A DNA stretch of 64,000 nt from Lysobacterales bacterium (GTDB lineage: Bacteria; Pseudomonadota; Gammaproteobacteria; Xanthomonadales; Xanthomonadaceae). A program made the translations under genes and the position numbers. The stretch covers positions 19,938-83,937 of the forward strand of contig JAGRJY010000006.1 of NCBI GenBank assembly GCA_020442465.1, read 5' to 3'. Within the stretch, counting starts at the first letter, position 1, and the number at the start of each line of letters is the position of its first letter. Shown here in pieces: positions 1-64,000 of this stretch. Under the pieces are notes generated by a model. The model was given only the letters and a program-made list of their open reading frames with translations, ran no database searches and was not told the origin of the DNA.

Positions 1-12
1 GCCGGGGTCGCC

Positions 13-1989
13 GTGCGTCCGGTGCAGGCGAAGAACGAAGCCGAGCTCATCGAGGCGCTGAAGAAAGACGCGTTCGACGTGGCCGTGATCGGCGCCGAGA
101 ACAAGGCGGTGGCGCTCGGCCAGGCCAGCAAGCTCATTCGCAACAGCGGACGCGACGTGCCGATCGTGGCCGTGCTCAGCGAGCTCACGGAAACCGCGAT
201 CCTGCAGGCCTTTTCGGCGGGCTCGCCGCATCTGGCGCCGCGTGACGAGCCGGAGATGCTGCATTTCGTCATCACCGCCGCCTACACGGCGCTGCAGAAC
301 CGCCGCGCGGTGGGGCGTCTGAAGCAGGCGCTCAAGGAAACCGAGAAACGCTGCGACGCGCTGATCGAGTCGTCGCGCGACCCGATTTCGTACGTGCATG
401 AAGGCATGCACATCCGCGCCAACCAGGCCTACCTCGAGATGTTCGGCTTCGAGAGCTTCGAAGACGTCGAGGGGCTGTCGGTGCTCGACCTGATCGCCCC
501 ATCCGACGCCGCCGAGTTCAAGGATCTGCTCAAGCGGCTGAGCAAGGGCGAACCACCGCCCGAGATGATGCAGCTCGACGCCGTGCGCAGCGACGGCAGC
601 GAGTTCGAGGCGACCATGGAGTTCGCCCAGGCGAGCTACGAGGGCGAACCCTGCCTGCAGATCATCTTCCGCCGCCGCGAGCTCAGCGCCGAGGTGGCGC
701 TCGAGCTTGACTCGCTGCGCCAGCGCGACCAGACCACCGGGCTGTACAACCGGCAGTTCTTCCTGTCTGACGTCGAGAAGCTGGCGCTGGAGGTTTCCGA
801 AGGGCGCGGCGCCTGCTCGGTGATCCTCATCGAGGTCGACAATTACGACAAGCTGCTGTCGGACGTGGGCATCGGTCACACCGACGATCTGCTCGAGGCC
901 ACCTCGACGCGTCTTCGCAAGGTGCTCGGCGACGATGACCTGCTGTCGCGGTTCGGCGAGCACACGTTCTCGGCGGTCCTGCGCGACAGCGACCATTCGT
1001 CGACGACCGCCAAGGCCGAGGCGGTGCGCGACGCATTCTCCGGAAAGTTGCTCGAGTTCGCCGCGAAGTCACTCACGGTGACGGTCTCGGTGAGCGCGGT
1101 GCAGGTCACCGACCGCAATGCCGAGGCCACGCAGATTCTCGGTCGCGCAAGCGCGATGCTGCAGAACCTGGTGTCCTCCGGCGGCAACAAAGTCGAGCTG
1201 TACGACCCCTCGGCGCGCGACCGCGCCGAGGAAGAACGTATCCGCGCCCGCGTCAAGGCGGTCGAGGACGCGATCACCAACAACACCCTGGTGCTCTACT
1301 TCCAGCCGATCATTTCGCTGCACGGCGAAGGCACGCAGTGCTACGAGGCGCTGCTGCGACTGCGCGGTGACGACGGCGAGATGGTGCCACCGGGTGTGTT
1401 CCTGCCCGATCTCGAAGAACACGGCCTGAACATCCGGCTCGATCGCTGGGTGATCGGCAAGGCACTCGCGCTGATCGCCGAGCGCCAGGCCAAGGGACAC
1501 GAAACCACCCTGTTCGTGAACATCACCACCGAGACCCTGCTCGACGAGAAGCTGCCGGCCATGGTGTCGGCGATGGTCAAGAAGCTCGGCGTCGACGGCA
1601 AGAACCTGGTGCTCGAGATTCCCGAATCGAAGGTCTTCACCAACCTCAAGCGTGCGCAGCAATTCTGCGCGGGCCTGTCGCAGGCTGGGGTCACGCTCAG
1701 TCTCGAACACTTCGGCGCGTCGAATCATTCGTTCCACGTGCTCGAACACGTGCCTGCCTCGTACCTGCGCCTGGACCGCTCGTTCATGGTCGATCTGGCG
1801 AAGAACGCCGAGAGCCAGAAGAAGGTGCGCGAAATGGCCGACAAGATCACTTCGGCCGGGCGCAAGAGTATCGCCGAGTTCGTCCAGGATGCCGCGTCGA
1901 TGACCGTGCTGTTCACCAGTTCGGTCAACTACGTGCAGGGCAACTTCCTCGCCCCGGCGGGCCCGGAGATGAACTACGACTTTGGCTGA
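13..1989 (+). CDS. REC-like/PAS/GGDEF(degenerate)/EAL c-di-GMP signalling protein, FimX-like; probably 5'-truncated by the window edge
   Basis: PAS (SRDPISYVHEGMHIRANQAY), GGDEF-like region with degenerate FGEHTF, EAL motif YEALLRL, C-terminal VNYVQGNFL. Confidence 0.85.
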   Translation: MRPVQAKNEAELIEALKKDAFDVAVIGAENKAVALGQASKLIRNSGRDVPIVAVLSELTETAILQAFSAGSPHLAPRDEPEMLHFVITAAYTALQNRRAVGRLKQALKETEKRCDALIESSRDPISYVHEGMHIRANQAYLEMFGFESFEDVEGLSVLDLIAPSDAAEFKDLLKRLSKGEPPPEMMQLDAVRSDGSEFEATMEFAQASYEGEPCLQIIFRRRELSAEVALELDSLRQRDQTTGLYNRQFFLSDVEKLALEVSEGRGACSVILIEVDNYDKLLSDVGIGHTDDLLEATSTRLRKVLGDDDLLSRFGEHTFSAVLRDSDHSSTTAKAEAVRDAFSGKLLEFAAKSLTVTVSVSAVQVTDRNAEATQILGRASAMLQNLVSSGGNKVELYDPSARDRAEEERIRARVKAVEDAITNNTLVLYFQPIISLHGEGTQCYEALLRLRGDDGEMVPPGVFLPDLEEHGLNIRLDRWVIGKALALIAERQAKGHETTLFVNITTETLLDEKLPAMVSAMVKKLGVDGKNLVLEIPESKVFTNLKRAQQFCAGLSQAGVTLSLEHFGASNHSFHVLEHVPASYLRLDRSFMVDLAKNAESQKKVREMADKITSAGRKSIAEFVQDAASMTVLFTSSVNYVQGNFLAPAGPEMNYDFG

Positions 1990-2007
1990 GGCCGGGCGGT
2001 TGTAGCT

Positions 2008-2724
2008 ATGCAGACCTCCTTGCAAAGCGTACTTTCCGGCCCGGGCTGCCTGATCGAAGGCTATCGGCTGCTGTCGAGGGGCTCCCTGCGGCCGTTCGTG
2101 ATCGGGCCGCTGCTGGGCAATGTTCTCCTGATCGCCGTGGCCCTGGCGCTGTGCTGGTTCACGGTCGACTGGGCGGTGGCAGCCTGGCTGCCTGCATCGT
2201 GGGGCTGGCTGACCTGGCTGCTGCTGCCGGTGGCGATCCTCGCCCTGCTCTGGCTGTTCATGGTCGGATTTGCCGCGCTGGCCAACCTGCTGCTCGGCCC
2301 TTTCCTCGACCGCTTGGCCGTCGCCACCCGCAATGAGCGCGGCTTTGCAGCACTGGAGCAACCCCACGCCGTCGGCTGGTTGGCCTTCGCCCGGCAGGAA
2401 CTCAGGCGCTGGGCCTATCTGATCGTGTGCCTGCTTGGCGTGCTGGTCATCGGCTGGATTCCCTTCGTGCAGGTGGCGGCCGCGCCGCTCGCCCTGCTGG
2501 TCTCGGCGTGGTTCCTGGTGATCGAGACCTCGGCGCACGCGTTTGCGATTCGCGGCGTGAACTTCTCCGGCCAGTTGGCCGTGCTTCGCCAGCACCGCGG
2601 CTCGGCGCTGGCGTTCGGCCTCGCTGCGAGCGGCGCACTCCTGCTGCCGGTGTTCAACCTGCTGCTTGTTCCCGCCGCAGTCATCGGCATGACCCTCTGG
2701 GTCGAACAACGCATCGCCGAATAG
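2008..2724 (+). CDS. EI24/CysZ-like membrane protein
   Basis: Hydrophobic helices; ANLLLGPFLDRL and PVFNLLLVPAAVIGMT resemble CysZ-family motifs. Confidence 0.7.
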   Translation: MQTSLQSVLSGPGCLIEGYRLLSRGSLRPFVIGPLLGNVLLIAVALALCWFTVDWAVAAWLPASWGWLTWLLLPVAILALLWLFMVGFAALANLLLGPFLDRLAVATRNERGFAALEQPHAVGWLAFARQELRRWAYLIVCLLGVLVIGWIPFVQVAAAPLALLVSAWFLVIETSAHAFAIRGVNFSGQLAVLRQHRGSALAFGLAASGALLLPVFNLLLVPAAVIGMTLWVEQRIAE

Positions 2725-2736
2725 TCGGGCCACGCG

Positions 2737-3585
2737 ATGGGCTATCGCGGTCGCTTCGCCCCCTCCCCCACCGGCCCGCTGCATCGCGGCTCGGCCTGCG
2801 CCGCGCTGGGAAGCTGGCTGGACGCACGCGCGCACGGCGGCTCGTGGCTGATTCGTATCGAAGACGTGGATCGTCCGCGCACCGTGGCCGGCGCGGCCGA
2901 GTCGCAGCTGCAGATGCTCGCCGCCATGGGCATGCTGAGCGACGAGCCGGTGCTTCGACAGAGCGAGCGCGATGACGCCTACCAGCGCGCGCTCGACCAG
3001 CTGGTCGACCAGGGACTCGCCTTCGCCTGCAGCTGCTCGCGCACCGACCTGGCCCTGTACCACGGCAGGCATCCCCGTTGCGTGCGCGCGGCGGACCCCA
3101 GGCAGCACGCCTGGCGATTGCGTGCCGGGGAGTCGCCGATCGAGTTCGCCGATCGACGTCTCGGCGCACAGCGGTGGTCGCTCGCAGACCTCTGCGGCGA
3201 CTTCGTGATTCGGCGCAACGACGGGCTGTTCGCCTACCAGCTGGCCGTGGTGGTCGATGACGCCGCGCAATCGATTTCCCACGTCGTCCGCGGTGCGGAC
3301 CTGCTCGACTCCACGCCGCGGCAAATCGCCCTGCAGCGCGCGCTCGGCTTGCCGACGCCACGCTATCTGCACCTCGATCTGGTGCGCGACGGGCACGGCG
3401 CGAAGCTGAGCAAGTCCGAGGGCGCGGACGCGCTCGACCCCGCGCAGCCGCTTGCCGCACTGCAGCATGCGTGGCTCGACCTGGGCGGGCACGCAGAAGC
3501 GGTCCGCCACGCTGCGACCGTCGGCGACTTTCTGCAGTGCGCACTGCGCACGCATGCGGAATCTTCGCTGATCGAACGCCGCTGA
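2737..3585 (+). CDS. gluQ: Glutamyl-Q tRNA(Asp) synthetase
   Basis: YRGRFAPSPTGPLH, CSCSR zinc site, YQLAVVVDD, KLSKS; short, lacks anticodon domain. Confidence 0.92.
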   Translation: MGYRGRFAPSPTGPLHRGSACAALGSWLDARAHGGSWLIRIEDVDRPRTVAGAAESQLQMLAAMGMLSDEPVLRQSERDDAYQRALDQLVDQGLAFACSCSRTDLALYHGRHPRCVRAADPRQHAWRLRAGESPIEFADRRLGAQRWSLADLCGDFVIRRNDGLFAYQLAVVVDDAAQSISHVVRGADLLDSTPRQIALQRALGLPTPRYLHLDLVRDGHGAKLSKSEGADALDPAQPLAALQHAWLDLGGHAEAVRHAATVGDFLQCALRTHAESSLIERR

Positions 3586-3659
3586 CCCGGCCCGGGCATC
3601 GGCGGCGTGTACACTCGGCGCAACGCCCCGTTAGCGGGCGGAACCACGGAGGAGGGAGC

Positions 3660-4403
3660 ATGAGCAAGGCACGCGTGGCCCTGGTGACGGGCGGCACAGG
3701 GGGCATCGGCACGGCGATCTGCCGACGACTCGCCCAGATGGGGCACAAGGTGGCGACGAACTATCGCGACGAGGGCCGCGCCAAGGCGTGGCAGGACGCG
3801 CAGAAGGCCGCCGGTTTCGACATCACGATCGTTCCGGGCGACGTCGGCTCACCTGAGTCGGCAGCCGCGATGGTGGCTGCGGTCGAACAGGCACTCGGCC
3901 CGGTCGATGTCCTGATCAACAACGCCGGCATCACCCGCGACGGCACGTTCCACCGAATGAAGCCCGAGCAGTGGAACGACGTGATCAATACCAACCTCAA
4001 CTCCTGCTTCAACGTGACCCGTCCGGTCATCGACGGCATGCGCGATCGCAAGTGGGGCCGCATCGTGCAGATCAGTTCGATCAACGGACTGAAGGGCCAG
4101 TACGGCCAGGCCAACTACGCGGCTGCGAAGGCCGGCATGCACGGGTTCACCATCTCGCTGGCGCGTGAGAACGCCAAGCTCGGCATCACCGTGAACACCG
4201 TTTCGCCGGGGTACGTGGCCACCGACATGGTGATGGCCGTTCCCGAGGAAGTGCGTGCCAAGATCGTTGCCGACATTCCCACCGGCCGCCTCGGCACGCC
4301 GGAGGAAATCGCCTACGCCGTGGGCTTTCTGGTCGCCGACGAGGCCGCCTGGATCACCGGCTCGAACCTCGACATCAACGGTGGCCACCACATGGGCTGG
4401 TAG
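3660..4403 (+). CDS. phbB: Acetoacetyl-CoA reductase (SDR)
   Basis: VALVTGGTGGIG, NNAGITRD, GQANYAAAKAG; GGAGG upstream of ATG 3660. Confidence 0.9.
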   Translation: MSKARVALVTGGTGGIGTAICRRLAQMGHKVATNYRDEGRAKAWQDAQKAAGFDITIVPGDVGSPESAAAMVAAVEQALGPVDVLINNAGITRDGTFHRMKPEQWNDVINTNLNSCFNVTRPVIDGMRDRKWGRIVQISSINGLKGQYGQANYAAAKAGMHGFTISLARENAKLGITVNTVSPGYVATDMVMAVPEEVRAKIVADIPTGRLGTPEEIAYAVGFLVADEAAWITGSNLDINGGHHMGW

Positions 4404-4423
4404 CCCAGCGCGGAACTGGCGTC

Positions 4424-4978
4424 ATGCACGACCCGCACGACCCGCTGGACGCCTGGGATGACGACGATCCGGCCCTGCTGCATGCTGCAGTGGGGCCGGT
4501 GCGTCGCATCCATGCCGAGGAGGCGCCGAAGCGGCCGCGTCCGGATGCCCGCGCGCGGTCGCTGGAGCAGGACGAACGCGAAGCGGTGCGCACCGCGCAG
4601 CACGCGCCTTTTTCGCTCGCCGAGCCTGGAGAGAGCAGTCGCTATCGTCGTGACGAAGTGCCCGCCCGCACGCTGAAACGATTGGCCAAGGGCCTGTTCG
4701 CGGTGCAGGACGAATTCGACCTGCACTGGCTCGGCGCCGAACAGGCGCTGGCGGCCACCCGGCGATTTCTCGCCGAAGCGCGCGCCGCCGACCTCCGCTG
4801 CGTGCGGCTGATCCACGGCAAGGGCACGCGTAGCCAAGGCGGCGAATCCGTACTGCGTCCACGCGTGGAAGCGCACCTGATGCAGCGTGCAGACGTGCTG
4901 GCTTTCGCATCTGCCCCCACCAACCAAGGCGGCACCGGCGCGCTGCTGGTGCTGCTCAAGTCAGACAGGGGCGGCTGA
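4424..4978 (+). CDS. Smr/MutS2 domain protein
   Basis: FDLHWL, IHGKG, GGTGALLVLL Smr motifs. Confidence 0.88.
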   Translation: MHDPHDPLDAWDDDDPALLHAAVGPVRRIHAEEAPKRPRPDARARSLEQDEREAVRTAQHAPFSLAEPGESSRYRRDEVPARTLKRLAKGLFAVQDEFDLHWLGAEQALAATRRFLAEARAADLRCVRLIHGKGTRSQGGESVLRPRVEAHLMQRADVLAFASAPTNQGGTGALLVLLKSDRGG

Positions 4979-5039
4979 GCGCATCGCGCCCGATTCGTCG
5001 CCTAGCCCACCAGGCATGCCGGTCATCGATACGCGCCGC

Positions 5040-5095
5040 GTAGACCCGGCGAGCACAGTCGGTGCCCCACGTGGCGTCGACTGGCGTCGATCTAC
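5040..5095. repeat. Degenerate REP-like pair (GTAG...CTAC) between convergent genes
   Basis: Minus strand reads GTAGA-TCGAC-gcca-GTCGA; a degenerate GTAGA arm on the plus strand at 5040. Confidence 0.35.
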
Positions 5096-5179
5096 CCAAT
5101 GCCCGCCCGCGAGACTCGACAGCCTCGTTGCCAGCCACCGCAAGCTCGGATGCCGGTGCGCCGGGGGCGCACCGCAGTC

Positions 5180-5398
5180 TCAGCGCTTGGCGACTTCGTC
5201 TTGGCCAACCCGCGGTGGATTGACCCAGTGCACGTCGACGCCGCGCCTGCGTGCGATGGCCTCGACCTGCCCCATATAGGTTTGATCGACCGAGAAAGGG
5301 CTGACCTTGGTCGCCGCATAGGACGAGCCGCTGCTCGCGCAACCTGCCGCCAGCAGAATCAGGGATGCCACGCATGCCATGCGAAGGAGCGTTTTCAT
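5180..5398 (-). CDS. Small lipoprotein (72 aa)
   Basis: MKT start with GGAGG RBS, lipobox LAAG-C, C-terminal VHWVNPP. Confidence 0.75.
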   Translation of the reverse strand: MKTLLRMACVASLILLAAGCASSGSSYAATKVSPFSVDQTYMGQVEAIARRRGVDVHWVNPPRVGQDEVAKR

Positions 5399-5518
5399 GA
5401 GACCTCCGTCGATTCGGTGTGCCGCAGGCATCGTGCAGCGTGCCTGCAATGCCGAGACTACGCCTCATCGCCGCTTCGACTCGTGGCCGAGGTCACGCCT
5501 GTTTCGTGAAAATTCAGG

Positions 5519-6553
5519 CTAGGACCGGCCTCGGCCCCCATCCAGGCACGGACCGAGGGCGTCCAGCACCGTCGTGGCATACGCACCGGCCGGCAAGGTG
5601 AAGGCGAGGCGAATCTCCGCCGCGCCAGAGCGAGCGACGCTCAGGCTCGCCACGCTCAGCCGCAAGCTACGGCGTTCCTGGCGCAATCCGGCCGCTTCCA
5701 GACCACGCAACAGATCGGAACAGTTCTGTTCGGGGCCGAGATCGAAGACCCGCGCCGCCGACTCGGAACGCAGCGTGCCCTGCCCCCACAACGCGCCCGT
5801 GGGATGCACATCGCCGCGCGCCGCGCGGGCCAGCAGTTCGTCGCTGATCGGCTCGGGTCCGAATACGCTCGCGCTGCCGGCGAGCATGAACACCTCACCT
5901 TCGACCGGCGACTCCCAGCACCCCGCCGCCACGCGTGCGGCCAGAATGCGATTGAACACGTCAGAGCGTGCCGCGGACAGCAGGATGCTGCGCTTCTCCC
6001 GCGAGACCCGCCGGCCGGCGAACATCCGCCGCGCGGCGTCCAGGTTTCCCCCATCGATGCCGAAGCGCTGCTGACCGAAGTAGTTCGGCACGCCGCGCTG
6101 GGCGAGCAGCTGGGCCACCCGTTCCTCGCCACCAGCGGGCAGTCCTTGGATGTCACGCACCACGATATCGAAGCGATTGCCCGACAGCGCGCCGCGCTGC
6201 AGCTTGCGCCGATGGCGGACGGCACTCAGCACCTTGAACTCTTCGCTCTGTGGTGGCGCCTCGGGCGCTTCCTTTCCCGGCAGGTGCAGCGAAAACCACT
6301 GCGTCGTCACCGCATGGCGGTCCTTGAGCCCGGCGTATCCGACGTCGCGTTCGGTCACGCCAGCCCAGCGCGCCAGTTCGGTGGCCACCCAGGCTGTATT
6401 CGCTCCGCGCTTCTCGACGTGCAGCCACAGGTGTTCGCCCTCGCCCTCAGGTTCGAACCCGAGTTGCTCGTCGACGCGGAAATCCTCGGGACAGGCCTTG
6501 ATCAGCGCGGACTCCCACAGCGCCGGCCAGGGACGCGGCAGCTCGGAAGTCAA
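5519..6553 (-). CDS. truD: tRNA pseudouridine(13) synthase
   Basis: [44 protein letters not shown]. Confidence 0.95.
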
Positions 6554-7029
6554 CGCGGCACCACGGCCACGACCGCTTGCGCCGCCATCCCTTCTTCACG
6601 TCCGGTGAAGCCGAGCCGCTCGGATGTGGTCGCCTTCACCGATACGGCTGCGATGTCCACCCGGAGGTCCTCGGCCATCAACTTTCGCATGGCGTCGACG
6701 TGCGGCGCGAGCTTGGGCCGCTCGCACACAACGACGGCATCGACGTTGTGCACGCGCCAGCCGCGCTCCTGCAGCATCGCCTGTACGGCCCGCAGCATCA
6801 GCCGGCTGTCGGCGCCGCGCCAGGTGGCGTCACCCGGCGGAAAATGACGGCCGATATCCCCCAGGGCCAGCGCGCCCAGCAGGGCATCGCAGACTGCGTG
6901 GATCAGCACGTCGCCATCGGAATGGGCGAGCAACCCCTTGTCGTGTGCGATGCGCACACCGCCGAGCACTACATGATCGCCCTCGGTGAACGCGTGCACG
7001 TCGTAGCCGATACCGACCCGCGCCGTCAC
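6550..7029 (-). CDS. ispF: 2-C-methyl-D-erythritol 2,4-cyclodiphosphate synthase
   Basis: [42 protein letters not shown]; GTG start overlaps ispD stop. Confidence 0.95.
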
Positions 7030-7724
7030 GCCGATGACCTCGCCAAGCGCCCGAGGATCGACTCGGCCAGCGCCAGATCGCCGGACGTGGTGATCTTCAG
7101 GTTGTCTTCCGACCCCTCGACCACCATCGGAAACAGGCCCAGACGCTCCACGGCGCTGGCTTCGTCGGTCACGCTCAATCCGCCTGCGCGCGCTGACTCC
7201 AGCGCCCGGGTCAGCGTGGCCCGCCGGAACATCTGCGGGGTGAACGCGCGCCACATGGCGTCGCGCGGCTCGGTGCGCAGCACCTCTCCGTTCTCGTCGA
7301 CCCGCTTGATGGTGTCACGCGCGGGCGCCGCCAGCAGCGCACCGACGCCGTGTGCGGCACCGTGTTCGAGCAAGCGTTCGAGGTCTTCCTGCACGAGGCA
7401 GGGGCGTGCCGCGTCATGCACCAGCACCCAGTCGCGTTCGCGCACGGACTTCGGCAGCGCCTGCAGCGCGGCCAGCACCGAATCGGCGCGCTCACGCCCG
7501 CCGTCGCACTGCAGCACCGGCTTGCCCGCCAGCTCGCGGAACCCCGGCCAGTGCGGGTCGCCCGGCGCCAGCGCAACCATGATGCCTTCCACGCTGCGAT
7601 GGCGCGCCAGGGCAAGCAGCGTGTGATGCAGCACAGTGCGGCCGTACAGGGGCGCGTACTGCTTCGGCAGGTCTCCGCCGAAGCGGCTGCCACGTCCGGC
7701 CGCCGGCACCACGGCCCAGATCAT
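7026..7724 (-). CDS. ispD: MEP cytidylyltransferase
   Basis: [29 protein letters not shown]. Confidence 0.95.
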
Positions 7725-8062
7725 CGCGCTCCTCCAGCGTCGGCTGTGCCTTCTTCGTCTGCCTGCGGTCTCGCCTCCGCCGGCGGCTTGGTCTCGACCA
7801 CGCGGTAGTAGGTCTCGCCCGGCTTGATCATCCCCAGCTCACTTCGCGCACGCTCTTCCACCGCCGCGGTGCCGCCCTTGAGGTCGGCGACCTCGGCGGC
7901 CAGGTCGTCGTTGCGTCGTCTCAATCCCGCGTTCTCCTTGTCCTGCCGCGCGACGGTCGTGCGCAGGGCATCGACTTCGGCGCGCCCGCCATCGCCCCAC
8001 CACAACTTGTACTGCAGCCCGGCCAGAAGGAGCAGCAGCAGAAGCAGCAGGATCCTGAACAC
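7721..8062 (-). CDS. ftsB: Cell division protein FtsB
   Basis: N-terminal TM, LQYKLWWGDGG, coiled coil, EERARSELGMIKPGE; eno-ftsB-ispD synteny. Confidence 0.93.
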   Translation of the reverse strand: MFRILLLLLLLLLAGLQYKLWWGDGGRAEVDALRTTVARQDKENAGLRRRNDDLAAEVADLKGGTAAVEERARSELGMIKPGETYYRVVETKPPAEARPQADEEGTADAGGAR

Positions 8063-8071
8063 GCAGATCCG

Positions 8072-9403
<1,332 letters not shown>

Positions 9404-9419
9404 TCAGGAAGGGCTGCTG

Positions 9420-9554
9420 GTCCGCGAAAGTCCGCGAAGAACGCGATGCATCGGCGAGATGACGGAACCATTCGCCCATTGAGGCGCCCGAGACTGGATG
9501 CCTCTGACGCAGCCGGCACCGGATCCTGACCGGCTTCTTGCGTGCTTCGCGGAC
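9420..9554. repeat. Intergenic inverted-repeat element built on CGCGAA units
   Basis: Arm 9430-9446 gtccgcgaagaacgcga vs 9538-9554 (revcomp gtccgcgaagcacgcaa), 15/17 match; extra gtccgcgaaa unit at 9420-9429. Confidence 0.6.
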
Positions 9555-9626
9555 GGGCGCTCTGGCTCGGCGCAGCGACGTGCGGCGTCCGAGCAAAGGT
9601 CCGGGCTCGTCTTCGCGAGCGTCATG

Positions 9627-10460
9627 TCAGCCCGCCTGCTCCAGAAAGCCGGCACGCTTTACCGCCCGGTCGAGTTCGACCAGGGTCTCGAGCAGCGCCC
9701 GCATTCTCGGCAGCGGCCAGGCGTTGGGCCCGTCGGAGAGCGCCTTGTCCGGATCGGGGTGGGTTTCCATGAACAGGCCGGAGACGCCCGCGGCGACGGC
9801 AGCGCGCGCCAGTACGGGCACGAATTCGCGCTGTCCACCCGACTTGCCGTCGGCGCCGCCGGGCAGCTGCACCGAGTGCGTGGCGTCGAATACCACCGGA
9901 CAACCGGTGTCGCGCATCACCGCCAGCGAGCGCATGTCCGAGACAAGATTGTTGTAGCCAAAGCTCGCGCCGCGCTCGCACACCATCACGCCGGCGTTGC
10001 CGGTCGCCTTCGCCTTGGCGGCGACGTGTTTCATTTCCCAGGGGCTGAGGAACTGTCCCTTCTTGATGTTCACCGGCTTGCCGGTGCGCGCCACGTTCTG
10101 GATGAAGTCGGTCTGCCGGCAAAGGAAGGCCGGCGTCTGCAGCACGTCGACGACGGCGGCCACCTCGCCCATCGGCGTGTACTCGTGCACGTCGGTGAGC
10201 ACCGGCACCCCAACCTGACGTTTCACTGCGTCGAGCACCTTGAGACCCTCTTCCAGGCCCGGCCCGCGAAAGCTCGTGCCCGAGGTGCGGTTCGCCTTGT
10301 CGAAGCTCGACTTGAAAATAAACGGCACGCCGAGCGCGCCGGTGATCTCCTTGAGCTGACCGGCGGTGTCGATCTGCAGCTGCATCGACTCGATCACGCA
10401 AGGACCGGCGATCAGGAAGAACGGCCGGTCGAGCCCGACTTCGAATCCGCAGAGGTTCAT
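9627..10460 (-). CDS. kdsA: KDO-8-phosphate synthase
   Basis: [46 protein letters not shown]. Confidence 0.97.
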
Positions 10461-10530
10461 GCGCAGGCCTCCCGGTCAACCTGGTGCAGCTCGACGAACC
10501 CACGGCGAGGAGCGAACAGCATCCGTCTGT

Positions 10531-10635
10531 TCGCGAATGACGCCATGGGCGCGAAAGGCTGACTGAGCGGAGTGCTCACGTGCTTCGTGCGACTGGCCCG
10601 CGACGTGCACTTCGCGCTATTCGCGTCATCGGCGG
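10531..10635. repeat. Second CGCGAA-unit imperfect inverted repeat (pyrG-kdsA gap)
   Basis: Arm 10531-10555 vs revcomp of 10611-10635, 18/25 match, about 9-nt periodicity. Confidence 0.55.
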
Positions 10636-10680
10636 AAAGTAGTTGCTGGATTCTCCACTTCCCCGCGCCGTCGACAGCAC

Positions 10681-14403
<3,723 letters not shown>

Positions 14404-14410
14404 TTTTTGT

Positions 14411-14673
14411 GCGGGACCGGGCATCCTGCCGCGGCCCGCACGGAAACGGCCGCGGCAGAGCCGCGCCACCTTTCCCGACTCCGCCGCTACGCGGCTTCGT
14501 CGTTGGCACATCCCTGTGTCAAGCCGGCTCCGTCGATGCTCCCGAGCAAGGCGGGACCGGGCATCCTGCCGCGGCCCGCACGGAAACGGCCGCGGCCAAG
14601 CCGCGCCACCTTTCCCGACTCCGCCGCTACGCGGCTTCGTCGTTGGCACATCCCTGTGCCAAGCCGGCTCCGT
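14411..14673 (+). repeat. Tandem duplication of a 123-nt structured unit, 140-nt period
   Basis: 14411-14533 vs 14551-14673 differ at 3 positions; internal hairpins gccgcggcc..ggccgcggc and ggcaca-tccc-tgtgcc. Confidence 0.9.
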
Positions 14674-14789
14674 GGTTGCTTCCGAAGGTCGAGAGACCGG
14701 CCATTGCCGAGTCGAGCCCGGGGCAAGGTCTGCCACGATGCAAGATCAAGTGCTCACAGCGAAGCCGCGCCGGCGACTGCGTCTTGCGG

Positions 14790-15689
14790 TCAGTCGGGTT
14801 CGACTTCGACCCGGTTGCGGCCCGAATCCTTGGCCCGGTAGAGCGCCGCATCGGCTGCCCGCATCAGGCTGCTGCGGTCGGCACGGTCGGCCCGCGCACA
14901 CGCGATGCCGATGCTGACGGTGATCTGCCGCGCCTCGCCATCGAGCTCGAAGCGCTCCTCGGCGACAGCGGCACGGAATCGCTCGGCGAACTGCTGCGCC
15001 ATTGTGACATCGCACTCGGCGAGCACGACGGCGAACTCCTCGCCACCAATTCGTGCCACCAGGTCTTCCTGGCGAACAAAGCGCTTCAGCACGTCGGTCA
15101 GCTGACGCAACGCGCCGTCACCCGTGAGGTGCCCGTAGCGGTCGTTGACTGCCTTGAACAAGTCGATGTCGATCATGCACAGGCTCAGCGGCCGCTCGTG
15201 CCGCTGCGCGCGCGCCAGTTCCTTGTCGAACAGCTCGGCGAAGTGCCGACGATTGCACAGGCCGGTGAGCGCGTCGTGGGTAGCGAGCTGGTAGACCTCT
15301 TCGTGGTAGTCCGCCTCGACCGACACGTGGCTGATGAACTTCAGGATCACTTCGCCGAGCCCGATGTGATCGCCGTCGGCCAGCGTGGCCTCGTCGATCT
15401 TCACGTCATTGAGTCGGGTGGTGTTGGTCGCGCCCAGGTCGGCCACGCGATAGCCATCACCTTCGCGCCAGATCCTGCAGTGGCGACGCGAGACACTTTT
15501 GTGCGGCAGACAGAGATCGGTTTCGTGCGATCGCCCGATGACCACGGCATCGGCGCCGATGTCGGCACGACGACCCAGCCCCTCACCGCGAATCACGACC
15601 ACACAGGCCGAGCCATGCAGGGGGCGTCCGGGCACGTCGTCGGCGGCGATGCGCTGGGTGGTGAGGGTGGATTCCGGTGCGGCGCTCAT
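14790..15689 (-). CDS. FHA-domain diguanylate cyclase
   Basis: FHA motifs (VIGR, SVSRRH, DLGATNTT) followed by DALTGL...RIGGEEF; start may be 15695. Confidence 0.9.
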   Translation of the reverse strand: MSAAPESTLTTQRIAADDVPGRPLHGSACVVVIRGEGLGRRADIGADAVVIGRSHETDLCLPHKSVSRRHCRIWREGDGYRVADLGATNTTRLNDVKIDEATLADGDHIGLGEVILKFISHVSVEADYHEEVYQLATHDALTGLCNRRHFAELFDKELARAQRHERPLSLCMIDIDLFKAVNDRYGHLTGDGALRQLTDVLKRFVRQEDLVARIGGEEFAVVLAECDVTMAQQFAERFRAAVAEERFELDGEARQITVSIGIACARADRADRSSLMRAADAALYRAKDSGRNRVEVEPD

Positions 15690-15709
15690 GACCATCGATT
15701 CGGCGGATC

Positions 15710-18493
15710 GTGCAAATGATCGGTTACGATCGGATCGCAAGCAACCTCGCCGCGCGTGGCGCGGATCGGGCCAGGGGTCGATTGAGCCAGGAAAGCCTGC
15801 CAACCCAGAGCGTCGAAGCCACCAGCCCCACTTCGCCGGCTGGCGACCATCTGCCGCGTGGTGCGCGCATCGGCCCCTATCGCATCGAGGAGCTGCTCGG
15901 CGCCGGCGGCATGGGAGAGGTCTACCGGGCCGAACAACTCGAGCCGGTGCGCCGGACGGTCGCGCTCAAGCGCATGCGCTCGCGTGCGCTCGATCTCCAT
16001 CAGCGCGCGTTCTTCGAGGTCGAGCGCCAGCTGCTCGCGCAAATGCGCCACCCCGGCATCGCCCAGGTCTTCGATGCCGGCACCACCGCAGAGGGCGACC
16101 CGTACTTCGCGATGGAGCTGATCGAGGGCAGCCCGATCACCGACTGGTGCGACCTGCATGCGCTGAACCTCGACGCGCGACTGCGGCTGTTCGCCAAGGT
16201 CTGCGCCGCCGCCCAGCACGCTCACCAGAAAGGCGTCATCCACCGCGACATCAAGCCGGGCAACATTCTGGTGGCGGAAGTCGACGGCGCACCGATGCCG
16301 AAGATCATCGACTTCGGTATCGCCACGGCGAGCGGCAGCGACCAGCGTGAGCGCGCCGGCACCCCCGACTACATGAGTCCCGAGCAGACCGTCGCCGGCG
16401 CCGACATCGACACGCGCAGCGATGTCTATGCGCTGGGGGTGGTGCTGTGCGAGCTGCTGACCAGCCAGCGTCCGGCCGATTCGTCGACTTCGGGCACCGG
16501 GAGCAGTCGCGCCCACACCGAGACCAAGCCGCCCTCGCAGCGACTGGCCGATCTCGGTCCGGAGCGCGCCACCCGCCGCGCGGCCATGCTCGGCATCAGC
16601 CCGGGCCGTCTGCGTCATCTGCTGCGGCACGAACTGGACTGGGTGGTGCTCAAGGCCGTCGCCCAGGATCGCAACGAACGCTACGCCTCGGCGGCGGCGC
16701 TGGCCGACGACCTGCAGCGCTACCTCGACGCCAAGCCGCTTGAGGCCGTGCCGCGAAGCTGGGTGTACACCGCCGGCAAGTATCTGCGCCGTCATCGGGT
16801 GGCGGCAGTCAGCGGCGGCCTCGTGCTGGCCGCGCTCGTCGCCGGCCTCGCGGCGGCCCTGCAGGGCCTGACCGAGGCCGAAGCACAGCGCGCCGTGGCC
16901 GAGCAACGCCTGCAGGATCTCGAACGCGTCTCGACCTTCCAGCGTTCGCTGCTGGAACGCCTCGACATCGGCGCGATGGGACAGACGTTGCAGCAGTCGC
17001 TGCGCGAGCAGGCGCTGCAGTCGCTGCAGCAGCGCCCGATCGAAGGCCTCGACGGCGAGCATTTCGAGCAACTCGCGCTGCGCTGGAACGCCACCGACAT
17101 CGCTCGCGAACTGGTCAACCGGCACGTCCTCGCCGACGCCGAGGCCAGCATCGAGCGCAGCTTCGGCGGCAACCCGCGGGTGGCGTCCGACCTGCAGAGC
17201 GCCCTGGCCGAGCTCTACATGACGATCGGGCTGTGGGACGAGGCCGTACGATTGCACCGCAGCGTGCTCGCCACGCGCTCCTCGCTGTTCACCACCGAAG
17301 ACGACAAGGTGCTGGAAACCCAGTCCCTGCTCGGCCATGCGCTCAGCCGGGCCGGCGACGCGGACGCGGCGATGGCGGTGATGGCGCCCGCGATCAAGCA
17401 GGTCGAATCGCGTCCGACCGATGATCCGATCCGGGTGCGCCTGTTGATCCACCATGCCCAGGCGCTCTCCGACCTGGGCCGCAGCGCCGAGGCGATTGCC
17501 GGGCTGGAGTCGATCAACACGGCTCTTCAGGCACTCGATACCGCCGAGCCCGGGCACCGCGAACTGGTGATCAACAACCTCGGCATCGCCCTGTTCCGCG
17601 CGGGCGAGCGGGATCGCGCGGTCGGGCTGATGGAAGCGCTGCTGGAACTGCGCCGTGACCGCCTCGGCCCTGAACATGCCGATACGCTGGCGACGCAGGC
17701 CAACCTGGGCAACATGATGGCGGTACATGGCGACCTCGAGCGTGCGCTCGAGGTGCAGCGCGGCGTCGCGGAACTGCATCGACGCACGCTGGGCGATGAG
17801 CATCCGCTGACGCTCGGAGACCGCAACAACGTGGCTGCCACCCTGATCTCACTGGGCCGGCTCGAAGAGGCCGAGCCCGAGCTGCGTGACGTGTACGAGC
17901 TGCGCAGCCGCGTGCTCGGCCCGTTCCATCCCATGACCCTGCGTTCGGCCGTCAACCTCGCCGCCCTGCACGCCGAGCGCGGCGACGACGCCACCGCGAT
18001 CGAGATCCAGCGCGACGTGTGGCAACGCCGCCAGGCACTGCTTGGCGCCGAACATCCGGACACGCTCGGCGCGGCGATGAATCTGGCCTCGAGTTTGAGC
18101 AACGTGGGCCGACTGGAGGAGGCCAAGGCCATCGCGGTGCCGCACCAGCACCTGCGCGAGCGCGTGCTCGGCCCGCAGCATCCCGACACCCTGACCTCGC
18201 TGGAAGTGCTGGCCGATATCGCTCGCCAGGAAGGCGACATCGACACGGCGCGCACGCATCTCGAAGCGGCACTGTCGGGCTGGGAGGCGCAGTTCGGTCG
18301 CGAGCGCCCGCAGACCCTGCTCAGCGCGGCGCGTCTGGTCGAGCTGGAGCGAACGGCTCGCCCCGAACGCGCCGCCGTGCTTCAGGCACGCTATCTCGAT
18401 CCGTTTCTCGATCAGCCCGAAGATCAGCTGCCGCCGCCGCTGCGCAACGCGCGCAAGGCGGTCGAGCAGCGTCTCGGCATCCGATCCGATTGA
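15710..18493 (+). CDS. Hanks-type Ser/Thr kinase with TM segment and TPR repeats
   Basis: GAGGMGEVY, VALK, HRDIKPGN, DFG, YMSPEQ; LGxEHPxTL repeats; exact start uncertain. Confidence 0.9.
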   Translation: MQMIGYDRIASNLAARGADRARGRLSQESLPTQSVEATSPTSPAGDHLPRGARIGPYRIEELLGAGGMGEVYRAEQLEPVRRTVALKRMRSRALDLHQRAFFEVERQLLAQMRHPGIAQVFDAGTTAEGDPYFAMELIEGSPITDWCDLHALNLDARLRLFAKVCAAAQHAHQKGVIHRDIKPGNILVAEVDGAPMPKIIDFGIATASGSDQRERAGTPDYMSPEQTVAGADIDTRSDVYALGVVLCELLTSQRPADSSTSGTGSSRAHTETKPPSQRLADLGPERATRRAAMLGISPGRLRHLLRHELDWVVLKAVAQDRNERYASAAALADDLQRYLDAKPLEAVPRSWVYTAGKYLRRHRVAAVSGGLVLAALVAGLAAALQGLTEAEAQRAVAEQRLQDLERVSTFQRSLLERLDIGAMGQTLQQSLREQALQSLQQRPIEGLDGEHFEQLALRWNATDIARELVNRHVLADAEASIERSFGGNPRVASDLQSALAELYMTIGLWDEAVRLHRSVLATRSSLFTTEDDKVLETQSLLGHALSRAGDADAAMAVMAPAIKQVESRPTDDPIRVRLLIHHAQALSDLGRSAEAIAGLESINTALQALDTAEPGHRELVINNLGIALFRAGERDRAVGLMEALLELRRDRLGPEHADTLATQANLGNMMAVHGDLERALEVQRGVAELHRRTLGDEHPLTLGDRNNVAATLISLGRLEEAEPELRDVYELRSRVLGPFHPMTLRSAVNLAALHAERGDDATAIEIQRDVWQRRQALLGAEHPDTLGAAMNLASSLSNVGRLEEAKAIAVPHQHLRERVLGPQHPDTLTSLEVLADIARQEGDIDTARTHLEAALSGWEAQFGRERPQTLLSAARLVELERTARPERAAVLQARYLDPFLDQPEDQLPPPLRNARKAVEQRLGIRSD

Positions 18494-18524
18494 TCAGGGC
18501 GGTCGGCTCGCGTCGGCCCGGGGC

Positions 18525-19370
18525 TCAGTCGCCGTCCTTCTCCGACGCATACAGGATGTTGCGCAGCAGCGGCGCCGGTATGCGCTCGCGGCCGGCACCC
18601 AGGCAGGTCTGCAGCAGCTGGCCGAGCACTTTCTGCAGACGCTCGGCCTGACGCGACAGATAAGCCGTGCTCGATTCGTCCATGTATGTGCACTGCGCGA
18701 GCTCGAGCTGCACCGCGTCGACACCCGCCGAGGGGTCGCCGTAGTGGCGGGTGATGAAGCCACCCTTGAAGCGACCGTTGATCACCCAGGTGTACTCATC
18801 CTGGCTGGCGCAGACCGACAGCAGCCGACCCTGCAGCCAGCTTGAACAACTCGCTCCATCGGCGGTGCCCAGATTGAGATCGGGCAGCGCACCGTCGAAC
18901 AGGAAAGGCACCACCGAACGAATCGAGTGCCCTTCCCACAGCACGACCTGACCATGCAAGGTCACCAGGCGGTCGAGTTCCTCGGCCAGCGCGCTGTGAT
19001 AGGGACGCCAGTAGCGCTCGACGCGCTCGGCGATCTCCTCCGGGCCCGGCTGCTCGCCATCGAGATAGACCGGCTCGCCGGAGAACTGGGTGACCGGGCA
19101 CAGCCCGGTGGTGTTCTTGCCCGGATAGAGGCTGGTGTCACTGGGCGGCCGGTTCAGGTCGACCACGTAGCGCGAGTAGTGCGGCGTCAGGATCGACGCC
19201 CCCAGTTCGCGGGCAAATCCGTACAGCCGCGACACATGCCAGTCGGTGTCGGGCACGCTGCGCGCGGCGGGTCGCATGCGGCGCAGCAGCCGCTCGGGCA
19301 CGACGATGCCGTCGTGCGGCAGACTCACCAGCAGGGGCGCACGGCCGCGATGGAGAGTGAACACGTTCAT
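18525..19370 (-). CDS. hutG: N-formylglutamate deformylase
   Basis: LLVSLPHDG, DTDWHV, SRYVVDLNR, GHSIRS, NGRFKGGFITRHYG, QLEL. Confidence 0.88.
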   Translation of the reverse strand: MNVFTLHRGRAPLLVSLPHDGIVVPERLLRRMRPAARSVPDTDWHVSRLYGFARELGASILTPHYSRYVVDLNRPPSDTSLYPGKNTTGLCPVTQFSGEPVYLDGEQPGPEEIAERVERYWRPYHSALAEELDRLVTLHGQVVLWEGHSIRSVVPFLFDGALPDLNLGTADGASCSSWLQGRLLSVCASQDEYTWVINGRFKGGFITRHYGDPSAGVDAVQLELAQCTYMDESSTAYLSRQAERLQKVLGQLLQTCLGAGRERIPAPLLRNILYASEKDGD

Positions 19371-19415
19371 GCCCCGAGTGTACGCCTTCGATGGCGGGGG
19401 CTGGCAGCCCGTCGC

Positions 19416-20663
19416 TCAGGCGAAACGCTCGACCCGGTAGGGCGCGGCATCGAACTCGGCATCGCGACCGCACAGCCTGTCCACCACCAGATCCGCGGTG
19501 GCTGCGGACATGCTGACGCCGAGCATGCCGTGACCGGTGGCCAGCACGATATCGGGCGCGTCCGGCAGCGGGCCGATCAGGGGCAGGTCGTCCCAGGTCA
19601 TGGGCCGCCATCCATGCCAGGCTTCGCCCCGTGCGCGATCGACCGGCAGGTCGAGATACTCCTGTGCGCCACGCGCCAGCGCATCCAGGCGCACGGGATT
19701 GGGGCTGTCGTTGTAGCCGGAGAATTCCATGGTGCTGCCGAGGCGGAACCCGTCCGCCCACGTGGTCACGCACACCGCGCGCTCGCGCAGCACCATCGGC
19801 ATCGCCGGCGCGCTTGCGGGGCGCTCGAAGGTCAGCGAATAGCCCTTGCCGGGCTGCAGCGGAATCGGCACGCCGAGGTCCGCCGCGAAGCGCGGCGACC
19901 AGGCGCCGGTCGCCAGCACGATCTTGCCCGCGCCCAGCCATTGGCCGTCCGCCAGCTGAACCCGCTTGCCGCGGCGGTCGATACGGACGACCTCGGCGGA
20001 TCCGCGAATCGTGCCCTGATCTGCCTCGATGAGGCGCACCAGCTCCGCCACGAGCCTGTCCGGACGCAGGCAGGCGTCGTCGGGAAAATGGATGCCGCCG
20101 GCAACCGCGTCGCGCAGCAGCGGCTCACGCCGATGCATGGTCGCGGCATCCAGGACCTCGAAGCGAATGCCCAGCTGCGCGAGCGGCGCATGCGCGGCAC
20201 AGTGCGCGTCGAATGCCGCCGCATCGCGGTAGGCGTAGAGCAAGCCCGAGGATTCGAAACCGCACGCCACCGCCTCGCGTTCGATCCAGTGCTGCAGGCG
20301 CTGACGGGACGCATTCAGCAGGTCGGCTTTGGCCCGCGCCGCCTGCCACCAGTCGCGCTGGTTGCTGCGCCCGGCGAATTTCCACAACCAGCGCCACAGA
20401 TCCGGATCCCAACGCAACGGGATGTACAGTGGCGCGTCGGGCCGGAAGGTCCATCCCAGCGCCTTGCGAATCACGCCCGGCGCGGCCAGTGGCGGCGCGT
20501 GGCTGGGCGTGATGGTGCCGCAATTGCCGTGCGAAGCGCCGGCACCGGGGTGCGCGCGATCAACGACGCAGACCGACCGGCCCGCGCGCAGCAGCCGGTG
20601 CGCGATCGACAGCCCGATCACGCCGGCACCCACCACCAGCACGTCGGGACGCTCAGCCTGCAC
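19416..20663 (-). CDS. FAD-dependent D-amino acid dehydrogenase (DAO family)
   Basis: VVGAGVIG, ASHGNCG, PGKGYS, GWRPMT, ATGHGMLG. Confidence 0.85.
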   Translation of the reverse strand: MQAERPDVLVVGAGVIGLSIAHRLLRAGRSVCVVDRAHPGAGASHGNCGTITPSHAPPLAAPGVIRKALGWTFRPDAPLYIPLRWDPDLWRWLWKFAGRSNQRDWWQAARAKADLLNASRQRLQHWIEREAVACGFESSGLLYAYRDAAAFDAHCAAHAPLAQLGIRFEVLDAATMHRREPLLRDAVAGGIHFPDDACLRPDRLVAELVRLIEADQGTIRGSAEVVRIDRRGKRVQLADGQWLGAGKIVLATGAWSPRFAADLGVPIPLQPGKGYSLTFERPASAPAMPMVLRERAVCVTTWADGFRLGSTMEFSGYNDSPNPVRLDALARGAQEYLDLPVDRARGEAWHGWRPMTWDDLPLIGPLPDAPDIVLATGHGMLGVSMSAATADLVVDRLCGRDAEFDAAPYRVERFA

Positions 20664-20743
20664 GTGCGCCGGCCGGTTCGGTCCGCGAGGCAGAGGTCGG
20701 CTGTCCTGGTCTCAGCCGCTCTGCGCGCATCCGAGGTTTCGTG

Positions 20744-21241
20744 TCAGTCGTGGTGATGACCACCAGCACCGTGGGCGTGCCCGTGCGCGCGCTCCTCCTC
20801 GGTGGCTTCGCGCACGTCGACCACGTCGACGGCGAACTTGAGGGTCTTGCCTGCCATCGGATGATTGAGGTCGACGTCGACCACGCTCATGCCGACCTTC
20901 AGGACGGTGACCAGCCGCGCACCCTGGTCGGTACTGACCGCCGTCTGCATGCCCGGCTTGAGTTTGGCCGGATCGCGAAAGTACTTCTTCGGCACGCGCT
21001 GGACGAAATTCGGACGCAGCGGCCCGTAGGCCTGCTCCGGCTCGATCTCGACCTCGAACTGCTCACCCGCGGCCTTGCCGATCAGGGCGGCCTCGAGGCC
21101 GGGAATGATGCCGCCGTGACCGAGCAGCACCGCCAGCGGCTCGCCGCCCACATGCGAGCTCTCGATGTCGGCGCCCGAACCGGCACCGCCCTCGGCCACG
21201 CGGTAGTGAAAACGGACGACGGTATTGGCGGCGGCTTGCAT
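20744..21241 (-). CDS. slyD: FKBP-type peptidyl-prolyl isomerase
   Basis: IIPGLEAAL, VDLNHPMAGKTL, His-rich tail. Confidence 0.9.
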   Translation of the reverse strand: MQAAANTVVRFHYRVAEGGAGSGADIESSHVGGEPLAVLLGHGGIIPGLEAALIGKAAGEQFEVEIEPEQAYGPLRPNFVQRVPKKYFRDPAKLKPGMQTAVSTDQGARLVTVLKVGMSVVDVDLNHPMAGKTLKFAVDVVDVREATEEERAHGHAHGAGGHHHD

Positions 21242-21499
21242 GACGGTTCTCGATGTCGGCGGAATGCGGGGCGCGATGCTACCGCGGGCATGCCGCCGAG
21301 GCCAGCCGCGACGCGTCGGCGTCGGCGGCAGCGAAACCCACTGCGCTGCGGCCCGCTCCGGAACGCTTCGGCGGGACAGCGATGGCGGTGGACCAGCCCT
21401 CGCTGGCGCGGGCGGCGCAAGACAGTTTCCCGAGGCGGCCTCTGGCGGCGCGCTACCGGACCTGCGCTGTCCTGACGTCGGGCAGGCCGCGCTCAGCGA

Positions 21500-22390
21500 T
21501 CAACGTGGCTGCATCGACGCCGTCTTGTGCTTGGCACGCAGACGGATCAGCGCAGCGGCCACGGCGCCGTCGTGAGCGCGGCAGCGCTTCCGGCGCTCCT
21601 TCTCCAATTCGCGGCGCAAGGCGTGCGTGGCTTTCTCACCCGCGGCATGACGCAGCGCCGAGCGGGTCAGCCAGAGGTCGCCTTCGATCCCCAGCTTGCG
21701 TGCCAGCTCCTGCAGCTCGCGGGCATAGCGATCCTGCCTGCGGCAGAGCTGTGAGGCCTCGACACGCATCACTGCATAGCGGCGCAGCAGCCTGCGCGCC
21801 TCGTGTCGACTGGTGCGCTGGTCATGGCCCAGCGCTGTCTTCAGGGCCTGTCGTGCGCGCATCCTGGCCCGATCCACGGTTTCGGCCAGATCGCCCGCGG
21901 TCAGACCGCTTGCCGAAAGCTTGAGCGTGGTGCGGCGAAGTCGGTCGAACTGCTCCGTCAGGTGCGTCCAGAAGGCCTGGTCGTGCTTGCGCCAGACCGC
22001 TGCCAGCGCCTCGGTCAACGTGATCTCGGCGGCGCGCAGTGCCGCCTGGCCCTCGGCGTCGCCCTGTTTCTTCAGCTGGGCCTGCACCAGCTCGAGCCGC
22101 ACGGCGGCATCGCGCAGGCGGCCCATTCGTCGACGCAGTCGCTTCCAGCGCGCGTCGACGCGTTTCAACCGCATCGGATCGAGCGGCCGGATCAGCCGCA
22201 GCCATCCGCGCACGCGCTGGATAGCCTTGCGCGCGCGGTGCACGCCGCGGTCTTCCCCGGCGATGGCGCGCTCCAGCTCCCTGCCCAGGTCGGCAAGGTC
22301 GGCGGCGAGGCGCTTGTGCCAGCGCGCGCCAAGATCGATGGTCGGGTGCGAGGCCAGGTTTCCTGCATGCGGTGCGGGAGCGTTCGCCAC
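21500..22390 (-). CDS. CHAD domain protein
   Basis: VHRARKAIQRVRGWLRL and RHEARRLLRRY motifs; Arg-rich helical. Confidence 0.75.
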   Translation of the reverse strand: MANAPAPHAGNLASHPTIDLGARWHKRLAADLADLGRELERAIAGEDRGVHRARKAIQRVRGWLRLIRPLDPMRLKRVDARWKRLRRRMGRLRDAAVRLELVQAQLKKQGDAEGQAALRAAEITLTEALAAVWRKHDQAFWTHLTEQFDRLRRTTLKLSASGLTAGDLAETVDRARMRARQALKTALGHDQRTSRHEARRLLRRYAVMRVEASQLCRRQDRYARELQELARKLGIEGDLWLTRSALRHAAGEKATHALRRELEKERRKRCRAHDGAVAAALIRLRAKHKTASMQPR

Positions 22391-22401
22391 CGTCCGGGCC
22401 C

Positions 22402-22851
22402 TCAGAATGGCTTGCCGAGCACGAGGTAGATCAGGGCCAGCAGGAGCACCACCGGAATCTCGTTGAACCAGCGCAGCTGCTTCGACGTGGGCAAGGCGCC
22501 GCCCGCCGCACTGCGCTTGACCCAGCGACCGGCCACGATGAAGTGCGCAAGCAGAAGGCCGACCAGCACGAGCTTCGCGTGCATCCAGCCGGTGCCGGGG
22601 GCGACGACCGGTGGCAGGGCATCGATCCAGCGCGGACCGAGCCAGAGCAGCAGACCGAATCCGAATCCAATGCCGAAGATCGTGTGCCCGAAGCGGTACA
22701 GGCGGCGCCCCATGAGCTGCAATCGTGCCCGCACCGCTTCCGGCTGGTCTGCCGTTTCAGCCAGATTCACCAGGATGCGCGGCAGATAGAACACGGCCGC
22801 CATCCAGCTGATCACGAACAGGAGATGCAGGGACTTGGTCAGGACGTACAT
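22402..22851 (-). CDS. HemJ/CopD-family membrane protein (putative protoporphyrinogen oxidase)
   Basis: KSLHLLFVISWMAAVFYLPRI, WMHAKL, RWFNEIP, GKPF. Confidence 0.8.
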   Translation of the reverse strand: MYVLTKSLHLLFVISWMAAVFYLPRILVNLAETADQPEAVRARLQLMGRRLYRFGHTIFGIGFGFGLLLWLGPRWIDALPPVVAPGTGWMHAKLVLVGLLLAHFIVAGRWVKRSAAGGALPTSKQLRWFNEIPVVLLLALIYLVLGKPF

Positions 22852-23071
22852 GCGTGGCGTTCGGCAGTCGGTTCAACCGGGGGTGCCCGCGGCGGCGGCC
22901 ACGGCCAGCGGGGATCGCAGACCATAACAGGATCGCGATGGCGTGATGTGTATGCTTGGTCCGCCGTGCCCGGCGCGTCTTGATCCCGATCAAGGACGCC
23001 ACGCCGGGTCGACACGACCCGCACGGGCGTGCGGACGCGGCCGCCACATCCCCACGAGCACCGAGCAGCCC

Positions 23072-23917
23072 ATGAAATTCCAAGGTACCGATCGCTACGT
23101 CGCCACCGACGCCCTCAAGCTGGCCGTCAATGCGGCGATCACCCTGCAGCGGCCGCTACTGATCAAGGGCGAACCCGGCACCGGCAAGACCTTGCTCGCC
23201 GAGGAACTGGCCCGCGCGACCGGCGCACCGCTAATTACCTGGCACGTGAAGTCGACGACGAAGGCGCACCAGGGCCTCTACGAGTACGACGCCGTCAGCC
23301 GCCTGCGCGATTCCCAGCTGGGCGACCCGAGGGTCGAGGATGTCCGCCACTACATCCGCCGCGGCAAGCTCTGGGAAGCGTTCGAATCGGAACAGCGGGC
23401 CGTGCTGCTGATCGACGAGATCGACAAGGCCGACATCGAGTTTCCGAACGACCTGCTGCAGGAACTCGACCGCATGGAGTTCTACGTCTACGAGACCGAC
23501 GAAACCGTCCGCGCGAAACACCGTCCGGTGATCGTGATCACGTCGAACAACGAGAAGGAACTGCCCGACGCGTTCCTCCGCCGCTGCTTCTTCCACTACA
23601 TCGCCTTCCCCGACCGCGCGACCCTGGAACAGATCGTCGCGGTGCACCACCCCGACATCGAGAAACACCTGGTCGACCGCGCACTGGAAGTGTTCTTCGA
23701 CCTGCGCGAGGTGCCGGGGCTGAAGAAGAAGCCGAGTACCTCCGAGCTGATCGACTGGCTGAAGCTGCTGCTGTCCGACCGCATCCCCGCCGCGGCGCTG
23801 ATCGAGCGCGACCCGGCGAAGGCGATCCCGCCGCTGTACGGTGCGCTGATCAAGAACGAGCAGGACGTGCAGCTGCTCGAACGCCTCGCCTTCATGCACC
23901 GGCGTGCTGCGCGCTGA
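23072..23917 (+). CDS. MoxR-family AAA+ ATPase
   Basis: GEPGTGKT, LLIDEIDKAD, LPDAFLRRC. Confidence 0.92.
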   Translation: MKFQGTDRYVATDALKLAVNAAITLQRPLLIKGEPGTGKTLLAEELARATGAPLITWHVKSTTKAHQGLYEYDAVSRLRDSQLGDPRVEDVRHYIRRGKLWEAFESEQRAVLLIDEIDKADIEFPNDLLQELDRMEFYVYETDETVRAKHRPVIVITSNNEKELPDAFLRRCFFHYIAFPDRATLEQIVAVHHPDIEKHLVDRALEVFFDLREVPGLKKKPSTSELIDWLKLLLSDRIPAAALIERDPAKAIPPLYGALIKNEQDVQLLERLAFMHRRAAR

Positions 23918-23926
23918 GACCGATCG

Positions 23927-25099
23927 ATGCTGCTGGGGCTATTCGAATCGCTGCGCGCCGCCAGGCTGCCGGTGAGCCTGCGTGAATGGGTCGACCTGTG
24001 CGCGGCGCTTGACGCCGACCTCGCCTTCGCCGACATCGACGCGTTCTATGCGCTGTCGCGAACGATCCTGATCAAGGACGAGCGCCACTTTGACCGGTTC
24101 GACCAGGTCTTCGGCGCCTACTTCCGCGGGGTGCAGAGCATCGATCTCGCCGACGCCGCGCAGATTCCCGAAGACTGGCTGCGGCAATCGCTGCAGCGCC
24201 TGCTGACCGATGCGGAGAAGGCACAGATCGAGGCCCTCGGTCTGGACAAGCTGATGGAGGAGTTCCGCAAGCGGCTGGAAGAGCAGCAGGGTCGTCACCA
24301 GGGCGGCAACCGCTGGATCGGCACCGGCGGCAGCTCACCGTTCGGCGCCGGTGGCTACCACCCGCAAGGCATCCGCGTCGGACCGAAAGGCGGCGCCCGC
24401 TCGGCGGCGAAGGTGTGGGAGCAGCGCCAGTTCCGCAACTACGACGAGAACGCCGATCTCAGCCCGCGCAACCTGCAGATCGCCCTGCGTCGGCTGCGCC
24501 GCTTCGCCCGCACCGGCGCGCCCGAGGAACTCGATATCGACGGCACCATCGACGCCACCGCGCGCGAAGGCGGACTGCTCGACATCAAGCTGCGGCCCGA
24601 GCGCCACAACGCGGTCAAGGTGCTTCTGTTCCTCGACGTCGGTGGATCGATGGACGATCACGTCTATGCCGCCGAAGCGCTGTTCAACGCCTGCAAGAAC
24701 GAGTTCAAGCGCCTGGAGCATTTCTACTTCCACAACTTCGTCTACGACTCGGTCTGGCGCGACAACGCACGTCGTTTCAGCGAGCGCACGAAGACGCTGG
24801 AGATCCTGCGCACCTTCAATCCGGACTACAAGGTCGTCTTCGTCGGCGACGCGGCGATGGCTCCCTACGAAATCACCCATCCCGGCGGCAGCATCGAGGG
24901 CTGGAACGAAGAGGCCGGCGAGGCCTGGTTTCGCCGCATCAAGCAGCGCTTCCGCAAGCTGGTCTGGATCAACCCCTCGCCGGTGCAGAGCTGGGGCTAT
25001 ACCAGCTCGACCCAGATCGTGCGCCAGCTGGTCGAAGACCGGATGTACAGCCTCAGCCCGGAAGGACTGACCGAGGCGATGCGCGTGCTTGCCAAGTAG
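23927..25099 (+). CDS. VWA-domain protein (CoxE-like partner of MoxR)
   Basis: LDVGGSMD MIDAS-like motif, FVGDAAM; immediately downstream of MoxR. Confidence 0.88.
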   Translation: MLLGLFESLRAARLPVSLREWVDLCAALDADLAFADIDAFYALSRTILIKDERHFDRFDQVFGAYFRGVQSIDLADAAQIPEDWLRQSLQRLLTDAEKAQIEALGLDKLMEEFRKRLEEQQGRHQGGNRWIGTGGSSPFGAGGYHPQGIRVGPKGGARSAAKVWEQRQFRNYDENADLSPRNLQIALRRLRRFARTGAPEELDIDGTIDATAREGGLLDIKLRPERHNAVKVLLFLDVGGSMDDHVYAAEALFNACKNEFKRLEHFYFHNFVYDSVWRDNARRFSERTKTLEILRTFNPDYKVVFVGDAAMAPYEITHPGGSIEGWNEEAGEAWFRRIKQRFRKLVWINPSPVQSWGYTSSTQIVRQLVEDRMYSLSPEGLTEAMRVLAK

Positions 25100-25123
25100 C
25101 GCGACGCCCCGGTCCGGCGTGAC

Positions 25124-28100
25124 TCACTCCTCCTCGTCGCGTGCCTCGGCCTCGGCGCGCTCGATGCCGCCGTCCTCGGCGTCGTCCTCGCTGTCGACCA
25201 CCGGCTCTTCGACGCCGCGGCGGGCGCTGCCCTCACGCGCGGGGCCACGCTCGACGACTTCAATGGTCGGCTCGTCCCAGCTGCCCTGCACCGAATAGAG
25301 CGTTCGGGTCATCTGCTTGAACGGCTTCTGCAGCACGGCCTGCGCCACCGCACCGAGCGCCGCGCCAGCCGGGCCGGCAGCCAGCGCCCCGACCACGGGC
25401 AGCACGTTGCCGGCACGCGGCAGCACTTCCATGGTCTGGTCGTAGCTCTGATCGGCGAGCCCGGTGGTGCCGCGAATGCGGATCTCGGCAGCAGGGCTGT
25501 CGATCAGCAAGCCGTCCGTGGTCGCGGTGCCGGCAGCGAGGCGGAAGTTGCCCTCGATCTTGTCGAACGCCAGTCCCTGGCCGAAGAAGTCGCTGAAATC
25601 GAGCGCCAAGCGCCGCGGAATCTGCCCCAGGCTGAGCAGCCCGAGCAAACGCCCGGCACCGGGCTTGACGTTGGGAATCTGCCCCTCTCCGACCGACAGC
25701 TTGAGGGTGCCGGTAGAACGCTGCAGGGAAAACCCCGACGGCGCACCCGGCCAGGAGGCGTCGAGCGAGACCAACGACTGCCCGCCTTCCACCAGATCGG
25801 CAAAGCCCAGCGCGGAGAGCATCGCGCCCAAGTTCTCTGCGGCGAACTCGGCGGTGAACTGCGAGCGTTCGGCGTCGCCGCTTCCGCTCCAGCGACCGCG
25901 CGCCGAGAGCTGCAGCGCCTCGGAACGTGCATCGAACTGCTGCACGCGCATGCCGTCGAGATCCGGAAACGTCTCCAGTCGGGTGTCGCCCAGTTCGGCT
26001 TCGCCCAGGCGAAACTGCTCGATGTGCAGGTGCAGGGGCGGCACGCTGCGCGGATCGATGCTTGCCGAGGACGCAGTCTCGCGTTCGGCGGTGCCCCAGT
26101 GCAGACGCTGGAAGCGCGCAGTGATGCCCCGCTGGGCGAACTGCTCATCGCCCGGAATCTCGATCTCGCCGGCGATGTGCTCACCCTCGAGACGAACGCG
26201 CTGCTGTCCGGCCTGGCGCGCCCATCGCAGCGCAGTCTCGGAAAAGCTGCGGCCGAGCACGGCGAGATCCCCGCTGTGCAGGTCCACCGAATCGATCAGG
26301 CCTTCACCCGAGTTGTGCAGGGCCAGGCCCAGCCAGCCATCCACATCGAGTACCGGCACCTGACCCAGTACCGCGATGCCGCGCTCCGGCCGCTCGTCGA
26401 CTTCGGCACCACCGAACGCCGCCACGCCGGTAAATGCCGGCTCCGTGCCGGTTTCGCCCACCAGCTGCAGCAGCTCGCCCAGGCGCAACGACACGATCTG
26501 CCCGCCGGAGAGCAAGTCGAGCTCCAGATCCATCGGCATGGGCGTTGCGGCCGACTTGCGCAACGGCGCGGGCAGCGTCAGCGAGACGCCGACCAGATCC
26601 GAGCGCAGGCGCAGGTGAGGGGGCTGCACCTTGTCTTCGGGGATCTGCAGATCGATGGTGAACTCCGCCTCGCCCTCGATCCAGGGCCGCAGCCAGGTGA
26701 GTTCGGGCTGGGTATCGATCAGTGCCCGCAGGTCCAATCGGCCGACCAGAGAGGACTCCACCTGACGCGACGGATCGACGACGAAGCTGCCCACGTTCAG
26801 GTCGAACGATGCGCTGCGACCGGTCTGCAGGATCTTCATGTCCTCGATCCGCACGCCGCGGTTGCTGAACTGGACCACACCCTGCGCAGCATCGAAGGCG
26901 ATGCCCCACCCCGCATGACGCAGGTCGGCACGCGGAAAGGTGACGGTGCCGTGCACCTCCGGTGGCGGCGCGCCATGCTTGAGCGAGAGTTCGAAGGCGA
27001 GGTCGACGTCGCCCTGGCCAACGATTCCGATCTGCGCCATGCCGGATTCGAGCTTCGACCACAGCGGCGAGTCGCGCAGGAACTGCAGCAAGGCTGCGCC
27101 GCGCTCGCGGGTACTCAGCTGCAAAGCCAGCACGGCGTCCTTGAAGTCGCTGATGCCGCCACGCACGTGCTCTGCGCGCACCCCGCCCACATCCGCCGAG
27201 AGCTCGACCTCCATGCTGCTGTTGACGAACCACGCGGTGCCCGTGAGGTGCTCGCCGCGCGGCCAGTCGCGGTGGTAGGCCAGTTCGACATCGGCGACGT
27301 CGGCCCGCGCCTGCATGCGCCCCGCGCCATCGCGAAACGGCCAGTGCCCGAGTTCGCCGTGCAGCAGCAAGGCCCCGGAGGCGAGCCGGCCACTGACCAG
27401 CGCATCGTCCAGCCACTGCACCGTGCGTTCGGGCATGCGGTTGGTGATCCAGAATTGCTTGGCGTGGGTGATGTCGGTCGGACCGACATCGACGCGCAGG
27501 TCGGCGGTCAGCCCGCTATCGCCGCGACACACGCCGCCTTCTGCGCGTATGTGGTAGGCCGGATCGTCCAGCGCGAGGTCCAGCGCCGCCGCGCACAGGC
27601 CCTGCTCCGGGTCGCGCCAGGCCACGCCATGACCGTGTGCACGCGGACGCATGGTCTGCCGCAGGGACACCGGCCAGTCGAACGCGAAGTCCGGGGAGTC
27701 GGTCTCCCACAGCACGCGGTCGGCGTCGCCGTGCACGACCAGATTCAACCCCGACACGCCCGGGTGCTTGCCGACCGCAGCCATGCCGAGCTGTTCGACG
27801 GATGCCGACAGCGACGCCAGTCCGTCCTCGCCGCCAGTCATTCTGAGCCCGCGCAAGGTGCCTGCAGGCTCGAGCGCCCGGATGCGTGCAGGCCACTCCG
27901 AGGAGCGCTCCTCGTCCCACACTGATGCCAGTTCGGCGGCCCAGGGCAACCAGCGCGCCAACGACATGCCCGCGGCCTGCAGGGACCAGTCCTGCTCCGA
28001 ACGGCGTGCCTGCCACCAGTCGCCGTGCTCCGGATCGGACACCGTCAGCACCACGTCGTCGCCGTCGCGGGCCAGACCGGCCGAAAGCATCAGCGGCGGC

Positions 28101-28951
28101 AAGGTCGCCGGCGACGAGGGTGGACCTACCGCCGGACCATCGCTGCCGGGCAAGGTTGGCCGCCCTTCGAGCCTGATCTCGGCGGTACCCGACTCGATGC
28201 GACCCGCCGCCACATCGACCCAGGCCCGCACGCTCGCGCGCGCGTCGCCCTGCATGGTCCCGTCGGGCAGCCAGTCGCGGAGCGGCGCGTCGACCACCTC
28301 GACGTGCATGCGCCCCGAGGCCATGTCGGCGGCAAGGTCAAACTGGATGTTAATGGGCTGCGGGTCGTCCTGGTAGGCCAGGGCGCCGACGCGCACGCGC
28401 CCGCCCTGGGTGCGCACCCGCGCATCCACCCGCGGCAGGCTCCATTCCACGTCATGCAGTGCGTCGTGCACCTGCACTTGGGCGCGATCCAGCAGCAGCT
28501 CGCCGAGGCGGTCCACCAGCTCGAGCTGGGCGGGGGTCTCCTCGCGTCGACCGATGCCCAAGCCACGCACCCGCCAATGGCCTTCGGCGTCACGCTCGAG
28601 ATCGAGCTCAGGTGCAGTGAGCTTCAACGAAGTAAGCGGGCGTCCCGGCATCCAGCCGGTCATCACGTCAATCTGCAGACGGGCGAGGTCTACGGACGGT
28701 CCATCCACATCGCCCATGCGCAGTCCGCCGAGTTCGAGCAGCACGCCGCGGCCATTCCAGGCGCCGTGTACCGACTGCAGCGACACCGGCTGTCCGATGC
28801 GCTGCTGCAGCCAGCCGGCCACGGCATCCGGGTGCGCCTGCAGCGAGGGCAGCAGCTGCGACAGCAGCGCCACCAGCACACCGGCGAGAATGACCAGGGC
28901 AATCAGGGCGCCGAGCAGCGCGCGCTGCAGCCGTCGAAGCCGGCGCATCAT
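25124..28951 (-). CDS. yhdP: YhdP/AsmA-like intermembrane lipid bridge protein
   Basis: About 1275 aa with N-terminal TM; C-terminal GAGRLLGLLSL..RRLALDFSD..YSVQGSWDEP; follows rng. Confidence 0.88.
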   Translation of the reverse strand: MMRRLRRLQRALLGALIALVILAGVLVALLSQLLPSLQAHPDAVAGWLQQRIGQPVSLQSVHGAWNGRGVLLELGGLRMGDVDGPSVDLARLQIDVMTGWMPGRPLTSLKLTAPELDLERDAEGHWRVRGLGIGRREETPAQLELVDRLGELLLDRAQVQVHDALHDVEWSLPRVDARVRTQGGRVRVGALAYQDDPQPINIQFDLAADMASGRMHVEVVDAPLRDWLPDGTMQGDARASVRAWVDVAAGRIESGTAEIRLEGRPTLPGSDGPAVGPPSSPATLPPLMLSAGLARDGDDVVLTVSDPEHGDWWQARRSEQDWSLQAAGMSLARWLPWAAELASVWDEERSSEWPARIRALEPAGTLRGLRMTGGEDGLASLSASVEQLGMAAVGKHPGVSGLNLVVHGDADRVLWETDSPDFAFDWPVSLRQTMRPRAHGHGVAWRDPEQGLCAAALDLALDDPAYHIRAEGGVCRGDSGLTADLRVDVGPTDITHAKQFWITNRMPERTVQWLDDALVSGRLASGALLLHGELGHWPFRDGAGRMQARADVADVELAYHRDWPRGEHLTGTAWFVNSSMEVELSADVGGVRAEHVRGGISDFKDAVLALQLSTRERGAALLQFLRDSPLWSKLESGMAQIGIVGQGDVDLAFELSLKHGAPPPEVHGTVTFPRADLRHAGWGIAFDAAQGVVQFSNRGVRIEDMKILQTGRSASFDLNVGSFVVDPSRQVESSLVGRLDLRALIDTQPELTWLRPWIEGEAEFTIDLQIPEDKVQPPHLRLRSDLVGVSLTLPAPLRKSAATPMPMDLELDLLSGGQIVSLRLGELLQLVGETGTEPAFTGVAAFGGAEVDERPERGIAVLGQVPVLDVDGWLGLALHNSGEGLIDSVDLHSGDLAVLGRSFSETALRWARQAGQQRVRLEGEHIAGEIEIPGDEQFAQRGITARFQRLHWGTAERETASSASIDPRSVPPLHLHIEQFRLGEAELGDTRLETFPDLDGMRVQQFDARSEALQLSARGRWSGSGDAERSQFTAEFAAENLGAMLSALGFADLVEGGQSLVSLDASWPGAPSGFSLQRSTGTLKLSVGEGQIPNVKPGAGRLLGLLSLGQIPRRLALDFSDFFGQGLAFDKIEGNFRLAAGTATTDGLLIDSPAAEIRIRGTTGLADQSYDQTMEVLPRAGNVLPVVGALAAGPAGAALGAVAQAVLQKPFKQMTRTLYSVQGSWDEPTIEVVERGPAREGSARRGVEEPVVDSEDDAEDGGIERAEAEARDEEE

Positions 28952-29122
28952 GTCAAGGTCCCGCCCAGGCCAGACGGAGCCCCGCATGCATCCCGGTGCA
29001 TGCGACGCTGCACCCGGTCGTGGCCTGCTGCCGTGGCATGGACTAGTGCCGCGCGCCGTCAGTCGGAGGACACGGCCCCGCCCCATCCGCTGGGCGGGCG
29101 ACGACGTCGATGCCGGATCCGG

Positions 29123-30598
29123 TCACAGCAGCACCACGTCGTAGCTTTCCTGCGTATAGCGCTCGTCGGCCTGCAGGCGAATCGGCTTGCCGATGAATTC
29201 CTCGAGCTCGGCCACCGCGGCCGACTCCTCCTCGAGAATCTTCGCCGCCACCTTGGGTTGCGCCAGCACCAGCACGGTCTTCGCCTCGAACTGCCGCACC
29301 GCGCGGGTGATCTCGCGGAAGATCTCGTAGGTCACGGTCTCCATCGACTTCACGCTGCCGCGCCCGGCGCAGATGTCGCAGGGTTCGCAGAGCTGTCGCT
29401 CCAGGCTCTCGGTGGTGCGCTTGCGGGTCATCTCGACCAGACCCAGCGGCGAGAAGTCGTAGACCGTGGTCTTGGCGTGGTCGCGCGACAGCGACTTCTC
29501 CAGCTGGCGCAGCACCTGGCGGCGGTGCTCGGCATCGCTCATGTCGATGAAGTCGATGATGATGATGCCGCCGAGATTGCGCAGGCGAAGCTGGCGTGCC
29601 ACGGCCTGGGCAGCCTCGAGATTGGTCCGGTACACCGTGTCCTCGAGATTGCGGTGACCGAGAAACGCCCCGGTGTTGACGTCGACCGTGGTCATCGCCT
29701 CGGTCTGGTCGATCACCAGGTGCCCACCCGACTTCAGCGGCACTTCTTTCTGCAGGGCGCGCTGGATTTCGTCTTCGATACCGAACAGATCGAAGATGGG
29801 GCGCTCGCCGGGGTAGTGCTCCAGACGCTCGCCCAGCTGCGGCATGAACCGGTCGATGAAGCCGCGCATGCGGTCGAAACTCTCGCGTGAATCGACCCGC
29901 ACCTTCTCGACGTCGCGGCGAAGCAGGTCGCGCAATGCACGCAGCGGCAGCGAGAGGTCCTCGTACACGCAGCGTCCGACCGGCGACCCGCGCAAGGCCT
30001 CGTCGATCAAGGCCCAGGCCTTCTTCAGATAGCGGATGTCCTCGGCCAAGGATTCGCCGCTCTGCCCTTCTGCATTCGTGCGCAGGATGTAGCCGGGAGC
30101 GTCCTCGTCAATCATCGACTGCAGCAGGCCCTTCAGCCGCTCACGCTCGACTTCATCCTCGATGCGCACCGACACGCCCAGCACCTTGGCGTGCGGCAGG
30201 AGCACCAGATAGCGGGAAGGAATGCTCAGCTGCGTGGTCAGCCGCGCGCCCTTGCTGCCGATCGGATCCTTCACCACCTGCACGACCACGTCCTGGCCTT
30301 CGCGGACGAGCTCGTGGATGGGAGGCGTCGGCAGGTTGGTGTCGTCGCCATCCGCGTTCAGTCCCTGCAGCGGACGAACGATGTCCGAGGCGTGCAGGAA
30401 GGCCGCACGCTGCAGGCCGATCTCGACGAAGGCCGCCTGCATGCCCGGCATGACGCGCTGCACGCGGCCTTTGTAGATGTTGCCGACATAGCCGCGCTTG
30501 GACGCGCGCTCGATGTGCAGCTCCTGCAGCATGCCGTTTTCGACCACGGCAACGCGGGTCTCGCGCGGCGTGACGTTGATCAGGATCTCTTCAGACAT
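29123..30598 (-). CDS. rng: Ribonuclease G
   Basis: EILINVTPRETRVA, GNIYKGRV, DVNTG, LGGIIIIDFIDM, EMTRKR. Confidence 0.96.
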   Translation of the reverse strand: MSEEILINVTPRETRVAVVENGMLQELHIERASKRGYVGNIYKGRVQRVMPGMQAAFVEIGLQRAAFLHASDIVRPLQGLNADGDDTNLPTPPIHELVREGQDVVVQVVKDPIGSKGARLTTQLSIPSRYLVLLPHAKVLGVSVRIEDEVERERLKGLLQSMIDEDAPGYILRTNAEGQSGESLAEDIRYLKKAWALIDEALRGSPVGRCVYEDLSLPLRALRDLLRRDVEKVRVDSRESFDRMRGFIDRFMPQLGERLEHYPGERPIFDLFGIEDEIQRALQKEVPLKSGGHLVIDQTEAMTTVDVNTGAFLGHRNLEDTVYRTNLEAAQAVARQLRLRNLGGIIIIDFIDMSDAEHRRQVLRQLEKSLSRDHAKTTVYDFSPLGLVEMTRKRTTESLERQLCEPCDICAGRGSVKSMETVTYEIFREITRAVRQFEAKTVLVLAQPKVAAKILEEESAAVAELEEFIGKPIRLQADERYTQESYDVVLL

Positions 30599-30676
30599 TC
30601 GGTTCCATCCGCATCTTCCTGACGCAAGTCTGACCAAGGCGAGGCAGCGAGGAAAGCCGCACGCGTCCGACGGCCA

Positions 30677-31252
30677 TCATGCCCCCTCCCGCAGACCCGT
30701 TCCGCGAAGCAGGCTCGCGGTCTCGAAAAGAGGCAATCCCATCACCGCCGAGTAGCTGCCTTCGAGATGACTGATGAATGCGGCGGCGCGCCCCTGGATG
30801 GCGTAGCTGCCTGCCTTGCCGAAAGGTTCACCCGAGGCCACGTAGGTATCGATGTCGGCGTCCCCTAGAGCCGCGAAGCGCACGATCGACCGCTTGCTGA
30901 GGACACGCTGCACACCATCGCGCATGCAGCACACCGCCGACAGCACCTCGTGGTCACGGCCCCGCAGCCGGCGCAACATGCTGCGCGCCGCCTCGGCATC
31001 GGCGGGTTTGCCGAGCACCTGCCCGTCGATCACCACCTCGGTGTCGGCCGCCAGCACGCAGGCCTCGACCTCCGCGCCGACTTGCGTCCATCCGGCGGCT
31101 GCCTTGTCACGGGCCACACGCTCCACGTAGGCCGCTGCGGCCTCGTCATCGCCGGGACACTCGGGCACCTCAACGTCGAGCACGCGAAACCGGTAACCCA
31201 GCTGCTCGAGCAGCTGGCGGCGACGTGGCGATTGCGAAGCGAGATAGAGCAT
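30677..31252 (-). CDS. maf: Maf/YhdE nucleotide pyrophosphatase
   Basis: LASQSPRR, AADTEV, GKP, KAGSYAIQG, VMGLP. Confidence 0.93.
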   Translation of the reverse strand: MLYLASQSPRRRQLLEQLGYRFRVLDVEVPECPGDDEAAAAYVERVARDKAAAGWTQVGAEVEACVLAADTEVVIDGQVLGKPADAEAARSMLRRLRGRDHEVLSAVCCMRDGVQRVLSKRSIVRFAALGDADIDTYVASGEPFGKAGSYAIQGRAAAFISHLEGSYSAVMGLPLFETASLLRGTGLREGA

Positions 31253-31329
31253 GCGTCAAGGATAGGGCAGCCGGCGGGTTGCCCGCTGAACGGCACGGCG
31301 CGACGCGCGGCGCGTGGGATACTCCGAGC

Positions 31330-32052
31330 ATGCCCAGTCAGGTTCTCATCGCCGATGCGCTGGTACTGGTGCGCAGCCTGGCGGCCGACTCCGGCGTGCA
31401 TGCGCACCGCGCACTGCAGCTGGTCTGGAGCGTCGATACGCCGATCGAGGTAGACCTCGACGGCGACACCCGATCCACCCAGTGGGCGGTGCTCGCGCCG
31501 ATGCAGGCCCACCGTCTGCGCGGCAGCGGGCAGCGGCTGGCGCATCTGTTTCTCGACCCAGGGCCAGCACCCTACCGGCGCTGGTTGCGCGCACAGACGC
31601 CCTGCCCTCCCTCGGGCGATCTGGCCGGGCAGCTGGCCGAGTGGTGCAGCGGGGGCTGCGGTCGCAAGCAGGCCGGCAGCCTCGCGCGCGCCTGGCTGGT
31701 GCACAGCCTGCCGGGTCTGGTTGCCACCCGATGTCCCGACGAGCGCATTGCGCGCACGCTGGATCGCCTCGACGCCGACCCCGTCGGCAGCGACGCGCAT
31801 CATCGTCGTCTCGCCGCACAGGTCCACCTGTCGCCCAGCCGCTTCCAGGCGCTGTTCCGCGCCCACACCGGGCAGTCAGTGCAACAATATGTTCTGTGGC
31901 GACGGCTGTTGCGCGCGCTCGAGCGCCTGACCGAAGGGGACAGCGTGACCCGCACCGCCGCCGACACCGGCTTCGCTGACGCCGCGCATCTCAGTCGCAG
32001 CTTCCGCAAGGTGGTGGGCGCCGCGCCGTCGGAGATCCGGCCGCTGGACTGA
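31330..32052 (+). CDS. AraC-family transcriptional regulator
   Basis: HAHRALQ cupin-like N-terminus; LSPSRFQALFR and GFADAAHLSRSFRK HTH motifs. Confidence 0.88.
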   Translation: MPSQVLIADALVLVRSLAADSGVHAHRALQLVWSVDTPIEVDLDGDTRSTQWAVLAPMQAHRLRGSGQRLAHLFLDPGPAPYRRWLRAQTPCPPSGDLAGQLAEWCSGGCGRKQAGSLARAWLVHSLPGLVATRCPDERIARTLDRLDADPVGSDAHHRRLAAQVHLSPSRFQALFRAHTGQSVQQYVLWRRLLRALERLTEGDSVTRTAADTGFADAAHLSRSFRKVVGAAPSEIRPLD

Positions 32053-32088
32053 GCTTCGGCGGTGCCGTACCCAGGCGTTGGCGTGATG

Positions 32089-32123
32089 TGGAGCGGGTGA
32101 TGGGAATCGAACCCACGTTAGCA
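32089..32123 (-). tRNA. tRNA-Gly(CCC) 3' exon (35 nt) of the intron-interrupted host gene
   Basis: Revcomp TGCTAACGTGGGTTCGATTCCCATCACCCGCTCCA: end of anticodon stem, T-arm, acceptor strand and CCA; abuts the intron 3' end. Confidence 0.93.
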
Positions 32124-32198
32124 GTCGGGTGGGAGGATGGCCTCACGGCCACCCTCCCCCCTAAGAACCGTACGTGAGACTTTCGCCTCATACGGCTC
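32124..32198 (-). ncRNA. Group II intron catalytic domain V and branch domain VI
   Basis: GAGCCGTATGAGGCGAAAGTCTCACGTACGGTTC (34 nt, GAAA loop), then GGGGGGAGGGTGGCC-GTGA-GGCCATCCTCCC-A-CCCGAC; branch A at 32130. Confidence 0.95.
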
Positions 32199-32221
32199 AA
32201 GCAGCCACGAACCAACCCCGC

Positions 32222-33865
32222 CTAGCGGGAGTCAGCGGCAGCCATGTCCCCTTTGGCACGCGCGTGCAGCTGCGTGTGACAAGCGGGGTGGAGCAATTGC
32301 AGGTTGGACAACTTGTCCGAGCCGCCGAAGACCCGCCAGTGCCGGTGATGAACGTGCCATCCCGTGGCCTTGGTGATCCCCTGGTGGCAGATTGGGCAGC
32401 ACCCTTCCTGCTTTTTCCAGAGCCAAAACAACTTCCTACGACCCATGAGGCTTTCCAGCATCCGACGCTTCAGGCGCTCGTCGAAGTAGCTTTCGGCCAA
32501 CGGGTCGTACGGGTTAGCGTCGCTCCGGATCTTGATGTGCTTGCCAACCTTGAGGGCGGACAGCAGCACCAGAGAGCCGGTGGAACCGTTGAAAAGCCAG
32601 TCGCGTGAGTCGTGAACCTTGAAATAGCGTTTCTTGACCCAGCGCTTGCCCTTGTTCGGATGTCGACGCTTGGCCCAGCGCCACAACGCTCCGTGGATGA
32701 GGTGGTCCATCTTCGCGAACGGACGCTTGGCGTGAACGACGCGATGGTAGTTGCCCCACCCCCGAATGATCGGGTTGAGCGCAAACACCACGTCCTCCTG
32801 CTTCGCGCCACGTAGCTGACGAAGACGAATCCGTACCTTTTCGAAGAACGCTGCGGAATTCTTCTTCGACGGCGTGATGCACAGAAAATCCTTGTGCTTC
32901 CGGATGTTCCAGCCGAGAAAGTCGAACCCTTCCGACACGTGGGTGATGCGGGTTTTAGACTCCGAGAGCACAAGACCGCGCTCGGCGAGGAATTCCCTGA
33001 CCATCGGTTTGACTTGCGATTCCAACAGCTCTTTCGAGACTGCCGTGACCACGAAGTCATCCGCGTACCGAATGAAGTTGACCTTGGCCCGTCTGGGCAG
33101 AAGCGACAAACGCCGCTCCAGGCCATCCAACGCCAGGTTCGCCAAGGTCGGGGAAATGATCCCGCCCTGTGGCGTCCCGGCGACCGTCGGGAAGAGCCGG
33201 TGACCCTCCACGAATCCGGACTTGAGCCACTTCGACAAGACGGTCCGGTCCATCGGAACGTGTTTCAGCAGCCAGTCGTGGCTGATGTTGTCAAAGCACC
33301 CTTTGATGTCTCCCTCGAGTACCCACTGCGGTGAAGCGCCGCGACTCAGTGCGTTGTGGCACTGGGCAATGGCATCCGCAGTGGAGCGGTGAGGGCGAAA
33401 ACCGTAGGAGTTTGGATCACCGGTGGTCTCGGCAACCGGATCGAGCGCAAGCCAGTGCAGCGCCTGCATTGCTCGATCCCGCATTGTCGGGATGCCCAGC
33501 GGTCGTTGTCCCCCGTTGGCCTTCGGGATGTGGACCCGGCGTAGCGGAAGCGGTCGATATCCACGACTGTTCATCGTGTGCATGCCCGCCCGCTTTGCCT
33601 CCGGAGTCGACCAAGTAATGCCGTCGACGCCGGGTGTCTTGCGGCCCTGATTCTCCGTGACTCGACGTACAGCCACCGCTTTCGCGGCTGTCGAGCGGAC
33701 GAGCAACTGCTGCAGGCGGGATACGCCTCGCCAGTTCTCGTCCTTGGCTGCCTTCGCTATGCGTGTCTGCAACCTCCTGACGCTTCGGTGCACGCGGGCC
33801 CACTCGATGGAGTGCCAGGTGTCCAGATGCGCGGAGGCGACATCGCTATCGTTGATAACGCCCAT
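32222..33865 (-). CDS. ltrA: Group II intron-encoded reverse transcriptase/maturase with C-terminal HNH endonuclease
   Basis: N-terminal WHSIEW..VRRLQTRIAKA..AVRRVTENQGRKTPGVDG, RPLGIPT..DRAMQ, GDIKGCFDNI, GTPQGGIISP, RYADDF, GFDFLG, domain X LNPIIRGWGNY, CPIC..HH..NLQLLHPACH. Confidence 0.97.
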   Translation of the reverse strand: MGVINDSDVASAHLDTWHSIEWARVHRSVRRLQTRIAKAAKDENWRGVSRLQQLLVRSTAAKAVAVRRVTENQGRKTPGVDGITWSTPEAKRAGMHTMNSRGYRPLPLRRVHIPKANGGQRPLGIPTMRDRAMQALHWLALDPVAETTGDPNSYGFRPHRSTADAIAQCHNALSRGASPQWVLEGDIKGCFDNISHDWLLKHVPMDRTVLSKWLKSGFVEGHRLFPTVAGTPQGGIISPTLANLALDGLERRLSLLPRRAKVNFIRYADDFVVTAVSKELLESQVKPMVREFLAERGLVLSESKTRITHVSEGFDFLGWNIRKHKDFLCITPSKKNSAAFFEKVRIRLRQLRGAKQEDVVFALNPIIRGWGNYHRVVHAKRPFAKMDHLIHGALWRWAKRRHPNKGKRWVKKRYFKVHDSRDWLFNGSTGSLVLLSALKVGKHIKIRSDANPYDPLAESYFDERLKRRMLESLMGRRKLFWLWKKQEGCCPICHQGITKATGWHVHHRHWRVFGGSDKLSNLQLLHPACHTQLHARAKGDMAAADSR

Positions 33866-33881
33866 ATCTGTCCTCCAGATG

Positions 33882-33955
33882 TGGAGCGGGTGATGGGAAT
33901 CGAACCCACGTCGGAGGCTTGGGAAGCCACTGCTCTACCATTGAGCTACACCCGC
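33882..33955 (-). tRNA. Complete intron-encoded tRNA-Gly(CCC), 74 nt, in domain IV
   Basis: GCGGGTGTAGCTCAATGGTAGAGCAGTGGCTTCCCAAGCCTCCGACGTGGGTTCGATTCCCATCACCCGCTCCA; full cloverleaf, U discriminator, CCA; one U-U mismatch in the anticodon stem. Confidence 0.92.
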
Positions 33956-34294
33956 CCATGATCCCGAGGGAAAACGGACGTCCCCTGTGGGGAAACGTCC
34001 CCCTCAGGGTGGATGGTTGCGCGACCTGTCTAGCGACAGACCACTATGCGGAAGTCTGCACCCTTTCGGGTCGGGGCGATCATTTCATCCCCTATCCCGA
34101 TCATTACAACCGGGCATTCGCTTTTTCCGCAATCCTTGTCCCGCCGAGACTTCAACGACTCTTGCGAGTCGCCTTGTCGAACGACCAATGCCTTGGCCGA
34201 CCGACATCCCGTCGGGGTTTCCACGTTCCGCACAAGTAACAGGGTTGGGAGGGTTCTGCCTTTCCGCCGGAGGCTCCTTGTCAGCGTGTACCGA

Positions 34295-34386
34295 CCAAGC
34301 AGCGTTACAACCAGCCTCGTCCCATTTTGGGCAGGGCCTACGCAGTCGAGAAGACCTGCATCAGTCGTGTTTGGCCCCTTCAGCTT
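34295..34386 (-). other. Intron exon-binding sites: EBS1 GCUUGG (34295-34300) and EBS2 AAGCUG (34381-34386)
   Basis: Perfect complements of the 5' exon IBS1 CCAAGC (-6..-1) and IBS2 CAGCTT (-13..-8). Confidence 0.85.
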
Positions 34387-34827
34387 GACGACGTTTGACG
34401 GCAGTTCGCTTGTGCTAACCCTTCAACCCAGCCTAGCGCCTCATCGGGATACGACTTCCCGAATCACACTGACCCCCTCGCGGGTTCAGCGTACCCGCTT
34501 GGGTGGCTACATTGCGGAGCGCTTGGCACCGGACCGTTACCAGTCCCGCACCGCTCCGTTGGCTACCGGTGGCTGAACACCGGGTCGGTCATGGGCGATA
34601 AATTGCCCACGCCGACAATTACTTGCGCGGCCTTCGCCGCGTAGGACATTTGCACCCGCGGGTACAAATGCCGGTCCTTTTCGACGGTGGAGAAGATGGT
34701 GAGGCCATCTTTCGCACCGCGCCTTCCGACGTAACGTCGGTTGGCTCCTTGCTCCTGTCTTGGGTTAAGAGGTGACAGGGTTACCCCTTCTAAACGCACG
34801 ACCGTGGCTACGCGGCTCGTGTCGCAC

Positions 34828-34866
34828 GCTTGGGAAGCTGCAGTTCTACCATTGAACTACACCCGC
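34828..34866 (-). tRNA. tRNA-Gly(CCC) 5' exon (39 nt) of the intron-interrupted host gene
   Basis: Revcomp GCGGGTGTAGTTCAATGGTAGAACTGCAGCTTCCCAAGC directly followed by the intron GTGCG. Confidence 0.93.
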
Positions 34867-34877
34867 ACAGGGCAGCG

Positions 34878-34907
34878 ATAATATCGCTCCCTTCACTCCA
34901 CCGGCAA
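34878..34907 (-). promoter_or_regulatory. Putative sigma70 promoter of the tRNA-Gly/intron transcript
   Basis: TTGCCG-18 nt-TATTAT followed by a GC-rich discriminator, 11 nt upstream of tRNA +1. Confidence 0.55.
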
Positions 34908-34933
34908 TTCGGAGCGCACCATGCGGACCTGGC

Positions 34934-35134
34934 ATGCAGATTGAGCTCAACGGCAGCCCGACCCGGCTCGACGCCGACGCCACGGTGGCGGTGCTGATCG
35001 AATCGCTCGGCCTGAGCGGACGGCGCGTGGCGGTGGAGGTCAACCGCGAGATCGTGCCGAAGAGCGAGCACGCGACCCGCGCACTGGCGGACGGCGATCG
35101 GGTTGAGCTGGTGCACGCCCTGGGCGGAGGCTAG
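34934..35134 (+). CDS. thiS: Thiamine sulfur carrier protein
   Basis: 66 aa, [12 protein letters not shown]-terminal GGG. Confidence 0.95.
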
Positions 35135-35294
35135 GTTCGGCAGGCGCCGTGGCCCGGGGCACAGCGCCGGCGCGGCGGTGATTCTGCACGTAGGGGCAGC
35201 GCGCCGACCTTGGGCGATGCGCTGGCCAAGCCGGCTCTGCCACATGCCACGCCACGACGGCTCATGCCATCGCTGACGACCCTGAAGCGGCGCC

Positions 35295-37355
35295 TCAGTG
35301 CGTGCGATTCGGCCCCGGCATCGTCGTCCACGACCCGGTCACCGACGAGGCCAGCACGACCTGATCGCGGCCGGAGCCCTTGGCGTGGTAGAGCGCTGCG
35401 TCGGCCTCGTCGAACAGGTCTTCCGGACGCTTGAGCTCGCGGCCTTCGGTACCGGCCACGCCTATGCTCACCGTCACCTTGTCGAGACCATCGCGACGGA
35501 TCGCACCCACCGCCTCGCGCACCCGCTCCGCCAGCCGCGCGCCCACTGCGACCTCGGCGCCCGGCAGCAGGATCACGAACTCTTCACCGCCCCAGCGCGC
35601 GATCAGGGTGCCGCTGCGCACCGACGACTGCAGGGTGCGGGCAATCGAACACAGCACTTCATCGCCGACGGCGTGCCCGTAGGTATCGTTGAACTGCTTG
35701 AAGTGGTCGACGTCGACCACGAGCATGGTCAACGGCGTTCGCCGCGTCTGCGCGTCGTCGAACTGCTGTGCCAGCCGCTGGGTGAACTCGCGCCGGTTGG
35801 CGACGCCGGTCAGCGGATCGGTGCTTGCTGCCCTGGCGAGCAGATCGGCGCGCTTCTCGAGCTCGCGATGGGCCTGTGACAGATCTTCGCGACTCGACAC
35901 CAGTTCGGAGTTGGTGCGCGACAGCCGGCGCGCAAAACGGCGGCTCTCGGCGTAGCGCCAGGCCAGCAGCAGCGCAGCCAGGCCCAGCGTGGCGATGACC
36001 AGCAGGCCGCGCCACTGCCGCGTCTCCTCGTCGCGCAAGCGCAGCGCCTTGATCTCGTTGTCGCGCTTGAGGATCTCGATTTCGCGCTCGGCCGCCTCGG
36101 TGCGGTGCTGCGACTCCAGCACGGCCAGTCGGCGATTCATGTTGAGACCGCTGATCTGCTCCTGCAGGCGCAGACTTTCCTCGGCGATGTCCAGCGCCCG
36201 GTCATGCATGCCGCGTTCGCGCAGCACCGGCATCATCGCCCGGTAGCTGGTCAGCAGCTGCGGCTGATCGTGCCCACGCTGGTACATCGGCAACGCCAGC
36301 TCCCACAGCGCGAGGGCGTCCTCTTCACGGCCCTGGCGACGGGCAATCTCGGCCAGCAGCGCGCGAAAGTCGGCGAGGGTGCCGTGCTGCTCGATGCGCT
36401 CGGCGATGGCCGCACCCGCCTCGAGGGCGGTACGCGCCTCGTCGAGCCGGTTCAGCCCGAGCAGGGCGCGCCCTTCTTCCAGCCGTGCATAGGCGCGTCC
36501 GGGCGGGCTGTCGAGGCGCTCGACCAGACTGAGGGAGTCGCGCGCCAGTCCAAGTGCTTCGGAGTAGGTGCCGCGCAGGTTCGAAATCTTCGCCATGCTG
36601 CCGAGCAAGGGCGCCTCACGCGCAGCGTCGGCCTGCCGCCGTGCCTCGGCCAGGCCCTGCTCGAGAAACTTGCGCGACGTTTCGTACTCGCGCAAACCGG
36701 CGTAGAGCAGGCCGAGATAGTGCAGGGTGCGATCGAGTTCGGCCTTGGCGCCTTCCGCCTGCAGGCGCTGGCTCTCGCGCAGCGACTCCAGTGCGGTCGA
36801 GTACTCGCCCTGATTCAGACGGATGAGCCCGATGTGGGTCAGCACGGCAGCAATGCCGTCGCGATCGCCGAGCTGGCGGAACAGCGACAGCGCACGCTCG
36901 AAGCCACCGATCGCTTCGTTCAGCGCACCCTGGCGACGCTCGAGCAACCCGATGTCCAGCTCGGCCTGCGCGACGCCCGACAGGTCGCCGCGCTCGGAGG
37001 CCTGGTTCAGCAGCGCGCGGTGCCGGTCGATGGCCTGGGTGTAGCGACCACGACGGAAGTCGATCTGCGCCAGGGCGCGCTCCACCGCTTCGCGCTCGCT
37101 CGGCTGCTTGGCGTGCTCGGCCGCCTCGCCCAACACCCGCTCGGCCGATTCGAAATCGCCGGCGGCCAGCAATCTGCTCGCATCGGCCAGCCGCGTACGC
37201 ACCGCTGCCGCCATCGGAATGGCGGACGCCGCGCTGACGTCGGAACCGGTTTCCGACGGCGTGACCTCGTCAATGTCGATGTTGGCGCGCGCATGGCACG
37301 TCGCGAGCGCCAGCAGCATCGCGGCTGCCAAGCGCCAGATCGATGAATGATGCAT
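35295..37355 (-). CDS. Signal peptide/TPR/TM diguanylate cyclase
   Basis: Signal peptide, TPR repeats, TM, TDPLTG...RWGGEEF; start uncertain. Confidence 0.88.
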
Positions 37356-37477
37356 GCCTGAGCCCATCCCCCGCCCTTGCCGCGTACTGTACCGCGTTCG
37401 AGCGCGCGGCCGGCGTTCCTCCCGTCGGTTCGCAACGATTGCGCCCTTTCGCCGGCGCGCCGGGCCATAATCGCGGT

Positions 37478-38269
37478 ATGAATGCATCGACCGAAGACAC
37501 GCTCACCATCGCCGGGCGCAGCTACCGCTCGCGCCTGCTCACCGGCACCGGAAAATTCGCCGATTTCGACCAGACCCGTCTCGCGACCGAGGCGGCAGGC
37601 GCGGAAATCGTCACCGTCGCGATCCGTCGCACCAACATCGGCCAGGAGCCCGGGCAACCCAACCTGCTCGACGTGCTGCCTCCGTCGCGCTACACGCTGT
37701 TGCCGAACACCGCAGGCTGCTACAGCGCCGACGATGCCGTGCGCACCTGCCGCCTGGCCCGCGAACTGCTCGACGGCCACAAGCTGGTCAAGCTCGAAGT
37801 GCTCGGCGACGCGAAGACGCTGTTCCCCGACGTGGTGCAGACGCTGTCCGCCGCCGAAGTGCTGGTGCGCGACGGATTCGACGTCATGGTCTACACCTCC
37901 GACGATCCGGTGCTGGCCAAGCGTCTGGAGGAAATCGGCTGCGTGGCAGTGATGCCGCTGGCGGCGCCGATCGGCTCGGGGCTGGGCATCCAGAACCGCT
38001 ACAACCTGCTCGAGATCGTCGAGAACGCGAAGGTACCGATTCTGGTCGACGCCGGCGTCGGCACCGCTTCGGACGCGGCCGTGGCGATGGAGCTGGGCTG
38101 CGACGGCGTGTTGATGAACACGGCCATTGCCGGCGCGCGCAATCCGGTGTTGATGGCCGGCGCGATGCGCAAGGCTGTCGAGGCGGGTCGCGAGGCCTTT
38201 CTGGCCGGAAGGATCCCACGCAAGCGCTACGCCAGCGCGTCTTCGCCGGTGGACGGCCTGATCGGCTGA
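37478..38269 (+). CDS. thiG: Thiazole synthase
   Basis: [37 protein letters not shown]. Confidence 0.96.
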
Positions 38270-38973
38270 TGGTTCGCGAGGAGTCCATGCCGGACGGCGC
38301 GCGTCGGCGGCCCATTCGCAGCTTCGTCCTGCGCCAGGGCAGGCTGACGCCGGCGCAGCAGCGGGCGATGGACGAGCTCTGGCCGCGCTACGGCCACGAC
38401 CCGGTCGGCGCGCCGGTGGATTGGGATGCCGTGTTCGGCCGTCGGGCCGAGCATGTGCTGGAAATCGGCTTCGGCAACGGCGAGGCGCTGGATCACGCCA
38501 GTGCGCACGAGGCGCACCGCGATTTCGTCGGCATCGAAGTGCACCGCCCGGGCGTCGGTCGCCTGCTCAACGCGCTGGCGGCGCGCGATGCCAGCAACGT
38601 GCGCGTGGTCTGCCACGACGCGGTCGAGGTGCTGCAGGGCGACTTCGCCGAAGGCTCGCTGGACGAAGTACGGATCTGGTTTCCTGACCCCTGGCACAAG
38701 AAGCGTCACAACAAGCGGCGACTGATCCAGGCCCCCTTTCTCGACCTGCTGGCCAGCCGCCTGCGGGGCGGCGGCTTGCTGCATCTGGCGACCGACTGGG
38801 AACCCTACGCCGAACACATGGTCGAGACGCTGGAGGCCCACCCGAGCTTCACCAACCGGCTCGGTCCGGCGCGTTCTGCGCCTCGACCCGAGTGGCGTAT
38901 TCCCACCCATTTCGAGCAGCGCGGCCAACGCCTGGGACACGGCGTCTGGGACCTGCTCTACGACCGGCGCTGA
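38269..38973 (+). CDS. trmB: tRNA (guanine-N7)-methyltransferase
   Basis: [32 protein letters not shown]. Confidence 0.96.
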
Positions 38974-38976
38974 CCG

Positions 38977-40812
38977 GTGGACGAGATCGGCGGTCTGCCC
39001 ACTGACGCCATCCTGGTGCTGGCGCTGGTCGGCTTCACCATGTTCATGTTCACCTGGGAGCGCCTGCGCCCGGACGTGACCGCCCTGCTCGTGCTGGTCA
39101 CCCTCGGCTTGAGCGGGCTGGTTCCTGCCGAGCAGCTGTTCGCGGGATTTTCGGGCAACGCCGTCATCAGCGTCATGGCGACAATGATCCTCGGCGCCGG
39201 CCTCGATCGTGCCGGCGCGCTGAACCGGCTGGCGGGGTGGCTGCTTCGGGTCTCCCAGGGCTTCGAGGAGCGACTCATTCTCGCGACCTCGGTGGTCGCC
39301 GGCGGCATCTCGGCCTTCATGCAGAACCCGGCGGTCACCGGGCTGTTCCTGCCGGTGGCGTCGCGCCTGTCCACGCGCACCGGCGTCAGCCTCGGTCGCA
39401 TGCTGTTCCCGATCGCGGCATGCGTTCTGATGGGTGGCGGCCTGAGCATGGTCGGCAACTCGCCGCTGATCCTGCTCAACGATCTGCTGAGCTCCGCCAA
39501 CAACAATCTGCCGTCGGGTGTGGCCACGCTCGAACCGCTCGGCATGTTCGCACCGTTGCCGATCGGCCTCACCCTGCTGGCGACCGCGCTGATCTTCTTC
39601 CGTCTGTTCGGCCGGCGCCTGCTTGGCGGCGGGGAAGAGAAATCGGTGGCGCCCGGCCGTACCGAAAGCTACTTCGCGCGCACCTACGGCATCGAAGGCG
39701 ACGTCTTCGAACTCACCGTCACCTCGGAGAGCCCGCTCGTCGGTATGTCGGTGGGCGAAGCCGAGGCACAGCGGGGAGCGCCGCTGCTGCTGGCGTTGAA
39801 GAACGGCAACGAATCGCGTCTGTCACCGCCGGCCGACAGCATGATCTGGGTCGGCAGCGTGCTCGGGGTGATGGGACGACGCGAACAGATCCAGGACTAC
39901 GCGCAGAACAACCTGCTGCGCCAGCACGCGCGCCTGCGCCACTTCGGCGACCTGTTCAACCCGAGCCGCGCCGGCATTTCCGAGGCCGTCGTACCGCCGA
40001 CTTCGCGATTCATCGGCCAGACCTCACGCGAGATCGGTTTGCGCAAGCGACTCGGCATCAGCCTGCTCGCGATCAACCGCGGCAGCGATGTGTTTCGCGA
40101 AGACGCCCGCCAGGAGCCGATCCGCGCTGGCGATCTGCTGGTCTTCCACAGCGTCTGGCGTGACCTCGCCCAGGCCGGCAGCTCGCGCGACTTCGTGGTG
40201 GTGACCGACTATCCGAAAGAAGAGCAGCGGCCGCACAAGCTGATGCACGCGGTGCTGATCTTCATGGGCGCGGTGCTGCTCTCGTTGAGCGGACAGATCT
40301 CGGTGCCGGTCGCACTGATGGCCGGCGTCGTCGGCATGCTGCTCGCCGGCGTGCTGAAGATGGATGAGGCCTATGCCTCGATCAACTGGAAGACCGTGTT
40401 CGTCATGGCTTGCCTGATCCCGCTCGGCTGGGCGATGGATTCTTCCGGCGCCGCGGCCTACATCGCCGGCGAACTGTTCGAACGTTTCGGCGAAGTACCC
40501 CACTGGCTGCTGCAGACGCTGATCGCCATCCTCACCACCCTGTTCGGGCTGATGATCAGCAACGTCGGCGCCACGGTGATCATGGTGCCGATGGCGATCA
40601 ACCTCGCGATCTCGCACGGCGACGCACCGATTCCCTACGCGCTGATCGTCGCGCTCTGTGCATCGAACAACCTGATCAGCGTGTCGAATCCGGTGCTGTC
40701 GATGGTGGCCGGTCCCGGCGGCTACCGCGGCGTCGACCTGATCAAGATCGGCGCACCGCTGAGCATCATCTACATCACCGTCGTGGTGCTTATGGTCAAC
40801 CTGGTGTACTGA
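38977..40812 (+). CDS. SLC13-family permease with TrkA-C domains
   Basis: Multi-TM protein; GFSGNAV, SPLVG TrkA-C repeats, GPGGYR. Confidence 0.88.
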   Translation: MDEIGGLPTDAILVLALVGFTMFMFTWERLRPDVTALLVLVTLGLSGLVPAEQLFAGFSGNAVISVMATMILGAGLDRAGALNRLAGWLLRVSQGFEERLILATSVVAGGISAFMQNPAVTGLFLPVASRLSTRTGVSLGRMLFPIAACVLMGGGLSMVGNSPLILLNDLLSSANNNLPSGVATLEPLGMFAPLPIGLTLLATALIFFRLFGRRLLGGGEEKSVAPGRTESYFARTYGIEGDVFELTVTSESPLVGMSVGEAEAQRGAPLLLALKNGNESRLSPPADSMIWVGSVLGVMGRREQIQDYAQNNLLRQHARLRHFGDLFNPSRAGISEAVVPPTSRFIGQTSREIGLRKRLGISLLAINRGSDVFREDARQEPIRAGDLLVFHSVWRDLAQAGSSRDFVVVTDYPKEEQRPHKLMHAVLIFMGAVLLSLSGQISVPVALMAGVVGMLLAGVLKMDEAYASINWKTVFVMACLIPLGWAMDSSGAAAYIAGELFERFGEVPHWLLQTLIAILTTLFGLMISNVGATVIMVPMAINLAISHGDAPIPYALIVALCASNNLISVSNPVLSMVAGPGGYRGVDLIKIGAPLSIIYITVVVLMVNLVY

Positions 40813-41140
40813 GCCACACCGCCTCGTCGGCGCGTTCGACCGCCACCGATCGCAGGTGCTCTCCGCGGCAGGGACCGGAAACGCAACGCCCCTCTTTCAG
40901 CTCGAAACAGGCGCCATGGGCGGCGCAGATGAGCAGGCCGTCTTCGAGCATGAAGCGGCCCGGCGACCAGTCCAGTCGCCGACCCGCGTGCGGGCACACG
41001 TTCAGGTAGGCACGCACAGACTGGTCTTCGCGCAGCAGGATCAGCGACTCGGGGCCATCGGGCGTTTCCACCTCATGGGCGCTCAACCCTTCCGGCAGGG
41101 CCGTCCAGTCGCAGATGCGGATGTCTGTGGGCAATGTCAC
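40796..41140 (-). CDS. Rieske (2Fe-2S) ferredoxin
   Basis: NVCPHAG and ICAAHGACF, GPC; GTG start inferred. Confidence 0.85.
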   Translation of the reverse strand: MTLPTDIRICDWTALPEGLSAHEVETPDGPESLILLREDQSVRAYLNVCPHAGRRLDWSPGRFMLEDGLLICAAHGACFELKEGRCVSGPCRGEHLRSVAVERADEAVWLSTPG

Positions 41141-41225
41141 TTGTGGGCCTGTAGCAACGTCGGGATACTGCAGCGCCCGCGAAGACGCGGGCGAAGTGTG
41201 CCATGAGGAGCGCAAGGTGATCAGG

Positions 41226-41516
41226 ATGCATAGCAGTCGAATCTTTGTGGCCAGGCCGTTTGCAGTGCGGCGTGGGCGCGGCTTCATGCGCATCCTCGGC
41301 GCCGCCGCCGGGCTCGTCCTGCTGGCCGCCGCCTCGACCGTGGTGCTGGTGGTCGCCGTCGGCGTCGGCCTGGTCTGGGGCGTGCGCCGTCTGCTCGTCG
41401 GCGCGTCCGACGGCGCTGCGCCGCGCGAGCAGCGCGCGCACGATCCGCAAACCCTGGAAGGCGAGTTCCGCGTGGTGACTCCCGAATCGCTCGAACAGTC
41501 AACGCGGGAGCGCTGA
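41226..41516 (+). CDS. Small membrane protein, hypothetical
   Basis: Hydrophobic segment and C-terminal TLEGEFRVV; ends 2 nt before the next gene. Confidence 0.6.
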   Translation: MHSSRIFVARPFAVRRGRGFMRILGAAAGLVLLAAASTVVLVVAVGVGLVWGVRRLLVGASDGAAPREQRAHDPQTLEGEFRVVTPESLEQSTRER

Positions 41517-41518
41517 GC

Positions 41519-42199
41519 ATGAGCTGGCTGTTCGAGCCCGCCGCGACGCCCTCGCTCGCGGTACACGGCGAATCGTCGCGCTTCCCGCTCCATCGCATCT
41601 ACTGCATCGGCCGCAACTACGCTGCCCACGCCCGCGAGATGGGCGCCAGCGTCGACCGCGAGCATCCGCTGTTCTTCTGCAAGCCGGCCGATGCGGTGGT
41701 GACCGACGACGCAGACGTGCCCTACCCCTCAGCCACCCACGACCTGCACCACGAAGTCGAGCTGGTCGTCGCGATCGGTCGCGATGCGGAGGGACCGGTC
41801 GAAGTCGAGCAGGCCACCTCGTTGATTTACGGCTACACGGTGGGCCTCGATCTCACTCGCCGCGACCTGCAGGGCCTGGCCAAGGCCAAGTCGCATCCCT
41901 GGGACGTGGCCAAGGCCTTCGACGCGTCCGCCCCGATCGGCGCGCTGCGACCGGGCCTGCCGCCGGCGGATGCAGCGGTCTGGCTGCGCGTCAACGACTC
42001 GCTGCGCCAGCAGGCCGCGCTGCGCGACATGGTGTGGAGCATCGCCGAAATGCTTGCCGAGCTGTCACGACTGTTCCGTCTGCGCGCGGGCGACCTCGTA
42101 TTCACCGGCACCCCCGAGGGTGTCGCCGCACTGCATCGCGGTGACCGCTTCGTCGCCGGCCTCGACGGCGAAGAGTTGCTGTCCGGTCGGATCGTCTGA
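41519..42199 (+). CDS. Fumarylacetoacetate hydrolase family protein
   Basis: CIGRNYAAH, FFCKP, HHEVEL, DLTRRD, TGTPEGV. Confidence 0.92.
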   Translation: MSWLFEPAATPSLAVHGESSRFPLHRIYCIGRNYAAHAREMGASVDREHPLFFCKPADAVVTDDADVPYPSATHDLHHEVELVVAIGRDAEGPVEVEQATSLIYGYTVGLDLTRRDLQGLAKAKSHPWDVAKAFDASAPIGALRPGLPPADAAVWLRVNDSLRQQAALRDMVWSIAEMLAELSRLFRLRAGDLVFTGTPEGVAALHRGDRFVAGLDGEELLSGRIV

Positions 42200-42334
42200 G
42201 CACGCGCGGGCGCGCTCGACGCGGCTGAGCACAAGCCCGGGGAGACAGCGACCGAGGATGACTGCCTCGCGCTTCCGCTGCCCCGAGACAGCGGCTACAG
42301 TGCAGGCTCCCGCAGCCCTGACGAGGACGTGTGC

Positions 42335-42757
42335 ATGAGCCTGATGAGCGAGTTCAAGACGTTCGCCATGCGTGGCAACGTGGTGGATCTGGCGGTCGGC
42401 GTGGTAATTGGCGCCGCGTTCGGCAAGATCGTGTCGTCGCTGGTCGACGGCATCGTGATGCCGCCGCTCGGCCTGCTGATCGGTGGGGTGAATTTCTCCG
42501 ATCTTGCGGTGACGCTCAAGGAAGCAGTGATGGCGGCCGACGGCACCGTGGCGGCACCCGCCGTCATGCTGAAGTACGGCGCCTTCCTGCAGACCGTGTT
42601 CGATTTCACCATCGTCGCCTTCGCGATCTTCATGGTGATCAAGGCGATGAACAGCATGCAGAAGAAGGCCGAAGAAGCGCCCGCCGCGCCACCGGAGCCC
42701 TCGAAGGAGGAGAAGCTGCTCACCGAGATTCGCGACCTGCTCAAGGAGCGCGGATAG
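42335..42757 (+). CDS. mscL: Large-conductance mechanosensitive channel
   Basis: [28 protein letters not shown]; LLTEIRDLL. Confidence 0.97.
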
Positions 42758-42784
42758 CGTCCTCCGACAGGCGCGAGTCCGAAA

Positions 42785-42814
42785 GAAAAAACCCCGGCAT
42801 GCCGAGGTTTTTTC
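42785..42814. terminator. Bidirectional intrinsic terminator between mscL and gap
   Basis: gaaaaaacc-ccggc-at-gccga-ggttttttc hairpin flanked by A and T tracts. Confidence 0.8.
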
Positions 42815-42836
42815 CGGCCGTGTCGCGTGCTGGCGC

Positions 42837-43850
42837 CTACTTGGCCGCCATCAGCGCCTGGGTCATGTCGAGCATGCGGTTGGAAAAGCCCCACTCGTTG
42901 TCGTACCAGGCCAGCACCTTCACCAGCGTGCCACCCATCACCCGGGTCTGCGTGCTGTCGTAGATCGAGCTGTGCGAGTCGTGATTGAAGTCGATCGACA
43001 CCAGCGGCTTGGTGTTGACGCCGAGAATGCCCTTGAGCGGGCCGTTCGCCGCTTCGTTCACCGCCGAGTCGATCTCGTCCTTGCTGGTGGCGCGCGCCGC
43101 CACGAAGCTGAGGTCGACGACCGACACGTTGATCGTCGGCACGCGCATCGCGAAGCCGTCGAGCTTGCCGTTGAGCTCGGGCAGCACCAGGCCCACCGCC
43201 GCCGCTGCGCCGGTCTTGGTCGGGATCTGGCTCATCGTGGCGCTGCGCGCCCGGCGCAAATCGCTGTGATAGACGTCGGTCAGCACCTGATCATTGGTGT
43301 AGGCATGGATCGTGGTCATCAGACCATGGACGATGCCGATCTTGTCGTGCAGCACCTTGGCCAGCGGCGCAAGGCAGTTGGTGGTGCAGCTGGCGTTCGA
43401 GATCACCTGATGACCGGCTGTCAGCTGGTCATGGTTGACGCCATAGACGAAGGTGCCGTCGACGTCGCTGCCACCGGGCGCCGAAATCACCACCTTCTTG
43501 GCGCCCCCGGCGATGTGCGCGCCGGCCTTGGCCTTGGAAGTGAACAGCCCGGTGCACTCGAGCACGACGTCGACACCGAGATCGCCCCACGGCAGCTTCG
43601 ACGGGTCGCGTTCTGCAAACACCTTGACCCGATCGCCGTTCACCACCAGATCGCCGCCCTCGACCACGACCGTGCCGGGGAACTTGCCGTGCGCCGTGTC
43701 GTACTGGGTCAGGTGGGCATTGGTCTCGGCATCGCCCAGGTCGTTGACCGCGACCACGTCGAAGTCCTTGTTGCGGCCCGACTCGTGGATGGCCCGCAGC
43801 ACGTTGCGTCCGATGCGGCCGTAGCCGTTGATGGCGATCTTGATGGCCAT
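42837..43850 (-). CDS. gap: Glyceraldehyde-3-phosphate dehydrogenase, type I
   Basis: [30 protein letters not shown]. Confidence 0.97.
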
Positions 43851-44079
43851 GCGATCAACTCTCCTGAATGAATGCGGGCTTGAGCCCCGGAAAAGCTGGC
43901 GATTATACCAAGGGTGCCGGCATCCCCCGACCGCATCGGGTGGCATGTCGGCATGCCCGAACGGGCTTGCCCGGCGCTGCCTGTCCTGCCGATGCCGCGG
44001 CGAAGGCACAGGGCCGAAGCCTTGATGGTGCGCTGTGCGGCCACGCCAGCGCTCGCGTCTGCGGTAATCTGCCGCCCGC

Positions 44080-45087
44080 ATGAACACCTCGACGCCCGCT
44101 CCCGCACCGCTTGCCGCCGCGACGCTTGACGCAGCGGTCGCCGCCCTGCGTGCGGGCAAGCCGGTGGGCATGCCGACCGAAACGGTGTACGGCCTCGCCG
44201 CCGACGCGCGAAACCCCGAAGCCGTGGCGCGCATCTTCGCGCTCAAGGGCCGGCCGCTGGACCACCCGGTCATCGTGCACCTGCCGGCCGGAGCCGCGCT
44301 GCACGACTACGCGAGCGAGGTTCCCGCGTTTGCCGAAGCGCTCGCGAAGACGTTCTGGCCCGGCCCGCTCACCCTCATCCTGCGCCGGCAGCCGTGGGTC
44401 AGCGACGCCATCACCGGTGGTCAGGACACCGTCGGCCTGCGCATGCCGGCACACCCGGTGGCCCAGCAGTTGCTCGTTGCGTTCGGCGGCGGGCTCGCCG
44501 CACCGTCGGCCAACCGCTTCGGCCACATCAGTCCCACCACGGCGACGCATGTGCGCGACGAGTTCGGCAGCGACCTGCCGATCGTGCTGGACGGTGGTCC
44601 CTGTGCGATCGGCATCGAAAGCACCATCGTCGACTGCAGCGGCGCGCGTCCGCGCCTGCTGCGCCCGGGCATGCTCAGCGTCGACGCCATCGAACGCGTG
44701 GTCGGCCAGCTGGATGGCGACACCCAGCTGGCGCCGCGGGCATCAGGCATGCTGGAGAAGCACTACGCGCCCCGCGCTCCGCTGCGCCTGGTCAGCCGCG
44801 CCGAACTCGAGCGCGCCGAACTCGAGCGCGGCGATCGGGAGCACGGCGAGCTGGCGCGAACGCCGCATGCGCGCGTGATCGCGTTGGGCAGCATGCCCGC
44901 CGGGTGCTCGGGTGTGGTGTTGCCGGACGATCCCGATCGCTACGCGCGCGGCTTGTACGAAGCGTTGCGCGCGCTCGATCACGGCGGCGACGCACCGATA
45001 CTGCTTGAATCACCGCCTCGCACCCCATCGTGGCTCGCCATCCACGATCGTCTCGGCCGCGCCGCGGCGGGATCGGGTGAGCACTGA
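44080..45087 (+). CDS. sua5: Threonylcarbamoyl-AMP synthase (Sua5 type)
   Basis: [27 protein letters not shown] Sua5 C-terminal domain. Confidence 0.9.
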
Positions 45088-45120
45088 ACCCATTGATTCG
45101 ACTTGACCCACGGAGTGGAC

Positions 45121-46539
45121 ATGCCTCGACCCACGCTTTGCGCCCCGCTCGCCGCAGCCGTCATCGGCCTGGCCGCCCTGCTCTCCCCGACGATGGCTGA
45201 TGCCCTGGACGCAGAGACCCGTGCCGAAGCGATCGCCGTGCGCGAAACCGCCATGCAGGGCTCGCAGGCCTACCGCATCGTCGAATCGTTGACCACCGAG
45301 ATCGGCCCCCGCCTCGGCGGCAGCCCCGACTACGCGCGCGCTGTCGTATGGGCCGAGGCGAAACTGAAAGCGCTCGGCTTCGACCGGGTCTGGACCCAGC
45401 CGCTGACCATGCCGCTGTGGACGCGCCGGCACGAGCGCGCACGCGTGCTCGGCGCACATGAGCAGGCGCTGCTCATTACCGCGCTCGGGCATTCGGTGGG
45501 CACCCACGGGCCACTGCGCGGCGATGTCATCGAGTTGGCCGACATTGATGCCCTGAAGGCGATCACCGACGACAGTCTGCACGGCAAGATCGTGTTCCTG
45601 TCGCACGACATGGTGCGCGCCCGCGATGGCTCCGGCTACAGCAAGGCAAGCAGTGGACGCGGAGATGGCCCGGCCGAGGCGTCGAAGCGCGGTGCGGTCG
45701 CGTTTCTGCTGCGCTCCGCCGGCACCGACGGCCACCGCTTTCCGCATACCGGCAACACCAAATTTCCAGACGGCGTGACGCCGATTCCCGCTGCGGCGCT
45801 GTCGAATCCGGATGCCGACCAGATCGAGCGGCTGCTCGACCGCGGGCCGGTCGAGGTCGAACTCGACATCGACGTCGGTGTCGTCGGCGAGGTCGTGACC
45901 CACAACGTGATCGGCGAGATCCGCGGCCGCAAACGCCCCGACGAAATCGTGCTGCTGGGCGCGCATCTGGACTCCTGGGACCTGGGCACGGGCGCGATCG
46001 ATGACGGCGCCGGCATCGGCATCACCTTTGCCGCGGGCGCGCAGATCGCCGCGATGAAGACGCGCCCGGATCGCAGCATCCGCGTCGTTGCGTTCGCCGC
46101 CGAAGAGGTGGGCCTCTACGGCGCCAAGGCTTACGCCGACGCGGCGCAGCTCGACGGCAGCGCCGCCGGACACCTGATCGGCTTCGAAAGCGACTTCGGC
46201 GCCGGTCGCATCTACCGCATCCAGGCCGGAGTGCGCCCGGATGGCTGGGACGACCTGTCACCGATGACCGAGCTGCTGCGCCCGCTGGGCATCGTCGAGG
46301 AACGCCGCGGCGGCGGGCCGGGCGCAGACATCGGCCCGCTGCGCGATCTGGGCGTGGCGTGGCTGTCGCTCAGCCAGGACGGCACCGACTACTTCGACTA
46401 CCACCACACTGCCGACGACACTCTGGACAAGATCGACCCGCTGGCGCTGGACCAGCAGATCGCCGCCTACGCCACCATGGCCTGGCTGCTCGCGAACGGC
46501 AGCGTCGATCTCCGCCCGCCACCGCCGAAGAAGCCGTAG
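45121..46539 (+). CDS. Secreted M28 family (carboxypeptidase Q-like) peptidase
   Basis: Signal peptide, GAHLDSWD, GAIDDGAG, AEEVGL, YHHTADDT. Confidence 0.88.
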   Translation: MPRPTLCAPLAAAVIGLAALLSPTMADALDAETRAEAIAVRETAMQGSQAYRIVESLTTEIGPRLGGSPDYARAVVWAEAKLKALGFDRVWTQPLTMPLWTRRHERARVLGAHEQALLITALGHSVGTHGPLRGDVIELADIDALKAITDDSLHGKIVFLSHDMVRARDGSGYSKASSGRGDGPAEASKRGAVAFLLRSAGTDGHRFPHTGNTKFPDGVTPIPAAALSNPDADQIERLLDRGPVEVELDIDVGVVGEVVTHNVIGEIRGRKRPDEIVLLGAHLDSWDLGTGAIDDGAGIGITFAAGAQIAAMKTRPDRSIRVVAFAAEEVGLYGAKAYADAAQLDGSAAGHLIGFESDFGAGRIYRIQAGVRPDGWDDLSPMTELLRPLGIVEERRGGGPGADIGPLRDLGVAWLSLSQDGTDYFDYHHTADDTLDKIDPLALDQQIAAYATMAWLLANGSVDLRPPPPKKP

Positions 46540-46684
46540 GCCCCATGCTGCATGCAGGCAGGCATCAAGCCGCTCCCCTGACGCATCGGATCATCGACCA
46601 CGGCGTCACGAGCTGCATCCTGCTTGCGAGCATCAACCTGCTCGCAACGCTCAGCCGCCTCGCCGGGGTCGGCCGCCTCCCGAA

Positions 46685-47329
46685 CTAGGGCGCGATCAAT
46701 CCGCGGCGCGTCGCCTCGATCGTGGCCTCGGCCCGACTGGTGACGGCGAGCTTGCGGTAGATGTCCTTCAGATAGCCCGCCACCGTGTGCGGCGAGAGCT
46801 CGAGCGCCTTCGCAGCCTGCTGCACGGTGAACCCCTTGGCCACCCATCTGAGCACATCGGTTTCGCGCGCGGTCAGCGGTGCCTGTTCGGCGGTGTCCGC
46901 GGGACGGAAATGCCCGAGCACCCGGCGCGCAATGGATGGTGACAGCGGCGGCTGGCCGTCGACGATGCCGCGCAGCGTCTGAGCCAGTCGTTCCACCGGC
47001 TGGTCCTTCAGCAGGTAGCCCTGGGCGCCGGCACGCAGGGCGGGAAACAGATGGCCGTCATCATCGAACACGGTCACGACCACGCAAAGCGTGTCGGCGC
47101 GTCGGCGCTGCAGCGCGCTGATCAACTCGGTACCGGAGCCATCAGGCAAACCCAGATCCACCAGCGCAATCGGTGGCGGCGGATCGCAGGCCAGCAGTCC
47201 GCCGGCCAGGCTGTCGGCCTGCTCGACACGGACACCCGGAAACGCCGACTCGAGCGCGGCCGCCAACCAGGCACGGGTGGCCGGCTGGTCTTCCACCACC
47301 AAGGCACGTTCGAACTCGACCGGCATCAT
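46685..47329 (-). CDS. NarL/LuxR-family response regulator
   Basis: VVEDQ, VDLGLPDG, GYLLKD, LTARETDVL HTH. Confidence 0.92.
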   Translation of the reverse strand: MMPVEFERALVVEDQPATRAWLAAALESAFPGVRVEQADSLAGGLLACDPPPPIALVDLGLPDGSGTELISALQRRRADTLCVVVTVFDDDGHLFPALRAGAQGYLLKDQPVERLAQTLRGIVDGQPPLSPSIARRVLGHFRPADTAEQAPLTARETDVLRWVAKGFTVQQAAKALELSPHTVAGYLKDIYRKLAVTSRAEATIEATRRGLIAP

Positions 47330-47361
47330 CGCCTTCGACAGCAAGCGGGTACGACCGAATG

Positions 47362-48141
47362 CTAACCCGGATCGCCGCCGCGCCCCTCGGGCGATTCGCC
47401 CGCTTCCTCGTCCTCGTGCAGCGGCACGGTCAGGACGACCTTGGCACCGCCGGCGCTTCCACGCGTCCATCGAATCGCGCCGTGCAAGGCCTCGGCACGC
47501 TGCTGCATCGAACGCATGCCCTGGCCGGGGATGCCGAGGTCCGCATCGGGCGATCCGTCGTCGCTGAGCTCCAGGGCGAGCAGGTCGCCGATGGCGCGCA
47601 ATCGCACACGCAGCAGACTGGGCCGGGCATGACGAAGCGCATTGCTGATCGCCTCGCGGACGATGCGGTACAGGTGCAGGGCGCGGCCGCGTGGCAATTC
47701 GATCTCCGGCAAGGCGCCATCGACCCGCCAGTCGAGATCGATCCCCGCCGTGGCGAGGCGCTGGCGCGCCTCACTCTCGATATCGGTCACGACCTCATCG
47801 AGCGTGCCCGCGCAACTGCGCGAGCGGCTGACGACGTCACGCAGATCCTGCAGGGCGGCGCGTGCCTGATCCGCCAACTCGGCGTTCGGCGCCGCATAGA
47901 CCAGCTGCAACAGTCGGGCGCCGAGGTCGTCGTGCAGGTCGTTGTAGATGCGCTCGCGCTCGGCCGCCGCGGCGAGCCGGGCGCGCTCCTCGGCAAAGCG
48001 CTGCGATGCCATCGTCTGACGCGCGATCTCGACTTGGCGCCGCCGTGCCGCCGAATGATGCACCCATGCAGCGCCAGCCGCCGTGCCGAGTACGAGGCCG
48101 CTGACCAGCGCGACCAGTGCGACCAGTGCGTCAGGCGGCAT
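47362..48141 (-). CDS. Short HisKA_3 sensor histidine kinase (single TM, no sensor domain)
   Basis: ERERIYNDLHDDLG, REAISNALRHA, DDG, GQGMRSM. Confidence 0.88.
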   Translation of the reverse strand: MPPDALVALVALVSGLVLGTAAGAAWVHHSAARRRQVEIARQTMASQRFAEERARLAAAAERERIYNDLHDDLGARLLQLVYAAPNAELADQARAALQDLRDVVSRSRSCAGTLDEVVTDIESEARQRLATAGIDLDWRVDGALPEIELPRGRALHLYRIVREAISNALRHARPSLLRVRLRAIGDLLALELSDDGSPDADLGIPGQGMRSMQQRAEALHGAIRWTRGSAGGAKVVLTVPLHEDEEAGESPEGRGGDPG

Positions 48142-50578
48142 CGGCCTTCAGTTCGGATTCGATGCGCAGGGCATCGGCGTTCAAGCCCAGTCCACGGTAG
48201 GCCCGTGCCAGGCGCTCGTTCGCCTTGACGGTTCGCGCGTGCTGCATGCCCAGCACGTCGATGAATCGCTGCCGGACCGGTTCCAGGATGGCGCGTGCCT
48301 CCTGCCATCGTCGAAGCTGCAGCAGGCTCTCGGCATGGTTGCTGCGAAAAATCGCCAGCGTGATGTCGTCCTGGTCGAGCATCGGCTCGGCCCAGGCCAT
48401 CAGCCCCTCGAATTCGCGCAGGGCATCCTCCGGCCGCCCCAGTTCGAGCAGGGCCATGCCGAGATCATTGCGCGGCGCAAGCAGCAAGGGCTCGCTCGGC
48501 CCACCTGCCACGACCTGCGCGTCGACCACCTGACGAAGCACCTGTTCAGCCTCGGCGAAGCGGCCAAGATCCTGCAGCACGTACGACTGCAGCTGCCTGA
48601 TCGACAGCGTCTGCGGCGCATCGGCACCGCGCGCCGAAGACGAAATCGTCGCCAGCTCGGCGAGCACGTTCAGCGCCTCGTCCAGCCGCCCGGTCTGCAC
48701 CATCAGCACGGCGAGGTTTCTGCGGCTGGTGATCGTGGCCGGATGTTCAGGCCCGAGCACCCGCGTGCGCGCGTCGATGGTTTCCCGCATCAGCCCTTCG
48801 GCGTCTTCCACCTTGCCCTGGCGGAAGTACAGCGCCGCCAGATGGTTCATCGAATACAGCGTTTCGGGATGGTCGTTGCCGAATACTTCGCGCCGTTTCG
48901 CCAGCACCTGCTCCGAGAGTGCCTGCGCTTCGTCCAGTGAACCGGCTTCCTGCAGCGCGGCCGCCAGATTGTGTCGCGCGGTGAGGCTGAGCTTGTGGTC
49001 GGAACCGAGCGCCGCTTCGGCGACCGGCACCAGCGCACGATTGGCCTCGATGGCCTCGCCCAGCTTTCCGCTCATGGCCAGCGCATGGGCGTGCGCGACG
49101 CGCGCGTTGATGCGTGACTCGGGCGCCATGCTCTGTTCGCGGGCAAGCAGCGGCTCGACCCGTTCGAGTGCAGCGCCGTAGTCGGCGCGTCCGTTGGCCG
49201 CGTTGACCAGGTCGACGTCGATGCGGTCGCGCAAGTCCTCCTTGCCGGCGCCGCTGCGCTCCACGCGCGCGCGCGCCGCCTGCAGCAGGCGTTCGCCTTC
49301 CACGGCATCGCCGAGGTTGAGATGGGTCTGTCCCAGCAGGTGCAGCAGCCGCGCCGCGACCGGGTCGGGCAAGGCTGCCGAATCCAGCTCGCGTGCAGCG
49401 CGTGCGACCACGTCGAGTACGCGGATGTCGCGGCCGATCGCCTGCTCGGGATCGGCCGACGCCAGGGTATCGGCCAGGAAGTCGCTAACCGCGCGTGCCT
49501 CGTCGGCGCGTTGCTCGGCCAGCGCGCGCGCTTCGGATTCGCGCCATGCGTAGCGCAGCGACACGAGGGTGGCACCGACCAGGATGACCGCGACCAGTGC
49601 CGCGGCCGCGGTCAGCGCACGATGGCGGCGCACGAACCGCGCGGTGAGGTAACCCAACGTCGGCGGGCGCGCCTCGACCGGCCGGTGGTCCAGCACGCGC
49701 TCGAGATCGGCGGCAAACTCGGCCGCCGAAGCGTAGCGGCGCGCTGGTTCCGACGCGAGCGCCTTCATCACCACCAGGTCAAGGTCTCCGCGCGCTTGCG
49801 GCGCCAGCGTGCTCAGCCGCGGAGGCGACTCCTGCCGCACCACGGCCAGGGCTTCGAGCACGCTGCTCGTGGACAGTCGCGGATGCGGCAGACGTCGCGC
49901 GATCAGCTCGTAGGCGATCACGCCCAGTGCGTAGACGTCGCTGCGCACATCGACCTCGCGCGCTTTGCCGGCGAGCTGCTCGGGACTCATGTAGGGCACG
50001 GTGCCGAGCACCTGACCGTGCTGGGTGACCCCGCTCTCGTCATCGAGGAGTCGAGCGATGCCGAAGTCGAGCACCTTGACCTGGCCGCGTTCGTCGACCA
50101 GTACGTTGCCAGGCTTGAGATCGCGGTGGATCACGCCACGACCATGGGCAAAATGCACCGCGCGACAGACATCGATCAGCAGCTGCACGCGCCGACGCAC
50201 GTCGAGGGTGCGCTGTTCGGCGAAGCGCAGCAGATCGACGCCGTCGACGTACTCCATCGCCAGCCACGGCAGACGCACGCCGCCGAAGTCTTCCTCACCG
50301 GTCGCATACAGACGCGCGATACCGGGATGCTCGAGCGCCGCCAGCAGCTGGGCTTCGCGGCGAAAGCGTGCCAGCAGGTCGCGATCCATGCCGCGCACGA
50401 GCTTGAGCGCGACATCGCGCGATGGGTTCTCCTCATGGGCGCGATAGACACGACCCATGCCCCCTTCGCCAATCAGACCGAGCAATCGATAGCCGGCGAC
50501 GCGCTCGGGAAAGTCGACCCCCTCACCCAGCGGCGTTGCCGTCGTCGTGGTTGCCGTGCCGCTCGAATCGTGCGTCAT
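48131..50578 (-). CDS. Hanks-type Ser/Thr kinase with TM segment and TPR repeats
   Basis: GEGGMGRVY, HRDLKPGN, DFG, YMSPEQ; GxDHPxTL repeats. Confidence 0.9.
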   Translation of the reverse strand: MTHDSSGTATTTTATPLGEGVDFPERVAGYRLLGLIGEGGMGRVYRAHEENPSRDVALKLVRGMDRDLLARFRREAQLLAALEHPGIARLYATGEEDFGGVRLPWLAMEYVDGVDLLRFAEQRTLDVRRRVQLLIDVCRAVHFAHGRGVIHRDLKPGNVLVDERGQVKVLDFGIARLLDDESGVTQHGQVLGTVPYMSPEQLAGKAREVDVRSDVYALGVIAYELIARRLPHPRLSTSSVLEALAVVRQESPPRLSTLAPQARGDLDLVVMKALASEPARRYASAAEFAADLERVLDHRPVEARPPTLGYLTARFVRRHRALTAAAALVAVILVGATLVSLRYAWRESEARALAEQRADEARAVSDFLADTLASADPEQAIGRDIRVLDVVARAARELDSAALPDPVAARLLHLLGQTHLNLGDAVEGERLLQAARARVERSGAGKEDLRDRIDVDLVNAANGRADYGAALERVEPLLAREQSMAPESRINARVAHAHALAMSGKLGEAIEANRALVPVAEAALGSDHKLSLTARHNLAAALQEAGSLDEAQALSEQVLAKRREVFGNDHPETLYSMNHLAALYFRQGKVEDAEGLMRETIDARTRVLGPEHPATITSRRNLAVLMVQTGRLDEALNVLAELATISSSARGADAPQTLSIRQLQSYVLQDLGRFAEAEQVLRQVVDAQVVAGGPSEPLLLAPRNDLGMALLELGRPEDALREFEGLMAWAEPMLDQDDITLAIFRSNHAESLLQLRRWQEARAILEPVRQRFIDVLGMQHARTVKANERLARAYRGLGLNADALRIESELKADAA

Positions 50579-50786
50579 GCACTCTCGCCTTCCACCCAGG
50601 ATCGACGATCCTGCCACAGGAGCCGTGGCCGACACACTCGTCCGAAAGAATGGAGTCGACCGCTCCCGCTGCCGGCCTGTCCCGGGGCGGCAGCGAGAGT
50701 CGGTCGGGCCGCTGCGCTGGCGGCCAGGGCGAAACAGTAGCGATACGCGCTGGACCCGCGCGGGGCGAAGCGCGCCGCCGATGCGG

Positions 50787-52364
50787 CTATCGGGTGCTGG
50801 CTCCGCCGACCGTGGCCGAAATGAGCTCTAGTTCGCCGGCAACCGGCGTCGTGGTGGTACCGACAGGCGTGGTCACCGTCGACGTGCCACTGTCCTCTCG
50901 CCTGAGCATGCCGAACTGCGGGCTGGTCCATTCGAATCCGGTACGTCGGACCTGCACCGTGGTATTGAACCCACCCGCGGACACGCTGGAGTCGAGGTCC
51001 GTCTCGATCGCGAACTTGCAGGCCTGGAACGTGCCGGCTTCAACCGTGACGCTCTCGCGACCGAGCAGCGTGTACTTGCTGCGCAACTGCTCGCTGGTGT
51101 TGAAACCCTGCGCGCTCGAATTCACGGTCCAGTTCAGCTCGTGCGACTGGCCGTTCGAGAATGCGCGCGGCATCTCGATGCGAATCGGACTGTTGACGCT
51201 GCGCGAGATCAGCGCACCGCTGGTGGGGTGATAGGCCTCTGCGCCGAACGAGACCAGCGTTCCGTCACCGTTCTGCAGGTAGTTGCGCGCATACATGCCA
51301 TTGCCGGCGCTGGTCTGCCCGCTGACTTCCTGGACCAGCGCCTGCTGCCCTTCGAACTGTCCTGTGCCGACGATGCGTTCGGTGCGCTGGCCTGCGCCGT
51401 CGGTGCCCTCGTCGAATCGCACTTCGCGAACGTCACCCACCGCATAGGGAGGCATGCAGTCGTCGCCCGACGTGCCGCCGCCACCCCCACCACCATTGCC
51501 GATGCTTCCGTACTCGGCGACGGCGCAGACGTTCGCCGTGCTGCCGAACACGAAGCGCTGAATGGTCTTGGTTTGGGTGACGCCACCGATGGTGTACTGG
51601 AACGTGGCGTTCTGTCCGTCGCTGAAGACCAGACGCATGCTGCCGATCACGTCGGAACCGGTGCCGGCAGGCGCGCCATCGATGTCGAGGAAGGGCGTGC
51701 CGTTGCGGGACCGATACAGTTCGCCGCTGAAGCTGCCGTCCGCCTGCTTGCTGGTGACACCCTGCAGAAACAGCGGTTCGCGGTCGTTGTCGTAGGTATA
51801 CCAGGTGGCGTAGAGATCGTCGCCGATGTGGGTCAGGTAGATGCCCCAACCGGACGACGCCGGGTTCCACCAGATGTCCGAATAGTTGGTCAGACCCGCA
51901 CGTGCCGAGGGACCGGCGTCGCACACGACGTCATCCTGGCCGAACGCGAAGCGGGTCAGCTGCTTGGTCTGGCTCTGCCCGTTGACGGTGTAGTTGAAGT
52001 CGAGGGTGTAGTCGTCGACGAAGCTGACGGTCGCATTGCCGATGGTGACACCCGGGTCGGCAGCCTGACCCACGATCTGCGCCAGCGGCACGCCGGTGAT
52101 GCGCTCGATCGTGCCGGTGTAGCGACCGTCGGCCTGCGGCGCGGTCGGCGCGAGGAACCAGGCCGGCTCGCCGTCGTTGTCGTAGGTGAACCAGAACAAC
52201 GCGAGCGTGCTTCCCTGGTCGGCGATGTAGACACCCCAGCCGGATTCCGCAGGGTCCCACCAGATCGCCGATTTGAGCGGCGCGGCGGAAGCGGAACCCA
52301 TGGCGCCGAGCAGGGCGGCGCACAGCGCGGTTCGAAGACGGGGGCTACGGCGGCGGCGGGACAT
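50787..52364 (-). CDS. Secreted protein with two tandem WWxPxxSGWG domains and a C-terminal beta-rich domain
   Basis: Signal peptide; internal duplication WWDPAESGWG..WFTYDNDGEP / WWNPASSGWG..WYTYDNDREP; Gly linker; TVEAGTF. Confidence 0.75.
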   Translation of the reverse strand: MSRRRRSPRLRTALCAALLGAMGSASAAPLKSAIWWDPAESGWGVYIADQGSTLALFWFTYDNDGEPAWFLAPTAPQADGRYTGTIERITGVPLAQIVGQAADPGVTIGNATVSFVDDYTLDFNYTVNGQSQTKQLTRFAFGQDDVVCDAGPSARAGLTNYSDIWWNPASSGWGIYLTHIGDDLYATWYTYDNDREPLFLQGVTSKQADGSFSGELYRSRNGTPFLDIDGAPAGTGSDVIGSMRLVFSDGQNATFQYTIGGVTQTKTIQRFVFGSTANVCAVAEYGSIGNGGGGGGGTSGDDCMPPYAVGDVREVRFDEGTDGAGQRTERIVGTGQFEGQQALVQEVSGQTSAGNGMYARNYLQNGDGTLVSFGAEAYHPTSGALISRSVNSPIRIEMPRAFSNGQSHELNWTVNSSAQGFNTSEQLRSKYTLLGRESVTVEAGTFQACKFAIETDLDSSVSAGGFNTTVQVRRTGFEWTSPQFGMLRREDSGTSTVTTPVGTTTTPVAGELELISATVGGASTR

Positions 52365-52463
52365 GACATTCTCCTCAGCTCGTGGGATGCACTGAGGCCA
52401 GTATCGATGTCGGGTCTTCGGCTGTGACCCCCGCATTCAGGGGGGCTGGGTGTCAGCGCTAGC

Positions 52464-52835
52464 CTAGCCGTCGATCGGCGTATAGAAAATTAGCCGATTG
52501 CCTGCCGGATCGTGCACGCCCAGCTCGCGCATGCCCCAAGGCTGGTCGACGATGCTTGGTCGCGCGTGCTTGTACTGCTTCGCGATCAGTTCGGCCTGCA
52601 GCGCATCGAGGTTGTCCACCTCGATACGCACCGCGCTCCCCGGCGTGGCATCGCCATGGTGCCCTGAGAGATGCAGCAGCAGTGCATCGCGACGAACCTG
52701 CATGTACAACGGCAGGTCGTCGGCGAAGCGATGCTCCCAGTCGACCGCGAAGCCGAGAAAATCGACGTAGAACGCGCGCGTCACCGCCTCGTCGAACAGA
52801 CGCAGGATCGGGATGCAGGGCAGCATCCGGATCAC
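52464..52835 (-). CDS. VOC/glyoxalase (bleomycin resistance-like) protein
   Basis: FYVDFLGFAVDWEHRF, LHLSGHHGD, PWGMRE, DPAGNRL. Confidence 0.85.
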   Translation of the reverse strand: MIRMLPCIPILRLFDEAVTRAFYVDFLGFAVDWEHRFADDLPLYMQVRRDALLLHLSGHHGDATPGSAVRIEVDNLDALQAELIAKQYKHARPSIVDQPWGMRELGVHDPAGNRLIFYTPIDG

Positions 52836-52875
52836 CGGGACAGGGTCCGGCCGACAGACGCTGGCAACCTCGCGC

Positions 52876-54336
52876 CTAGTGCCCGCCCCCGCCGTCGAGC
52901 GCCTTCAGTTCCGAGATCAGCTTGTTCGCGGCTTCCTGACCGTCCGCATACAGCATGCGGCAGTTCTCGGCGTAGAACAGCGCGTTCTCGATGCCGGCAA
53001 AACCGGTACCCTTGCCGCGCTTGATGACAATGACCTGCTTGGCATCGATCACGTCGAGAATCGGCATGCCGTAGATCGGGCTCGACTTGTCGGTCTTGGC
53101 GACCGGATTCACCACGTCGTTCGCACCGATCACGATCGCCACGTCGCAGGTCTTGAACTCGGGATTGATGTCGTCCATGTCGGCGATCAGATCGTACGGC
53201 ACGCCGGCTTCGGCGAGCAGCACGTTCATGTGGCCGGGCATGCGGCCTGCCACGGGGTGGATCGCAAACTTCACGTCCTTGTCGCGCGCGATCAGCTGTT
53301 TGCACAGCTCCCACATCTTGTGCTGCGCCTGGGCAACGGCCATGCCGTAACCGGGCACCACGATCACGCGCTCGGCCAGGTACAGGAACGACGCCGCATC
53401 CGGCGCTTCGACCGGCTTCATCGAGCCCTTGATCTCTTCCGCGCTCGCGCCGCCTCCGCCGAAGTTGGAGAACAGCACACCACTGATCGGCCGGTTCATC
53501 GCCTTGGCCATCAGCTGGGTGAGCAACATGCCGGCGGCGCCGACCACGGTGCCGGCGATGATCAGCGATTCGTTCTGCAGCACATAGCCTTCGAAGGCCA
53601 CGGCCAGGCCGGTGAAGGCGTTGTACAGCGAGATCACCACCGGCATGTCCGCGCCACCGATCGGCAAGGTCATCATGACGCCGAACAGCAGGGCCAGAGC
53701 AAAGAAGGCGATCACGATCGGAATATCCAGCTGGAACACCAGGTAGGCGCCCAGACCCGCCGAGGCGAGGAAGACCAGCAAATTGATGACCTGTTGGCCC
53801 GGGAAGGTAAAGCGCTTGTCCAGCCTGCCGTCGAGCTTGGCCCAGGCAATCACCGAGCCCGAGAACGAGATCGCACCAATCAGGGACCCAAGAATCGCCA
53901 GCACGGCAAACGTGCGGTCCAGACACTGATGCCCTTCCAGAGCGTGCGCGTCGCAGGTTCCCGTGAACGACGCAGCCTGGATCATCGCCGCGGCACCGAT
54001 TGCCGCTGCCGAGCCGCCGCCCATGCCGTTGAAGATCGCCACCATCTGCGGCATGTCGGTGATCGGCACCTTCTTGCCCCAGATCCAGAACACCCAGGAC
54101 AGGGCGATGGCCACGACCATCAGGATCAGGTTGATCTGGTCGAAGTGACCGCCCCAGGTGCTCGGCGCCGCGAACGTCACCACGGTGGCGATCACCATGC
54201 CGACGCCGGCCCAGCGAATGCCCTGTCGCGCCGACACCGGCGAGCCCATCTTCATCAGGCCGAGAATGAACAAGACCGCCGCGGCGAAGTAGCTCGCCTT
54301 GGCGAGGAAATCGAGAAGGACAGACACGCTCATCAC
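52876..54336 (-). CDS. pntB: NAD(P) transhydrogenase subunit beta
   Basis: NGMGGG, VPGYGMAVAQAQ, HPVAGRMPGHMNVLLAEA, GANDVVNP. Confidence 0.95.
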   Translation of the reverse strand: MMSVSVLLDFLAKASYFAAAVLFILGLMKMGSPVSARQGIRWAGVGMVIATVVTFAAPSTWGGHFDQINLILMVVAIALSWVFWIWGKKVPITDMPQMVAIFNGMGGGSAAAIGAAAMIQAASFTGTCDAHALEGHQCLDRTFAVLAILGSLIGAISFSGSVIAWAKLDGRLDKRFTFPGQQVINLLVFLASAGLGAYLVFQLDIPIVIAFFALALLFGVMMTLPIGGADMPVVISLYNAFTGLAVAFEGYVLQNESLIIAGTVVGAAGMLLTQLMAKAMNRPISGVLFSNFGGGGASAEEIKGSMKPVEAPDAASFLYLAERVIVVPGYGMAVAQAQHKMWELCKQLIARDKDVKFAIHPVAGRMPGHMNVLLAEAGVPYDLIADMDDINPEFKTCDVAIVIGANDVVNPVAKTDKSSPIYGMPILDVIDAKQVIVIKRGKGTGFAGIENALFYAENCRMLYADGQEAANKLISELKALDGGGGH

Positions 54337-54623
54337 TTGTCTCCCTTCTTGCTCGACTTGAACATCTCGAGCATGCGCTCGGTGACGACGTAGCCGCCGA
54401 CCGCATTGCCGGCGCCGAGCAGGACGGCGATGAAGCCCACCGCGCGCTCGAGGTTCGTGTCCGCATGGGCCAGCGCAATCATCGCGCCGACCACCACGAT
54501 GCCGTGCACGAAGTTCGATCCGGACATCAGCGGCGTGTGCAGGATCACCGGCACGCGCGAGATGATCACGTGGCCGGTAAACGCGGCCAGCATGAAGATG
54601 TACAGCGCAACGAATCCGTCCAT
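54333..54623 (-). CDS. pntAB: NAD(P) transhydrogenase subunit alpha part 2
   Basis: LHTPLMSGSN, GGYVVTERMLEMF. Confidence 0.93.
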   Translation of the reverse strand: MDGFVALYIFMLAAFTGHVIISRVPVILHTPLMSGSNFVHGIVVVGAMIALAHADTNLERAVGFIAVLLGAGNAVGGYVVTERMLEMFKSSKKGDK

Positions 54624-54626
54624 GTG

Positions 54627-55760
54627 TCAGGCTCCTTCGACGCGTGTCTTGGTCGCGGCGTGCTTGATCTCGCCGCCGTGGGTCAGGCAGGTGCCCAGCA
54701 CGAGGTCATCCTCCCAGTCGAGATGCAGCGCACCGTCCTTGACCATCAGGGACAGGAAGTTGAACAGGTTGCGCGAGTACATGTCGCTGGCGTGCAGCGC
54801 GCCCATGCTCGGCAGATTCAGCGGGCCGACGATCGAGACGCCGTTGTGCTCGATGGTTTCCCCCGGCTTGGTCAACGCGCAGTTGCCGCCGGTCTCGGCT
54901 GCCAGGTCGACGATGACGCTGCCGGGCTTCATGCCCTCGACCATGGCCGCACTGATGATCTTCGGCGCAGGACGCCCCGGCACGGCGGCCGTGGTGACGA
55001 TGACATCGACGTTCTTCAGGTGCTCACCAAGGCGGCGCTGCTGTTCGGCGCGCTCTTCCGCAGTGAGTTCGCGGGCATAACCACCGGTTCCCGCAGCGGA
55101 CACGCCGAGGTCGAGGAATTTTGCGCCGAGCGATTCGATCTGCTCCTTCACCTCCGGACGCACGTCGAAACCTTCGACCTGGGCACCGAGGCGACGGGCG
55201 GTGGCGATGGCCTGCAATCCTGCGACACCCGCGCCCACCACCAGCACTTTGGACGGCCGGATCGTTCCGGCGGCGGTGGTCAGCATCGGGAAGAACTTGC
55301 CGGAGACCTGGGCGCCGATCAGCACCGCCTTGTAGCCGGCCATGCCAGCCTGCGAGCTCAGCACGTCCATGGCTTGTGCGCGGGTCGTGCGCGGCAGCAG
55401 TTCCATGGCGAACGCGGTCACCTTTCGATCACGCAGTGCCTTGATGCGCTCGTCGTCGGCATGCGGAGAGAGGTAGCCGATCAGCACGCTACCTTCGCGC
55501 AGATCCTTGATCTGCTCGAGCGTCGGCGGCTGCACCTTGAGCAGCACGTCCGCCTTGACGATGACCTGATCGCCGTGTTCGCCGATCGCCGACCCCACCG
55601 CGGCATAGGCTTCGTCGTGGATGTGCGCGCGTGCACCGATACCTTGCTCGACAAGCAGGTCGGCTCCCAGCCCTTTCAGCTTCTTCGCAATCTCGGGCGT
55701 GAGCGCAACCCGGCGCTCGTTCGGCGCAGTCTCGCGGACCGCAGCAATGGTGATCGGCAT
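54627..55760 (-). CDS. pntAA: NAD(P) transhydrogenase subunit alpha part 1
   Basis: ERRVALTP, RAQAMDVLSSQ, GAGVAGLQA, DLAAETGGNC. Confidence 0.95.
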   Translation of the reverse strand: MPITIAAVRETAPNERRVALTPEIAKKLKGLGADLLVEQGIGARAHIHDEAYAAVGSAIGEHGDQVIVKADVLLKVQPPTLEQIKDLREGSVLIGYLSPHADDERIKALRDRKVTAFAMELLPRTTRAQAMDVLSSQAGMAGYKAVLIGAQVSGKFFPMLTTAAGTIRPSKVLVVGAGVAGLQAIATARRLGAQVEGFDVRPEVKEQIESLGAKFLDLGVSAAGTGGYARELTAEERAEQQRRLGEHLKNVDVIVTTAAVPGRPAPKIISAAMVEGMKPGSVIVDLAAETGGNCALTKPGETIEHNGVSIVGPLNLPSMGALHASDMYSRNLFNFLSLMVKDGALHLDWEDDLVLGTCLTHGGEIKHAATKTRVEGA

Positions 55761-55956
55761 GGCACCCCCAAGTGGAACTCCCGGCGGAGGATGCTAGCGC
55801 AAGCCGCGGAACTTTGTATTGAGCCATGCGCTGCCGACACACGGGCAACCCGCCGGCAGTGGTCCCGGGGCGGTCCGCCCGGGACGACAGAATGAACGAG
55901 GCCCGGAACCCTTTGCAGGGACCGGGCCTCGCGGACACTCGGGATGCCGCCCGGGA

Positions 55957-58383
55957 TCAGCCGGTCTGGCTATCGGGGAGCGAATCCCTCAGCTTGCCAA
56001 GGACGTTCGTCAAGGCGCGCTCGAACGCGCTGTCGGCCACGCGCAGAGTCAGCTTGCCCTGCTTCATCATCACCGCCAGCTCTTCTACCGACGCCGCGCA
56101 CTGGCGCGCACCACGACGGTTGACGAACAGCAGCCGGGACGAGATCGGGCTGATCCAGCTCAGCTTGGCCGGATGCGACTCGCCGGACTCGTCGACGAAC
56201 TCCACCCAGGCACCCAGGGTCAGCGCGCGGATCCGCTCGGCGTCAGCCGGATCGAACTCCATCGTATCCGTGCCGCCCACCACTTCGAGCGCGGGCTGGG
56301 CTTCGGGATCGGCCGCGGGCTGGTCGCCTGCCGGGGCAGACTCGGCCGCGGCAACCGGCTGCTCCGCCTCGACTTCGGGCGCCTCGGTCGGCGCGGTCTC
56401 GCCGCGGATCGGCATCGGCACCACCACGGCGCTCGGCTGAACCGGACGCGCGGCCACCGCAGGCGCTTCCGGCGCCGGCGCTTCCGGCGTCATCGAGCGC
56501 ATGGCCACGGGCAGGGCGATTTCCTTGGCGAGCTGCAGCTGGCCGAGGCGAATGTGGTCGAGCACCGTGCGGGCCGCGGCCAGCACATCTTCGGCGCCCG
56601 GACCGACCACGCCCGAACTCGCCAGCACGGGCAGCAGCATGTCGGCCAGGTCGGCCGGCGGATGCGCGCCGTTCTCGCAGTCGAGGAACGCCCACCAGAG
56701 CGCCTCGCCGCCACGCCGGGCTTCGATATAGCGCTGCGACGCAGGACCCTCGCGCAGGAAGGTCACGGCGAGGTGATGCGTCCAGAATCGGCTCAGCAGC
56801 ACGTCGTACACCGGCGGAAGCTCGCGCGCGCCCATCAGGCTGGCGAGCTCCATCGACGCCATGATGCGCGCCTCTTCCAGCCGCTCCTTGCCACGCTGGG
56901 CCTCGGCGGCGCGGCGCTCGGCAAGCTCGACGCGCTTGCGATACTGCTCGAAGTAGGCTTTGAACTCGCCCTCGAGCTCGGTGAAGATTGCCAGGTCTTC
57001 GTTGAAATCGGCGTTCAGTCGGCTGACCACCTGGTTGACCTGGCTGAGCAGGTCGCGCTCGGAGGGCGTGTCGCCCTTGTTGCCGTCGCAGGCTTCGGCC
57101 AGCTCGTTGAGTAGCTGGCGCGCCGGATGCGTCTTGAGGTCGAACAGGTGCTGGTCAAGCATGGCCGCGCGGGCATAGGGCACCGACATGCGGACGAAAT
57201 TGCGGCGGACCGACTGCTCGTAGCTGCGCTGGCTGAGCAGTACGTCGAACAGCATGCCGATCAGGAACACCGAGTGCTCATCCTGCTCGGACAGCTCGCC
57301 GCCGGTGACGCCGGTGATGCTCGTCACCTGACGCAGCACTTCCTGCCGCAGCAACGAGCTCAAGGAAGCCTGCGGGTCGTCAGCGGCGCGCAGCAGCGCC
57401 GAGCTCGGCTCCTGCTGCATCACGCGCATCGCAGAGCGAACTTCGGGCGTGGCGACCACGCGCTCCTCGGAGGGGCGGTGGCCCACCGAACGCTGCGCGG
57501 CCAGCACCGCATGACACAGGTCACGGACCGACGCGTAGATGTCGTCGATCGACTCGTGCGGATGCTGTGAACCGCCCTGGGTGACGCCACTCGGCCGCAT
57601 CGCTGTGCGCTTGGCGCCAGGCACGTAGATGGAGCCCTGGTCCTGGCGATCACCCACCAACTGGCGGGTGATGTTGGGATCCGGCTCATGCGCGGGTCGT
57701 GCGGCTTCCTGCGGCAGCTCGATGCCAAGCTGGGTAAGACGCAGATTGACTTCGGTGTACAGCGCCGCCACCGCATTCGACAGCTCGCGCTCGAACAGCT
57801 TGTACAGGACGAGCTTGGTGTTCAACACCAGGGCCAAACCTTCCAGGCCGTGACGGAACGCCAGGCTGGCGTGCACCGGACCCACGGGGTTGGCGCTCGA
57901 TTCCAGGGATTCGACGCCACAAAGCACAGCGATGCGCTGATTGAGCTGAACCAGGGCCTCGGTGTGCTTGCGTTCGACGAAGGCGGCGATCTGCTCGGCC
58001 GCGAGCTGCTCTTCCAGCTCATCGGCTTCGACCAGGCTCAGGCCCTTGCGGCGCAGTTCGATCTGCTGCGCGACGGTGCCGATCAACGGTTCGCCGCGTT
58101 CGAAGGCGTCAAAAGCGTGGGTCAGGTGCTCGCGAAAACGCTGCTCGATCTGCGGCCGATTCTTGCGCAGCTCGCGCATGGCGCTGAACAGTGAATTCTG
58201 CTCGTCCGGATTCGATGTCTTCTGCACCTTGTCGAACAGCGCATCGTCGGCCTGATCCAGCACTTCGGCGACGGCGGCAGGAAGTCGACGGAAGGCAAGC
58301 GTCCGAAACGCACCCATGGCGTCGGCACGAATAGCCCCGGTACGGGCTGTGCTACGGTCGGAAGGGTTGACGGGCGCGTTCAT
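55957..58383 (-). CDS. DUF1631-family protein
   Basis: LSLVEADELEEQLA, HPARQLLN, KLSWISPISSRLLFVNRRG; family recalled from motifs, not searched. Confidence 0.75.
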   Translation of the reverse strand: MNAPVNPSDRSTARTGAIRADAMGAFRTLAFRRLPAAVAEVLDQADDALFDKVQKTSNPDEQNSLFSAMRELRKNRPQIEQRFREHLTHAFDAFERGEPLIGTVAQQIELRRKGLSLVEADELEEQLAAEQIAAFVERKHTEALVQLNQRIAVLCGVESLESSANPVGPVHASLAFRHGLEGLALVLNTKLVLYKLFERELSNAVAALYTEVNLRLTQLGIELPQEAARPAHEPDPNITRQLVGDRQDQGSIYVPGAKRTAMRPSGVTQGGSQHPHESIDDIYASVRDLCHAVLAAQRSVGHRPSEERVVATPEVRSAMRVMQQEPSSALLRAADDPQASLSSLLRQEVLRQVTSITGVTGGELSEQDEHSVFLIGMLFDVLLSQRSYEQSVRRNFVRMSVPYARAAMLDQHLFDLKTHPARQLLNELAEACDGNKGDTPSERDLLSQVNQVVSRLNADFNEDLAIFTELEGEFKAYFEQYRKRVELAERRAAEAQRGKERLEEARIMASMELASLMGARELPPVYDVLLSRFWTHHLAVTFLREGPASQRYIEARRGGEALWWAFLDCENGAHPPADLADMLLPVLASSGVVGPGAEDVLAAARTVLDHIRLGQLQLAKEIALPVAMRSMTPEAPAPEAPAVAARPVQPSAVVVPMPIRGETAPTEAPEVEAEQPVAAAESAPAGDQPAADPEAQPALEVVGGTDTMEFDPADAERIRALTLGAWVEFVDESGESHPAKLSWISPISSRLLFVNRRGARQCAASVEELAVMMKQGKLTLRVADSAFERALTNVLGKLRDSLPDSQTG

Positions 58384-58566
58384 GGCAATCTCGAGTTGGA
58401 CACGGGCGAATCGCCTCGGAAGCAATGATGGGCGGGGCGACCGCAATATATCGTGACGCAGTCAACGGATGATGCCGGGTAAACCGCCAACTCCGTTACA
58501 GTTTGCAAATCATTTTTGGCCGAATCCCGCCTTCAGGTGCCGCAGCGGGTCACAAACGGAGCGTGC

Positions 58567-59148
58567 ATGCACCGCAAACACAGCCTGCTGGACCTGCTCG
58601 CCGGGCGACGATCGACCCCTTCCCTGCAGCTCTCCGGCCCGGGGCCGACGGACGCGGAGCTCGATGCCATGCTTCGCGAAGCCGTCAGGGTACCCGATCA
58701 CGGCAAGCTCGCGCCATGGCGCGTCATCGCGATCCGCGATGCCGACGTCGCCCGCTTCGGCGAATGGACTGCCGCCCATCACGCAGCGGTTGATCCGACG
58801 CTGCCCGATGCGGCGCGCGAGAAAGACCGCCTTCGCTACGCGCACGCGTCCTGTGTGCTGGTCGTGGTGGCTTCGGTCACGCCCGGCCACAAGGTGCCGG
58901 AGTGCGAGCAGCTGCTCTCCGCCGGCTGTGTCGCATTCTCACTCCTGCTTGCAGCCCACGGCCTGGGATTCGCGGCGCAGTGGCTGACCGGATGGGCAGC
59001 GTACGACGCTGCAGTGCATGACCAGCTCGGACTGGCGCCCAACGAGAACATCGTCGGATTCATCCACATCGGGCGCAGCACGGTCGAACCACCCGAACGG
59101 GTGCGCCCCGACCCTACCGCCAAGCTCACCCACTGGAGTCCAGCGTGA
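58567..59148 (+). CDS. Nitroreductase (YdjA-like)
   Basis: RRS, RVPDHGKLAPWR, AQWLTGW, GFIHIG. Confidence 0.88.
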   Translation: MHRKHSLLDLLAGRRSTPSLQLSGPGPTDAELDAMLREAVRVPDHGKLAPWRVIAIRDADVARFGEWTAAHHAAVDPTLPDAAREKDRLRYAHASCVLVVVASVTPGHKVPECEQLLSAGCVAFSLLLAAHGLGFAAQWLTGWAAYDAAVHDQLGLAPNENIVGFIHIGRSTVEPPERVRPDPTAKLTHWSPA

Positions 59149-60035
59149 TGCAGCCGGTCCTACTGGTGGACGCGAGCGTCTATGTGTTTCGCGCCTGGCA
59201 CTCGCTGCCGGAGGACATCCTTGATGCCGACGGCGAGCCGGCCCAGGCCGTGCACGGTTTCTCCCGCTTCCTGCTTGAACTGCTGGAGCGCACGCGCCCG
59301 CGGCACGTACTCGTCGCCTTCGATGAAGCCTTGGAGAGTTCATTCCGCAACGCCTGGTACCCGCCCTACAAGGCCAATCGCGATCCCGCGCCCGAGTCGC
59401 TGAAACGACAGTTCAAGGGCTGCCGTGCGGTCGCCGAAGCGCTGGGACTGACAGCACTCAGCGACAGCAGCTACGAAGCCGACGATCTGATCGGCAGTGC
59501 GCAGCATCGCTTGCGCGCTGCCGGGTTTCCGGCACTGATCGTCTCGGCGGACAAGGATCTGTCGCAGCTGCTGCGGGATGGCGACGAGCAATGGGACTAC
59601 GCCCGGCAGAATCGTTGGGGGCCGGAAGGCGTGCGTGAGCGATACGGGGCGGTGCCGGAGGCGATCGCCGACTTTCTTGGCCTGACCGGCGATGCCGTCG
59701 ACAACATTCCCGGCGTGCCGGGCATCGGCCCGAAGACGGCGAGTGCCCTGCTCGATCATTTTGCCACGCTGGAGCAGGTGCTCGAGCGTGTCGACGAGGT
59801 GCCTTTCCTGCGCATTCGCGGCGCCGCCAGCCATGCCCGCCGGCTGAAGGAGCACGCCGACCAGGCGCGATTGTCAAAGCGGCTCGCGACGATCGTATGC
59901 GACGCCCGCGTGCCCGAACAGCCCGAGGACTACCTGCGACGTCCGATCAATGAGGCTCAGCTTCACCAGGTTTTCGACCGCTATCGGATCGGCCCACTCA
60001 GTCGACGACGGGCGCTGTCGCTGTCTTTCGACTGA
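59145..60035 (+). CDS. Stand-alone 5'-3' exonuclease/flap endonuclease
   Basis: LLVDAS, YKANR, EADDLIG, DKDL, GDAVDNIPGVPGIGPKTA. Confidence 0.9.
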   Translation: MMQPVLLVDASVYVFRAWHSLPEDILDADGEPAQAVHGFSRFLLELLERTRPRHVLVAFDEALESSFRNAWYPPYKANRDPAPESLKRQFKGCRAVAEALGLTALSDSSYEADDLIGSAQHRLRAAGFPALIVSADKDLSQLLRDGDEQWDYARQNRWGPEGVRERYGAVPEAIADFLGLTGDAVDNIPGVPGIGPKTASALLDHFATLEQVLERVDEVPFLRIRGAASHARRLKEHADQARLSKRLATIVCDARVPEQPEDYLRRPINEAQLHQVFDRYRIGPLSRRRALSLSFD

Positions 60036-60106
60036 TCGTCCCGCGCGTCGCAGTCCGGGTTCCGGCGCCGAACGCCGAGCGACTGCGACACCGCGGGAGG
60101 CGACGC

Positions 60107-61474
60107 TCAGTCCGGCTTGGCCGCCTCGGTCTCGCCGAACTTCAGGTCGGTCGCGAATACCACCTGGGACTGCAATGCTTCGGCATCCCGGGGCAGCCCG
60201 AAGCGGTCGTATTGACCCTTCTGGCTATTGCCGAGTACCAGCAGGCGGTCGCCATCGAGGCTGGCCGCGGTGGGCCGTGGCATCGCAGTCCGATTGGCTT
60301 CCAGGGGCTGGGTGCCGACCACGCTGCGCCCATCTTCCGACAGCTTGACGCGCATGATCCGGGGCGGATTCATGCCGCCTTGCACGAAAGCGAGCTGATT
60401 GCGCCACCACACCAACCCCTCGATGCCACCCAGCGCGAGATTCGGGCCAGGTAGCACTTCGAACGGCTTGCCGGCCACCAGATCGAAACCGAACAGGCCG
60501 CGCTCGTGGTCGGCGAAGTACAGCGTCTTGCCGTCGCCGGACACCGCCATGCCACGCACGCTGCCGAGAATCGGCGCATGGAACAGGCGCTTGAGCTGGT
60601 CGTCCTTGATCAGATAAGCCGCGTTGTTCACGCCATCGGCGGCGAACACCGTGCCGTCGGGCGCCAGCGCCAGGCTCGACATGAAAAAGTTCTGCCCGGG
60701 CACCGTCGGCGACAGGAACCGCTTGATGAACTTGCCGGTCTTGAGATCGAACTTGAACACGCCCGCGCGGCCGAGATCGCGTTCGGCGTTGTAGCGCTTG
60801 AAGTGCGGCACCGCGGTGGAGGCTACCCAGAGCAAATTGCGCTGTGCATCGACGGCGAGGTCGAGCACCGCCCACATGCCGTTCTCTTCGTTGGCCTCGA
60901 CAAGAGTCTTGAGCGTGCCGTCCGGCTGCACCACGGAAACGCTACCGTCGCGTGCGCTGCCGACCAGCACTTTCTTCCGCGTACTGTCCCAGGCAAGGCT
61001 CTCGAGCAGAAGGTCCTGGGCCGGCAAGTTCGCCACCACCTTGCCCTCGCCGAATTCCTGGCGATTGGTCGCCAACCCCTTGACGATGTACTCCCAGGCT
61101 TCGGTCGTCGCCACCGGCTTGAAGCGCGGGTCATCCTCGGCCTTGTACGCATATCCCTGGGCCTGGAGCTCAAGCAGGCCGTTGTAGGCCTCGGTCTTGC
61201 GGTCCAGCGAGGCAAACGCCGCAGACATGTCGTACTTGTACTGACCGATGTGTGGGCGGAGCGCCACCATGCGACGCCATGCACGCGCCTCGCTGTCTGC
61301 GTCGCCGGCCTTGCGGTAGCCGAGTGCGGCCCGCATCACTTCGGCCGGCTCTTTCACGGTGGCCAGCTTGTAGTCGAGCTCGTTGAGCTCGGCGGGGCGT
61401 CTGGGTTGCTTCAGCATCTGGGCCTGGCAACCCAGGCTGCTGACGAACAGGATGACGAAGAGCAGTACACGCAT
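60107..61474 (-). CDS. Secreted TPR plus beta-propeller (SMP-30-like) protein
   Basis: Signal peptide; ESLAWD, propeller-like repeats, GIEGL. Confidence 0.65.
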   Translation of the reverse strand: MRVLLFVILFVSSLGCQAQMLKQPRRPAELNELDYKLATVKEPAEVMRAALGYRKAGDADSEARAWRRMVALRPHIGQYKYDMSAAFASLDRKTEAYNGLLELQAQGYAYKAEDDPRFKPVATTEAWEYIVKGLATNRQEFGEGKVVANLPAQDLLLESLAWDSTRKKVLVGSARDGSVSVVQPDGTLKTLVEANEENGMWAVLDLAVDAQRNLLWVASTAVPHFKRYNAERDLGRAGVFKFDLKTGKFIKRFLSPTVPGQNFFMSSLALAPDGTVFAADGVNNAAYLIKDDQLKRLFHAPILGSVRGMAVSGDGKTLYFADHERGLFGFDLVAGKPFEVLPGPNLALGGIEGLVWWRNQLAFVQGGMNPPRIMRVKLSEDGRSVVGTQPLEANRTAMPRPTAASLDGDRLLVLGNSQKGQYDRFGLPRDAEALQSQVVFATDLKFGETEAAKPD

Positions 61475-61543
61475 CGGCGATGACTCGAACGCTGGGAGAC
61501 CCCGCTGCGACCGCAATTCCCGGCCAAGGTTCCCCGTAACCTG

Positions 61544-63349
61544 TCAGAGGATCAGCGCGTCGCCGGGACCTGCCCGCTCCTGCTCCTGCGCGAGCACGTG
61601 CACACGGTTGCGGCCCGAACCCTTGGCCCCGTCCGAGGCCCGTTCGGCGCGGTCGAGCACGCGTTGGCCGACCGTGTCGGCTGGCGCCGCTTCGGCAACA
61701 CCGATGCTGACGGTGATTTTCACCGTGCCGTTCCCGGCCGGCACACGCAGCGCCGCGACTTCGGCACGAATGTTCTCGGCGACTTTGCGCGCTTGCTCCG
61801 CACTGTGATTGGGCAACAGCACGGCGAATTCGTCGCCCCCTTCGCGAAATACCGCGCCCTGCTCGTCCAGCTGATCACGGATCACATCGGCAATGGCGCG
61901 CAGGCACGCATCACCGACCGGAATGCCCTGCTTCTCGTTGAGCGGCTTGAAGTGGTCAAGATCGACGAACAGGACAGTGAGGGGCTCCTTCTGCTTGGCG
62001 GCCTCACGCACCAGCGAGTCGAGCCGAGTCATGCCCGCGCGCTTGCTGATCACCCCGGTCAGCGCATCGAGATCGGCTTCGCGCTTGAGCGCCACCCGTT
62101 CCGCAGCCTCTTCGATCGTGTCCATGGTCAAATCGACGAGATCGGCCATTTCTTCGAGCTCGGATTGGCTGAACTGCGCACCGCTGCGCCGGCGCAGGAT
62201 CAGCGCGCCCCAGCCCGGACGCGGCACGCCCAGCGGCACCACGGCGTACTGCGGCGCGGTCGCCGCATCGGCCTTTTCCTCCAAGGTCAGCGGCAACTGC
62301 ACGGGCCGTCGTGAGCGGCAAATGCCCTGCAGCGTGACCGATCGCCCGGCCAGCAGGGCGGCGAATGCTTCCTTGCTGCCCATCGGCTCGGTGAGTTCGT
62401 AGTCGAAGTCGCGGTAGCCCTTGGCCACCACGGCGGCGAACTCCGCGCCAATGCGGCCCTGCACCGACTGGGCAAGCAAGCGCCACGCCTGCCATTCCAG
62501 ATCGGTCTCCAACTGCGAAGTCTTGCCGAGCTCTTTGAGATCACCGGCGAACTGCTGGCGATGCCGCACCACGGCCAAATGGGCGCTGCTCTGCGCGTGC
62601 TGCTCGAGGGTGGCCTCGTGGGCGACCCGCAGCGTCACCAGGCGGTCGCTCAGGGCAATGAACAGGCCCAACACCGCGATCGCGCCCAGCGGGGCGAACG
62701 CCGCGCGCAACCCGGCGCCGTTGTTCCACCAGCCGTGCGCTTCCGCCAGCGGCACCCATGCGGACAGGGCCAGCATCACCGCCAGCAGACTCATGAACCA
62801 GGCCATCCGCGAGCCATTGAGCGCGAAACGGAGGGCGAGCGGCACGCACAGCGACAGCCCGATCGCGCCGACTGCTCCCACAGCGCCCAGTGCGGACGCC
62901 TGCCCGACGAAGGGCAGCAGCCAGGACACCACGCCAAGCGCCGCCAGCGCCCAACCCAGTCGATCCAGCCAGGGCGACCATGCGTGCGGCCCCGAGTCGG
63001 CCGCCAGCATCGTCGACGAGAACATCAGCGCGGCGCCCGCTGTGAGCAGCACCCATCCGGACACCCCGTGGCTGCTGGCAGCTGCGCCGAGCATGCCGCC
63101 ACATGAGGCAAACAGTCCGGCGAGCGCCAGCGCGAGGATGCACAGCCGTCGATAGGCGCGCACGCGCAGGCCGATGGCCAGTGCCATGCTGGCGGCGGTG
63201 ACGCTGACCAGCGAGGCGATGCTGGCCACCAACGGGGTAAAGATTTCCGCCGCCATCGACGGACCGGCGGTGGCCTCGGCGCTGCAACACAGCGCGCCCA
63301 ACAGCAGCCAGCGCATGCCCGGCGCGTGGTTCCGCCCGGTTGGAATCAT
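61544..63349 (-). CDS. Multi-TM diguanylate cyclase
   Basis: Several TM helices, DALTG, DLDHFK, REGGDEF; ATGA overlap with the upstream gene. Confidence 0.85.
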   Translation of the reverse strand: MIPTGRNHAPGMRWLLLGALCCSAEATAGPSMAAEIFTPLVASIASLVSVTAASMALAIGLRVRAYRRLCILALALAGLFASCGGMLGAAASSHGVSGWVLLTAGAALMFSSTMLAADSGPHAWSPWLDRLGWALAALGVVSWLLPFVGQASALGAVGAVGAIGLSLCVPLALRFALNGSRMAWFMSLLAVMLALSAWVPLAEAHGWWNNGAGLRAAFAPLGAIAVLGLFIALSDRLVTLRVAHEATLEQHAQSSAHLAVVRHRQQFAGDLKELGKTSQLETDLEWQAWRLLAQSVQGRIGAEFAAVVAKGYRDFDYELTEPMGSKEAFAALLAGRSVTLQGICRSRRPVQLPLTLEEKADAATAPQYAVVPLGVPRPGWGALILRRRSGAQFSQSELEEMADLVDLTMDTIEEAAERVALKREADLDALTGVISKRAGMTRLDSLVREAAKQKEPLTVLFVDLDHFKPLNEKQGIPVGDACLRAIADVIRDQLDEQGAVFREGGDEFAVLLPNHSAEQARKVAENIRAEVAALRVPAGNGTVKITVSIGVAEAAPADTVGQRVLDRAERASDGAKGSGRNRVHVLAQEQERAGPGDALIL

Positions 63350-63621
63350 GCGAACAACACCGTCATGCCATCCGCGCCCGACAGGTCTTCGGCCGCCTCG
63401 TCGTCGGTCTCCGCGAACTCCTCCATCTGCTGCAGCAGCGCTCGCGCCCGCTCGACGTCCTCGTTCTTGACCCAGACTCCGACCAGACCGGTCACCGGCA
63501 GCTCGCCCAGCGCGCCAGTCAGCCACTCCCCGCGAACCTCGGCTCGCAGCCCATCGGCCTCAAGCCGGCCGCGCACCAGATGTGCTTCGAATGCGTTTTC
63601 CGCCGTGAAGATCTGGATCAT
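63346..63621 (-). CDS. DUF2007-like small protein
   Basis: EAHLVRGRLEADGL, GALGELP, DVERARALL. Confidence 0.75.
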   Translation of the reverse strand: MIQIFTAENAFEAHLVRGRLEADGLRAEVRGEWLTGALGELPVTGLVGVWVKNEDVERARALLQQMEEFAETDDEAAEDLSGADGMTVLFA

Positions 63622-63764
63622 GGCTCCCCCGACCCGGTTCAACGCGAGCATACCCCCAGATGCGCACCGAACGAAACGGCAGGCCGCAGCCCGCGATCCC
63701 TCATGCGGGACTCGTGGAGCGGGCGCACGGGTAGAATGGGCGCATTCATCCGCTGAACCGATCC

Positions 63765-64000
63765 ATGACCTCTGCCGACCCCATCCCCTCCTCCGCGTCC
63801 GACCATGCCGCGGAACCGATCCGACGCGACTTCATCCGACAGATCATCCGCGACGACCTCGACGAACGACGGCACGAAGGCGTGCATACCCGGTTTCCGC
63901 CGGAGCCCAACGGCTATCTGCACATCGGGCACGCCAAGTCGTTGGTCCTGAATTTCGGCATCGCCGAGGAGTTCGGTGGCACCTGCAACCTGCGGTTCGA
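63765..64000 (+). CDS. glnS: Glutaminyl-tRNA synthetase, 5' part (runs off the window)
   Basis: Manual translation: [38 protein letters not shown]; absent from the ORF track because it has no stop in the window. Confidence 0.93.

What the first reader, a model, noticed from the sequence alone, without database searches (positions are those of the whole stretch)
32089..34866. Group II intron that interrupts tRNA-Gly(CCC) and carries its own complete tRNA-Gly(CCC) inside domain IV
Seen: tRNA 5' exon (34866-34828), then the intron from GTGCG (34827) through DV/DVI to CCCGAC (32124), then the 3' exon (32123-32089). A second full 74-nt tRNA-Gly(CCC) with CCA lies inside the intron (33955-33882), in the same orientation, after DIII and the DIV hairpins and 16 nt before the RT ATG. 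Established: domain IV normally carries only the IEP ORF, and integrative elements that target tRNAs restore them by supplying a gene fragment. Inference: this retroelement offsets the cost of sitting in a tRNA by shipping a replacement gene, transcribed from the host tRNA promoter whether or not splicing occurs. I do not know of a described group II intron with tRNA cargo matching its own target. Caveat: tRNA-Gly(CCC) may be dispensable where tRNA-Gly(UCC) reads GGG.
Basis: partly seen in the sequence, partly recalled or inferred. Interest (0 to 1): 0.95.

Follow-up and report, generated by a model that had tools for sequence, protein, structure and literature searches.

The report
Intron carries spare, homing-resistant tRNA gene
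A mobile self-splicing intron splits this bacterium's only glycine tRNA(CCC) gene and carries an intact second copy inside itself; a whole lineage of related introns does the same, and the carried copy is nearly always a variant predicted to escape the intron's own targeting, so it likely keeps the host supplied with the tRNA.

Summary
Confirmed at every coordinate. A 2,704-nt IIB1-type group II intron with an intact RT/maturase/HNH protein interrupts tRNA-Gly(CCC) between positions 40 and 41. A full second tRNA-Gly(CCC) lies in domain IV, 16 nt before the ORF. It is not a one-off: 63 related proteins from Gamma- and Betaproteobacteria form one clade, 62 visibly sit at this site, 57 have the cargo in place, and 33 of 35 metagenome copies do too. 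The cargo is swapped often yet never matches its own host target (0 of 48; 0 of 22). It usually changes the 29-41 anticodon-stem pair, which breaks two intron-target pairings at once, whereas about 90% of native genes keep A29-U41. Sibling introns and integrative islands have inserted into cargo copies, and three genomes kept the cargo after the intron decayed. Best reading: a replacement tRNA under selection to resist its own intron. Expression, charging and immunity are untested, and the tRNA is probably non-essential. A bacterial group II intron in a tRNA gene is known (TeI4h); I found no paper on the cargo. This scan reported the same arrangement before, on another genome.

The parts
34878..34907 (-). 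Predicted sigma-70 promoter of the host tRNA gene (-35 TTGCCG, 18-nt spacer, -10 TATTAT)
   Evidence: the only promoter-like site in 31900-35100 (0.4 expected by chance); consensus match only
34828..34866 (-). 5' exon of host tRNA-Gly(CCC): first 39 nt, through standard position 40; holds IBS2a, IBS2, IBS1
32124..34827 (-). Group II intron, 2,704 nt, IIB1-type RNA with CL1-type protein
34381..34387 (-). EBS2a (C34387) and EBS2 (34385-34381); 6 of 6 Watson-Crick pairs with the host exon, 4 Watson-Crick plus 2 wobble with the cargo
   Evidence: covariation; EBS2a as defined in PMC8643678
34295..34300 (-). EBS1, complementary to the last 6 nt of the 5' exon (and to the same 6 nt of the cargo)
   Evidence: compensatory changes in L049 and in the outer introns of L042/L046
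34262..34262 (-). EBS3 (A): pairs with host +1 T, mismatches cargo +1 C
   Evidence: best-complementing column for +1, 45 of 50; U in most introns whose host has +1 A
34048..34130 (-). Domain III
   Evidence: RNAalifold consensus
33963..34044 (-). 5' part of domain IV: basal strand, conserved tetraloop hairpin (likely IVa) and a G+C-rich hairpin also present in cargo-less outgroup introns
   Evidence: IVa assignment inferred
33882..33955 (-). Cargo: complete 74-nt tRNA-Gly(CCC) with encoded CCA, G29-C41 allele; identical to the native gene of two same-genus genomes
33872..33876 (-). Shine-Dalgarno GGAGG of the intron ORF, starting 6 nt after the cargo CCA
   Evidence: conserved across the clade
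32222..33865 (-). Intron-encoded protein, 547 aa: RT (YADD), maturase, HNH endonuclease
32124..32200 (-). Domains V and VI
   Evidence: Rfam RF00029, 68.7 bits
32089..32123 (-). 3' exon of host tRNA-Gly(CCC), standard position 41 to CCA; first base is IBS3

Best explanation
[quoted passage not shown] Mechanism: (1, shown from sequence and covariation) EBS1, EBS2, EBS2a and EBS3 read the anticodon arm and put the intron between positions 40 and 41. (2, inferred) The precursor from the host tRNA promoter, or from an internal promoter in some betaproteobacterial members, is cut by RNase P and 3' nucleases to release the cargo tRNA without splicing, so GGG decoding is kept up when splicing is slow or lost; a cut in domain IV need not abolish splicing. 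(3, pattern shown, cause inferred) Swapping the 29-41 stem pair, or less often 31-39, keeps the cloverleaf but breaks two intron-target pairings at once. The intron then does not home into, or cleave, its own cargo, while sibling introns of other specificity and tRNA-Gly islands can use it. (4, shown by relics) When the intron collapses or decays, the host can keep the cargo as its tRNA gene.
For: Clade of 63 proteins, SH-aLRT 99 in a quick tree. Intact cargo in place in 57 of 63; in 2 more it is intact but displaced by an island, 1 is split by an island, 1 is a 3' remnant, 2 contigs are cut. 33 of 35 clade loci among 80 metagenome hits; 2 of 2 in a 400-genome class sample. None of 18 outgroup loci has it. 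All 49 distinct cargo alleles keep CCC, G1-C72, C2-G71, U73, CCA and paired acceptor, D and T stems. Host site pairs better than cargo with the intron's own EBS in 44 of 48 (2 equal, 2 worse); EBS3 is Watson-Crick in 44 hosts versus 8 cargos. Replication in 22 metagenome introns: 19 better, 2 equal, 1 worse. Cargo-host difference is in clear excess only at 29/41 (0.86 versus 0.18 between host alleles) and 31/39 (0.14 versus 0.00). Native genes are A29-U41 with the common IBS1 in 108 of 115 and 106 of 120 rows (hand counts), cargos in 6 of 53. Cargo state changes 22 times on the protein tree; near-identical proteins carry cargos 8-13 nt apart. Nested introns with reciprocal specificity (L042, L046). 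Cargo is the only intact CCC match where an island has split the intron (G041, G044). Three relics among 21 rare-allele loci. Ll.LtrB trans-splices when broken in domain IV (PMC1874635, abstract).
Against: No expression, processing, charging, splicing or mobility data; no RNA run was listed. tRNA-Gly(CCC) is probably dispensable: glyU is not among the essential E. coli units, this genome has tRNA-Gly(UCC), and one family of the same order had no pattern match in 17 of 17 genomes. In this intron the cargo still matches EBS1 and EBS2a fully and differs by one mismatch plus two wobbles. Exceptions exist: 4 of 48 and 3 of 22 cargos pair as well as or better than the host site. EBS2a pairs with the host in only 33 of 48, so the scoring is imperfect. 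Tidy cloverleaves could partly reflect recent capture from native genes (11 of 49 alleles were also seen as host or native) and my pattern-based extraction. Processing inside domain IV should cost the intron mobility.
Confidence: 0.7

Rival explanations
1. The tRNA is kept mainly as a processing signal: cuts at its ends free the protein's mRNA from the ribozyme or limit how much full-length intron RNA survives, and any decoding is incidental.
For: Fixed position, mostly 14-24 nt before the start codon, exactly between the domain IV hairpin and the Shine-Dalgarno, where outgroups have nothing. The cargo leader is purine(-1) G(-2) in 52 of 71 cargos versus 19 of 117 host or native genes; leader pairing with the 3' end slows RNase P, 13-fold for GG on a Met substrate (PMC9433436 sections 6-7).
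Against: A processing signal needs a cloverleaf, not a CCC anticodon and glycine identity, which all 49 alleles keep. Hosts kept the cargo after the ORF was lost. The leader is inherited with the intron, so that count is not independent. The two roles are compatible.
Confidence: 0.13
2. The cargo is a by-product of repeated nested insertion and recombination. It acts as a spare landing site for sibling introns and islands and gives the host no benefit; non-matching alleles dominate only because matching ones are invaded and collapse.
For: Nested or tandem forms in L042, L046, L061; islands in the cargo in L015, L053, L072, L192, L223; rapid allele exchange; the tRNA is probably non-essential. 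Twintrons as perpetual homing sites are known (PMC4424553 passages).
Against: No clean loss of the cargo among 63 plus 35 loci, no decayed cloverleaf among 49 alleles, and retention after intron decay in three genomes. This rival shares the immunity step with the best explanation.
Confidence: 0.12
3. The cargo differs from the host allele only to limit homologous recombination with the exons, not to escape the intron's target recognition.
For: Recombination between exon and cargo does occur (G025 relic at the native thiG-trmB locus).
Against: Excess difference is confined to pairs 29-41 and 31-39, and the longest identical run with the 3' exon is longer than between random host alleles (20.8 versus 15.6 nt).
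Confidence: 0.04
4. Mis-assembly or one-off capture.
For: The genome is a 187-contig assembly and the three tRNA pieces are near-repeats.
Against: The same layout occurs in 56 other assemblies, including a complete genome. The spliced and cargo alleles each match native genes of relatives exactly. Exact-match contigs from other studies cover most of the element.
Confidence: 0.01

Closest known systems
TeI4h / T.el4h (Th.e.I3) of Thermosynechococcus elongatus, IIB1 intron with CL1 protein (PMC2882425 passages; PDB 6ME0)
   Same: Bacterial group II intron in a single-copy tRNA gene with good EBS/IBS pairing; its protein is the best solved-structure match (E 5e-185).
   Different: Target is tRNA-Ile(CAU), described as a single insertion; the passages I read mention no carried tRNA. 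Here a whole lineage is specialised on one tRNA-Gly site and carries a replacement gene.
EcI5 (E. coli IIB1/CL1 intron; PMC8643678 passages)
   Same: Same target-reading scheme: EBS1, EBS2, EBS2a at -14, EBS3 at +1, domain IVa, ORF in domain IV.
   Different: No tRNA target or tRNA cargo in the passages read.
Integrative elements and prophages that insert in tRNA genes and restore them (recalled; an integrase gene follows the cargo in L105 and L106)
   Same: Offset damage to a tRNA gene by supplying tRNA sequence.
   Different: They are DNA elements that supply a 3' fragment by site-specific recombination; this is a splicing retroelement that supplies a whole second gene of another allele.
Twintrons of T. 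elongatus and Methanosarcina (PMC4424553, PMC2882425 passages)
   Same: Nested insertion followed by collapse through recombination.
   Different: Here the inner landing site is a tRNA gene, and nesting is seen between introns of different specificity.
Chloroplast trnK intron with MatK; bacterial group I introns in tRNA anticodon regions (PMC4424553, PMC4090602 passages)
   Same: Self-splicing-type intron in a tRNA gene.
   Different: They depend on splicing alone; no spare tRNA is described in the passages read.

Membership tests
Mobile group II intron | GUGYG 5' end, domains V and VI, AY 3' end | tested here: met
Mobile group II intron | RT/maturase ORF in domain IV | tested here: met
   TIGR04416 above cutoff, YADD present; position
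Mobile group II intron | EBS-IBS pairing that defines the insertion site, and exons that rejoin to a valid gene | tested here: met
   13 of 13 Watson-Crick pairs with the host site; compensatory changes in relatives; joined exons give a tRNA
Mobile group II intron | Splicing and retrohoming activity | not testable with these tools
   no RNA run listed; the spread over many host alleles implies past mobility
Subgroup IIB1 / CL1 lineage | EBS3-IBS3 and EBS2a-IBS2a pairings | tested here: met
   EBS3 45 of 50 and EBS2a 35 of 50 complementary, each the top column for its exon position
Subgroup IIB1 / CL1 lineage | Protein falls in the CL1 clade and has an HNH domain | tested here: inconclusive
   HNH found and best structure hit is the CL1 T.el4h protein, but no tree with reference lineages was built
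Functional tRNA-Gly(CCC) (cargo) | Cloverleaf, CCC anticodon, G1-C72, C2-G71, U73, CCA (identity elements recalled) | tested here: met
   49 of 49 alleles; the window's cargo has one U-U in the anticodon stem, as do identical native genes of two same-genus genomes
Functional tRNA-Gly(CCC) (cargo) | Processed, aminoacylated and used in translation | not testable with these tools
   no RNA data
tRNA-restoring integrative element (ICE or prophage) | Integrase and att repeats that rebuild the tRNA from a fragment | tested here: not met
   the only long recognised ORF in the element is the RT; the cargo is a full gene differing at 9 positions

The most novel reading that the evidence does not exclude
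A rescue-type selfish retroelement that drives tRNA allele turnover: it invades the common tRNA-Gly(CCC) allele, supplies a recoded allele immune to itself, is invaded through that allele by sibling introns of opposite specificity, and on collapse leaves the recoded allele as the host's gene. A leader that slows RNase P would balance tRNA release against survival of full-length intron RNA.
Probability: 0.35. Interest if true: 0.92.

Novelty: new variant of a known kind. Interest (0 to 1): 0.82.

Why it matters
Bacterial group II introns mostly avoid housekeeping genes, and natural domain IV cargo beyond the protein gene is unusual. This lineage appears to have solved the cost of living in a tRNA gene by carrying a spare that its own targeting cannot read well, a natural counterpart of a recoded rescue gene. 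It makes self versus non-self target discrimination, tRNA processing inside an intron and intron-driven tRNA allele replacement testable in cultured isolates. It also means annotation tools report an ordinary tRNA-Gly at these loci and miss the split host gene.

Tried and rejected
RNA evidence: no RNA holder listed; the one guessed-RNA run gave only scattered short contigs, so it says nothing. Joints skipping the intron in DNA runs most likely come from uninterrupted tRNA genes of other organisms and are not evidence of splicing. Exact-match contigs reach only 27-29 letters across the junctions, under the tool's bridging limit, so I did not count them. Plasmids: 0 of 72,556 records cover 80% of the element. 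Viral contigs: 6 pattern hits, none with a tRNA or the intron protein. Internal promoter in this window: none found. Terminator-like hairpin before the cargo: 2 found, 2.6 expected by chance. I first read G283 as cargo at a host promoter; one search shows its leader is the intron's domain IV hairpin. The careful tree did not finish; the quick tree and FastTree were used, with outgroups limited to the best 80 of 461 hits plus two other introns. Rows dropped: one search used 48 of 53 introns with junction and cargo (3 nested, 2 without 3' exon); one search used 22 of 24 (2 duplicates of the first set), inferred +1 in 7, and failed to parse EBS2 in one. Other tRNA species as targets or cargo were not searched directly; all cargos seen were CCC. 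Literature searches for the cargo arrangement listed nothing that describes it; 'tRNA' does not occur in PMC7306698 or PMC8632793. The library lacks most subscription papers, bioRxiv supplements are closed, and the one supplement searched (PMC8643678) may not hold its intron tables as text.
Full report
Observation. The intron is 2,704 nt on the minus strand, begins GTGCG and ends CCCGAC. Joining the exons gives a 74-nt tRNA-Gly(CCC) with a fully paired anticodon stem; the insertion lies between standard positions 40 and 41. A second, complete tRNA-Gly(CCC) with nine differences lies at 33955-33882, after domain III and two domain IV hairpins, 16 nt before a 547-aa RT/maturase/HNH ORF. ARAGORN finds no other CCC gene in the 187-contig genome, but finds tRNA-Gly(UCC) and (GCC). 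The best solved-structure match is the T.el4h protein, which PMC8643678 describes as IIB1/CL1 (passages).

A lineage, not an accident. Of the best 80 of 461 related loci in GTDB genomes, 62 group with this protein in one clade (SH-aLRT 99, quick tree); the other 18 insert elsewhere or are cut short, and have no tRNA beside the ORF. In 62 of the 63 clade members at least one junction with tRNA-Gly(CCC) at the same site is visible. 57 of 63 have an intact tRNA-Gly(CCC) just before the ORF. Of the other six, two contigs are cut, two have the intact cargo moved away by an island inserted at its 3' end (about 91 kb in Solimonas fluminis, with an integrase gene next to the cargo), one has an island of about 21 kb in the cargo that brings its own CCC gene, and one keeps only the cargo's 3' end. 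A metagenome scan keyed on the ORF start, not on the tRNA, gave 35 clade loci among the 80 examined: 33 with an intact CCC cargo and 2 with an att-like remnant. In 400 other genomes of the class, 2 had the junction and both had cargo. Outgroup introns have the same domain IV hairpin followed directly by the Shine-Dalgarno, so the tRNA was gained at that point.

Target reading. Covariation places EBS1 at 34300-34295 (compensatory changes in L049 and in the outer introns of L042 and L046), EBS2 at 34385-34381, EBS2a at 34387 and EBS3 at 34262. PMC8643678 shows for EcI5 that EBS2a-IBS2a is a strict Watson-Crick pair needed for mobility (passages). tRNA position 29 lies in IBS2 and its partner, position 41, is IBS3, so one compensatory swap in the anticodon stem breaks two intron-target contacts and leaves the tRNA fold intact.

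The cargo avoids its own intron's specificity. In 48 complete, non-nested introns (of 53 with junction and cargo) the host site makes a mean 11.7 of 13 Watson-Crick pairs and the cargo 9.5; the host is better in 44, equal in 2, worse in 2; EBS3 pairs with 44 hosts and 8 cargos; the 15-nt sites are never identical. Here the host scores 13 and the cargo 10. In 22 non-duplicate metagenome introns the split is 19, 2, 1 (12, 2, 1 in the 15 with the 3' exon seen). Over 44 pairs the cargo differs from its host clearly more than host alleles differ from each other only at 29/41 (0.86 versus 0.18) and 31/39 (0.14 versus 0.00), and identity with the 3' exon is not reduced; this argues against mere avoidance of recombination. 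Uninterrupted genes are A29-U41 with the common IBS1 in 108 of 115 and 106 of 120 rows from two orders (hand counts, the two known cargos excluded), against 6 of 53 cargos; two of those six sit in introns whose host allele and EBS2 have moved to a rare type. Shared ancestry does not explain this: the cargo state changes 22 times by parsimony, and sister introns with protein distance under 0.05 carry cargos 8-13 nt apart. In L042 the outer intron reads the G31-C39 allele and carried the common-IBS1 allele; that cargo was invaded by an intron reading the common IBS1, whose own cargo is G31-C39. L046 and L061 are similar. Against: 4 of 48 and 3 of 22 cargos are not worse targets, EBS2a pairs with only 33 of 48 hosts, and no assay was run.

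Is the cargo a working tRNA? All 49 distinct alleles keep the anticodon, the glycine identity bases (recalled), CCA and paired stems (extraction was pattern-based). The window's cargo equals the native gene of two same-genus genomes, and the spliced allele equals that of a third. The cargo is the only intact CCC match in 5 of 5 complete or long-contig genomes and in two genomes whose intron is split by an island. Of 21 loci with rare alleles, three are intron relics that kept the cargo: G025 (native locus, followed by the Shine-Dalgarno and about 37 codons of the intron protein), G283 and G237 (domain IV hairpins plus cargo, ribozyme lost). GGG makes up 58 of 382 Gly codons in eight neighbouring genes. 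However, glyU is not among the ten essential E. coli tRNA units (PMC11480407 passages), and one family of this order had no match in 17 genomes, so any benefit is likely to fitness, not viability. No RNA run was listed.

Expression and the processing conflict (inference). The only promoter-like site here is upstream of the 5' exon. In 38 of 68 introns, mostly Rhodocyclaceae and Gallionellaceae and not this subclade, a -10-like box lies in the 60 nt scanned upstream of the cargo, usually 43-49 nt before it (controls 11% and 22%); it overlaps an RNA hairpin and is inherited, so it is a lead only. Releasing the cargo cuts domain IV. Ll.LtrB still trans-splices when broken there (PMC1874635 abstract), but retrohoming needs full-length RNA. 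The cargo leader is purine(-1) G(-2) in 52 of 71 versus 19 of 117 other genes (a few cargos were misfiled as native). Leader pairing with the 3' end slows RNase P (PMC9433436 abstract and sections 6-7; measured on a Met tRNA), which could let some intron RNA escape cutting.

Comparison and novelty. It is a member of the group II introns and works like EcI5 and TeI4h in target reading. TeI4h is a known bacterial case inside a tRNA gene (PMC2882425 passages). Most bacterial introns avoid housekeeping genes (PMC4424553 passages), and cargo in domain IV is described for engineered targetrons (PMC3898094 passages). Seven searches (listings only) and term look-ups in PMC7306698, PMC8919778, PMC8632793, PMC4090602 and one supplement showed no report of a natural intron carrying a copy of its target tRNA; closed papers and unread supplements could hold one. 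Two earlier notes of this scan describe the same arrangement and the immunity idea on another genome; I had stated that reading before opening them, and they are not independent evidence. One gave me the TeI4h lead.

Verdict. A real, conserved and apparently undescribed variant of a known element: replacement tRNA plus self-immunity at about 0.7 confidence, interest 0.82.

Noticed in passing
L012, L013, L026, L035, L041 and others, 43-49 nt upstream of the cargo: A -10-like box (TAnnnT, 12 cases with TGn) in 38 of 68 introns, mostly Rhodocyclaceae and Gallionellaceae: a possible internal promoter for cargo and ORF.
   Followed up: partly
window 33956-33957 (minus) and cargo leaders across the clade: Purine(-1) G(-2) leader able to pair with U73 and C74 in 52 of 71 cargos; a possible brake on RNase P.
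   Followed up: partly
G025:C29:1-301 (L128, L282); G283:C27 (L281); G237:C228 (L280): Intron relics in which the cargo tRNA is the surviving gene; G283 has an IS1595-like transposase (name recalled) just downstream.
   Followed up: yes
L015 with G041:C30:211015-303040; L053 with G044:C29; L072 with G043:C23:617302-641740; L192; L223; L251: Integrative islands inserted in the cargo tRNA, splitting the intron; in Thauera propionica the island brings its own full tRNA-Gly(CCC) of the host allele.
   Followed up: partly
L042, L046, L061: Partly collapsed nested introns in which one intron has invaded the cargo of another.
   Followed up: yes
L039 and L048, intron 5' ends: These introns start GCGCG instead of GTGCG; the L048 ORF appears frameshifted while its cargo is intact and is the only CCC match in that chromosome.
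   Followed up: partly
L234 and L183: L234 has a non-tRNA 3' exon yet keeps the cargo (ectopic copy); L183 has a non-tRNA sequence at its 5' junction.
   Followed up: no
L049: Host, cargo and EBS1 all share the rare U38 variant; the contig is labelled Minisyncoccota but groups with betaproteobacterial introns. L005 and L027 likewise carry labels from other phyla (misbinning or transfer).
   Followed up: no
G000 contigs C182 and C114: A second group II intron protein (53% identical, no tRNA) lacking domains V-VI at its locus, and a lone domain V-VI fragment just before a terminator-like hairpin on another contig.
   Followed up: no
window 34931-35131 (+), 37343-38973: A ThiS-like ORF lies upstream of and divergent from the tRNA gene, with thiG-like and trmB-like genes nearby (names recalled from the sequences); the thiS-tRNA synteny is kept in relatives.
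   Followed up: partly
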